NCBI GenBank assembly: GCA_016839585.1
Contig: JAEOTZ010000077.1
Span: 1 to 46,416, forward strand
Length of the DNA stretch: 46,416 bases
Origin: Promethearchaeota archaeon
GTDB lineage: Archaea > Asgardarchaeota > Lokiarchaeia > Sigyniarchaeales > SOKP01
Direction: 5' to 3'
A program made the position numbers and the translations under genes. Under the pieces are notes generated by a model that saw only the letters and a program-made list of their open reading frames with translations, was not told the origin of the DNA and did no database searches. Numbering within the stretch: position 1 is the stretch's first letter; every line of letters begins with the position of its first letter. Of this stretch, positions 1 through 46,416 are shown in pieces.

Positions 1-1
1 A

Positions 2-271
2 AGCCAAATAGAAAAAGTGATTGATATTGTGGTAGCACATAAATTTCAAAACCCAAAGGAGCTAGAGAAACAGTTATTAATTGATGCAGATGCGATGTCT
101 GATGCCTTCAAAGAACAATTCTATAGCGACATTGAATCATATAATACAACTCCTCAAGAGCATTATGAATTTAGAAAAAGAAATGAGTTCTACACAAAAA
201 CAGCAAGGGAACTGTTTGATAGAGAGATGGAGACTAGAAGAAGAGAAATTCAAACATTTCTTTTCAATTAA
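2..271 (+). CDS. HD-domain phosphohydrolase-like protein, C-terminal part (5'-truncated by window)
   Basis: Frame is open from base 2 (SQIEKVIDIVVAHK...). The H...LLIDADAMS segment resembles the C-terminal DAD motif of HD domains. Confidence 0.6.
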   Translation, partial: SQIEKVIDIVVAHKFQNPKELEKQLLIDADAMSDAFKEQFYSDIESYNTTPQEHYEFRKRNEFYTKTARELFDREMETRRREIQTFLFN

Positions 272-400
272 ATACAATGCCTTTATTCGGCTTCAACTTT
301 ATAAATTTTATTAATTTCCTTGAAATGTAATAGTCATTAATGTATACTTTACTTACAAAAAGTAAATACATGTGATTTCACTTATATAAAGAATAAAGGC

Positions 401-757
401 TCATCTCTTTATTCTCTCATTTGTATTTGAGAGTAAAATGCAATAAAAAGAAATATCCTGATCTTTAATAATATATTCCTGTTGATATTGTTTATATCCA
501 TAATCCCTTAAAAGATCAAATAAGGATTTTATCCAAGATGAATAATTTTCCTTGAATATATTTAGATCTTCATTTTTTTCAAACTTTAGGATTAGAAGTA
601 CTTGTCTTTTTGAAATTATTATAGGATATCCATTCTCTAATGTAGAGCTGAATAGACTTTTTAAAATTCGAACTTCAAATTCATTGAATTTTAACTTTAT
701 TCTATTAAGATTTTTAAGATTAATACTCCATTTTTCTAATTGAATGATGAGATCTAT
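401..757 (-). CDS. Hypothetical protein without ATG/GTG/TTG start (not in ORF track)
   Basis: Minus frame is open from 811 to a TGA at 403-401 (136 sense codons, ...QLEKWSINLKNLNRIKLKFNEFEVRIL...ERIKR*), unlikely by chance in such AT-rich DNA. Start uncertain (ATA 757 or ATT 745). Confidence 0.5.
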   Translation of the reverse strand: MDLIIQLEKWSINLKNLNRIKLKFNEFEVRILKSLFSSTLENGYPIIISKRQVLLILKFEKNEDLNIFKENYSSWIKSLFDLLRDYGYKQYQQEYIIKDQDISFYCILLSNTNERIKR

Positions 758-839
758 AAATAAATTATAAAAGAAATTGAAAGTGAATGGGGTAAAATTA
801 TACTTGATTTCTTAAATAGAAATCATGAATTTATAATAT

Positions 840-998
840 ATGGTACATGAAATCATTAAATTTCTTAATAATCAAATTCTTTATAATGCTTTTTTGTTTA
901 AAGAATCAAATTTAGAAGTTTATAAGGAAAATATTAAGAATTTAAAAAACAAAAAGAATGAGTTTAGAAAAAATGCTAAGATTAAGAGTGGAATTTGA
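840..998 (+). CDS. Small hypothetical protein (52 aa)
   Basis: MVHEIIKFLNNQ...KIKSGI*. One of several overlapping small ORFs leading into 1040. Confidence 0.3.
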   Translation: MVHEIIKFLNNQILYNAFLFKESNLEVYKENIKNLKNKKNEFRKNAKIKSGI

Positions 999-1039
999 GG
1001 AGTATGGTAATGTAATAATAGGAAAGAAGGAGGATATGA

Positions 1040-1351
1040 ATGATAAATAATAATAAATTTCTAATGAAATTAAATAAAGAACAATTTCAAATTCTATTTC
1101 CTATAAGAGAGCATACTATTACCACTATAAACCTTGATGGAAGTATTGAAAGTGAAATAATGTCTATACCAGATGATTGTATTTTATGCAATTACGGTTG
1201 TAATAAAAATATGATAAACGATGAGCATTTTTATTTATTGATGATTGACATTGATTTAAGTCAAGGAACGATATGTAAAGATTGTAAAGAAAGTTATTTC
1301 AATGAGTTAGAAATTATAGATTTTAAAGAAATTTATGAGAGACAGTTTTAA
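1040..1351 (+). CDS. Small zinc-binding protein, possibly virus/MGE-derived
   Basis: CILC and CKDC pairs; strong AAGGAGG RBS just upstream. Confidence 0.65.
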   Translation: MINNNKFLMKLNKEQFQILFPIREHTITTINLDGSIESEIMSIPDDCILCNYGCNKNMINDEHFYLLMIDIDLSQGTICKDCKESYFNELEIIDFKEIYERQF

Positions 1352-1352
1352 T

Positions 1353-1373
1353 TATTGAAAATCATATTTTCAA
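1353..1373. repeat. 21-bp palindromic motif TATTGAAAATCATATTTTCAA, copy 1
   Basis: Exact match to 5208-5228. Contains the inverted repeat TTGAAAAT-cat-ATTTTCAA; lies 1 nt after a stop codon. Confidence 0.85.
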
Positions 1374-1528
1374 CATTAAGTTTATAATTTATAAAAAAAG
1401 AGTGGACCTAGAGAACTGAGAAGATATAGACAACTTGTTTGAGTTATGAAACTGACGATTAAATTAAAAAGAATTATATGTTTTCCATTTTTTTTTATTT
1501 TTAATTTAACTTTTTTTTTGGAACTAAA

Positions 1529-1867
1529 CTATTCAATTAGAGTTGAATAAAACACAGCTTGGTTTATTAGAATTAAAAAAAGACTTACAGCAAAATATGG
1601 TATGATATCATAAATTGATGTAATTTGCGGGTGGGAATATTTCATTAAATAAACCAATGTAAGGATAAAGATGAGATCAAATGGAATTAAATACAATAAA
1701 TCAAGAATCAAAATTAAAGTTAAATCTGAAAATGAAAAAGAATTATTAATAAAAATAAATGTGAAAGTTAACAAGAATAATAGAGCTATTCCAGCAAGCA
1801 ATCTTCTTCTAATCTTTTTTAAGTGACCATTTTTCTCTACTTCTATATTATCCTCTTCCTTATTCAA
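1529..1867 (-). CDS. Hypothetical membrane protein (about 3 TM)
   Basis: ORF track; long hydrophobic stretches. Confidence 0.7.
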   Translation of the reverse strand: MNKEEDNIEVEKNGHLKKIRRRLLAGIALLFLLTFTFIFINNSFSFSDLTLILILDLLYLIPFDLIFILTLVYLMKYSHPQITSIYDIIPYFAVSLFLILINQAVFYSTLIE

Positions 1868-2011
1868 GTTTTTTACTCTATTACTATTAATTTTATCATT
1901 TAAAAATTTATTATATATTTAATTAGCATTCTATTATAAATATACCCACTTATAAATGTTTCCTTATGTTCCAAATAACATCTTAAGATATTACATATTT
2001 TAGTGCTATTA

Positions 2012-2491
2012 TTACATCTTTTTTTCATTTTTTTGTCTTTCTATTTTATCAGAAACTTTACCTACAATTCCCATCAAAAATAAAATTAAACCTACTTTTA
2101 GTACAACATCATAGACATGACCAATTGGAGATACATTAAGATTAACATCTATTAAAAATGGAAACAAAATAACTAAAATTAATAAATTTATTCCTCCGAT
2201 TACAAGCATAATTTTAAATGACTTACTGTTGTTTGTAATCTCTTCCTCACTCGTTTCTATGAATAGTCTTCTCCATAGAAAAAGAAGAAATAAGCTCATC
2301 CCTACCAGTGTAATTAAGTCAACAAATAAATTCATAATCCTAAATTGCCTCTCCACTGTATTTAATAAATCTCCTCCTCTTTGGATTAAATTAATTAATT
2401 GAAATAATCCTACAAAGGTGTCAAAAATTAAAAAGTAAAAGCTAACACAATATATAATAATAAAGTATGATTTTTTTTGGATCTGTAGCAC
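2012..2491 (-). CDS. Hypothetical membrane protein (about 4 TM)
   Basis: ORF track; four hydrophobic segments and a basic C-terminus. Confidence 0.75.
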   Translation of the reverse strand: MLQIQKKSYFIIIYCVSFYFLIFDTFVGLFQLINLIQRGGDLLNTVERQFRIMNLFVDLITLVGMSLFLLFLWRRLFIETSEEEITNNSKSFKIMLVIGGINLLILVILFPFLIDVNLNVSPIGHVYDVVLKVGLILFLMGIVGKVSDKIERQKNEKKM

Positions 2492-2605
2492 TTCCCTATT
2501 ATAAAAATAGATTTACGATTATATTAATAATAAAACATATCCAAATATTAATAAACCCATTCCAATATACTCTAAAGCAATAAAAATATGTTCATGAGCA
2601 AGGAT

Positions 2606-3160
2606 TCAATTTTTACTTTTTAGATAATTATATCTATGTTTTGAGAAGTCATCAGGAAATGATACAATAATCGGAATCTGTTTTTCACTACAATATTGCT
2701 TTAATGAATCTTCAAATTTTAAAAATTTGGTTATCCAATTTTTACCTCTGATATTTAACTGAAATTTCTCCATTTATTTCAATTCTATTTCTATTTTTAT
2801 ATATTCGACCCCCCCAATCCATGAACCAATACTTACAATACTTATATTAATTTTTTCAATCTTTTCAACTGCTTCATCAATTTCTAATTTATAATTTTTG
2901 TATGATTTAAAATTCACTTCTGTAAACTGAATTTCATATTGGTTTTTTCCTTCCTTTATGATACTTCCACCAAATCTTATGATTAAAGGCTCACCAATGA
3001 GAATTAATATTATGATTATCTGCCATTTTGTAACTTCATTATATGAAAAATCATTCCAAACCATTCCACATAAAGAGAATAAGAATATATTTAATAAGAT
3101 GATAATTCCTATTCCGTTAGGTATTAAAGCTGATGCACGATACGTATAAGAAACATTCAT
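2606..3160 (-). pseudogene. 2-TM membrane protein interrupted by an in-frame TAA
   Basis: After the stop at 2776-2774 the same frame continues for 55 codons (MEKFQLNIRG...LKQYCSEKQIPII...KSKN*) to 2606. Confidence 0.55.
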
Positions 3161-3206
3161 ATTCGTAGGATCTTTTTTTTATCTTATTTAATGTTATATT
3201 TTTACC

Positions 3207-3860
3207 TTAAAAAGTGGCCACAACGGCAGAAGCAGTAGTTCTTGCTCTTATTATGTCTTCTATAGCTTTAATTACTCCTAAGATCATTTCTCTTGTTTCA
3301 GAGCTGTAATATGAGGAATGAAGTAGTTCCTTAATTCTTCTTTTGACATACTTTCTATATTTTCTCATAAAATATACTTTTATTAGTCTGCATGCCTTCA
3401 TTAAGCTCAACAAACATAACAATTCGATATCAGGATTCATATTGTTTATTACAACATTTTTTACTTTTTCTAACAATGAATACTTAACTTCTGGTTCTGT
3501 TAAATAAAATCTCCGTGCTTTAAAACCACCGATTATAATTCCATGACTTTCTAAACGTTGATAAAAGTATAGAGAAGATTTTTTATAGAATTGTGATATT
3601 TTATTTAGCCAAGATCTCAATTTTAGTGGTCTTTTTGAGCGATATAAGAATACTAATATTTTATCTACGTATGGGAGTCCACTATGACAATAATTTAATA
3701 TTTTTAATTTTTTCCCATAAATTGAAACTTTCCCTTTAAGATATAAATCCAGTATCATAGCTCCTGCTAATCCTAAATCTTTAGTGGTGCGTCCTCTGGA
3801 ATAAATTTTACCTTTACTCTCATCAAGAAACATTAATAAAATCATTTCTGATATAAGCAT
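3207..3860 (-). CDS. GPP34 / GOLPH3-Vps74 family protein
   Basis: N-terminal SEMILLMFLDESKGK, then LAGAMILDLYLKGKV, LRSWL and RLESHGII, matching the GPP34 family pattern. Confidence 0.8.
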   Translation of the reverse strand: MLISEMILLMFLDESKGKIYSRGRTTKDLGLAGAMILDLYLKGKVSIYGKKLKILNYCHSGLPYVDKILVFLYRSKRPLKLRSWLNKISQFYKKSSLYFYQRLESHGIIIGGFKARRFYLTEPEVKYSLLEKVKNVVINNMNPDIELLCLLSLMKACRLIKVYFMRKYRKYVKRRIKELLHSSYYSSETREMILGVIKAIEDIIRARTTASAVVATF

Positions 3861-3872
3861 ATTAAATTACCC

Positions 3873-4427
3873 TCATTCCCAATATATTTTAATTTCTTTG
3901 GAATTATCATAATTTAAAGGTCTTTCCAAAAAACTGGAAACTAAATTACCTACTCTTTCGCATTTTTTTTTCTCTCCAACGTAAATTTTATTTCCTTTTT
4001 TCTTATTCTTTAGAAAAAACCTTAGGTCATACATAGAAGGTGGAAAATAATGACCTATCTGGTAAGAAATATATTCTATTTTAGATAAATCAAAGGCTCT
4101 ATTTCTTTTAAAACTAGGTGAAACTCTCTGTAAATGAACTTTGTTAAGTGATTTATCAAAAATCCATTCAAATCTACGATATCTATAATACGTGTAAATA
4201 CATACAATGGACAGAAAACCTATTGTAAAAAGGAATAATGGGATTAATGCATATAATGAAAAAATGCTTGATATTAAGAAAACTGCTAAGATTGGACTAT
4301 AAGCTACAGCTATTGTTTTATAAAAGTCATCACATTCGAGGGTATAATTTGTTTTAATTATTAACTCATCTTTTATTTTTGTCAAGAGAGTGTGTCCATC
4401 TATAATTTGTTCAATTTCAATAATCAA
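3873..4427 (-). CDS. 2-TM membrane protein with C-terminal beta-rich (PH-like) domain
   Basis: TM hairpin, then WIFDKSLNKVHL...FDLSKIEYI...YDLRFFLK and a terminal helix. GGAGGG RBS before the TTG. Confidence 0.7.
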   Translation of the reverse strand: MIIEIEQIIDGHTLLTKIKDELIIKTNYTLECDDFYKTIAVAYSPILAVFLISSIFSLYALIPLFLFTIGFLSIVCIYTYYRYRRFEWIFDKSLNKVHLQRVSPSFKRNRAFDLSKIEYISYQIGHYFPPSMYDLRFFLKNKKKGNKIYVGEKKKCERVGNLVSSFLERPLNYDNSKEIKIYWE

Positions 4428-4484
4428 CTACCCTCCCATCTTTACTCAAAATAAGAAACCTCTAATATATTAATTAAAAAGATT

Positions 4485-4557
4485 ATGTTCACAATAGATG
4501 AATAAATGTACAATATTTAAATATTAGTATGTACTTATGTACACATAGTGTGAACAT
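4485..4557. promoter_or_regulatory. Operator-like repeats around a TATA box in a divergent promoter
   Basis: Near-perfect palindrome ATGTACAC-N5-GTGAACAT at 4537-4557. Further ATGTWC half-sites at 4485, 4506 and 4529; TTTAAATA at 4516. Confidence 0.65.
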
Positions 4558-4589
4558 TATTAAATAACAATAAAAAAATTGAAGCTTAA

Positions 4590-5204
4590 ATGAGTAATAT
4601 AAAAAATCAAAAGGGTAAAAAAGATCAATCTGAAAAATTCCATATCCACACAACAATTTCAAAGCATACTAAGGAACTTATTGATGCTTATTCTGATATG
4701 GAAGATAATGATGGCAACAAGATTTTTGGCAAGAAATCTAAAGTCATTCAGCGAGCATTAGAATTACTAGATAACTATTATAACCCAAAAGATAACGATA
4801 TAGAGGTAATATGGTGTAGAGCCCGAGAAGAATTAAATATGGTATTAGTAGGCAAAACCACCTTTCTTTCATATATTTCAGGAAATAGAAAAAAAGCTTA
4901 TACAGATAACATCGCCGTTGAAGCTATTGAGTGGTATATTGGAAAAAGAAAGGAAGAAATGGATTTGGAGGAATTTTTAAAAGGGTTGAAAGGCATGTGG
5001 TACGCAGCGAATTACTTTAGAAAAATTGATATAATAAAATATGATGAAGGTGCTATACAAATGACTTTTAATCATGACTTAACAAGAGAATATGGTAAAT
5101 TCTGGGCAACTTATTTTAAAACTTTATTGGAAAATAATTGGAATTGCTCTGTACAAAAATCAGTACGAAATGAATCTTTTCACTTAATTATTAAAGAAGA
5201 ATAA
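4590..5204 (+). CDS. Putative transcriptional regulator: ribbon-helix-helix-like N-terminus plus ligand-binding-like C-terminal domain
   Basis: FHIHTTISKHTKELIDAY...KSKVIQRALELL gives a beta-alpha-alpha pattern. The alpha/beta C-terminal part is reminiscent of V4R/H-NOX-type folds (inference). Confidence 0.55.
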   Translation: MSNIKNQKGKKDQSEKFHIHTTISKHTKELIDAYSDMEDNDGNKIFGKKSKVIQRALELLDNYYNPKDNDIEVIWCRAREELNMVLVGKTTFLSYISGNRKKAYTDNIAVEAIEWYIGKRKEEMDLEEFLKGLKGMWYAANYFRKIDIIKYDEGAIQMTFNHDLTREYGKFWATYFKTLLENNWNCSVQKSVRNESFHLIIKEE

Positions 5205-5207
5205 TCA

Positions 5208-5228
5208 TATTGAAAATCATATTTTCAA
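5208..5228. repeat. 21-bp palindromic motif TATTGAAAATCATATTTTCAA, copy 2
   Basis: Exact match to 1353-1373; 3 nt after a stop codon. Confidence 0.85.
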
Positions 5229-5279
5229 AGGATGGTACAAGATTTAAATATCTCATCTTTTACTTTTATTTTTTTTATA

Positions 5280-5765
5280 TCACCATTTATTTTCAGATGT
5301 ATTTCTTTTTTTCCTTCTGATAGTTTCTTGAAATTCAAGTAATATTCCTAGGTCTTTTTCTGTATCAAAGTATGCAACTTTTTGTTTCCCAATTATCCTC
5401 TGATGAATTATCTCATAGCCTTTATCAGTAAATTCTTTAACAACAGAATCTAAATCGTCAACATAAATTCCAAAGTGATGTAAACCTTCTCTCCCGGAGT
5501 CTAAAAATTCTTTAAATACGCATTCTCCTTTAATATGTTGAATTACTTCAATTTGAACGTTAAAAATCCTACTTATAGCTAACCTAGTTGATATCATAGA
5601 ATCTTTTCCTCTATATTTGCATAAGCTATCCTTTCTTTCAAGAAAAGCAAACTTAGCAAGCCCATAAACAGTTTCTAATAATTTTGCTTGCTTTTCAATA
5701 TCTTTGTACACATATCCAAGTTGATCAACTTTGAATTTCCCAAAATTAATGTCAATTCTTTCCAT
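5280..5765 (-). CDS. VOC/glyoxalase family protein (methylmalonyl-CoA epimerase-like)
   Basis: DQLGYVYKDIE, QIEVIQ, GREGLHHFGIYVDD and AYFDT...LLEF motifs. Confidence 0.85.
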   Translation of the reverse strand: MERIDINFGKFKVDQLGYVYKDIEKQAKLLETVYGLAKFAFLERKDSLCKYRGKDSMISTRLAISRIFNVQIEVIQHIKGECVFKEFLDSGREGLHHFGIYVDDLDSVVKEFTDKGYEIIHQRIIGKQKVAYFDTEKDLGILLEFQETIRRKKRNTSENKW

Positions 5766-5841
5766 TTTTAATAAAAATCAATTTTTTTAATTAAAATTAA
5801 CCAAATTTTTTTTCAAATAGAACGAAATTATTTGGGATTAA

Positions 5842-6075
5842 ATTAGCTGTATAATCGCATTAGTCATTCCTCTAGCATTAATCATATCTGGAACAATAAA
5901 GAAAACAAAACGGAACACTTATTTTAAAAAAAAAACGATAATAGAGCAGCAAGAAGCAATTACTACTACATCCACGAGCACTACTCACACTCATCCAAAT
6001 TTCTGCCCTGAATGTGGTTCAAAAATAGGAAACATAAATCAGAAGTTTTGTGTAAGTTGTGGAAAAGAACTATAA
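5842..6075 (+). pseudogene. 5'-truncated TM plus double zinc-ribbon protein
   Basis: ISCIIALVIPLALIISG...FCPECGSKIGNINQKFCVSCGKEL*. No standard start; in-frame TAA directly upstream. Confidence 0.65.
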
Positions 6076-6148
6076 TTGACGATCTCATAATAACCTTGAA
6101 ATACAAAAATTTAATTATTTGGGAGTGTTTTGATCTATAACATATAAT

Positions 6149-6220
6149 GGGCCTATGGATTAGTGGAAGATCGTTTCCTTGGCATGGAAAAGGCCGCGGG
6201 TTCAATTCCCGCTAGGTCCA
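6149..6220 (+). tRNA. tRNA-Ala (GGC)
   Basis: Acceptor stem GGGCCTA/TAGGTCC with G3:U70, anticodon arm TTTCC-TTGGCAT-GGAAA, T-arm GCGGG-TTCAATT-CCCGC, discriminator A. No intron, no encoded CCA. Confidence 0.97.
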
Positions 6221-6269
6221 TTATTACTTCTTGATTTTAGTGATATTATTTTATATAAATTATCTTTCT

Positions 6270-6470
6270 ATCCCATAATAATTCTGGTTTATTGAGAGGA
6301 TTAACATCATAATTGGATTGAACAAAAGGGGTAAAAAGAAAAAAAGAGATTATCAAACTTCATTTATCAAAAACTCCCTTAATCAAAATTAGGAAAAAAA
6401 GGAAAAGAATTAGAGGTAATTCCGCTTCCTAGGTAGGCTGAATTGATAGTTGTCCAGCATTTCATTGAAA
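6270..6470. repeat. Diverged direct repeat, copy 1 (non-coding tail plus LAGLIDADG 3' end)
   Basis: Aligns by eye with 8464-8734 through blocks such as CCATAATAnTTCTGGTTT, ATTAACATC, GGGTAAAAAGAAAA, TCAAAAACTCC and CAGCATTTC. Confidence 0.85.
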
Positions 6471-6748
6471 AGATCTTTACCAAGACCCATTTCAAAGCAT
6501 TCACCATGAATTTCCCTTCTGTTGATGGGACCTCCACTGGTTTTTTTGGCGATCTTGTAGTTCAGACCGAATAATTGTTGGATTTGTATAAGGAAATTCT
6601 TACTCCCACAATTGATTCTTGAAGTTCTAACTTTTCCATCGCATCATAATAACCAAGTAGAAAAGCTAAATATAGCTTTCGGTTATTAAGTTTTGGTAGT
6701 TGAATGGATTTAGATTTTGCTCGCCCCACTACAAACCCAAATTTACGA
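6410..6748 (-). pseudogene. LAGLIDADG-family endonuclease relic (5'-truncated, frameshifted)
   Basis: RKFGFVVGRAKSKSIQLPKL...LAFLLGYYD, then a 1-nt deletion near 6641, then DGKVRTSRINCGSKNFLIQIQQLF...FSLPRKRNYL*. The FLLGYYDxDG motif and terminal RK are typical of the family. Confidence 0.85.
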
Positions 6749-6865
6749 GTTTGCCAGAGATGTCAGCACTGTTTATTTTAAATAAAAAAAAAGTTGTTCA
6801 AAACTTGTGGATATTACTATAGTCCCCACTTATGGTAGATTATAAGAACTTTAAATAAAATATCC

Positions 6866-8161
6866 TTATTTTTGATGCTTTATTTGATTTTTTTTAACCA
6901 GTATTAAGAAAATAGCTCCAATCATAATGATTAGCAAATAGTAGTTCCCAAAATGAATAGCTATTTCTTTATCCTCTGTATGTATTGATCGACCGAATAA
7001 ATAAACGCCATGTTTTATGTTTCCCCCACTTATTACAATATAATTACCATCTGATGACATATCGGTTGACCAGGCTATATCATAATCTTTAACATTAGTC
7101 CATAAGGGTGATTTTGGAGATGAAATTGAGCTATCAAAGTAGTAAAGAGTATAATATGCATATCTACATCCTGCTGCAATATAAGTTCCATCAAAAGAAA
7201 TTTTAACGGTATCTACATAACCTAAGGTGGTATTATAACTCCAAGAATATGTTATAGGCATAGAAATTGAAAAATTGAATAAATAAACCATAGTTCCACC
7301 GCCCACAGCAATATAATTATTATTATCGGAGATATCTATCGAATTTACATCAACAACTGTTAGATTATAGTTCCAAATAGAAGTTTTTGGATTGGAAATT
7401 GAATTATTTAATAAATATACCGTTTCCTGACTCCCAGCTAATATAAAATTACCATCTGAAGAAATAGTAAGAGAATGAATCGAATCCCCTGTCTCATAAA
7501 TCCACATTGGAGTTTTTGGAGTAGTAATAGAATTATTAAAGAGATAAATACGGGACGTACTTGCAGCTACCGTAATATAAAATCCATCAGAGGAGATTGA
7601 TACAAAATTACTCCCACTTGCTATATAACTCCATAATGGAGTTTTTGGAGTAGTAATAGAACTGTTAAATAAATAAAGATGGTCATCATCTGTTCCTACT
7701 GCAAGATAAACAGCATTCTGTGAAAATGCTATTGATTTAGATCTATCACTTAAACTATAGTTCCATAATGGAATGGGATTTGCTTTATTAAATAGAAAGA
7801 TTTTATTATCTGGATCTCCAGTACCAAAAGCTATATAACTACCATTAGAGGAGATCGCCAATGTTACAATCCAAGTATCTGCTTCATAACTCCACAATGG
7901 GTTGGAACTTGATTTAGAGAAAAGATAAATTGTCTTATCAATTGCTGCTACAATGTAATCACCAGAAGATGAAATTCTCGTATAATATACTATTTGCTCA
8001 CTCTCATAATTCCATAAAGGAATATTCTCTGGAGAACTTGTATTTATTGTATTTTGAGGATCTATTGTATAGTTTGTTTTACTAAGAAAAGAAAAGCAAT
8101 TAAAGTTGAGGATTAGAAGAAAAAACAATATTGTACTTAAAATAATTATTCTTTTTTTCAT
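6866..8161 (-). CDS. Secreted, membrane-anchored WD40/beta-propeller protein
   Basis: Signal peptide; repeats of type PLWxY...V.ISSDG.YI..G...IYLF; C-terminal FGNY-TM-basic anchor. Confidence 0.88.
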   Translation of the reverse strand: MKKRIIILSTILFFLLILNFNCFSFLSKTNYTIDPQNTINTSSPENIPLWNYESEQIVYYTRISSSGDYIVAAIDKTIYLFSKSSSNPLWSYEADTWIVTLAISSNGSYIAFGTGDPDNKIFLFNKANPIPLWNYSLSDRSKSIAFSQNAVYLAVGTDDDHLYLFNSSITTPKTPLWSYIASGSNFVSISSDGFYITVAASTSRIYLFNNSITTPKTPMWIYETGDSIHSLTISSDGNFILAGSQETVYLLNNSISNPKTSIWNYNLTVVDVNSIDISDNNNYIAVGGGTMVYLFNFSISMPITYSWSYNTTLGYVDTVKISFDGTYIAAGCRYAYYTLYYFDSSISSPKSPLWTNVKDYDIAWSTDMSSDGNYIVISGGNIKHGVYLFGRSIHTEDKEIAIHFGNYYLLIIMIGAIFLILVKKNQIKHQK

Positions 8162-8342
8162 TTTATTTCGCTAAAAATTTATATACTTGTATGGAAAAAG
8201 ATCATAGATAGTTATTTAAGGTTTTTGCAAGTGTGAAAGCACCTCCCCAAAATAAGATTATAAGCATTAATAAAAATATATAAATCAAGAATATTCAGCA
8301 CAGCATAGGTGAAATAGTAAAAAGAAGAATAGGAGGACAAAC

Positions 8343-8436
8343 TATGGTGAGAGGTGATATTGTTCAAGAACTTTGTCTGGGACAACAAGGTTGCTCGTTA
8401 AAAAAAAGTAATATCCCTCGAAGCAATCTCACCATA
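8343..8436. repeat. 10-bp inverted repeat enclosing a nested hairpin
   Basis: TATGGTGAGA (8343-8352) pairs with TCTCACCATA (8427-8436). Inner pairings GATATTG/TAATATC and AACTTTG/CAAGGTT. Confidence 0.5.
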
Positions 8437-8463
8437 ATTTCACTTTTTTATAAGCTATACTAT

Positions 8464-8734
8464 ATCCATAATACTTCTGGTTTTTTGAGAAAATTAACAT
8501 CGTAATTATTTTGGAAAAAAAAGGGTAAAAAGAAAATAAGAGATCATTTATCAAACGTCATTCATTAAACTTTATTTGCTTGTGTTTAATCCTTGTGTTA
8601 AATACTTGTGTTTAATGCTTCTGTTTAATGGTTGTCAAAAACTCCTTATTAAAGCAAAGAAAAAGGAAAAAAATTATTTTATAATTCGTTTCCTTGGTAG
8701 ACTGAATTTGTAGTTTTTCAGCATTTCTCTGAAA
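8464..8734. repeat. Diverged direct repeat, copy 2 (non-coding tail plus LAGLIDADG 3' end)
   Basis: Homologous to 6270-6470. Minus strand 8733-8674 encodes FREMLKNYKFSLPRKRIIK*, against FNEMLDNYQFSLPRKRNYL* in copy 1. Confidence 0.85.
8579..8630. repeat. 4 x 13-bp tandem repeat
   Basis: CTTGTGTTTAATC / CTTGTGTTAAATA / CTTGTGTTTAATG / CTTCTGTTTAATG. Confidence 0.9.
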
Positions 8735-8790
8735 TTACAGGTCTTGAAAATCTAGTAAATCTACAAGAATTAGATTTACGATATAACAAG
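8728..8790 (+). pseudogene. Isolated leucine-rich-repeat fragment
   Basis: SEITGLENLVNLQELDLRYNK is one SDS22-type LRR unit, similar to repeats in 17661-18647. Confidence 0.75.
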
Positions 8791-8796
8791 AAGACC

Positions 8797-8997
8797 TTAT
8801 GTAAAAAACATAGGAAGCGTTGTGACAAGGAGCATAACACTAATGAGTGTAACAATTATAATAATGCCAATTTTGCAGTTATTCTTCCCCTCTTTAATTA
8901 CATTCTCTACTTTTAAAGGTTGTATTTGTCTTCCACAGCTAAGACAAATTACCTGTTCTTTGTTAATTGGTTTGCCACAATATGGACAGTAAATCAT
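8797..8997 (-). CDS. Small zinc-ribbon plus TM protein
   Basis: CPYCG...CLSCG followed by a hydrophobic C-terminus. Confidence 0.75.
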   Translation of the reverse strand: MIYCPYCGKPINKEQVICLSCGRQIQPLKVENVIKEGKNNCKIGIIIIVTLISVMLLVTTLPMFFT

Positions 8998-9049
8998 AGG
9001 TGTTAATAATTAGAATGACTTTTTAAAATTTATTCAATTATTTTTGGAA

Positions 9050-9166
9050 CTAATTACTAGTTATGTCTGAGAAAAATTTAGGTAGAAAATACTCTTCATC
9101 GATTTTGGCTCCCTCTCCAGTGATTTCATAATATATCTCAATATCTTTAACCTTCTCTTTTGGCAT
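9050..9166 (-). pseudogene. Alpha/beta-hydrolase N-terminal fragment
   Basis: MPKEKVKDIEIYYEITGEG is a typical alpha/beta-hydrolase start; unrelated sequence follows and the frame stops after 38 aa. Confidence 0.7.
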
Positions 9167-9223
9167 GGTACCACTACTCAATAACTATTTAGTTAATATT
9201 GATACAATGTTAGAATTTTTAAA

Positions 9224-9242
9224 ATGTTCGAAAAGTGCACCT
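9224..9242 (+). repeat. 19-bp junction/promoter motif ATGTTCGAAAAGTGCACCT, copy 1
   Basis: Exact match to 10475 and 12724; TTTATAA begins 6 nt downstream. Confidence 0.95.
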
Positions 9243-9303
9243 CAAATCTTTATAATTATGTAGGCAAAAACTTAATTAAACATTCAAAGATAATTGATGA
9301 AAA

Positions 9304-10398
9304 ATGAATTCAAAGAAACTTCTATCAAAGAAATTTCTCTTTATTATTATAGTATTTTTTATGTTTTTATCAAACGGTAATAAAGTATATGCTGATTTAA
9401 ATATAAATCCACAAAAGATCGGGCAATTCGACACTTTAAATGCCTGGGATGTTGTTGTAATCGATGATATAGCATATATCGGGGGAACTGAAGAAGGGTT
9501 GCAAATTATTGATGTTTCTGACCCTCGCAATCCAACCGAGTTGGGGCACCTTGACCTCGGAGTAACTCACAGTATCGACGTTCTTAATGGGGTTGCTTAT
9601 TTAGCGAATTATTTTAGTGGATTACAAATAGTCAATGTATCAAATCCATTAAGTCCTATTAAGATAAGTGATTTCTACGATGGAGGACATGTTTCTGATG
9701 TTTTCACTGTTGGAGATCTTGTTTATTTAGTGAGTCTAGAAAATGGACTTGAAATTATTAACTGCAGCGATATTAGACATCCAACTAAAATTGGTGAATA
9801 CAACGATGGTGGATCACCTAACGGGGTTTTTATTAAAGGAGACTTAGCTTATATAGCAGAATACCATGCAGGTCTTGAAATAGTCAACATCTCAGATCCA
9901 TTTAATCCTTTCGAAATCGGTGGATGTTTTAATGGGGAAGGTGCTTACAGTGTTAAGGTTATAGATAATATTGCTTACTTATGTTATAGTTCAAACGGTT
10001 TAGAGATCTTGAATGTTAGTAATCCTAACCTTCCGACTACTTTAGGATCATTCAACAACGGAGGTATTGTATACTTTGCTTTCATTTTAGATGATATGGC
10101 TTTTCTATCAGATGATAATGATGGGCTTGAAATCGTTAATATAAGTGATCCCACTAATCCTTGGAAGATAAGTGGATTTAATGACGGAGGGCACACGAGA
10201 AATTTATTTGTTGATAATAATTTAGTATTTTTAACTGATTTAGATGACGGTCTGGAGATCCTTGAACTCTCAAATGTACCGACAATTCAAAATTTTGTTC
10301 CAACGGAAATTGTAATCACTATTGTTATCCTATGTTCAATTCTCGTCATTACTGGAGGTTATTTTATGTACAGACACCTAAAAAAGAAAAACTTTTAA
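9304..10398 (+). CDS. LVIVD-repeat beta-propeller surface protein
   Basis: Signal peptide, seven AY.....GL.I.(D/N).S.P..P-type repeats, C-terminal TM and basic tail. Confidence 0.9.
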   Translation: MNSKKLLSKKFLFIIIVFFMFLSNGNKVYADLNINPQKIGQFDTLNAWDVVVIDDIAYIGGTEEGLQIIDVSDPRNPTELGHLDLGVTHSIDVLNGVAYLANYFSGLQIVNVSNPLSPIKISDFYDGGHVSDVFTVGDLVYLVSLENGLEIINCSDIRHPTKIGEYNDGGSPNGVFIKGDLAYIAEYHAGLEIVNISDPFNPFEIGGCFNGEGAYSVKVIDNIAYLCYSSNGLEILNVSNPNLPTTLGSFNNGGIVYFAFILDDMAFLSDDNDGLEIVNISDPTNPWKISGFNDGGHTRNLFVDNNLVFLTDLDDGLEILELSNVPTIQNFVPTEIVITIVILCSILVITGGYFMYRHLKKKNF

Positions 10399-10474
10399 TA
10401 AAGAAGAAAGTACATAAAATTAGAGGAAAATAATCCTTTACAATTATTTCAGATGAATCTTGAAAATTATTAAA

Positions 10475-10493
10475 ATGTTCGAAAAGTGCACCT
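10475..10493 (+). repeat. 19-bp junction/promoter motif, copy 2
   Basis: Exact match; also shares the upstream TTAAA with copy 1. TTTATAAA begins 5 nt downstream. Confidence 0.95.
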
Positions 10494-10549
10494 AAACCTT
10501 TATAAATAGTATGAAAATAGAAAAGATAAAGGTTAGAAAGATTAATTAG

Positions 10550-12106
10550 ATGAAAGTGATCATTACTAAAATATGCTCTCGAATCGTCAACACCATAATC
10601 CTGATTTTTTTGCTTGTAGGGACATCTACTTCAAGTAGTATGTTTATCGGAAATGAACATCTTTTTAATTATCAATTTAACCAACAACTTAAAGAGAGTA
10701 GTTTACAAAAAGACTCTGGAAAATATGATATCTTACAGCAATCTAATCTTCCCCGAAAAAATTACTTTTATCCTCCTTCTAACAATAACCAGAACTTATC
10801 TCAGAATAAAAATTTTAATGAAATAGGAGATCAACGAGCTTTCTGGGTCTGGGACTTCAATACTTGTTCATATTTTAAAATGAATGCAACATTGGTTTCA
10901 ATAGGAGAAAATTGTTACATTTATATGGAAGATTATTGTATAGCAGAATTAGGAGAGCAAGCTGCAGCTATAAAAGGGGAAAATATTTGCACTGAATTCG
11001 ACTATACAATTTATCCTCAAATTATTGATTTAGCTGGACATCCTAATGGAACATTGGGAGATATAGATGGAGATCCAAGAATCATAATTCTGCTTTCTCA
11101 TAATCCTATTAGTTATTACGATCAGAGAAATGAACTCCAATTAGAATATTCTAACCAGTGTGAGATGTTCCATATTTATTATAAAACATGGATACCTACC
11201 ATTGCACATGAGTTTCATCATCTCATTTGGTTTAACAATGAAATGGATGAACCTCACTTCACTCTTGAAGCTTTAGCGGAATATGCCATGTATCATGCTG
11301 GTTATTTAGCTCCATATAACAACTTAAACCCTCAGTCAGGTCTCTTTCTTGACCATCCTGAAGATTCTCTTCTGTATTGGAATATGTTAAATTCTATTGA
11401 TTATGGAGGTGCCTATTTGTTTGCATTCTACATCGCTGAGCATTATGGTGTTGATATTCTTCGAAATCTGATAACAGAAACTGCGGATGGAGCCTATGGA
11501 ATTGAAAATGTTTTACAAAGAGCAGGCAATAATATTACATTCAATGAACTATATTTGAATTGGATTACAGCATTGACTTTAGACAAGTTGGGATTTAAAA
11601 ACAACCTCTATGGTTTTGAAAATCTAGACGCTCGTGTTACCAAATACTCTCTTATTAGGGAATCCTCGCTTAGTGATGAAGTAAAGCTTTACTATTATGG
11701 CTTTCATGTTCATAAATTACAGTCTCCTTCTAATGAATGTACAGTTGAGATTCGAAAAGACATAGATAAAACAATAGGCTTATCTATTGTTTTTCATGAT
11801 GCTTTAGGATGGCATGTATATCAAAACCTACATAATAGGGGGATTAAATTAATTACTGAAGATATTTCTGGTTCTGAAATTGATGAAATGTACATTATTT
11901 CCAGTTATATATTCGACCAAACGCCACCTCCTCCGCCTGAAAATGGGCTTGGACCATTTACCTACATTAAGATTATCATTGACACTATAACCGAAGGCTC
12001 ACTTATCCCTTTTTTAACAATTAGTGGAAGCTTCACTTTAATACTATTTGTAATTATGATTATTATCATCAATAAAAAGTATAAATTAAAAAAACAAAAT
12101 AATTAG
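10550..12106 (+). CDS. Membrane-anchored zinc metallopeptidase (M30/hyicolysin-like)
   Basis: GDIDGDPRIIILL, AHEFHH (HEXXH), LEALAEY and DYGGAYLF motifs; signal peptide and C-terminal TM. Confidence 0.85.
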   Translation: MKVIITKICSRIVNTIILIFLLVGTSTSSSMFIGNEHLFNYQFNQQLKESSLQKDSGKYDILQQSNLPRKNYFYPPSNNNQNLSQNKNFNEIGDQRAFWVWDFNTCSYFKMNATLVSIGENCYIYMEDYCIAELGEQAAAIKGENICTEFDYTIYPQIIDLAGHPNGTLGDIDGDPRIIILLSHNPISYYDQRNELQLEYSNQCEMFHIYYKTWIPTIAHEFHHLIWFNNEMDEPHFTLEALAEYAMYHAGYLAPYNNLNPQSGLFLDHPEDSLLYWNMLNSIDYGGAYLFAFYIAEHYGVDILRNLITETADGAYGIENVLQRAGNNITFNELYLNWITALTLDKLGFKNNLYGFENLDARVTKYSLIRESSLSDEVKLYYYGFHVHKLQSPSNECTVEIRKDIDKTIGLSIVFHDALGWHVYQNLHNRGIKLITEDISGSEIDEMYIISSYIFDQTPPPPPENGLGPFTYIKIIIDTITEGSLIPFLTISGSFTLILFVIMIIIINKKYKLKKQNN

Positions 12107-12355
12107 CTATAAATTTGAAAATTTAATAATAATAATAACCGTTTATAGGTGCTGGCTTAGAGATTGTCGGATTTATATTAATGAAGAAAGATTTGAGAGT
12201 TTCATAAACCTGCTATTATTTTCTGCTTTTATAATATTTCTTTGGGTTCCTTCTATAACTTTTAGTTGAATTGTTTAAAAAATGAACTTTGTATGAATTT
12301 CGAGATAGAATAAATAGGATTTAATTAAACCACTTACTAGAATAATAAGAGAATA

Positions 12356-12715
12356 ATGGTTGAATTCTGTCCTGAATGTGGAAATATGTTAAGGAAAAAT
12401 CCCTGTCCATGTGGATATAGTGATCATGAGACACACATTAAATCTGACACCTTGCTCCAAATTTGGGCTCCTCCTTCACCCAATATCATATATTGTAGAA
12501 TAACTGCCACACCATATGATAAACTAAAATTAATGTTAAATAAAGGGATCTATCTCGAAAAATTAAAAGAAATTAAATACAAAATAAAAAATCGTCTTTA
12601 TTCTTGTATTGACTGCGTTTATTATCATGAGGAAATATTTCATTGTAAATTAAAAAATAAGTATTTAAGAAAAGATTCCATATGTAAGAGCTTTGAACCT
12701 TATGAAAAAATATAA
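12356..12715 (+). CDS. Cys-rich zinc-binding protein
   Basis: FCPECGNML..PCPCG N-terminus (RpoM/TFS-like ribbon) and CIDC...HC...C C-terminus. Confidence 0.75.
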   Translation: MVEFCPECGNMLRKNPCPCGYSDHETHIKSDTLLQIWAPPSPNIIYCRITATPYDKLKLMLNKGIYLEKLKEIKYKIKNRLYSCIDCVYYHEEIFHCKLKNKYLRKDSICKSFEPYEKI

Positions 12716-12723
12716 TGGTTTTT

Positions 12724-12742
12724 ATGTTCGAAAAGTGCACCT
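12724..12742 (+). repeat. 19-bp junction/promoter motif, copy 3
   Basis: Exact match; 8 nt after the stop at 12715. TTTAAAA begins 6 nt downstream. Confidence 0.95.
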
Positions 12743-12829
12743 TAAAGCTTTAAAAGCTCTGTTTCTTCTAAACAATTAGAAATAATTAACTACAATTCAT
12801 AATGAAATAAAAAATGAGAATGAAAAAAA

Positions 12830-13423
12830 ATGATTGAAAAGTTTAAATCCACTATTAAAAACTCTATAATCACTATTTCATCTTTATTAATTCCAGTTTT
12901 TCAATATATACCATGTGCTTCTATATGGTTTGGAGTTATGAGCATTCCTTTAATTACATATTTTAGTTATTTTTTAAGTAATCCTCAAATTGCGATGCAT
13001 GATTTTGAATTCTTTTTATCTTATGGCTTTCCATGGAGTGTTATGGCACTGTTCGGAGCTTTATTTTTTATTTATTCAATCGTATATCAATTAATTCATC
13101 GAAAAGAACTAATAAGAAAGGGACCTTACAAGTACGTAAGACATCCACAATACTTAGGAATAATCATAATGACTCTCGGGCTTACGATGATTTCTCTCAA
13201 TACATCTCCCATTTTCCCATTTGATAATGAATTCTCTTATGGAAATTCTCTCCTAGTATTCATTTGGTTTATGGAAGTAATTGCTTATATCATTTTAGCT
13301 AAAATAGAAGATTATTCATTGACAAAAAAGTATGGGAAGAGTTTTATTGAATACGAGAACTCTGTTGGTTTTATAATCCCAATTTTAACTATTAAACAAT
13401 TTAAGATTAGTGAATCAAATTGA
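12830..13423 (+). CDS. Isoprenylcysteine carboxyl methyltransferase / PEMT family membrane protein
   Basis: LIRKGPYKYVRHPQYLG and ED..L..KYG..F.EY motifs. Confidence 0.88.
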   Translation: MIEKFKSTIKNSIITISSLLIPVFQYIPCASIWFGVMSIPLITYFSYFLSNPQIAMHDFEFFLSYGFPWSVMALFGALFFIYSIVYQLIHRKELIRKGPYKYVRHPQYLGIIIMTLGLTMISLNTSPIFPFDNEFSYGNSLLVFIWFMEVIAYIILAKIEDYSLTKKYGKSFIEYENSVGFIIPILTIKQFKISESN

Positions 13424-13470
13424 ATAGGAAACTTTTAAAATTATATATAATCAATTTCTTTTTATTTAAT

Positions 13471-14202
13471 ATGAGTTTTTTAAAAAAAGAAATAAGGAAA
13501 TACAAAAGATTATTTTATATCAAATTAGGTATTATCATTACTCTTATTTGTATTTCATTAATTTCTATATTTCCGCTATTACCTCCCGATGAAGAGTTTT
13601 TTGCTCCTAAAAATTACACATTTAATTGGTTTTTAATAGGTTTATTAGCATTTTTAACACTCATTTTTTCATCATTTTTCATCTTATTAACTGTTAATCA
13701 GTACAAAGACTATTTTAGGAGAAAGACTATAATAACTGGAGGACGTGATTATTTATCTTTCGAAGATATTTTTGAAAATGAGAATCGGAAAAATATAATT
13801 AATAAAATTTTGCAAGAACCCGGAATTCATAATAATGAACTCCTAAGACAATGTAATTTGCAAAAAGGACAGTTACAATGGCATCTATATGTACTATTAA
13901 AATATGGAATAATTAAAAGAGAGAAATTAGGGCAATATATTTCTTTTTTCCCTGTTTTATTCAAAATAGAAGTGAAAAAAATACCATTAAAATTGATAAA
14001 AAAGTCAAAAACTAGTCTAAAAATTTTGAATTTAATTGAAGAGAATCCTGGCATTAATTCAGCGATGATATCCAGGAAATTAAATATGAGAAGAAGTTCG
14101 GTGAAATATCATGTTGATAAGCTGGCTAAACTTGATTTTATAATACTTGAAAAATATAATCGTGAAATTAAACTATATGTAAGTCAAAAAGATTATGAAT
14201 AA
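13471..14202 (+). CDS. Membrane-anchored double winged-HTH regulator
   Basis: Two TM segments, then NRKNIINKILQEPGIH...LQWHL and ILNLIEENPGI...VKYHVDKL. ATG 13471 is preferred to TTG 13420 because a TATA-like element precedes it. Confidence 0.8.
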   Translation: MSFLKKEIRKYKRLFYIKLGIIITLICISLISIFPLLPPDEEFFAPKNYTFNWFLIGLLAFLTLIFSSFFILLTVNQYKDYFRRKTIITGGRDYLSFEDIFENENRKNIINKILQEPGIHNNELLRQCNLQKGQLQWHLYVLLKYGIIKREKLGQYISFFPVLFKIEVKKIPLKLIKKSKTSLKILNLIEENPGINSAMISRKLNMRRSSVKYHVDKLAKLDFIILEKYNREIKLYVSQKDYE

Positions 14203-14206
14203 ATAA

Positions 14207-15085
14207 TTAACCTAGTGGTTTTGGGAATCTATTTTTCATTGCCATTTCCTTTTGAATAATTTCATCTAATAATTCTTCACGTTCTTTACCAGACAGCACT
14301 TCTAATTGTCTAATATTTAATGGATCGACTTTTTCTCTTAACAATCTGATTTCTTTTACTGTTGGAGGTTCAGTTTCCTTTAAATTTTTAGTAAATAGTA
14401 ACTCAAAGTCAGTGGATTCTTTCAATTCTTCAATTTCAATACCCGGATGAATAGAGTCTACTCTCATCCTTTTACTTTTTTCTTCGAAATCTAAATAAGC
14501 TAAATTAGTTATTACACATTGAGGACCAGAACCTCCACATATGGAAGCTTTTCCGTTTGGAAACCCAACTCCTGATATAAAGTCGAGTTTTTCAGTTGGG
14601 ATGAATGTTCTTTTATCATGACGAGGAGTATAAAGGAAAGAACCACGAGAATAGAACATACTAAAATCAAGTATACCTGCCGCCCCAGGAAGTCTAATCT
14701 TAGGTCTATTCCAATCCCCAATACATATATTGTTTGTATTTCCATATTGGTCAATTTGAGCAGGCCTAAAGAATTCTATTGTGGTAAGTTTATCAGAAGG
14801 AAGTGATTCCAAGGTACATTCCACACTATTTTGAAATCGATATGCTCTTGCTGTATTCATTTCATGATAAAGCAAACTCACTTGCCGAGGTTCTAGGACA
14901 AATGTATTTCCCATAATGTAATGATATATTGCATCTGGTGCATGAGTTACTTTTGCTAAAGTGAAAGCGACCCATACCATAGGAGTCGCTACACCAACGA
15001 TCATTACATCATCGTTTCTAACTTCCCTTGCCATTAAAACAGTCATCATCTCATCTATAGTATAATCCTTCGAATGTTCTTTCAT
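14207..15085 (-). CDS. Acyl-CoA transferase beta subunit (glutaconate CoA-transferase B-like)
   Basis: AQIDQYGNTN, RLPGAAG, VITNLA.LDF and SIHPG motifs. Confidence 0.9.
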   Translation of the reverse strand: MKEHSKDYTIDEMMTVLMAREVRNDDVMIVGVATPMVWVAFTLAKVTHAPDAIYHYIMGNTFVLEPRQVSLLYHEMNTARAYRFQNSVECTLESLPSDKLTTIEFFRPAQIDQYGNTNNICIGDWNRPKIRLPGAAGILDFSMFYSRGSFLYTPRHDKRTFIPTEKLDFISGVGFPNGKASICGGSGPQCVITNLAYLDFEEKSKRMRVDSIHPGIEIEELKESTDFELLFTKNLKETEPPTVKEIRLLREKVDPLNIRQLEVLSGKEREELLDEIIQKEMAMKNRFPKPLG

Positions 15086-15107
15086 TTTTTTATCCCTCTT
15101 TTATTAT

Positions 15108-15899
15108 TTAAAGATTTTTTTCAATCCAATCTTTAATAGCCACTTTAACTGATCGGCGCATTTCCTTAGAATAATCCGCTGCCAATTTAGCAATATAAAA
15201 TTTTTGCCCCAAATTTTTGGCGTGGTTTACATCATACTTTCTATCTACATTTTGAAACATTTCAGTAAAATCTTGCTTATTTAGTCTATTATACTTGTTA
15301 ATAAAATGGATATATTTTTGAGGAAACCTTGGTGTAAGAGGTATATTTTCTTTTTCACCTTTTGGATATCCAAAACAGACCATTATTATAGGAAAGACCC
15401 ATCGAGAAAGATTGAACATTTTACGATGAATTTCAATATTTTCCATAATATCACCAATATAGCATGAGCCAATTCCTAAAGCTTCAGCTGTGATAACAGC
15501 ATTTTGTGCAGCTATTAAGGCATCACAACAGGCAAGTAATAAATCGGATTCCTGTGGAGTTTCAAATTCTACGTCAATCTCATCACATAACTCTTTTGTT
15601 CTACAGATTTTAAAATAATCCCACCAACGTTGCATATCGGCCAAAAAAACCAAAATTAAGGGTGATTTTGCGATATGGGGCTGATTATCACATGTTATTG
15701 CTAATTTTTCTTTCATCTTTTGGTCAGTTACTTGGATAATGGAATAGAACATCATGTTACCTGCTGTAGGAGCTCTCATTGCTCCATGTATAATAGTATT
15801 AATTTCTTCTTGAGTAAGTGGTTTAGAATTATATGCACGAATAGTTCTTCTATTATTAATTAATTCTAAAGTTTGATTATTTTGAATAATTCTATTCAA
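15108..15899 (-). CDS. Nitroreductase / flavin reductase family protein
   Basis: RRTIRAY, APTAGN, DALIAAQN..ITAEALGIGSCYIG and FGYP motifs. Confidence 0.92.
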   Translation of the reverse strand: MNRIIQNNQTLELINNRRTIRAYNSKPLTQEEINTIIHGAMRAPTAGNMMFYSIIQVTDQKMKEKLAITCDNQPHIAKSPLILVFLADMQRWWDYFKICRTKELCDEIDVEFETPQESDLLLACCDALIAAQNAVITAEALGIGSCYIGDIMENIEIHRKMFNLSRWVFPIIMVCFGYPKGEKENIPLTPRFPQKYIHFINKYNRLNKQDFTEMFQNVDRKYDVNHAKNLGQKFYIAKLAADYSKEMRRSVKVAIKDWIEKNL

Positions 15900-15926
15900 T
15901 CAAAACACCTCTAAAAATTAAATTTC

Positions 15927-16787
15927 TTATAACAATATATTTAAAATGGTTTGAATCCCACCAGCTTCTTCAAGGTATTGAGCTGGAGTTTTGTTAATAA
16001 TGTATTTTTCCTTATAATCTTCAAAATCAGTTTTAAGATATTCTTGAATATGAAGTGGATCAAATGTATAGAATGGATAACAACTAGTTGGATGGGCACC
16101 AAAGGGTATTTTTACTACTGCATCTGTAGTTTGCATAGGTAATTGTGCTTTACCTGGTAAATATCGGATATCTTCTGTTTCAACTAATTTTTCACAGATA
16201 ATAATTGTATTTTTCGCTGTTTTTGCCATATCTGCATCCATCCATACTGCACCAGCAATATTGGCATTTCCAAATTCATCAGCATAAGGCACATGAATTA
16301 TAGCTACATCTAAATCTATTTTTGGTACAGCCATAACCTGAGTTCCTGAACCAAGTGGATCTTCAATTTGTTTAATATCATCCCTTACTTTTGGCATATC
16401 AGTTCCAATGATACCTTTTAATGGCATGAATGGTACTTTCAAGTAAGATGCTCTCAATCCTAAAGCAATAGTGGCTTCACTTTCCTCAGAAATTTTAATA
16501 ACACCCGATTCAACAGCTCTTCTATAATTCGGGGCCATGCCAAAAATTTCCATTCCAACAAAACAAGATCTAACTTCAGAAACACATCCTCCTGCTATAA
16601 GCATATCAACTTCGATTCCTCCAACAAACGTACAAATCGATAACTTTTTCTTACTCTGCCTAATTATCTCTCTACAAACACTTATTGGTTTTCTCCAAAA
16701 AGAAAGACCACCAAATCCAATTAGATCCTTATCTTGAATGTATGTTGAGATTGCATCTTTTAATGACATCAATTTACTAGATCTCAT
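15927..16787 (-). CDS. Acyl-CoA transferase alpha subunit (glutaconate CoA-transferase A-like)
   Basis: MSLKDAI..YIQD.D.IGFGG, DMLIAGG, DVAIIHV..ADEFGN and PFGAHPTSC motifs. Confidence 0.9.
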   Translation of the reverse strand: MRSSKLMSLKDAISTYIQDKDLIGFGGLSFWRKPISVCREIIRQSKKKLSICTFVGGIEVDMLIAGGCVSEVRSCFVGMEIFGMAPNYRRAVESGVIKISEESEATIALGLRASYLKVPFMPLKGIIGTDMPKVRDDIKQIEDPLGSGTQVMAVPKIDLDVAIIHVPYADEFGNANIAGAVWMDADMAKTAKNTIIICEKLVETEDIRYLPGKAQLPMQTTDAVVKIPFGAHPTSCYPFYTFDPLHIQEYLKTDFEDYKEKYIINKTPAQYLEEAGGIQTILNILL

Positions 16788-17101
16788 GAAAATTCTCTCT
16801 ATTTATCAAAATAGCTGTAATTAGATATAATTATTTATCAAATTAAAATTAATATATTAAATTACAAATTTATCAATGGTAAAAATTCTTCCATATCTAT
16901 ATATGGAAAATAAATAAAATGTTTCTCTTATAGAACCATAAAATTATAGAAAAATATAATAAATATTTAAAAATAGAGCAAATTTATTATTCTTAATTCA
17001 ATTAATTTTAAATAGCGAAATAAACAATTATTGTAAAATTTGTTCCTAATTATCATAATATATCCTTTAAATTTTATTAAAATAAATATCGGGCGAGGAG
17101 T

Positions 17102-17653
17102 ATGGAAAACGAAAAAGAAGATGATATAGAGAAATATAAAAATGATATGCAAGAAATTGAAGACCCTGGTTCATATGCTTTTTTAATCTTCCCCATATGT
17201 GTTGGAATCTTTATAATTCCTCTCTTCATTTTTTTAGCAGTAATGGCTTTTTCACTAGAGGGTTATGAACTAATGATCCTGGGAATTCTTTTAATTATAT
17301 TTATTCCAATAATACTCACTATCGTTTTTTTTTCGCGTAGGTTTTATAGTATTGAAGGTAGAAAGAAGTTTCTTCTCTCTAATGAAAAATTTTTGATTAA
17401 AGTTCCCTTGAAACCTATAATAGAAATTAAATGGTCTGATTTCGATGAATTGTTAATAACAACAAGAAAAAAATATGGTCAAGATTATATTGTTCTTGAA
17501 ATTCAATTTTTGAGGCAAGTAGAGTTCAATAATATTAAAAAAGTTAAATACCGGCTTCATAAATCTGAAAATGTAAGAAAAATTATCGATTTAATATCTT
17601 CATACGCCACATTAAAAAATGTTCTGGTAAAAATAGATAAAAAGGACCTCTAA
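17102..17653 (+). CDS. 2-TM membrane protein with C-terminal beta-rich (PH-like) domain
   Basis: TM hairpin followed by EIKWSDFDEL; GAGGAG RBS. Confidence 0.75.
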   Translation: MENEKEDDIEKYKNDMQEIEDPGSYAFLIFPICVGIFIIPLFIFLAVMAFSLEGYELMILGILLIIFIPIILTIVFFSRRFYSIEGRKKFLLSNEKFLIKVPLKPIIEIKWSDFDELLITTRKKYGQDYIVLEIQFLRQVEFNNIKKVKYRLHKSENVRKIIDLISSYATLKNVLVKIDKKDL

Positions 17654-17660
17654 GGATAAT

Positions 17661-18647
17661 TTAAATAAATCTATCAGCAAAACCTTTGAATAATTGATAT
17701 CCCACAATTGATCCAATAATGATGAGGAGAATAACAAAACAAATACTAACTGGTAAGATCATATCTGAATCTTCTTCAATTAAACCAGCAAATCCACCAA
17801 TCAAAAATGATATTCCAAAAATACCTAAGTATATTACAACAGTCCATCCGAAAACAGGTAAATATGTAAGTTTAAGTGCTCTAGAATAACTCATTGAAAG
17901 ACTTTTTGCTATCGCATAAACGAAAATCAACGCAAAAATGAAGGGTAAAATAAGTATTATTATAATGACTACTATCATTACTTTATGAATATCAATGTGT
18001 ATAGATTTTTTTAGAGGAGGTGTATACACTCTTACGGTTGGTTCTTTAGAATCTAATCGAGAGAGACTTTCTGAAAGTTGATCTTGTATCTCATCTTTAA
18101 TATTGTTGCCTTTAAGATATAGTATCTTCAAACTTTTTAGTGATTTTAGCTCATCTATACTACTAATATAATTATTTGTAATGTTTAATGTTGATAAGTT
18201 TGCTAAATTTGAGATTCCTTTAAGGTCTTCAACTTTATTGTTGCTTACATTTAAATATTCTAAATTTATTAAGTTTTCTATTCCTTTGAGATTCTTTAGG
18301 TTATTGTATGAGAGATTTAATGCTAATAAATTAGATAGATTTTCTAAACCCCTAATTTCTGATATATTATTATTAGATAAATCAAGATTCTTTAGATTTT
18401 TTAGTTCTTCAAGACCAAGAATATTATTAATGTCTGATATTTCAATACCTCTTAAATTTAAAATTCCCTTCTTCACTTTATATAATTCATCTTTATAAAC
18501 AACCATCTTACCCTTTAATACATCATTCGAAGTTTTAGCTTTTTGAATTAAAGCCTCATTTTTCTTTTTCTGATCAATGAAATTGTTTAATATTAAAATT
18601 GAGAAAAACCATATTGTTAAAAAATAAAAGATAATTGTCATCACCAT
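17661..18647 (-). CDS. Leucine-rich-repeat membrane protein
   Basis: About five SDS22-type LRRs (GLE.L.NL..L.LS.N.I); N-terminal hydrophobic segment and three C-terminal TMs. Confidence 0.88.
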   Translation of the reverse strand: MVMTIIFYFLTIWFFSILILNNFIDQKKKNEALIQKAKTSNDVLKGKMVVYKDELYKVKKGILNLRGIEISDINNILGLEELKNLKNLDLSNNNISEIRGLENLSNLLALNLSYNNLKNLKGIENLINLEYLNVSNNKVEDLKGISNLANLSTLNITNNYISSIDELKSLKSLKILYLKGNNIKDEIQDQLSESLSRLDSKEPTVRVYTPPLKKSIHIDIHKVMIVVIIIILILPFIFALIFVYAIAKSLSMSYSRALKLTYLPVFGWTVVIYLGIFGISFLIGGFAGLIEEDSDMILPVSICFVILLIIIGSIVGYQLFKGFADRFI

Positions 18648-18788
18648 AATTCCTTAAATATTTTTGATGAAAAAAAATGTGTTATGTGTATTTCGATTAA
18701 GCGAGTATTTAGACAAATAAGGAACGATTTTTTTTAAATTTTTACTAAAATATTCGGTTCTTTTTAACACTAAATAATTTTTGAATAA

Positions 18789-18919
18789 TTAATTTTTTTT
18801 AGCTTTATCTAATTGTTCTTTTAATTTTACAAAAAAGTCTGGAGTAGAAATTTTATAAGGAATTGGATATCTCGTACCTGCTTTATGTGTTTCTTTCATA
18901 CCATCAATTAAATCAGTAT
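18789..18919 (-). pseudogene. Relic second copy of the DUF169 gene 3' end
   Basis: TDLIDGMKETHKAGTRYPIPYKISTPDFFVKLKEQLDKAKKN*. 11 mismatches in 120 nt against 19346-19465, counted by eye. Confidence 0.9.
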
Positions 18920-19131
18920 GATATTAGATTTTGTTCTTGTTAAAATAAAAATATATCATTTAATTAAGTTTATATCATATAAGTAATACCCATTAATAAT
19001 CTGTAATTCAATTATTAATAATTCTCTAAACCTTACATTTATTATATAAAACTTTTAAATACTTGCCTTCGCCATTAATTATAGAAAAAAAATAATCATT
19101 ATATTATAAAAAATCTTAATAAATTAAAGGA

Positions 19132-19320
19132 GTGATTAATACGAGTAAAAAATACGAGCATAGAGTTAATCATCTCAAAGATCATAAACATGATAAAGAA
19201 GGGAAACCACACCAAAAAGAAATAAAACCATATTCGAGAAAAAGTAAAGTAAGTCAATTAAAAAAAGATGAAAAAAAATTTCATGAAAAACTTGATAAAA
19301 GTGAATATACCTGGTTTTAA
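19132..19320 (+). CDS. Small basic His/Lys-rich hypothetical protein
   Basis: GGAGTGA RBS; the annotated GTG lies inside the RBS, so the true start may be ACG at 19141. Confidence 0.6.
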   Translation: MINTSKKYEHRVNHLKDHKHDKEGKPHQKEIKPYSRKSKVSQLKKDEKKFHEKLDKSEYTWF

Positions 19321-19345
19321 ATAGAAAATTAATTCACAAATAAGA

Positions 19346-20122
19346 TTAATCTCTTTTTGCTTTATCTAATTGTTTTTTCAATTTTATAAAAAAGTCAGGA
19401 GTAGAAATCTTATAAGGAATGGGATATCTCGTACCTGCTTTATGTGTTTTTTCCATACCATCAATAATTTCGTTAACGATTTCGAAAGGAATAGATGCTA
19501 TTAAATCAGTATCCGTTGCCATTCCAAAACGTCGATCCCCCAAACATGGAAAAGCTATCTGTAAATCTTTTGTAAGAATTGCATTTGATATGATATCAGC
19601 ACATACACCATCGCAAAATGTTGACATTGAAACTCTCCCTCCTCTCTTCCATAAGTATCCCTGAATTATTCTCATTATCTGAGCAGAATTTCCCCAAATT
19701 AAAATCAGATCAGGCTCAAAATCTATACGTCTTAAAGCTCCTGATACAATTGCAGAATATTGACCATAAGGAATTTTAGGCATTGTAGCTGTCGTTTTTT
19801 TAGCAGCTTCTTTTGTTTCATTATATCTTCCTATGAAAAATGCCCCTTCCTCAAAAAGTCTATATGATTCTTCAAATCCAATAGAAATTTCTGCTAATGG
19901 GCATAAATTATCTCCTTTTACGCATCCCATTGTCCAACCATAATATCTAGCATAACTGAATATCTGACATAATGCAATTTTATGTTCTGGTTTTTTTAGA
20001 AATTTAATTTGCTCTAAATCTTTAGAGTTTTCAAGTAATTTTACTCCTACAGGGAAAGTAGCTAATCTTAGATACTTATTTAATTGATTATCTAATTTCT
20101 CATAATTACACAATGAAATCAC
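19346..20122 (-). CDS. DUF169 family protein
   Basis: L.L.TFPVGVKL, CQ....AR..G, CP.A, PDLILIWGN..Q, C.D and PCLGDR motifs. Confidence 0.88.
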   Translation of the reverse strand: MISLCNYEKLDNQLNKYLRLATFPVGVKLLENSKDLEQIKFLKKPEHKIALCQIFSYARYYGWTMGCVKGDNLCPLAEISIGFEESYRLFEEGAFFIGRYNETKEAAKKTTATMPKIPYGQYSAIVSGALRRIDFEPDLILIWGNSAQIMRIIQGYLWKRGGRVSMSTFCDGVCADIISNAILTKDLQIAFPCLGDRRFGMATDTDLIASIPFEIVNEIIDGMEKTHKAGTRYPIPYKISTPDFFIKLKKQLDKAKRD

Positions 20123-20195
20123 AATTTTCAGTATTAAAAAATAATTAAATAATAGAGTATTCCAAAATATAATAAAATTAGGAGTTTATGTAAAG

Positions 20196-20738
20196 ATGAC
20201 TTTAACTAGAAAAAGATTAAAACAAGGACTTATTCAAGTTTATTTTGGACGCGGTAAAGGTAAAACTACTGCTGCAATTGGACAAGGTGTACGTGCGACG
20301 GGGCATGGATTTAAAGTTTATATGATCCAATTTATGAAAGGTAATTATAAATATGGAGAAATAGAAGCTATTAAAAGGATTCCTAACTTTGAGTTAAAAC
20401 AATTCGGAAGTTCAGAGTTAATAGCCGAACCAGGAGAATTCGATAAAGATGAAGGAAAAAAAGCACTTAATTTCGCTAAGGAAATTATCATGAGTGATGA
20501 ATATGATATTGTGATACTTGATGAAGTTGGGGTAGCAATCTCTATGAATGTTATCTCTGTTGAGCCTGTATTAGAAATTGTAAAAAATAAACCTGAAAAA
20601 GTTGAAATAATCTTAACAGGGGGTCCAAAAATGCATCCTAAAATAAAAGAAGCAGCTAATTTAGTAACAGAGATGAAAATGGTTAAACATTATTATTCCT
20701 CAAATGGTATTACTGCACGTTTCGGAATTGAATATTAA
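20196..20738 (+). CDS. cobO: Cob(I)alamin adenosyltransferase, CobA/CobO/BtuR type
   Basis: G.GKGKTTAA.G, QFMKG, ILDE, ILTG, KH.Y and GIEY motifs. Confidence 0.93.
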   Translation: MTLTRKRLKQGLIQVYFGRGKGKTTAAIGQGVRATGHGFKVYMIQFMKGNYKYGEIEAIKRIPNFELKQFGSSELIAEPGEFDKDEGKKALNFAKEIIMSDEYDIVILDEVGVAISMNVISVEPVLEIVKNKPEKVEIILTGGPKMHPKIKEAANLVTEMKMVKHYYSSNGITARFGIEY

Positions 20739-20880
20739 TCATAATTTATTTAATTTCTTCTTTTGAATCCTAAGAATCTGACAATAAAAAATAGTAATTT
20801 ATGATCTTGAAAAATATCGGAAGCCTTTTGTTTAACCTTTTATTTTCTTAAAAAATATCCTCATTTTAAAATGATCATTC

Positions 20881-22113
20881 TTGAAAAATTTGCTAATTTT
20901 TGGTAGTATAGTTAAATTTAAACGTAGGAATTTGATAACATTATCTTTTACTAAATTAATTCATGGATTTGGAATAGGTATGTTTAATATAGTATATCAA
21001 CCATACTTATTGGAACTTACAAATTCAATAGTAATGACAGGTCTATTTATCTCTATTGGATCAATAATGCAATTTTTACCAATGCCTTTAGTAGGCAAAT
21101 TTTCTGATAAGCATAATCGTAAATACACAATTATTTCAAGTATCCCACTATTTATCTTAGGACTCTTATTTTTAATTATTGCACGTTCTAATAGCTTACA
21201 ATATGTTATTTTAGGGATAATTCTATACTTTTTAGGACTTATTGTTAATAATTTAAACTCTCAATTTTTAATAGCTGAGAATACAGATAAATCTAAAGGA
21301 TTGATTTATGGATTTATGTTCTTTTCATTTTTTGTTGGGAGCATTGCTGGGACTTCTTTTATAATCCTTATACAAGGACTCAATACAAGATTTTATTTTT
21401 TGTTTTTCATTGTGCTGTTAATCATCGAAGGGTTAATTTTTACAGTATTCCTATCTGTGCAACCCCAAAACAATCAAAACCAAAATCTTGGCATTAACAA
21501 CAATACTAAAGCAAAAGTAAATATGTGGTTAAAGATTTTTAGAACTAAGACGTTAAGATCCATTTTAATATTTTTTACTTTAGATATTTTCGTGTATGGT
21601 ATTTCTCTTTCAATTTATTCGGGCGGATTATACGATTACTACAGTTTAACTAAAGAAGAACTTGCCTTTATTTCAATATGGTTTAATATAGCAAATATGG
21701 TTTTTCTAATTCCAGCAGGGCATTTAACAGATAAAATTGGTAATAAGAAGACTTTAATTTTAAGTCAATTCTTTGGTTTTGGATATTTTTTCATGAATAT
21801 AATGACTGTAATTTTGTGGATAAATCAGATTAAATTTTCATTATATCTCACATTAAGTATTGGATATGTCTTGCTTGCGTTATCCGTCTCTACTTTTGCA
21901 CCCGCTGAACAAGTAATTTTAACTAATTTGGATGAAAATAAGAAAAGTGAATCTTATGGTATTGTAGCATTTGTTAGAGGAATTGGATTTATTCCCACTG
22001 GTATTATTGGGGGTTTAATTATAGAAAATGTTCATTATATTGCACCATTTATTTTTAGCTCCATTGGGCTCATACTTGAACTTTTATTTCTTTTGAAATT
22101 TTTTCATGAGTAG
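20881..22113 (+). CDS. MFS transporter
   Basis: About 12 TMs; motif A variants GKFSDKHNRK and GHLTDKIGNK. Start uncertain. Confidence 0.88.
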   Translation: MKNLLIFGSIVKFKRRNLITLSFTKLIHGFGIGMFNIVYQPYLLELTNSIVMTGLFISIGSIMQFLPMPLVGKFSDKHNRKYTIISSIPLFILGLLFLIIARSNSLQYVILGIILYFLGLIVNNLNSQFLIAENTDKSKGLIYGFMFFSFFVGSIAGTSFIILIQGLNTRFYFLFFIVLLIIEGLIFTVFLSVQPQNNQNQNLGINNNTKAKVNMWLKIFRTKTLRSILIFFTLDIFVYGISLSIYSGGLYDYYSLTKEELAFISIWFNIANMVFLIPAGHLTDKIGNKKTLILSQFFGFGYFFMNIMTVILWINQIKFSLYLTLSIGYVLLALSVSTFAPAEQVILTNLDENKKSESYGIVAFVRGIGFIPTGIIGGLIIENVHYIAPFIFSSIGLILELLFLLKFFHE

Positions 22114-22203
22114 TTTATTACTTTTTGATAAAATAATAACAAATATAATTTTTCAATAATTCAATTCTTTAAATTTAAATTATTAAAAATTTAGGTAGAT
22201 AAA

Positions 22204-23463
22204 ATGGCAAAATTAGCTAGAAAAGTCGCGCTCGTAGGAGCAGGGATGTCTAAATTTGGAAGACATTTCCCAAATAAACGAAATCCAGATTTATGGATAG
22301 ATGCATGGTTAGATGCAGTAAGTAAAGTTGATAATGGAATTAATTCTAAGGATATTGATGCTTGCTATGTTGGAAACTATTCTTCAGATTTATTTAATCA
22401 TCAAGGGCATCTAGGACCTCAAATGGCTAATCTAGTTGGATTAACTCCAAAGCCTGCTCCTAGATTTGAAGGAGCATGCGCTAGTAGTGGTATTGCATTA
22501 AGGCAAGCTGTAATTGCTATTGCTTCTGGTGTACACGATGTAATAGCAGTATCTGGAGTGGAATGCATGACTGAATTACCTACTACAGGAGTTACTGATG
22601 TTTTGGCAACGGCTTCTGATAGTTTATTCGAATATCCTGCTGGGGCAACATTCCCAGGATTATATGGTACCCTTGCTTCTGCCCATATGCATAAATATGG
22701 GACTACAATAGAAGATCTAATGAGAGTTGGTATAAAGAATCATGAGAATGGGAGAGAAAATCCTTATGCACAAATGCAACAGTCGATAAAAGAAATGATG
22801 GAAAGTAAAAAAGCCAGACTCGAAAAAGAGGGTAAAGACATTCCTGATTGGAAAGATGAGTTTGATTTTCTTAAAAGTCGATCGAATCCAATGATAGCTT
22901 ATCCTTTAAGATTATTTGATTGCTCTCTAATAACTGATGGTGCTGCATGTCTCTTTCTTGCAGCTGATAATGTTGCAAAGAAATTTACAGATACTCCAAT
23001 TTGGATAACTGGTACGGGTCAAGGAAGTGCTGCATTATCACTACATGACAGAGATGATTTAACTAGTTTTATTGCTTCACGAGAGGCAGCAAGGCAAGCA
23101 TATCAAATGTCTGGTCTAAAACCGAAAGATATTCAAATTTGTGAAGTGCATGATTGTTTCACTATAGCTGAAATCGTTGCACTAGAAGATTTAGGATTTT
23201 ATGAGAGAGGAAAGGCTGTTGAAGCTATAAAAAATGGAGAAACGAAACGTGATGGAGTCTTACCAATCAATACATCAGGAGGATTAAAATCTAAGGGGCA
23301 TCCCGTTGGAGCAACTGGTGCAGCTCATGCTGTAGAAATATTTAAACAAATGAGGGGTATTGCTGAAAGGAATAGACAAGTGAAATTTGATGTTGAAAAG
23401 GCTATGACGCATAATCTAGGTGGGAGTGGTGGGACATGCGTAGTTCATATTTATGAAAAATAG
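22204..23463 (+). CDS. Thiolase (acetyl-CoA C-acyltransferase, archaeal/SCP-x type)
   Basis: EGACASSG catalytic Cys, CSLITDGAA, EVHDCF and GHPVGATG motifs. Confidence 0.95.
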   Translation: MAKLARKVALVGAGMSKFGRHFPNKRNPDLWIDAWLDAVSKVDNGINSKDIDACYVGNYSSDLFNHQGHLGPQMANLVGLTPKPAPRFEGACASSGIALRQAVIAIASGVHDVIAVSGVECMTELPTTGVTDVLATASDSLFEYPAGATFPGLYGTLASAHMHKYGTTIEDLMRVGIKNHENGRENPYAQMQQSIKEMMESKKARLEKEGKDIPDWKDEFDFLKSRSNPMIAYPLRLFDCSLITDGAACLFLAADNVAKKFTDTPIWITGTGQGSAALSLHDRDDLTSFIASREAARQAYQMSGLKPKDIQICEVHDCFTIAEIVALEDLGFYERGKAVEAIKNGETKRDGVLPINTSGGLKSKGHPVGATGAAHAVEIFKQMRGIAERNRQVKFDVEKAMTHNLGGSGGTCVVHIYEK

Positions 23464-23479
23464 AGGTGAATAAGATAAA

Positions 23480-23902
23480 ATGTCTGAAATAGTTAAAGAT
23501 TTTACCATTGAAAGTTATTTAGAGTATATTCGTAATAAAAAATTAATGGGCTCAAAATGCAAAGATTGTGGAGAAACATATGTTCCTGTAAGAAAACTAT
23601 GCACTAAATGTAATACTGCAAATATGGAATGGGTCGAAATGTCAGGAAAGGGAAAAGTTGCTGCGTTTACGAGTATTACGGTGGGGACTCCTTTTTTTGT
23701 AGAAAAAGGATATGGAAGAAATAAACCCTATTGTTTCTCTGTAATAAAACTTGATGAGGGACCTATGGTTAGTGGACAATTAGTAGGAGTAGATGAAAGT
23801 AAACCGGAGACTATTAGTGTAGATATGCCAGTTAAAGTAAAATTTTTAGAAACTGAAATTAAAGGTGAGACGAGAGTAGATTTAGGCTTCGAACCTGCTT
23901 AA
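23480..23902 (+). CDS. DUF35 zinc-ribbon/OB-fold protein (thiolase partner)
   Basis: CKDC...CTKC, G.V..FT and LDEGP motifs; 16 nt after the thiolase. Confidence 0.92.
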   Translation: MSEIVKDFTIESYLEYIRNKKLMGSKCKDCGETYVPVRKLCTKCNTANMEWVEMSGKGKVAAFTSITVGTPFFVEKGYGRNKPYCFSVIKLDEGPMVSGQLVGVDESKPETISVDMPVKVKFLETEIKGETRVDLGFEPA

Positions 23903-23985
23903 AACCTTAAATCTCTTTTTTATTTTTTAATATTTATATAACAACTTTAAATATAGTTTTATTCTTAATTGATTGGTGGATTCTA

Positions 23986-25125
23986 ATAAAGAAGCATTAT
24001 AAGATAACAATTCTTAGTAGTTTTATTTTCATAGCAATTTTTTCATTTTTCATTCCAAAATTTTTTACAAGTAACCTAAAAATACAAAATATAGACGTTG
24101 AATTAAACTTTCATGAAGAAAATTCCTATATTTTTATTCAAGATCAATTAGATATAGGATTTCGAATCCCAGGAACACAAGAAAGAATTAATTGCACCAA
24201 ATATTTTATTTCAAAATTTCAGGAAATAGATAATAATTTTACATATATCCTCCATAATTTTACCATTCTTTCAATTGAATGTCAAAATGTTTTGTTTAAA
24301 TTGAATGAAAATTATAGTAATATTGTTATTTTGGGGGCTCACTATGACACACGTGCTAAGGCAACAAAAGATAGTATTAACCCAGATGATCCTGTCCCGG
24401 GTGCGAATGATGGAGCAAGTGGATGCGCCGTTCTAATCGAACTCGCTAAAATTTTCTATGAACGAAGAGATAATTTAACGTGTCAAATATGGTTTTTATT
24501 TTTTGATGCAGAAGATCAAGGAAGAGATGTTGCTTATGGAATTGATGGATGGGATTGGTGTGAAGGATCTGAAAAATTTGTTAATGATATAGATACTTTC
24601 TACAATTCTGAATATGAAACATTTGATTGTATGATATTATTAGATATGGTTGGGGGAGTTAATCTAAAATTTATAAATGAACAATATTCTACATCATCTT
24701 TACTTGATGAGTTATTCGGGGTTGGGAGAAATTTAGGTTTCCCAGAAGAATTTCCTAAAAATGCCATTTCTAGATATATTACTGATGATCATAAAGCTTT
24801 TGTAAATATTGGCATACCTTCGGCAGATTTAATTATAAATTTTTGGGATAATCCAGATTGGCCTTATCATCATACGATCCAAGATGATATTTCTCATATT
24901 TCAAATCATAGTCTCGAAGTTACTGGTAAAACAATAGAGCAATTTATCTATAATAATTATTTTGTTAATCTTAGCGATATATATAAGGGTAATTATCCTT
25001 GGCGTGAAGATATAAATATTCCTCAAATTGAAATTGAAATGATTTCTATATTAATAATGACTATAGCCATTTTAGGTTCAATAGTTGTTGTATTCTCCTT
25101 ATTTAAAAAAGATAAATTTAACTAG
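23986..25125 (+). CDS. M28 family peptidase / glutaminyl cyclase-like, membrane-anchored
   Basis: GAHYDT, GANDGASG, FDAED, LLDM, DDH and YHHT.QD motifs. The frame extends about 100 codons upstream of the track start (signal anchor, QLDIGFRIPGT) with no ATG/GTG/TTG; ATA start inferred. Confidence 0.88.
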   Translation: MKKHYKITILSSFIFIAIFSFFIPKFFTSNLKIQNIDVELNFHEENSYIFIQDQLDIGFRIPGTQERINCTKYFISKFQEIDNNFTYILHNFTILSIECQNVLFKLNENYSNIVILGAHYDTRAKATKDSINPDDPVPGANDGASGCAVLIELAKIFYERRDNLTCQIWFLFFDAEDQGRDVAYGIDGWDWCEGSEKFVNDIDTFYNSEYETFDCMILLDMVGGVNLKFINEQYSTSSLLDELFGVGRNLGFPEEFPKNAISRYITDDHKAFVNIGIPSADLIINFWDNPDWPYHHTIQDDISHISNHSLEVTGKTIEQFIYNNYFVNLSDIYKGNYPWREDINIPQIEIEMISILIMTIAILGSIVVVFSLFKKDKFN

Positions 25126-25142
25126 CTTTTAAAGAATTTAAC

Positions 25143-25778
25143 TCATTTCTTAATCCCTAAGATTGCACGATGATTAGTTTCATCCATATAAACTTCCAAA
25201 AGATTAAAGGAACTAAATACTTGATAAATTTCGTCTACAGTAAAAAAATGATGAGGAAGACCTTTTTCTTGCCCCTTTTGAGGAACATAAGTTCCTTTTT
25301 CAATTTCTTTTAATTCCCAGGATTCTAATTTAGATCCTGTTCCTAATACTGGAAATGTTATAAAAATTATACTACCTTTTTTTAAAATTCTTTCAATTTC
25401 CTTAACAGTGATTATTATATCTTTTATTAGATTATGGTGAATTACTTGAATTGAAATTATGGCATCAAAAAACTTGTCTTCATAAGGAAATTTATCTTCT
25501 ATTCTATTCAAGTGTAATTCTACCTTTTCATTTTCTTCAATGAGCCATTTTCTTGCCATCTCTAAAGCCTTAGGTGAAGCATCCATACCATATACTTCAA
25601 ATCCTTTTTTTGATAAAAATATAAGATGTCGACCTGTTCCACATCCAAGATCTAACACTTTTTTTACTCCTTTTTCTTTAAATAATTTAGAAATTTTTTC
25701 CATATCTGGATGAGGATCATGAAATATCTTTCCCCGTTTAGAAAATATCTCGTCCCAATCTGGCATAAAGAATATCAA
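25143..25778 (-). CDS. Class I SAM-dependent methyltransferase
   Basis: VLDLGCGTGRH and FDAIIS..VIHH motifs. Confidence 0.92.
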   Translation of the reverse strand: MIFFMPDWDEIFSKRGKIFHDPHPDMEKISKLFKEKGVKKVLDLGCGTGRHLIFLSKKGFEVYGMDASPKALEMARKWLIEENEKVELHLNRIEDKFPYEDKFFDAIISIQVIHHNLIKDIIITVKEIERILKKGSIIFITFPVLGTGSKLESWELKEIEKGTYVPQKGQEKGLPHHFFTVDEIYQVFSSFNLLEVYMDETNHRAILGIKK

Positions 25779-25794
25779 ACTCTAAAAAAAGATA

Positions 25795-26760
25795 TTAATC
25801 GTAATTACACTCCCAAAAATATCTTCCATGCTCTTTCTTAAAGGCTTCTGCTACTTCATCTACTTTTGGTCGAATAAATTCACATCCATCTTTAATGCAT
25901 TCATAATTAACAGGTAAAACATCTAAAATTTCTCCATCAACTTGACAAATATATGGATTAGGTTCTTCGGAACTTAACATTTCAACTCTTACCTTCTTAC
26001 TGGTATATTCATAGATATTTGGATGAGGTAACAGTGTAGCTTTATACATTCGATTAAAATGTCTAAGTAATTTAAATTTACCAATATCTACAATATTTAC
26101 ATGAAAAACCCCATCATCTACTCGCGCTTTTTGACATATATACATAAATCCTCCATAACTTGGACCATTTGCACAAGCTAAGCAGTTCGCGTATCCCTCA
26201 TAAATATCATCATCCATCGTTACTCTGATTTGCTTATTCTTCCAAGGCAGTAAAGCCTTAAGAGTTTGAGTAACATAACTTTTTCCTCTTTTTGCTTCAT
26301 TAAATCTGCGTGTAACATCGCTATCAAAGCCCTGACTCCCAATACCTAAAAAATAGCGTTGAATTCCCGTGTCTGTTTTTCCCAATCCAATATCTGCCCT
26401 ACTAGTATTACCTTCAGTAATTATCTCACAAGCTCTCTTTATATCAGGAAGAATTCCAATAGCTGCAGGAATATCATTTCCAGATCCCATAGGAATAAAT
26501 CCGCACAAAGCATTAGTATTAGAAGTTATAGTTCCATTCATCACTTCATTACAAGTCCCATCTCCTCCTGCTCCAATCACTCTATATCCATCTTTTGCTA
26601 ATTGACTTGCTAGTTCTATCGCATGTCCCATATATTCAGTTTCAAATAATTTATATGAAACATCTAATTCATCTAAACATTTTTTCATATATTCAATATC
26701 TCTCTTTGTTTCTTTCTTTTTCCCAGCAACAGGATTATAAATAATACCATGAGTTTCCAT
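25795..26760 (-). CDS. Diacylglycerol/lipid kinase family protein (YegS/DgkB-like)
   Basis: NPVAG, GGDGT.NEV, PMGSGND, GFD, YGG and QVDGE motifs. Confidence 0.92.
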   Translation of the reverse strand: METHGIIYNPVAGKKKETKRDIEYMKKCLDELDVSYKLFETEYMGHAIELASQLAKDGYRVIGAGGDGTCNEVMNGTITSNTNALCGFIPMGSGNDIPAAIGILPDIKRACEIITEGNTSRADIGLGKTDTGIQRYFLGIGSQGFDSDVTRRFNEAKRGKSYVTQTLKALLPWKNKQIRVTMDDDIYEGYANCLACANGPSYGGFMYICQKARVDDGVFHVNIVDIGKFKLLRHFNRMYKATLLPHPNIYEYTSKKVRVEMLSSEEPNPYICQVDGEILDVLPVNYECIKDGCEFIRPKVDEVAEAFKKEHGRYFWECNYD

Positions 26761-26953
26761 TTAAATCAATATATACCTTTATTTTGTATGTTTTTAATTT
26801 AAAAAAATCAATTATTAACCTTTTAAATTTTAAAATATATAAAACTATTTTCAAATCAAACTTAAGAGAAATAGTTAGAATTTTTTGGGATTAATTTCTC
26901 TTAGAAGTATTGAATTGAAAGAACCTTACAGATGTTAAAAATAGAATCTTTAT

Positions 26954-27766
26954 TTATGTCTCACGCCATTCACAACCACATTCGGCGCAACAACATTTTT
27001 TCCCGTAAATTCTAGGATAATCCATTAATATTATCGATTTATCATCAATCTCATGAATTAGCCCTTCGTTATTACAACTTGGACATTTTCTACGACCCAG
27101 AGGTTTTTCAACTACTAAAACACCGTTTTCATAAGAACGTAAAGAAATTGGGTTTGAATGCATTGAAGTAGTCAACCTATCTAGAGTTTCCTTAAAAATA
27201 TTACCATTATTTTCCGTAGTTAATGGTTTAATTTCTTCTTCTCTATTGATATAGTTTTCTTGATCAGTCATTATAATATAGCCCTTAACAATTGAGTTGA
27301 TCTCATCTTTTTTAGGTAATCGGTTATATCTTTCTTGAAAATTCTCAATAAATGCTTCAGCATCTGATTTCATAATATTGTATCCATGATCTTGAATCTT
27401 TCTTGTAATGTTAGTAATAATTTCATCTTTAGAGAATATTTTTTCCACTTTTTCTTCTAACGTCTCAGAAATTTCAAGATTTTTTCTTAGTTCATTCCAT
27501 AATTGATTTATTTGATCTTCTGAGATTTTACCATTGACCTTTACATAAATTTTTTTTTCTGGGTCTTTTAATATAGTTATCTTATTTTCTTTTTGTAATT
27601 CTTTATCAATATTTTCATCGAAGTAATTAATTCTAAGAAGACTTTTTCCTAATTTAGAAGTTTTTGTGGAGTAATTTAAATTTTTTTGTAATACATCTTC
27701 CATTATTTTTTGAATGTCGGTATTACTTTTATCTTTTATACCAAATGAATGAGTTCTCTCAAGCAT
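26954..27766 (-). CDS. Hypothetical protein with C-terminal zinc ribbon
   Basis: RRKCPSC...CAECGCEW at the C-terminus. Confidence 0.75.
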   Translation of the reverse strand: MLERTHSFGIKDKSNTDIQKIMEDVLQKNLNYSTKTSKLGKSLLRINYFDENIDKELQKENKITILKDPEKKIYVKVNGKISEDQINQLWNELRKNLEISETLEEKVEKIFSKDEIITNITRKIQDHGYNIMKSDAEAFIENFQERYNRLPKKDEINSIVKGYIIMTDQENYINREEEIKPLTTENNGNIFKETLDRLTTSMHSNPISLRSYENGVLVVEKPLGRRKCPSCNNEGLIHEIDDKSIILMDYPRIYGKKCCCAECGCEWRET

Positions 27767-27998
27767 TTAATACATCCTTACCCTATTTAAAAATTTGATT
27801 AAATTGATAATTAACAACTAGATATTATTGTTTAAAAATTCTTTCTAGGTGATCAAATTTAGTAAAAATATCGATATATCTATAAACTAAATATATAACA
27901 ACTCAAAATCTTTATATTCAATTTTAAATGAAAAGTTTAACAAAAATTTATATTAATTTTTTTCTTTAATAGCCCATAGAATTACTAGTTTAACAGAT

Positions 27999-28697
27999 AT
28001 GGAAATAAAGAAATTAAAAACTGCAACAAGAAAGGAAAAAGAAATTTCAACAAAAAGAAAAATTATTACTGCAGTCATTTTAATAGTTTTTGCTTTTTCC
28101 AGCTCATTTCTAATATTTTATATTATGCAAATTTCCTTAGATACTAAATTGCCTATGGTTGTAGTAGTTTCCGGAAGTATGGAACCGAAATACAGTAAAG
28201 GTGATTTATTATTTGTAAAAGGTAAAGATCCGGCAAATATAAAAAATGGTACTATTGATGGAAAGGAAGGAGATATTATTATATTTGATGCTCATGGGTT
28301 ATGGTCAAATCCTCCAGCTGATCCAGTTGTACATCGTGTTGTTGGTAAAAGGTATGACAATGGTTGGTTATTTACAACTAAAGGAGATGCAAACGCCTCT
28401 CCTGATGAAGCAGAAGTCCCCGCAAATAAAATATTTGGAGTAGTATGCGGGATAATCCCTTATATTGGGTGGGTAAAAATACTTTTAACTGATTCAGGAC
28501 TCTTAATCCCCCTGCTTATAATTATCTCCGTTATACTTGTAATAAGCATAATTTGGGATTTTATTAAAAAAGAAGAAGAAGAGAATATATCTGAGGATGA
28601 TAAAAAAATTATTCGTAAATCAAAAACTGGGTTTAATTTTGAGTCTAAAGAAATAATTGAAATGGATTTTACTAAATATGATGATTTAGATTTATAA
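27999..28697 (+). CDS. Signal peptidase I, archaeal/ER (Sec11, S26B) type
   Basis: VVSGSMEP, GDLLF, VVHRV, TKGDAN and IPYIGW motifs. Confidence 0.95.
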   Translation: MEIKKLKTATRKEKEISTKRKIITAVILIVFAFSSSFLIFYIMQISLDTKLPMVVVVSGSMEPKYSKGDLLFVKGKDPANIKNGTIDGKEGDIIIFDAHGLWSNPPADPVVHRVVGKRYDNGWLFTTKGDANASPDEAEVPANKIFGVVCGIIPYIGWVKILLTDSGLLIPLLIIISVILVISIIWDFIKKEEEENISEDDKKIIRKSKTGFNFESKEIIEMDFTKYDDLDL

Positions 28698-28833
28698 AAT
28701 GACTTTATTTCTTCCCTTAAATGTTATTAGATTATGAGTTTATAAGTTAAATAGATAAATATTATATATGTATTAGTCAATTCTAATTCATCATAAAATC
28801 TTAATTAAAAAAATTGTTAAGAAAGTGTAAAAA

Positions 28834-29061
28834 ATGTCATATAGTCCCCCCAAAAAGGTAACTGTGATCCTTTCTTTTATCATTCTGGCTTTAGGAATAA
28901 TTCTAGGACTTACATTCATCTTTGAACCTGATGTTATTTATGACCTTTTTTCTGATATTCCAATTGAAGATTTCACTAAAACCTTTATGACCATTTGTTT
29001 TTCCTTAACCCTTATTGGCTGGTTACTTTTATATCTTGGAGTGAGAATGAGAGGAGTTTAA
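28834..29061 (+). CDS. Small 2-TM membrane protein
   Basis: ORF track; two hydrophobic segments; T-tract follows. Confidence 0.75.
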   Translation: MSYSPPKKVTVILSFIILALGIILGLTFIFEPDVIYDLFSDIPIEDFTKTFMTICFSLTLIGWLLLYLGVRMRGV

Positions 29062-29328
29062 TATCTTTTTAACTTATTTTTTTTCCTTTTTATTTTTAAA
29101 ATGTATAAAATTTTGAGAAATTTTCTCATCTTTCTTTAAAATGTGTAAAATTAATTTCGGAAAATTAAATACTTTTATTAATTGGACAATAAAATTTAAA
29201 AAATTTCATAAATTTGAAACAAATATATACTCGTAATTTAAAAATAAAATTACGATGCAACATTAACGCACAAAAACAAAACAACAAAAAAAACTAAAAA
29301 ATTTAAAAAAACATAGAGGTAATTAAAG

Positions 29329-29613
29329 ATGTCAAAAGAAAAAGAAACAAATTCTGTTTTCGTAGGTCGTCGACCAACAATGAATTACGTCATGGCGACC
29401 ATGATGATCCTTAATAAAGGCGAAGATTGCACTGTTAAGGCTCGTGGTAGAGCTATTTCACATGCAGTTGACGTATGTGAAATTCTCAGAAATAGATTCC
29501 TCAAGGGAACTGAATACAAGGATATTAAGCTCTCCACAGAGAAACTTCAAGGAGAAAATGGGCAAGAAAATAACGTTAGCTCCATAGAAATAGTATTAGC
29601 TCCTCCAACATAA
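29329..29613 (+). CDS. albA: DNA/RNA-binding protein Alba
   Basis: VFVG.RP.MNYV, KARGRAIS.AVDV and VSSIEIVL motifs. Confidence 0.96.
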   Translation: MSKEKETNSVFVGRRPTMNYVMATMMILNKGEDCTVKARGRAISHAVDVCEILRNRFLKGTEYKDIKLSTEKLQGENGQENNVSSIEIVLAPPT

Positions 29614-29663
29614 AGAGAATACTCAAAGAAAGTTTCTTACCGGTATTGCAAAATTACAATAAC

Positions 29664-29692
29664 TCTTTTTTTTATTTATTTATTCTTTTTTT
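29664..29692 (+). terminator. Oligo-T terminator region between alba and the convergent SWIM gene
   Basis: Two long T-tracts 50-80 nt after the alba stop. Confidence 0.5.
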
Positions 29693-29711
29693 TCAGGGTA
29701 TCCTTCTAAGT

Positions 29712-30224
29712 TTAAAATGCCATAAAATCTTCTGGTAATACCTCAACAGGACGCCACTCTATTTTACCTTCTAAAGCATACTGATATTTCATAAAAATTT
29801 CTGTAGCCTCTGGTTTTATAAATTTTGGTCTGTGTGTTATGGTATTCTCAACCCAATTAATCATATCATTCCTAGTTCCTACTCCTGATTTTATCACAGC
29901 AATTAAAGCTAATATAATATGTTTACAAATCTTTCCCCTCAGACCTCCACACGGAAAAAGATTTTGAGTCCCACAAAAAAATTCTCCATTCCTTTTAAGA
30001 GATATTGCATATTCTAACTGCTCTGGTTTCGTTTGTGATTTTATCACAGCTTTTAAGGAATTATTATCTTTATCAATATAGAGCAAATTCTTTTCTCTTC
30101 TAAACATTCTAATAGCTTTATCGATTCGAGGTGGTATTTTTTCATCATTTATACTTTTCTTCAATTTATCAATAAATAGAAGAATTCTATCATCAATAGG
30201 GAAGTTTTTGTTCATCTTATTCAC
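29712..30224 (-). CDS. SWIM zinc-finger-like protein
   Basis: C.......C.......CKHI motif (FCGTQNLFPCGGLRGKICKHII). True start is probably the ATG three codons downstream. Confidence 0.75.
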   Translation of the reverse strand: MNKMNKNFPIDDRILLFIDKLKKSINDEKIPPRIDKAIRMFRREKNLLYIDKDNNSLKAVIKSQTKPEQLEYAISLKRNGEFFCGTQNLFPCGGLRGKICKHIILALIAVIKSGVGTRNDMINWVENTITHRPKFIKPEATEIFMKYQYALEGKIEWRPVEVLPEDFMAF

Positions 30225-31011
30225 TATCTAATAATTTCCTAATTCTTAAACAATAATTCTTAGAGAAAGTACTGTAAAGTTATGTTGGCTAAAATATCGA
30301 AGAAAATATTGACTATAAAAGATAATTTAGAGTATTTACTTACACTTAATTCTCCCTAGACTTTCTCTTTTATCTTATTAAAAATGTTAATATAAAATCT
30401 AACTTCTTAAATATAAACTCTTCTTTTTTTTCATGTAAAAAGATTTTTAGATTTTATTAAACTTTTTAAAATCCCAAACCTTTCTTAAAGCGTATTTGAT
30501 TAGGCTTTTTCTGATTAATTTTGTAATATCTTAGCATTTACATTTAAATATTCACAGTAATAATTTAGATCTAAAGCCTTTTTTAAAATTTAAAAAAATC
30601 TTTAAAAATGTCCACTAAAAAAACATTTATATATTCGATTGTGATTTTTGATGCTTATTATAACCAAGAACCCTTTCTTTAAATTAGTAAAATTAGAATC
30701 AGTAATAGAAAGTTCAGAATCATGGAAATTGTTTAGGATTTTTTTAAGTTTGAAGCTTTAAAAATAGGAATAACCTCACAAAACTTAGTTGTAAACGATC
30801 TTGCTTTTTCTGGGTATGATTTAACATTTTTATAATTCAAAATTTTTCCTTCTAGTCCTAAGAAAAAAGGGAAAATATATTTACCGTTAAATTAAAAAAT
30901 TTTATAAATTCAGAGAGGAAATAAATAATAACTAAAAATTTATTTAAAGTAATTTTAAATCCTATTTTCAATAAAATTTTAAATAAAATATTATAAGAGG
31001 AAGACAAAAAA

Positions 31012-31212
31012 ATGGCAAAAAAAACCGCTAAAAATGAACCCCTTTTTGTTAAATCAAAAGTAAGAGAATATATCAAAAGTAAAGGATGCAACACAGCTAG
31101 TGGTATTCTTGATGGAGACACCTTGAATGATTATATTATGTGGCATCTTGATAAAGCTGTAGAACGAGCAAAAGCAAATGGTAGAAAGACTGTAAAAGCA
31201 AGAGATTTATAA
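31012..31212 (+). CDS. Histone-fold protein with truncated alpha3 (DUF1931/face-to-face-like)
   Basis: LFVKSKVREYIK...LDKAVERAKANGRKTVKARDL; the protein ends at the RxTxxxxD motif. Confidence 0.88.
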   Translation: MAKKTAKNEPLFVKSKVREYIKSKGCNTASGILDGDTLNDYIMWHLDKAVERAKANGRKTVKARDL

Positions 31213-31690
31213 ATTCGCTTGCTAAAATTACTTTTTTTTTTATTTTTCAATTATATAATAAAGAACTTGAAAGAATTAGTTTTTATTTTATAATAGGGTA
31301 TTTATTAAGCCCATTTCGAATTTAGCTTGACTAATACCCGTAGAATGATTTTTTTCCACTAAACTCCACTAAACTCCATTTTCAAAACATTCCGTTTCAT
31401 TTTTAATATCAATAGGATAATGAATATGTAAATCAGTCTTATAAAACCTTAAATCATTAACCAATTGGTTAGTATCTTCAAAATCATTCAATTTAATTAC
31501 CTAAAATATTTTTATCTTTAATATTTCTTTTGATTAAAAGAAATTAAGAAAAATTCTTGATTAATTATTATTGAAATTATACATAATTGTTAATAAATAT
31601 ATTTTATTATATGTTAAATTTTTATTTACAGATTTTCTAAACTACTTTAATATTTAAGATTTCCAATTAAGATTACAGTCTCTTGAGATC

Positions 31691-33802
31691 TTAAACTTCT
31701 TCTCTACTTACTTTTGTTAGATGATTTTCTTTTTCAAAATTAAAAATATCTGTAACAAATGAATCAAGATTTCTATCGTGAGATATAATAATCATTTGAG
31801 CTGTATTCAGTTTTTCAAATATATCTTGCATCTTATTTATTTGTTCTTGGCTAAATCCATCAGTTGGCTCATCTAGGATTAATAAATTTTTAGTTTTTAT
31901 TTCTTGATGACGTTCATTGATAATTTTATTCAAAGCAAGTCTGTATGCTAATGATAATGCACTTTTTTCCCCCCCAGATAAGTCTCTAAAAGGGGAATTG
32001 TATCCATTAACTGTAATATTTGGCTCAAAATCGTCTAATCTAATCTCTACTTCTATATTTTCCTCTTCAACTAAAATATTAAACCATTCTTTAAAATATT
32101 CGTTAAATTGTCGAGCACTTGCAGAAATAATTTCTTTTTCAATATCTCTTATAAGAATTTGGAATTCTTCAGTAACCCAATTTTTCAAATCTTCTACATA
32201 TTCTAGTTTTGTTTTAATAATTTTTTTCTTCTTTAAATTATCTTTTAAATCATTTAATTTAGATTTAATAATTTTTAACTTAGTTTGTTCAGCACTCAAT
32301 TCTTTTTCAAGTTCTGATATTTGTGATTTTAATTTTTTTACTAGATTTTTTTGATTAATTAATTTAGACTTTATTTCAATTTCTAATTCCTTGAATTTTC
32401 CCAAGTCTTCAATTTCGTAATTTTTTAGTATGATCAAGATTTGGTTTTGATTATATTCTATTTTATCACTTAATTGATTGATTGAATCTTTTAGTTCAAT
32501 TTCTCTCTTTTTCTTTTCTTCAATTAATTTATTTAAAGACTCTTTTTTTGTTTGATTAATAGTACATTCTCTTAGATTTTTTAAATTTGTTTCAAGCCCA
32601 AAAATTTTGGAAGTTAATTCTTTAATCTCTTTTGATAATTGTTCTATTTTATCTTTGATGTCTTTGAGTTCAGAATTAAATCTTTCTTTTTCATGTATTT
32701 CTTGCCCACATAATGAACATTTTCCATCTTTGAGAAGTTTATCTATATTTTCTATTTTTTTATCCAATACTGCTTTCTTCTTATTCTTCTCTGATTGAGC
32801 ACTACGATTTTTTTCAATTTGATTTTCAATTTGCTCTTCTGTTAAATTACTTTTAAGTTTTATTTCAGGTAAAGCTTTATTTTCTTTTTCTGAATTTAAA
32901 ATTTCTTTTACTAAAAGTTCTAAAGACTTTTCTTTTTTCTCTTTAGAGATAATTGACTCATAAAGAATTTTTTGATAATTATCAATTTTAACTAATTTTT
33001 TCGAATATTCACTTAATTCCAATTGAATTGTCTCGACTTTTAATTCTTCTTTCTCTATTTCTTTTTCCTTTTCTTTTTTGGCTACTTCTATTCTTCTAAT
33101 AATTACTTTTTGCTCATCTATTTTTTTTTCGTTTTCAGGAATTAATGATCCTGGATCTCCAATTGTATCAAGAAAGATTTTAATCTCCTTTCTTTTATCA
33201 TTTAAATATTCATTTAAGGCTCCAACATTTTTAAGAGCAATCTCATATTTCTCTATACCAAATACTTCCTTTAAGATTTCAAATCGCTCATCTGGTTTTG
33301 CTTGTAGTATCTCTTTAACTTGTTCTTGAGGGGTATATACGGTATATCGAAATAAAGGAATTTTTTGTGCTTTTTCATAACGAGTTATTGAATAATTTAA
33401 AATGTTAAGAATTTTCCTTCTTAAATCTGTAGGGGCATATGAAATTTCCACCATATTATTGTTTATATGTTCAATAATTGATCCCATTTCCTGTGAAATA
33501 GAAACTCCTTTTATTACTTCTTTTTTTTTTGTTCTTTTTAATCCACGCTTTATTGTATATCTCTTTTCATTTATAGAGAAAGTTAATTCCACTGAACCTC
33601 TATTTTCGCTCCGTCTTAAAAGTGAATCCCCACTTAAATCTGCTGCATTTAAAGTTCCAAATAAACTAAATTCTATTGCTTTTAATACTGAGGATTTACC
33701 GCTTCCTATATCTCCAAAAAAAAGCATTGTTGAATGGGGGAAATCAATTTCTAAATCTTTAATGCTTCTTATATTTATAATTTTTACAGACTCTAAAATC
33801 AT
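31691..33802 (-). CDS. rad50: DNA double-strand break repair ATPase Rad50
   Basis: Walker A GDIGSGKS, Q-loop, coiled coil with CSLC zinc hook, LSGGE, LILDEPT and ISH motifs. Confidence 0.95.
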   Translation of the reverse strand: MILESVKIINIRSIKDLEIDFPHSTMLFFGDIGSGKSSVLKAIEFSLFGTLNAADLSGDSLLRRSENRGSVELTFSINEKRYTIKRGLKRTKKKEVIKGVSISQEMGSIIEHINNNMVEISYAPTDLRRKILNILNYSITRYEKAQKIPLFRYTVYTPQEQVKEILQAKPDERFEILKEVFGIEKYEIALKNVGALNEYLNDKRKEIKIFLDTIGDPGSLIPENEKKIDEQKVIIRRIEVAKKEKEKEIEKEELKVETIQLELSEYSKKLVKIDNYQKILYESIISKEKKEKSLELLVKEILNSEKENKALPEIKLKSNLTEEQIENQIEKNRSAQSEKNKKKAVLDKKIENIDKLLKDGKCSLCGQEIHEKERFNSELKDIKDKIEQLSKEIKELTSKIFGLETNLKNLRECTINQTKKESLNKLIEEKKKREIELKDSINQLSDKIEYNQNQILIILKNYEIEDLGKFKELEIEIKSKLINQKNLVKKLKSQISELEKELSAEQTKLKIIKSKLNDLKDNLKKKKIIKTKLEYVEDLKNWVTEEFQILIRDIEKEIISASARQFNEYFKEWFNILVEEENIEVEIRLDDFEPNITVNGYNSPFRDLSGGEKSALSLAYRLALNKIINERHQEIKTKNLLILDEPTDGFSQEQINKMQDIFEKLNTAQMIIISHDRNLDSFVTDIFNFEKENHLTKVSREEV

Positions 33803-35101
33803 TTAAAATTCCCTCTCTTCTTCTAATTGAAAGATATCTATAAAGTCATTGACTATTTTCTCATTATACTCTTTTACTTTTTCTCCTTCTTCTCTTTCTT
33901 TACCTATAACTGATAATAAATCGTGAATCTTGTTTTCAATATCATTTCTATTGATACTTTTAATTCTTATTTTTTGAGCATGTTCATGTACAAGTGTATT
34001 TTCAATTTCTTCATTTGTTTTTCCGACAACAACACTAATATGAGTATATTCTTTTGATGTAAGAGCAGATTTATTAATTAATACTTCATAAGCTCCTTTT
34101 TTCTTTATTTTTTGAATAATTTCATTAGTTCTAAATTCATAAGTTTTCCCAGAAGATAAAGTCCCATATATTCTTATGGTGACTATTTTATCATCAAAAC
34201 TAGTATAACTAATTTTATCCTTTAATAAATCTTGAACTTGGGTTATTGATTTATTATTACAATCAATAAATAAAGTAATTACTTCCTTTATTTTGATTGG
34301 AATATATCTAACATTTAAATTCGATGTTTGAGATTCTATATCAATATCACCTGATATTATACAAAATCCTCCAAATTGATATTGTTCAAGTTCACGAAAA
34401 TTTGTTGGTGCAAGAGAACCAGGATATATTATTTTAGTCTTATTATCAATCTTGAAAGATTTTTCATCTTTTCTTAATTTTTCAGGAACTGTTTTATGAA
34501 GGTGCCCCCCAGCATAATATTCAAATCCTTGAGGTAATAGGGATTTAGGAGTAGATTCCATATCTTTAAATTCTTTAGGTTTCAATTCGTTTAACATAGT
34601 GTGTAATATGAAGATTTTCGGACCTTTTTCCGTTTCTAGAGATTTTCTATCTAGAATATGGTATTCTTCAATTTCTAAACCGCGTTTTCTAGCTCTTAAG
34701 CCTGTTAATTTAATTTTTGTTTTTGGTTCTATGCAATAATTTAGCTTTATTTTGCCATCTTCTGTTAATTCTGCATTCCATACATCTTTAAATAGTCCTG
34801 CTGTAATAAGTGGTCTAATCATTGACTTGTTTGATGGGGAAAAGTCATGAGAGCCCATTATTCCATACACAAGAATTTCATGATCCTTCAAATTCTTTAG
34901 CTCTCTTGTTGCTAAATCTATGACTTCTACTTTTGGATTACTTACATCGTATAAATCGCCACTTATAATAACAAAATCCACTCCCTCATTAATAATAAAA
35001 TTCACCGCTTTTTCAAAAGCTTTATAGCCTAACTCATTTAAACGTTCATTACGCCAAGTTCCTAAATGAACATCAGAAATATGGGCGAAACTAACTTTCA
35101 T
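33803..35101 (-). CDS. mre11: DNA double-strand break repair nuclease Mre11
   Basis: SDVHLG, GDLYD, GSHD, GGHLH and YPGS motifs; abuts rad50. Confidence 0.95.
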   Translation of the reverse strand: MKVSFAHISDVHLGTWRNERLNELGYKAFEKAVNFIINEGVDFVIISGDLYDVSNPKVEVIDLATRELKNLKDHEILVYGIMGSHDFSPSNKSMIRPLITAGLFKDVWNAELTEDGKIKLNYCIEPKTKIKLTGLRARKRGLEIEEYHILDRKSLETEKGPKIFILHTMLNELKPKEFKDMESTPKSLLPQGFEYYAGGHLHKTVPEKLRKDEKSFKIDNKTKIIYPGSLAPTNFRELEQYQFGGFCIISGDIDIESQTSNLNVRYIPIKIKEVITLFIDCNNKSITQVQDLLKDKISYTSFDDKIVTIRIYGTLSSGKTYEFRTNEIIQKIKKKGAYEVLINKSALTSKEYTHISVVVGKTNEEIENTLVHEHAQKIRIKSINRNDIENKIHDLLSVIGKEREEGEKVKEYNEKIVNDFIDIFQLEEEREF

Positions 35102-35125
35102 TTTATATACCTTTCTAAAATTTAT

Positions 35126-36697
35126 TTATCGAACTCCGGGAAATGCTTTTCTTATTTTCTTTTCGGAACTTTTTTTATTTGTTTTGGCTTCTAATAAATT
35201 CTTAAACAATGGTATCATAATAGGAATTGCGAACTTAGTAAAGTTTGATGTAGTAATCGCTTCTCCTACATCTAAACTTGCGATTGTTTGACTATCATCT
35301 GAAAGATCCTGAGCAGAACTTTCTATTAAAGTTCTTCTCTCTGGACCCATTTCATTTCCAAGTATAATTTTGGTATTCATATTTGCTAAAATTTCCCGAG
35401 GTATTAGACTGGGCAATTGAGTAATTCCAATTAAGCCAATCTTAAATTTTCTACCTTCTCTTGCGATTTTTCCAAATATATTTTCTTTAACTTCTAGTGC
35501 TTTAATACCAATGACACGGGGAGCTTCTTCAAGTACAATTGTTATAACGGGTTTATCTTCTAATTTATCATTAAATTTATAGTTCTTATATCGATTAAAA
35601 ATACTTTCTACAATAATAGTAGCAATAAAGATTTCCTCACTCCCTGTAAATAACGATGTATCAATAATTACAGTTTTGCCTTTAATCAAAAAATTTATGA
35701 TATCTTCAATTGTAGATTCAAAACCATTTAGAGCAAATATTCCTTTTTCAATTATATTTCCTTCATCATCAAAATCAAAATCTAATAATAAGGTCAATTT
35801 TCTTCTTAAAACATCGATTGTTGTATCTTTTATCCCAAATTTCTTATAACTAACTTCTTCATCAAAGATTTTCTTAATCCATTCCTTTTTGAACTTCCTA
35901 AAATAAGTTATTAATGCATCGCTTTGCGGTTGAGAAAGATCTATACTACCTAAAACATGACTAGGATATAAATACTTAACATTAAATTTTAGATCCAATT
36001 TACCTGGAATATTTCTTAATGTATAATAATTTAAATATTCAAAACTTCTTGGATGTTCTTTAAGACCTTTTTCTTTTGGAGTACCGTAGTATTCATTATG
36101 AGGATCAAATACTAACTTACCACAGTTCTCGTTTTCCATTAAATTATAGAGAATATTTTTCACTAAATTTGATTTTCCACGACCAGTAGTTGCTGGAATT
36201 AGAATATGGTGTCTTAAAACTTTTGTTGCTTCAAGTTTGACTTCTGTTTTTAAAATCTTCGATCCAGAACGAATTTTTCCTAAAATTAAGGGATTTTCAA
36301 TCTTCTCTTCCTTGAAAAACTCTAAATGAGCGTCTTTAATATCATATATATCTGAAAAAAATGTTGGTAATTTTTTAGGTAAGAATAATTTGTTTTCCTT
36401 AACAAATATTAAGGGTCTAGCAAGAGCTAAAACATAGTTTCTCAATTCAGGTTCATATATTTTTAAATCAGATCTTTCTCTCTCTAATCCATAACCTGCC
36501 ATTAATTCAAGAACATTATCGGGAATTTGGCTTCCAAAAAATAAATCCTTAATTTGATAAATGCTGTATTCTTTTCTATCCTTCCCAGCGATGAAAAGTT
36601 GTCCTAGCTCAAATTCTTGATCTGATTTTTGTCTTAATATTAATTTAACTAAAGAACCGGTAACAAAACTACCAATTTTTATTCCTAAATCTCCCAT
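35126..36697 (-). CDS. herA: DNA translocase/helicase HerA
   Basis: HAS-barrel N-terminus; [25 protein letters not shown] and TQ.P motifs. Confidence 0.93.
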
Positions 36698-36715
36698 TTT
36701 ATACTTTTCTCAAAA

Positions 36716-37846
36716 CTATTTTCTTATTATATTTAATAAATCATGTGCGTTTACTGAACGTAAACGAGGTAAAATAAACTCTTTATAATCTTTTTGATCA
36801 AATTCTGCAATTAATTGAACTTTCTGAGGTTCTAGTTCCTTTATACTAACCGCAGCTAATTGATCTGCTTTAATGAGACCATATGGATACCCTGGATAAG
36901 ATAAATCATTGGAATTATTAGTAAGGTTAGAAATAATTATTTCCTGTTGGTCTTGAGTCATTTTTTTTGCCTGATCTAATAATATATCAAACCGAAATGA
37001 ATAGAGTGAATTCTTATGTAATTTTACAAAATATAAATCAGCTTTTTCTTGAGCTTTTGTAATTCTGTATATAGGATGATAATACCAAGCGCTATCTGGG
37101 AATTTCTTATTACAAATATAATGAATCAATGAATTTAATGAATTTCCATTTTGTGTAATTAAACGACAAGTTTTTGAAAGCCCTGTAACTATAACTCCTT
37201 TTTTGATAGCAATTTTATATAGATTTTCAGCAATTTCAGTTTCTCCAGTATAACCTGTTTGAAGTGAACCATCTCTCACAAAAATACTTCCTTCTTCTAA
37301 TTCATTTGATATAAATTTTGTCGCATAAGTCCATTCCGCAAATCTCATCGCAATTCCTCCAAAAACTTCAATATTTGGCATACTGAAGAGTCTTTCTCTT
37401 ATAGTTGGATCACTAACAGGAAATTTTAATTCGTCTTGAGGAAGATACTCAGAAAATTCTGGTTCTGTAGGAAAAAAGCGTGTATTATAAACAAGTGTGT
37501 TATCATCAAGAAGATCTAAAACTGTTGCGCTATAAAACTCTATTTTGACTGGGGTTTTTGTAGGGTCACACCATTCATTATTAGTAAATAAAGCTCCCGC
37601 TACACGATTTAAACTAATATTAAAATCTGTACTTCTAAGTATAGGACCATTTCCTCCGTCAACAAAGCCAATATCTTTTGCATTTTCACACTTAGGAATC
37701 TCAAAGATTTTATCATCTTGAATTTCAAAAGTTTCTTCCTCAGGGCTGAAAGCATACGCTCCATCTTCTTTTTGATATCGTAGTTTATGGTCTTCTATAA
37801 ATTCCACACATTCTTTCAATGGACTTTTTCTTTTTTCACCACTCAT
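36716..37846 (-). CDS. nurA: 5'-3' nuclease NurA
   Basis: FVDGG, E, RDGSL, GLSKT and GYPYGL..AD motifs; adjacent to herA. Confidence 0.92.
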   Translation of the reverse strand: MSGEKRKSPLKECVEFIEDHKLRYQKEDGAYAFSPEEETFEIQDDKIFEIPKCENAKDIGFVDGGNGPILRSTDFNISLNRVAGALFTNNEWCDPTKTPVKIEFYSATVLDLLDDNTLVYNTRFFPTEPEFSEYLPQDELKFPVSDPTIRERLFSMPNIEVFGGIAMRFAEWTYATKFISNELEEGSIFVRDGSLQTGYTGETEIAENLYKIAIKKGVIVTGLSKTCRLITQNGNSLNSLIHYICNKKFPDSAWYYHPIYRITKAQEKADLYFVKLHKNSLYSFRFDILLDQAKKMTQDQQEIIISNLTNNSNDLSYPGYPYGLIKADQLAAVSIKELEPQKVQLIAEFDQKDYKEFILPRLRSVNAHDLLNIIRK

Positions 37847-37987
37847 CTTTAAAAATTATGCTTTTTTTCAATTATATATCTTCTTTTTTAATAATTCTTT
37901 TAGACTCAATAGATTTAACAGTTTTTAGATAAATATTTAGTTTTCTATTAATAGTTTGTTTCTTGAGATAAGTGTATCGTAAAAATT

Positions 37988-40171
37988 CTACTTTCTACTC
38001 TTTTTTCTTATCGGTTTTTCTTTTTTTAATAATTCGTCTGCTGTTGTGAAAAATGTCTTTTGGGGTTTTTTAGAGATACTTTTTAATCCATTCATCTTGG
38101 ATCTAAATTGTACGGATGAGCTTTTATATACTTTTGGATTCAACTCTGAAATAAAAGGAGAAGTTCTTAAAGCTTGATATCCTCTGGACCCTTGAACTAT
38201 AGAGGGTGTAATCAAATATAATTGATCTTTAGTCCTTGTCACAGCTACATAAAAAACACGACGTTCTTCCTCAAATCCCTCAGGATCACCCTTAACTCTT
38301 GAGGACGGAAAGGAATCTTCGCATAACATTGGTATAAATACTACTCTCCATTCAAGGCCTTTTGCTCGGTGAATAGTAGACAAAATTAAAGGGTTTTCTT
38401 CCTCAATTTGACTCCCAACTAAAACTGTTTTAGATTCTAAACTGGTTAAATTTAAGCTAAGATTTTCGAGAAACTTACGGATAGACGAAAAATTATTTGC
38501 ATATATACTCAATTGATTTAAATCATCAATTCGATCTTGCCAATTATCAAATTTAGCTTTGATATGATCTTCTAAGATTAAAATGAATTTTTTAATAACT
38601 TCAGAAGGCTCATCCTCTGGAGTAAATCTTACCATATTTTTAGCATAGGAGATGGTATTTTTTATACCTTCTTTGGGTATTTTAGAACCTTTTAATTTTT
38701 CAATATAGAACATCTTATTAATTAATGCATCAATGGGGTTTTCAGATTTAGAAATTGCTTCAAAAATTTTTGTACCTGAAGTAGTACCAATCCCTTGAAT
38801 AATAGAAAAAATACGAGACCAAGAAATTTCATCATATGGATTCTCAATTATTCTTAAATGGGCTATTAAGTCTTTAATATGACCCTTTTCAAAAAACGCC
38901 ACTCCTGCTCTCACTTCATATGGAATATTTTTAGCTCTTAGTTCAAGTTCAATTCTTAGTGAATGAAAACCAGCTCGGATAAGAATAGCAATATCTTCTA
39001 AAGAATATCCATCTGAACGTAAATTTAAAATCTGATTTGCAATAAAATAGGCCTGTTCTTTATCATCTCCAACATTTACTTGGAAGGGTAAAATTCCTTT
39101 GGGACGAGTTGCCTGCATAGTTTTTTTGAATTGTTTTACATTGTATTGAATTGAGTTATTGGCTAAAGCCAAAATTTGTGGAACACTTCTATAATTATAC
39201 GTAATCGTATATTTCTTACAATTCTTATATTTTTTTTCAAAATTCAAAATGTTTTGGAAATTTGCTCCACGAAATGCATATATACTCTGAGCATCATCTC
39301 CTACTGCTATTACATTATGCTCTGGATTTTGCTTAACTATTTTATATATAATCTCATCTTGGATATAATTAGTGTCTTGATATTCATCAACAAGTACATA
39401 TTTTATATTACTTGCAATTAATTGAGCAACAGATCTTTCATCTAGTAATTGATTCCAATATATCAAGAGGTCATCAAAATCAACTAAATTATCCTCAGCT
39501 TTTTTCGTGCTATAAATTTTGAAGATTTCTTCTAATTTTCTAACAACATTTTCACTTTCAAATTGAGAATATTTCCATAGGATAACTTCTCGAATTGATT
39601 TATTACAATTAATAGAAAAAGATAAAATAGCTTTTGCCATTCTAGAGTTAGGAAAGCGTTCTTCGATTTCTTTTACATTAGCTTTCTCAATTGAAAGCTT
39701 CATTAATGCTTTTGCATCAGTTTCGTCCATTATTGTATAATTTGCTTTTAAACCTAGTGTTTTAGCATATCTTCGTATAAATCGATTTGCTATTGAGTGA
39801 AAAGTTCCCGCCCAGATCCCTTTTGGACGCTTACCAAGAAGAATCTCAACCCGCTTGATCATTTCATTTGCAGCTTTATTTGTAAATGTAACAAGCATAA
39901 TCTGACTTGGTTTTACTCCTGATAATAAAAGCTTTGCTACAGAATATACAATTGTTCTTGTCTTCCCGGAACCGGCTCCAGCAATTACTAACATTGGACC
40001 TCTAATATTATTTACAATTTCAAGTTGTTCATCATTTAAATCTTTCTCAAAATTAATCTCATTATATTCTTCTACAATTTGAGGAATTTCCTCTTCTAAA
40101 GATTCAGCATAATCCTCGTCGTAGAACTCGAAGATATATTCTTCTTCAATATTATCTTTTTTTATATTCAA
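37988..40171 (-). CDS. uvrD: UvrD/PcrA-type SF1 DNA helicase
   Basis: AGAGSGKT, TFTNKAA, TFHS, DEYQD, GDDAQSIY.FRGA, NYRS, TIHRAKGLEW and EERRVFYVAVTR motifs. Confidence 0.95.
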   Translation of the reverse strand: MNIKKDNIEEEYIFEFYDEDYAESLEEEIPQIVEEYNEINFEKDLNDEQLEIVNNIRGPMLVIAGAGSGKTRTIVYSVAKLLLSGVKPSQIMLVTFTNKAANEMIKRVEILLGKRPKGIWAGTFHSIANRFIRRYAKTLGLKANYTIMDETDAKALMKLSIEKANVKEIEERFPNSRMAKAILSFSINCNKSIREVILWKYSQFESENVVRKLEEIFKIYSTKKAEDNLVDFDDLLIYWNQLLDERSVAQLIASNIKYVLVDEYQDTNYIQDEIIYKIVKQNPEHNVIAVGDDAQSIYAFRGANFQNILNFEKKYKNCKKYTITYNYRSVPQILALANNSIQYNVKQFKKTMQATRPKGILPFQVNVGDDKEQAYFIANQILNLRSDGYSLEDIAILIRAGFHSLRIELELRAKNIPYEVRAGVAFFEKGHIKDLIAHLRIIENPYDEISWSRIFSIIQGIGTTSGTKIFEAISKSENPIDALINKMFYIEKLKGSKIPKEGIKNTISYAKNMVRFTPEDEPSEVIKKFILILEDHIKAKFDNWQDRIDDLNQLSIYANNFSSIRKFLENLSLNLTSLESKTVLVGSQIEEENPLILSTIHRAKGLEWRVVFIPMLCEDSFPSSRVKGDPEGFEEERRVFYVAVTRTKDQLYLITPSIVQGSRGYQALRTSPFISELNPKVYKSSSVQFRSKMNGLKSISKKPQKTFFTTADELLKKEKPIRKKSRK

Positions 40172-40233
40172 AGTTATATTCTTAGATTCTTAAAACAAAT
40201 CCATATTTTTTTTTATTATTTATTTAAAATAAA

Positions 40234-41277
40234 CTATTTAAAGATCTTTCCTGCTCCTCCATGTGTAAGTTCCTCTCCTAATGCTACACGAACAAGGTTA
40301 CTAATAATGTATGGTTCTAATCCTTGAGCTTTAGCTCTACTCCTAAGACCAAGAACACATATAGGGCATAAAAATACCATTGCTTCGGCTCCAGCTTGTT
40401 TTGCATCTATTAAATTTCTCATGCGCCACTCTTCTTGTTCGTCTTTCGAGACATTTAACATTGAGCCTTGGATTGATCCACAACAAAGGGCGTTTTCCCG
40501 GTCATACTTTCTATTTACTCTCTCAACCCCAATTAATTCAAAGAGTTCATCTAACATGTTATCTTTTTCGAAAGTATATCTGGAAGCACAAGGTTGTTGA
40601 TACGCAATTTTCATATTTAATTTTTTTATTTGATCAATATGATCTTTAACATAATCTCTTAAATATTCGATTATATGTATTGGTTTGAATGGTACTTCTA
40701 TTCCATATTCCTTTACTTTATTTGTTAACATTGCGTAGCAATCATCATGAAATAAAATTATTTCTTTAGCACCTGTTTTAGCAAGAGTATCAACAAATTT
40801 TTGAGCATTTTCCTTTAACAAACTTGGTCTACCTGCATGAATCCATCCAAAGTAGCAAAAATATTTTCCTCCTTTCAAGAACGTCAATCCATCAAAAAGT
40901 TGTCCTTCTAAAACTCCTGGTAATAGATCTCCAAGAGAGCATATACTCATAACTGGTTTTTCTGGTTTACCTTTAATAATCTTAGATGGAAGAGCTGAAC
41001 CCAGGTTAAACATACGAATTGCGGCTTCAGTGATTTTAAAAGATCCCGTTTCTTCTTGTCTATCATTAATCAAATCAAATGGGTTAGCCCCTTCAGGACA
41101 TATCATATTACAAGCAGCACAAGTAATGCAATCAGTAGTTACAGGAGTATTTTCTCCATCAATTAACTTTTTAAATTCAATTTTAGCTTTATCTTCTGGA
41201 TATGCTAAATATGGGCATTTTATTAAGCACTCTCCGCATAGAGTGCATTTTGATTCATCAAACATTTTCTTTAGCAA
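40234..41277 (-). CDS. Fe-S oxidoreductase-like protein (two 4Fe-4S motifs plus CCG domain; HdrD/GlpC-like)
   Basis: Two CxxCxxCxxxCP motifs, then Q.PC, CCG and CP.C. Confidence 0.88.
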   Translation of the reverse strand: MLKKMFDESKCTLCGECLIKCPYLAYPEDKAKIEFKKLIDGENTPVTTDCITCAACNMICPEGANPFDLINDRQEETGSFKITEAAIRMFNLGSALPSKIIKGKPEKPVMSICSLGDLLPGVLEGQLFDGLTFLKGGKYFCYFGWIHAGRPSLLKENAQKFVDTLAKTGAKEIILFHDDCYAMLTNKVKEYGIEVPFKPIHIIEYLRDYVKDHIDQIKKLNMKIAYQQPCASRYTFEKDNMLDELFELIGVERVNRKYDRENALCCGSIQGSMLNVSKDEQEEWRMRNLIDAKQAGAEAMVFLCPICVLGLRSRAKAQGLEPYIISNLVRVALGEELTHGGAGKIFK

Positions 41278-41384
41278 ATATTTTTAATTATTTTAATTCT
41301 AATATCTAAAAATTATAAAATAATTAAAGGGAGAAAGTTTAATAATCTTTTTTAGAAGTAAATAGAAAATCTTAATAGCTATGA

Positions 41385-41678
41385 TTAAGGTAAACCTATC
41401 ATTATTTTAAAGGCAGCTGTTTCTTCACCCTCATCAACAGTAGTGATTGTATAAGCAATATCATATTTATCCCGAATACTAGCTACTAATTGAGTAGTTA
41501 TAAATTTCATTCTTGTGGATGTATTTCTCCCTTGCCATTCCCAAACTTTCTGATTATAAGCATCAACAAAAAGAAAAATTTTATCTGAATCTAATAGTTC
41601 AAATAAAGGAACATTTTCTTCAATTTTTATTTCTTCAAATTCTTCTAATTGATTGTTAAGTTGATATACAATAATCAA
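41385..41678 (-). CDS. Single-domain gelsolin-like protein
   Basis: LDSD.IFLFVD, VWEWQG..TS...K and VDEGEET..F are gelsolin-repeat signatures. Confidence 0.85.
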   Translation of the reverse strand: MIIVYQLNNQLEEFEEIKIEENVPLFELLDSDKIFLFVDAYNQKVWEWQGRNTSTRMKFITTQLVASIRDKYDIAYTITTVDEGEETAAFKIMIGLP

Positions 41679-41807
41679 TGTTATTGAATCTCTTTTTCAT
41701 CTCGTTATATCATATTTAGAATTTTTTATTTATAAATTTTTTTTAAAATTTTCTTACCTCCTTAAATTTAAATATGAGAAAGAACATAATTAGCTTAGAA
41801 AATTATC

Positions 41808-42347
41808 ATGAATAATTTTTGGGCAATTTTCATTCTTATTGGGATTATTTTCCTCATTGTACTTATAGTCATTTATATTTGTATTCGAAAATTCCTTAAA
41901 ACTTTAAAAAAACCTGAGAAACAAGAAAAAATAATCTCTTTCAAGTGTCTTGATGGTTATATAGTTAAGTCAAAAGGCGAATTAATTATTGATAATTATC
42001 TATTTTTTCTTGGTTTGAAGCATATATATGAAAAGAGGGTAAAAATAAATGGTCAAACAATCAAATGTGATTGGTATTTGCCAGAAGCCCAAATTTACTT
42101 TGAATATTGGGGTTATTATGGTAAAGCATATATTAAAAGAAAAAAGGAAAAAATAAAATTATATAAAAAAGGTAAATTGAAACTATTATCAATCGAAAAT
42201 AATATGTTTAAGGATATATGTACTAATTTGAATAATAAATTGAATAAATTTATCAAACTAAACAAAAAGAGTACTATGAAAAACTACTGTCCTAGCTGCG
42301 GTACATACCTTGATGAACGATTTCAAAATAATCTTAATCTTATTTAA
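41808..42347 (+). CDS. TM-anchored PD-(D/E)XK-like nuclease-fold protein with zinc knuckle
   Basis: N-terminal TM; DG..VKSKGE..IDN.L, YE, CDWYL and FEYWG motifs; C-terminal CPSCG. Confidence 0.7.
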   Translation: MNNFWAIFILIGIIFLIVLIVIYICIRKFLKTLKKPEKQEKIISFKCLDGYIVKSKGELIIDNYLFFLGLKHIYEKRVKINGQTIKCDWYLPEAQIYFEYWGYYGKAYIKRKKEKIKLYKKGKLKLLSIENNMFKDICTNLNNKLNKFIKLNKKSTMKNYCPSCGTYLDERFQNNLNLI

Positions 42348-42416
42348 TGATTTAAAAACTTGTTAATTCTGACAAAGAAATCTATAATATAATTCTGAAT
42401 TTTTTTTAAAATCTTT

Positions 42417-42797
42417 CTAAAAGTTATTTTGATATTTTCTCCTTCTTAATTTAGATATGAGATGGCCTTTAGAGAGAAGTTGAATTCCAAATTGAGAACT
42501 ATAATCACGTGAAAAATCAGTAACTATATTACAAATCATAATACCTCCTTGCACTTCAGTATCTATACAAGCTTTATTTAATTGTCGTAATTGTGTAATG
42601 GAGATTTCTCTTTTCCAATCACGTATAAACATACCATATAAAGAATTTTCATTTTTAACTAATGCATCAAAAATCCAAATTTTCCCAGATTTACCTTTTA
42701 CTTTTCGGGGACCTTCAATAAATTCATACTTATCTGAAAAAACATTTTTAGTTAATTCAGTTAAACTTTTATCTCCTAAAGACATAGAAAACACCAT
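42417..42797 (-). CDS. Stand-alone Mrr-cat / type IV restriction endonuclease-fold protein
   Basis: GKSG..W.FD, ISITQLRQL, GGIMI and GIQLLS pattern. Confidence 0.7.
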   Translation of the reverse strand: MVFSMSLGDKSLTELTKNVFSDKYEFIEGPRKVKGKSGKIWIFDALVKNENSLYGMFIRDWKREISITQLRQLNKACIDTEVQGGIMICNIVTDFSRDYSSQFGIQLLSKGHLISKLRRRKYQNNF

Positions 42798-42966
42798 TTT
42801 TAACTTTTAAAGAACTTTTAAAGTATCATTTAAATATTACTTCAATAACCATCTACATATTACTTAAAAATATGTATTATCGAGAGAATATACACCAACT
42901 AGTTTGAAGATTGTTTAATTAAATTAAAAGAAGAGTCTCATCATTATAAATTGTAATAAAATAATT

Positions 42967-43488
42967 CTATTCTAATTCACGACCACAAGTTGTACAAATT
43001 TTTTCTCCTTTTTGTATTTTCGATCCACACTCACAACAAAAATTTTTTTCGCCAGTTGATGTAGGTTGTGGTATAGATTTAGGAATAGAAGTCTGTACTG
43101 GTGGAGGGGACACATATTGTGGGGGTGCCACTGATTTGGCGGAGATTCGGTTAAAAACTGCGTTCCAGATTCTTTGGAGTGATTGTCTTCCATGAACTGG
43201 ACAATTACACTTATGTAAAGTCCAAGGTCCATCCATTTTCATCCAAGTTCCAACAGCTTCTTGTCCACATCTCATACATCGATATATTCCATCACGAATA
43301 AGATCAATTACCTGCTCTAAAGCTACTATTGGAAGTTTGAATACTCTAGTTCCATGTTTAGGACATTTCTGTTTTACAATAACTTTCTGTCCACTAATTT
43401 TTAACAAAAATATAGTTCCAATTTGCCCACACTTAGGACAGAAGAACATTTCACGAAATTTTGGAAAACTCATTGAATTTTTGCTCAA
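42967..43488 (-). CDS. Multi-zinc-finger protein
   Basis: Two CxxC-x~20-CPxHG units, a Pro-rich linker and a C-terminal double zinc ribbon. Confidence 0.8.
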   Translation of the reverse strand: MSKNSMSFPKFREMFFCPKCGQIGTIFLLKISGQKVIVKQKCPKHGTRVFKLPIVALEQVIDLIRDGIYRCMRCGQEAVGTWMKMDGPWTLHKCNCPVHGRQSLQRIWNAVFNRISAKSVAPPQYVSPPPVQTSIPKSIPQPTSTGEKNFCCECGSKIQKGEKICTTCGRELE

Positions 43489-43613
43489 ATTTTTATTTTT
43501 TTTTAATGAGAATATAGAAAACTTTATAATAAATTTATATTTGATTTTAACTCTACAAATTCAGAATATTATAAATTATTTAAAGCCTAAAAATACTCAT
43601 TATTATTCTATCA

Positions 43614-44435
43614 TTAGACCATTTTATAAAGCGGGTATTTACCCTCCTCACTAACACCGTATTCTTTAACAAATGGTATTAAATTATTATGTAAAATATC
43701 AATAAGACCATTTGCAACTATATCACATATAAATTTACATTCAAAATAATCCTCCGGCATATATTCACATTTTGGATTAAGTTTATTGCATAATCTTTTT
43801 ACTTGAAGTGATAATCCTTCTGCATGGAGTGGGAGAAAGTGATCCCAACTGTCCTTAAATCCCGCTAATTGACTAGGAGCAACTTGTCTAATAGAATCCT
43901 TCAGTTTTTTTAAATTTTCTATGGATTTTTCTCCAGATTTTTTTCCAATTCTTTTTTCAATCTTTTTTAATTCCTGTTTAGCTTCTAATTGACAAAGAAA
44001 TACCATTTTTTCAAGTAATCTTTCTGCTTCTTTGGTTTTTATAGTATCTACTATTTTCCAATCCCCTGCTTTTTTACAGTCAATAGCTTTGAATTCTGGA
44101 TTTGAAAAATTAGTGGGATAGATATAACATTGTGGTGGTTTTATTCCTGAATTATGTACACTACACCCATTAATCTTTTTATCAAACAAAAAACACTTCC
44201 CTTTTTCCTCATCAAATCTTAAGTGGAAACTAAAAACATTACTTCTTATAAAATCTTTCTTAGTAGCATATCCCCGTTTAATATATTCTTTAGCTAAGAC
44301 TTTAGGAACATCAATTTTAATTGAACAACAATCTCCATGGCAGATGGATGGATCAACACACATCGGCCCTTCAATTGCAGATCTCATTAAATAATTGAAT
44401 TTTTTCACAATTTTCCAAAACAATTCATTAACCAC
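43614..44435 (-). CDS. YkgJ-type (CxxCxxCC) cysteine-cluster protein
   Basis: C...ICHGDCC, CFLFD...CSVH..KPPQCYIYP motifs, plus further C-terminal Cys. Confidence 0.82.
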   Translation of the reverse strand: MVNELFWKIVKKFNYLMRSAIEGPMCVDPSICHGDCCSIKIDVPKVLAKEYIKRGYATKKDFIRSNVFSFHLRFDEEKGKCFLFDKKINGCSVHNSGIKPPQCYIYPTNFSNPEFKAIDCKKAGDWKIVDTIKTKEAERLLEKMVFLCQLEAKQELKKIEKRIGKKSGEKSIENLKKLKDSIRQVAPSQLAGFKDSWDHFLPLHAEGLSLQVKRLCNKLNPKCEYMPEDYFECKFICDIVANGLIDILHNNLIPFVKEYGVSEEGKYPLYKMV

Positions 44436-44606
44436 TATACTAGATACCCTCTTAAATAGTATTTCTTCTTGTTTTAGATGCCTTATTATTTTATAAGTAT
44501 TAATAAGGTAGCATTTTATCTAATTAATTTTAAATTACCAAAACTTTATTTTTTTATTACTTAATAAAATTTAATTATTATATAATTTTTTAAAAAGATT
44601 ATATAG

Positions 44607-46416
44607 ATGAGCGAAACTATGAGTGATTTAATTGTAATAGACATTACTGAGAATGAAAAAATACTTTTAGATGGTTCATTAAAGCAAAAAGAAATAAAAG
44701 GTAATGGAAAATTAGTTTTAAAAAATCCATCACAAAAAAGTAGATTATGGAATCTTTCTTGCGACTTAAAGGAAACTGTAAATACTTCTATCAAATCTAG
44801 AGAATTAGACATAGGAACTCTAAATCCTACACAGGAACTCATACAAGAATACGAAATACAAAATCTTAAACAACCAAATTTAATAATAAACGAAATTTTT
44901 GATACAGAAACATCAATTTCCGATAAAGTTAATAATGCATTTCTTTATCTAAGGGAAAATCAATGTAAATTAAGGCTAACACTTATCAATCCTTTAGATT
45001 TACCCATCTTAGATATAAAACTGAATCGAGAAATGCCTACTATACTTCAAGATATTGAAATTCCAACACCAAATTTAGGAACTGTTAACATTAAAGAAGA
45101 AGGAGAAAAGAGATATTTATCTTGGGAGATAGTTTCTTTAGAAGGTAAATCTCGCGCTGAATTAGATATACATTGTACAGTAAATGTACAAGAAACAAAC
45201 ATACAATCTTTAGGAGCTTTAAAAGTAAGTTATTTAATAAACAACTATAAATTAACAATGATTAATCCTGAAGTGAGAGGTCTTACTGATTCTATGAGCG
45301 GAATAGATAGAGATGAAGGATCACAACCAGGAATATGGGATTGCAATGTAGAATTCATTAATGAATCTGAATTTCAAGTAAGACTTGAAGATGTAAAAGT
45401 GTCTCACAGAATTACGACCGGAGCTGAAACTGTGGTCTCTCAAACTCCTGATAAACTTTTAAATCCCGACCAATCTTGGAGTTTTGATTTCCAAGTTGAA
45501 AATCAAAATGTTCCAGAACTAAGTTCATCAATAGAATTTACTCCTTTGTTTTTAGTAATTACACGAGTAATTGGTGAAATTAATAAAGAATCTACTATCT
45601 ATTCCGTATTAACCGCAACAATAGATAAAACACTTAATCCTCCTGAGGTTAATGCTTATGCTAACACATATATGACAATACAAAATACAATTATTAATAA
45701 TGGAACAGCAAACATTGATACTATCACTATTACAGATGAGATCCCTAAGGATTTTATCCCTCCTGAACTAAGAAGTATTACTATCAAATTATTTAGTGCT
45801 TCTAAAACTGTAGATATTAGTTCTAGACAAGAATTTACACGAAAATTTGAAATTGATCCAGATGATTTAGAACCTGATAAAGATCATAGAATTCATATAG
45901 AATTGTTCAATTTAGAAAGTGAATTACCACCAGAAGCAAAAATAACAGTAAATTATGCTCTTTTAGCAAAAAATCCAAAACCAGAAACTGCATATAATAC
46001 TCCAATTACAATAAATGTAAATTCATCAATTCCTGGAAAACCATTTATAATTTCTCCAGTTGAACCTCCAAATATTAAGGTCAAATATGTAAAAAGAAAG
46101 CTCAAAACTTTAAAAAGTATAAAACCAGGAATGGCTGAAGGAGAATTCAGTATAAATGTACGAATTCAAAATAAAGGAAGCGTAGAATTAGAAAAAATTA
46201 CTATTAAAGATAAAATTCCGATGGGTTTTAGTTTAGCTGGCTTCACTCCTCCTGAAGGTGCTATTCATGAAATTGTTAAGATAGGCGAGGAATCAGAATT
46301 GCAGGTAAAAATTCCTGAATTAAAAGGAAATGAGTCAATTATAATCAATTATAATTGTTCTGGTTCAGGTGATTATCCTAGATATGAACCTCAAGTTATT
46401 GTTCAAGGCAGAGAAG
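44607..46416 (+). CDS. Large beta-sandwich protein (N-terminus resembles a mu-homology domain; DUF11/Ig-like units follow), 3'-truncated by window
   Basis: Open frame of more than 600 codons to the window end, absent from the ORF track. No signal peptide. Ig-like motifs NNGTANIDTITITDEIPKDF and NKGSVELEKITIKDKIPMGF. Confidence 0.85.
   Translation, partial: MSETMSDLIVIDITENEKILLDGSLKQKEIKGNGKLVLKNPSQKSRLWNLSCDLKETVNTSIKSRELDIGTLNPTQELIQEYEIQNLKQPNLIINEIFDTETSISDKVNNAFLYLRENQCKLRLTLINPLDLPILDIKLNREMPTILQDIEIPTPNLGTVNIKEEGEKRYLSWEIVSLEGKSRAELDIHCTVNVQETNIQSLGALKVSYLINNYKLTMINPEVRGLTDSMSGIDRDEGSQPGIWDCNVEFINESEFQVRLEDVKVSHRITTGAETVVSQTPDKLLNPDQSWSFDFQVENQNVPELSSSIEFTPLFLVITRVIGEINKESTIYSVLTATIDKTLNPPEVNAYANTYMTIQNTIINNGTANIDTITITDEIPKDFIPPELRSITIKLFSASKTVDISSRQEFTRKFEIDPDDLEPDKDHRIHIELFNLESELPPEAKITVNYALLAKNPKPETAYNTPITINVNSSIPGKPFIISPVEPPNIKVKYVKRKLKTLKSIKPGMAEGEFSINVRIQNKGSVELEKITIKDKIPMGFSLAGFTPPEGAIHEIVKIGEESELQVKIPELKGNESIIINYNCSGSGDYPRYEPQVIVQGRE

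Follow-up and report, generated by a model that had tools for sequence, protein, structure and literature searches.

A repeated 19-bp sequence ahead of envelope genes in Lokiarchaeia is probably the operator of an adjacent membrane-anchored winged-helix regulator and a crossover point for gene exchange

Membrane-anchored one-component regulators, such as ArnR of Sulfolobus and those of the ToxR/CadC type, have their DNA-binding domain tied to the membrane. Among recombination systems, Xer/dif and pdif sites are built of 11-6-11 inverted arms with an inner ATAA...TTAT, and homology-facilitated recombination at short shared repeats in variable islands can bring about gene gain and loss without a dedicated enzyme. 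In Thermococcales, the regulator TFB-RF1 (PF1088) has as its site a dyad, TCTG-N5-CAGA, at a conserved distance upstream of BRE/TATA, and regulates its own membrane-protein operon together with one unlinked target (PMC5937170). Archaeal integrons and CALINs have been reported as enriched in Asgard archaea (10.1101/2022.02.06.479319). For Promethearchaeota (Lokiarchaeia), we found no described binding site in the literature searched, nor any promoter consensus for the lineage.

Here we followed up an earlier note on a 46,416-nt stretch of DNA (the window), which is one whole contig of a 3.45-Mb Promethearchaeota genome. The note had reported three exact copies of a 19-mer in the same orientation, and an exact search bore this out: ATGTTCGAAAAGTGCACCT occurs at 9224, 10475 and 12724, all on the plus strand (0.01 chance matches expected), and a scan of the whole genome returned no other copy with two or fewer mismatches. 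Each copy lies 5-6 nt ahead of a TTTA(T/A)AA box, as had also been noted, and is followed by an unrelated gene, encoding an LVIVD propeller, an HExxH protein, or an ICMT/PEMT-like protein with a winged-helix (wHTH) protein behind it. Putative operator, BRE and TATA box make up a 32-bp element at the start of each unit. A degenerate copy proposed near 8235 was rejected, since it scores -25.6 bits on our matrix against 17-36 for true sites. We consider it quite probable, from sequence comparison, that the membrane-anchored tandem wHTH protein encoded next to the 19-mer uses it as operator, likely to activate a small envelope regulon, and that the repeats of the 19-mer double as short-homology crossover points. 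The locus is laid out as follows.

9102..9166, minus strand: alpha/beta-hydrolase gene with a truncated 5' end, a rearrangement remnant; in relatives this gene is divergent to the motif
9224..9255, plus strand: candidate operator copy 1 (motif at 9224-9242) with BRE/TATA-like box
9304..10398, plus strand: LVIVD beta-propeller (PF08309) with hydrophobic segments at the N- and C-terminus, predicted to be surface-anchored
10475..10505, plus strand: candidate operator copy 2 (motif at 10475-10493) with TATA-like box, spacer 5 nt
10550..12106, plus strand: putative membrane-anchored metallopeptidase, HExxH at residue 220, weak match to NF045524
12271..12289, plus strand: fourth, decayed motif copy (5 mismatches, 3.7 bits), the one that has no TATA box
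12294..12715, plus strand: inserted stretch made up of the terminal codons of a MeaB gene and of a gene for a 119-aa Zn-ribbon protein (12356-12715)
12724..12755, plus strand: candidate operator copy 3 (motif at 12724-12742) with BRE/TATA-like box, the predicted promoter of the ICMT-wHTH operon
12830..13423, plus strand: ICMT/PEMT-like membrane protein, its gene overlapping the regulator gene
13420..14202, plus strand: two-TM tandem winged-helix regulator (PF24266 + PF13412), the proposed cognate factor
14207..15085, minus strand: CoA-transferase gene, a common downstream neighbour of the regulator and part of the conserved anchor

Allowing two mismatches at most, we found the motif in 73 of the 154 genomes of the order and in 44 of the 53 of the genus, at 1-4 copies each; the reversed motif, used as a control in the same search, gave 4 matches. 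Exact matches in metagenomes, which were unselected for the box (n = 56), carry a BRE/TATA-like box at the same distance in 49 cases, the other 7 being chance matches in unrelated DNA. Across a list of 155 distinct sites, partly selected on the TATA-like box, the box follows the motif after 6 nt in 139 and after 5 nt in 16. The matrix describes an imperfect dyad, GTnC-N7-GnAC, then YAAWNY-TTTAWW, with near-invariant dyad positions at G3/C17 and T4/A16; a looser, class-wide pattern gave too many control matches to count on. Exact identity of the copies, which the note had read as the sign of a recombination site, proved to be a chance feature of the window array, where the commonest variant is present three times. 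All copies are identical in only 2 of 25 multi-site arrays, copies of the same locus show a mean of 2.4 mismatches to each other, and the 105 genome-derived sites comprise 47 variants. Seen across related genomes, this degeneracy is that of an ordinary operator. The decay of the one window copy from which the TATA box has been lost fits an operator as well. Mean divergence across the genus, at under 2.5 of 19 positions, is tight for an operator and counts against this reading.

The protein encoded at 13420-14202 has two N-terminal TM helices and a C-terminal tandem wHTH; its closest Atlas clusters are from Promethearchaeota, and a PDB search gave a weak match to a DNA-binding protein. Judged by motif matches, the 19-mer follows this wHTH family across genera and families, and the note's second reading, an activator site abutting the BRE, fits best for this reason. 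Other genera and families also have variants next to their regulator homologues, arranged in tandem or divergently, and a variant was found at the promoter position in 16 of 16 further wHTH loci that have upstream DNA on the contig, these being loci where the strict motif search had failed. In family f3, 3 loci have a variant 29-33 nt ahead of the wHTH ORF, at scores expected by chance <0.003 times per 1.6 kb. Genus g6 encodes up to 9 regulator homologues per genome, with the wHTH pair fused behind a signal-like segment, a 480-residue domain and two TM helices, and has no ICMT gene; there a variant adjoins 9 homologues, ahead of large surface proteins and once divergently on the opposite strand, and motif number and location follow the regulator paralogues. 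The first recognition helix is near-invariant across motif-linked wHTH proteins, and a paralogue elsewhere in the source genome (contig C55) has different helices and no motif site. Most genomes that encode a close homologue of the regulator have the motif. Co-occurrence of motif and regulator among genomes (62/69 versus 24/84) is not independent evidence, because the two are physically linked and the genomes are kin.

The genes behind the 155 sites fall into few families: ICMT (69), LVIVD (28), an rSAM/SPASM-small TM protein-methyltransferase operon (25) and peptidase (9), with a 4-TM protein, an SBBP propeller and others as further members. The motif precedes 44 of the 50 ICMT genes. Arrays hold 2-4 co-oriented units headed by one site each, and several genes within them have no motif copy in front. 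Unit order is polar towards the 3' ICMT-wHTH anchor and not shuffled, with cargo lying upstream versus downstream of this anchor at 17:0 for LVIVD, 8:0 for peptidase and 11:0 for the 4-TM protein. In 49 loci the regulator gene has no closing copy behind it, and the same is true of solo rSAM operons and solo F97 units; the solo rSAM operons sit beside atpA or two other loci, with one motif copy each. Solo LVIVD genes end in decayed copies that were considered as closing sites and discarded: these copies overlap the LVIVD stop codon and represent a single inherited remnant.

If the motif were a recombination site, gene gain and loss between strains should break at it, as the note had proposed. 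This holds for gene swaps, which break within the motif and BRE/TATA, and does not hold for most breakpoints nearby. Thirteen upstream-flank clusters are each joined to 2-5 different gene families. Across 34 swap pairs, which are not independent, identity is about 0.9 up to motif position 1 and reaches background by position 24 in the BRE; position 1 goes with the upstream flank and position 24 with the downstream flank, and these pairs place the crossover between motif position 2 and BRE position 23 and no more finely. The upstream flank of copy 1 leads to ICMT in locus L148 and to peptidase in L106 and L116, that of copy 2 to ICMT in L040 (39/40 upstream bases identical, a different gene after), and that of copy 3 to peptidase in L159 and LVIVD in L085, whilst the flank of the decayed copy leads in relatives to an intact copy and ICMT. 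Alignment ends concentrate at +20 to +39 from the left and at -10 to +4 from the right. Of 423 intergenic breakpoints, 70 fall in motif windows, which make up 4.7% of intergenic bases (3.5-fold enrichment), and 353 (83%) fall outside them: the island around the motif rearranges everywhere, and motif-headed LVIVD units have moved with breaks 20-122 nt upstream of the motif. Two such off-site events are visible in the window, where the hydrolase gene is cut 122 nt upstream of copy 1, and the MeaB tail and Zn-ribbon gene are inserted behind the 12271 copy. In 15 of 17 other loci, this Zn-ribbon gene is the end of a MeaB/nitroreductase operon and motif-free in front.

We propose that the membrane-tied regulator would bind the dyad and recruit basal factors just upstream of BRE/TATA. 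Its predicted targets are the ICMT-wHTH operon to which it belongs and a small number of genes for surface or membrane proteins (the LVIVD and SBBP propellers, the peptidase, the 4-TM protein and the rSAM/SPASM operon). The likely signal input is the ICMT-like partner. Two relatives have this partner fused to the regulator, and in g6 the external domain of 480 residues stands in its place and may take this role. Selection would hold the 32 bp of operator, BRE and TATA alike before every unit. These repeats being the sole homology between unrelated units, deletions and anchored gains would cross over there: units may be lost through recombination between direct motif copies, and new ones acquired from incoming DNA that finds homology in the ICMT-wHTH anchor at one end and in the motif at the other. 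Related species have swapped surface-protein genes at this point, most likely because every gene under the proposed control starts with the same short sequence.

The earlier note had favoured an integron-like recombination site. In one form of this idea, site-specific recombination takes place at the motif, which brings its own promoter, and a recombinase encoded elsewhere (the single XerA or some other, unknown enzyme) excises and inserts motif-headed cassettes at the ICMT-wHTH platform, which we judge very unlikely; in another, the 32-bp element both wires a gene to the membrane sensor and mobilises the cassette via a trans-acting recombinase, integron-like but lacking attC, which is similarly improbable. 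Asgard archaea are known to carry integrase-less cassette arrays (10.1101/2022.02.06.479319), and site-specific recombination would account for gene replacement that breaks inside the repeat, for co-oriented units with a site before each, and for the tracking of positions 1 and 24 with their respective flanks; gain and loss that break at a repeated site are also an integron trait. However, our recombinase searches, which covered the tyrosine class and, in the source genome, the serine class, revealed no linked enzyme of either class. No tyrosine-recombinase match, and hence neither an XerA-like gene nor an IntI integrase, was present in 206 loci (2.2 Mb). The source genome holds one PF00589 gene, on another contig, which is XerA-like and scores best as archaeal XerA, and no serine resolvase (PF00239). 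The integron core GTTRRRY occurs at 0 of 105 sites and no attC-like hairpin was detected (mean z -0.5; window sites +0.8, +0.8 and -1.0). The ATAA-N6-TTAT geometry of Xer/dif sites, pointed out in the note, does fit copy 3, but this is the only one of 105 genome-derived sites to show it, and 11-6-11 inverted arms with an inner ATAA...TTAT were not found. Motif arrays also differ from integron-type units in that the site does not stand on both sides, order is not free, and at least 29 distinct neighbours upstream of the motif leave no fixed platform end. Copies of one array usually differ, and in g6 and f3 the motif sits beside the regulator with no sign of arrays of the window kind. Because breakpoints lie mostly elsewhere, no closing copy or linked recombinase was found, and dif and attC features are absent, short-homology recombination is likelier than a site-specific cassette system.

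The locus had also been described as a tRNA-linked variable region, and the tRNA was the sole match of an Rfam search. This linkage is not kept in relatives: no tRNA was found in 60 homologous loci (by ARAGORN, which may miss intron-bearing tRNAs). A tRNA-targeted integrative island was discarded on this ground and on the absence from the window of a repeat of the tRNA-Ala 3' end.

Another palindrome, CGTGAAA-N6-TTTCACG, whose spacer is highly variable, was found at 11 sites scattered over the source genome and in 126 of 134 genomes of the family, and is absent from the window. It looks more like an Xer/dif-type site than the 19-mer does. Half-matching forms that share the spacer TCATCG flank solo LVIVD units, on the left in L049 and L137 and on the right in L050 and L126; they are placed like attL/attR, yet never occur both on one contig.

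It is very unlikely that the site is bound by an unlinked global factor, or that the wHTH protein is a repressor, the link to its neighbour being hitch-hiking. Solo motif-headed rSAM operons do lie far from the regulator in many genomes, and seven genomes have the motif and no close regulator match, which fragmented assemblies may explain. Against an unlinked factor, there are only 1-4 strong sites per genome, none of them before housekeeping genes in the source genome, and in g6 the sites follow the regulator paralogues in number and place; against a repressor, the site stands upstream of, not over, BRE/TATA, which is the position of an activator (PMC5937170). That the motif is an operator only, with breakpoints there because it marks the 5' edge of a transcription unit whose upstream DNA decays freely and with no crossover in the repeat, may hold for part of the junctions but is highly improbable as a general account. 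In its favour, alignment ends on the left-hand side are scattered over 15-85 nt upstream of the motif with about the same frequency as at the motif edge, and the 155 sites have 79 upstream flank types. It is largely refuted by near-identical upstream flanks that continue across the motif and then meet unrelated genes, with 24 right-hand ends at +20 to +39, as in copy 2 and L040.

Taken together, this analysis provides a concrete candidate operator-regulator pair in Promethearchaeota (Lokiarchaeia) and suggests a simple route by which regulon membership may change, namely exchange at the operator, whereby surface proteins would come under control as soon as they arrive. Such gene exchange would be an evolutionary by-product and not a new machine, unless a recombinase turns up.

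Among the described systems, TFB-RF1 is similar in that a dyad stands at a fixed distance upstream of BRE/TATA, the regulator gene follows a membrane-protein gene within an operon that is a target of the regulator itself (a predicted target here), and the regulon is tiny with a second, unlinked target. As with a TFB-RF1-type activator site, the motif is conserved with its proposed cognate HTH regulator, including before the latter's own operon, and its copies are degenerate. The likeness drawn here is one of site geometry and operon layout. The motif is different, and two TM helices and two wHTH domains make up the regulator here. For TFB-RF1, PMC5937170 does not report the exchange of genes at the operator that is observed here. 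The predicted regulator shares with the ArnR/ToxR/CadC type a membrane-tied DNA-binding domain, a partner or fused external domain as input and surface genes as output, but differs in its N-terminal TM helices, C-terminal tandem wHTH and ICMT/PEMT-like partner. Archaeal integrons and CALINs likewise have co-oriented accessory genes between repeated sites, with content that varies at the site; unlike them, this locus has no attC hairpin, GTTRRRY core or IntI, and its site heads a gene with a promoter instead of closing it, in an order polar to a fixed 3' anchor. Resemblance to Xer/dif and pdif is confined to the ATAA-N6-TTAT of copy 3 and the one XerA-like gene of the genome, whereas this geometry is found in 1 of 105 sites, the 11-6-11 arms are lacking and XerA is unlinked. 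Homology-facilitated recombination likewise combines a long conserved anchor with a short stretch of homology at the opposite end, with the difference that here the short homology would be a selected operator-promoter, and an incoming gene would therefore already be wired to the regulator.

A second palindrome, CGTGAAA-N6-TTTCACG, whose N6 spacer varies, occurs at 11 sites in the window's own genome (G000; controls gave 0-2), each of them solo and most of them intergenic:

C5:47211, C13:3564, C20:4682, C35:13406, C45:11159, C47:163233
C62:40565, C84:26909, C85:4794, C86:57452, C90:10950

One of these sites lies 2.7 kb from the sole XerA-like gene. Across the family the palindrome was found in 126 of 134 genomes, reaching at most 14 copies, and among the loci compared it is entered for L049, L050, L055, L126, L137, L094 and L154. 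Hybrid forms of the palindrome, sharing the spacer TCATCG, flank relocated LVIVD beta-propeller units. It is a candidate for an attachment site of the Xer type or for a global operator.

A second LVIVD copy in G000 (C14:7705-8113, locus L212; 96% identity over 104 aa) is located at a contig end, and its stop codon falls inside a decayed copy of the 19-bp motif, a feature shared with a clade of LVIVD genes that have been relocated.

Among the units headed by the motif is an rSAM/SPASM operon that also encodes a methyltransferase and between one and three small proteins with a single TM segment, a layout that is RiPP-like. The operon occupies three different chromosomal places, or sits within the array of co-oriented motif-headed units; G000 lacks it.

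atpA locus: L100, L105, L123, L142, L145, L146
Second group: L091, L093, L109, L118, L147, L149
Third group: L133, L135, L140

The regulator and its ICMT neighbour also vary in architecture, being fused as ICMT-wHTH proteins of 430-431 aa at L090 and L108, whilst a doubled ICMT (414 aa) precedes the regulator at L186. In g6, another genus, sensor-wHTH fusions of 750 aa (L193, L194, L165, L192, L197, L199) each adjoin a gene for a large surface protein (630-1500 aa; PKD domains occur in some), and a variant of the motif, doubled in some cases, stands at the head of that gene.

The window carries further elements:

6273-6470 and 8466-8734: the stretch behind tRNA-Ala, duplicated in degenerate form (76-77%), with a WD40 gene between
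about 8740-8790: leucine-rich-repeat-like fragment following the second stretch
18788-18908 and 19345-19465: 121-nt direct repeat, 91% identity, 557 nt apart
8326-8465: sharply bounded element of about 135 bp that has a terminal stem

The last of these recurs in G000 at C14:6488-6628 (91%) and on C37 (83%), and elsewhere in two close genomes only. An Rfam search with this element returned no match; its form is MITE-like or attC-like.
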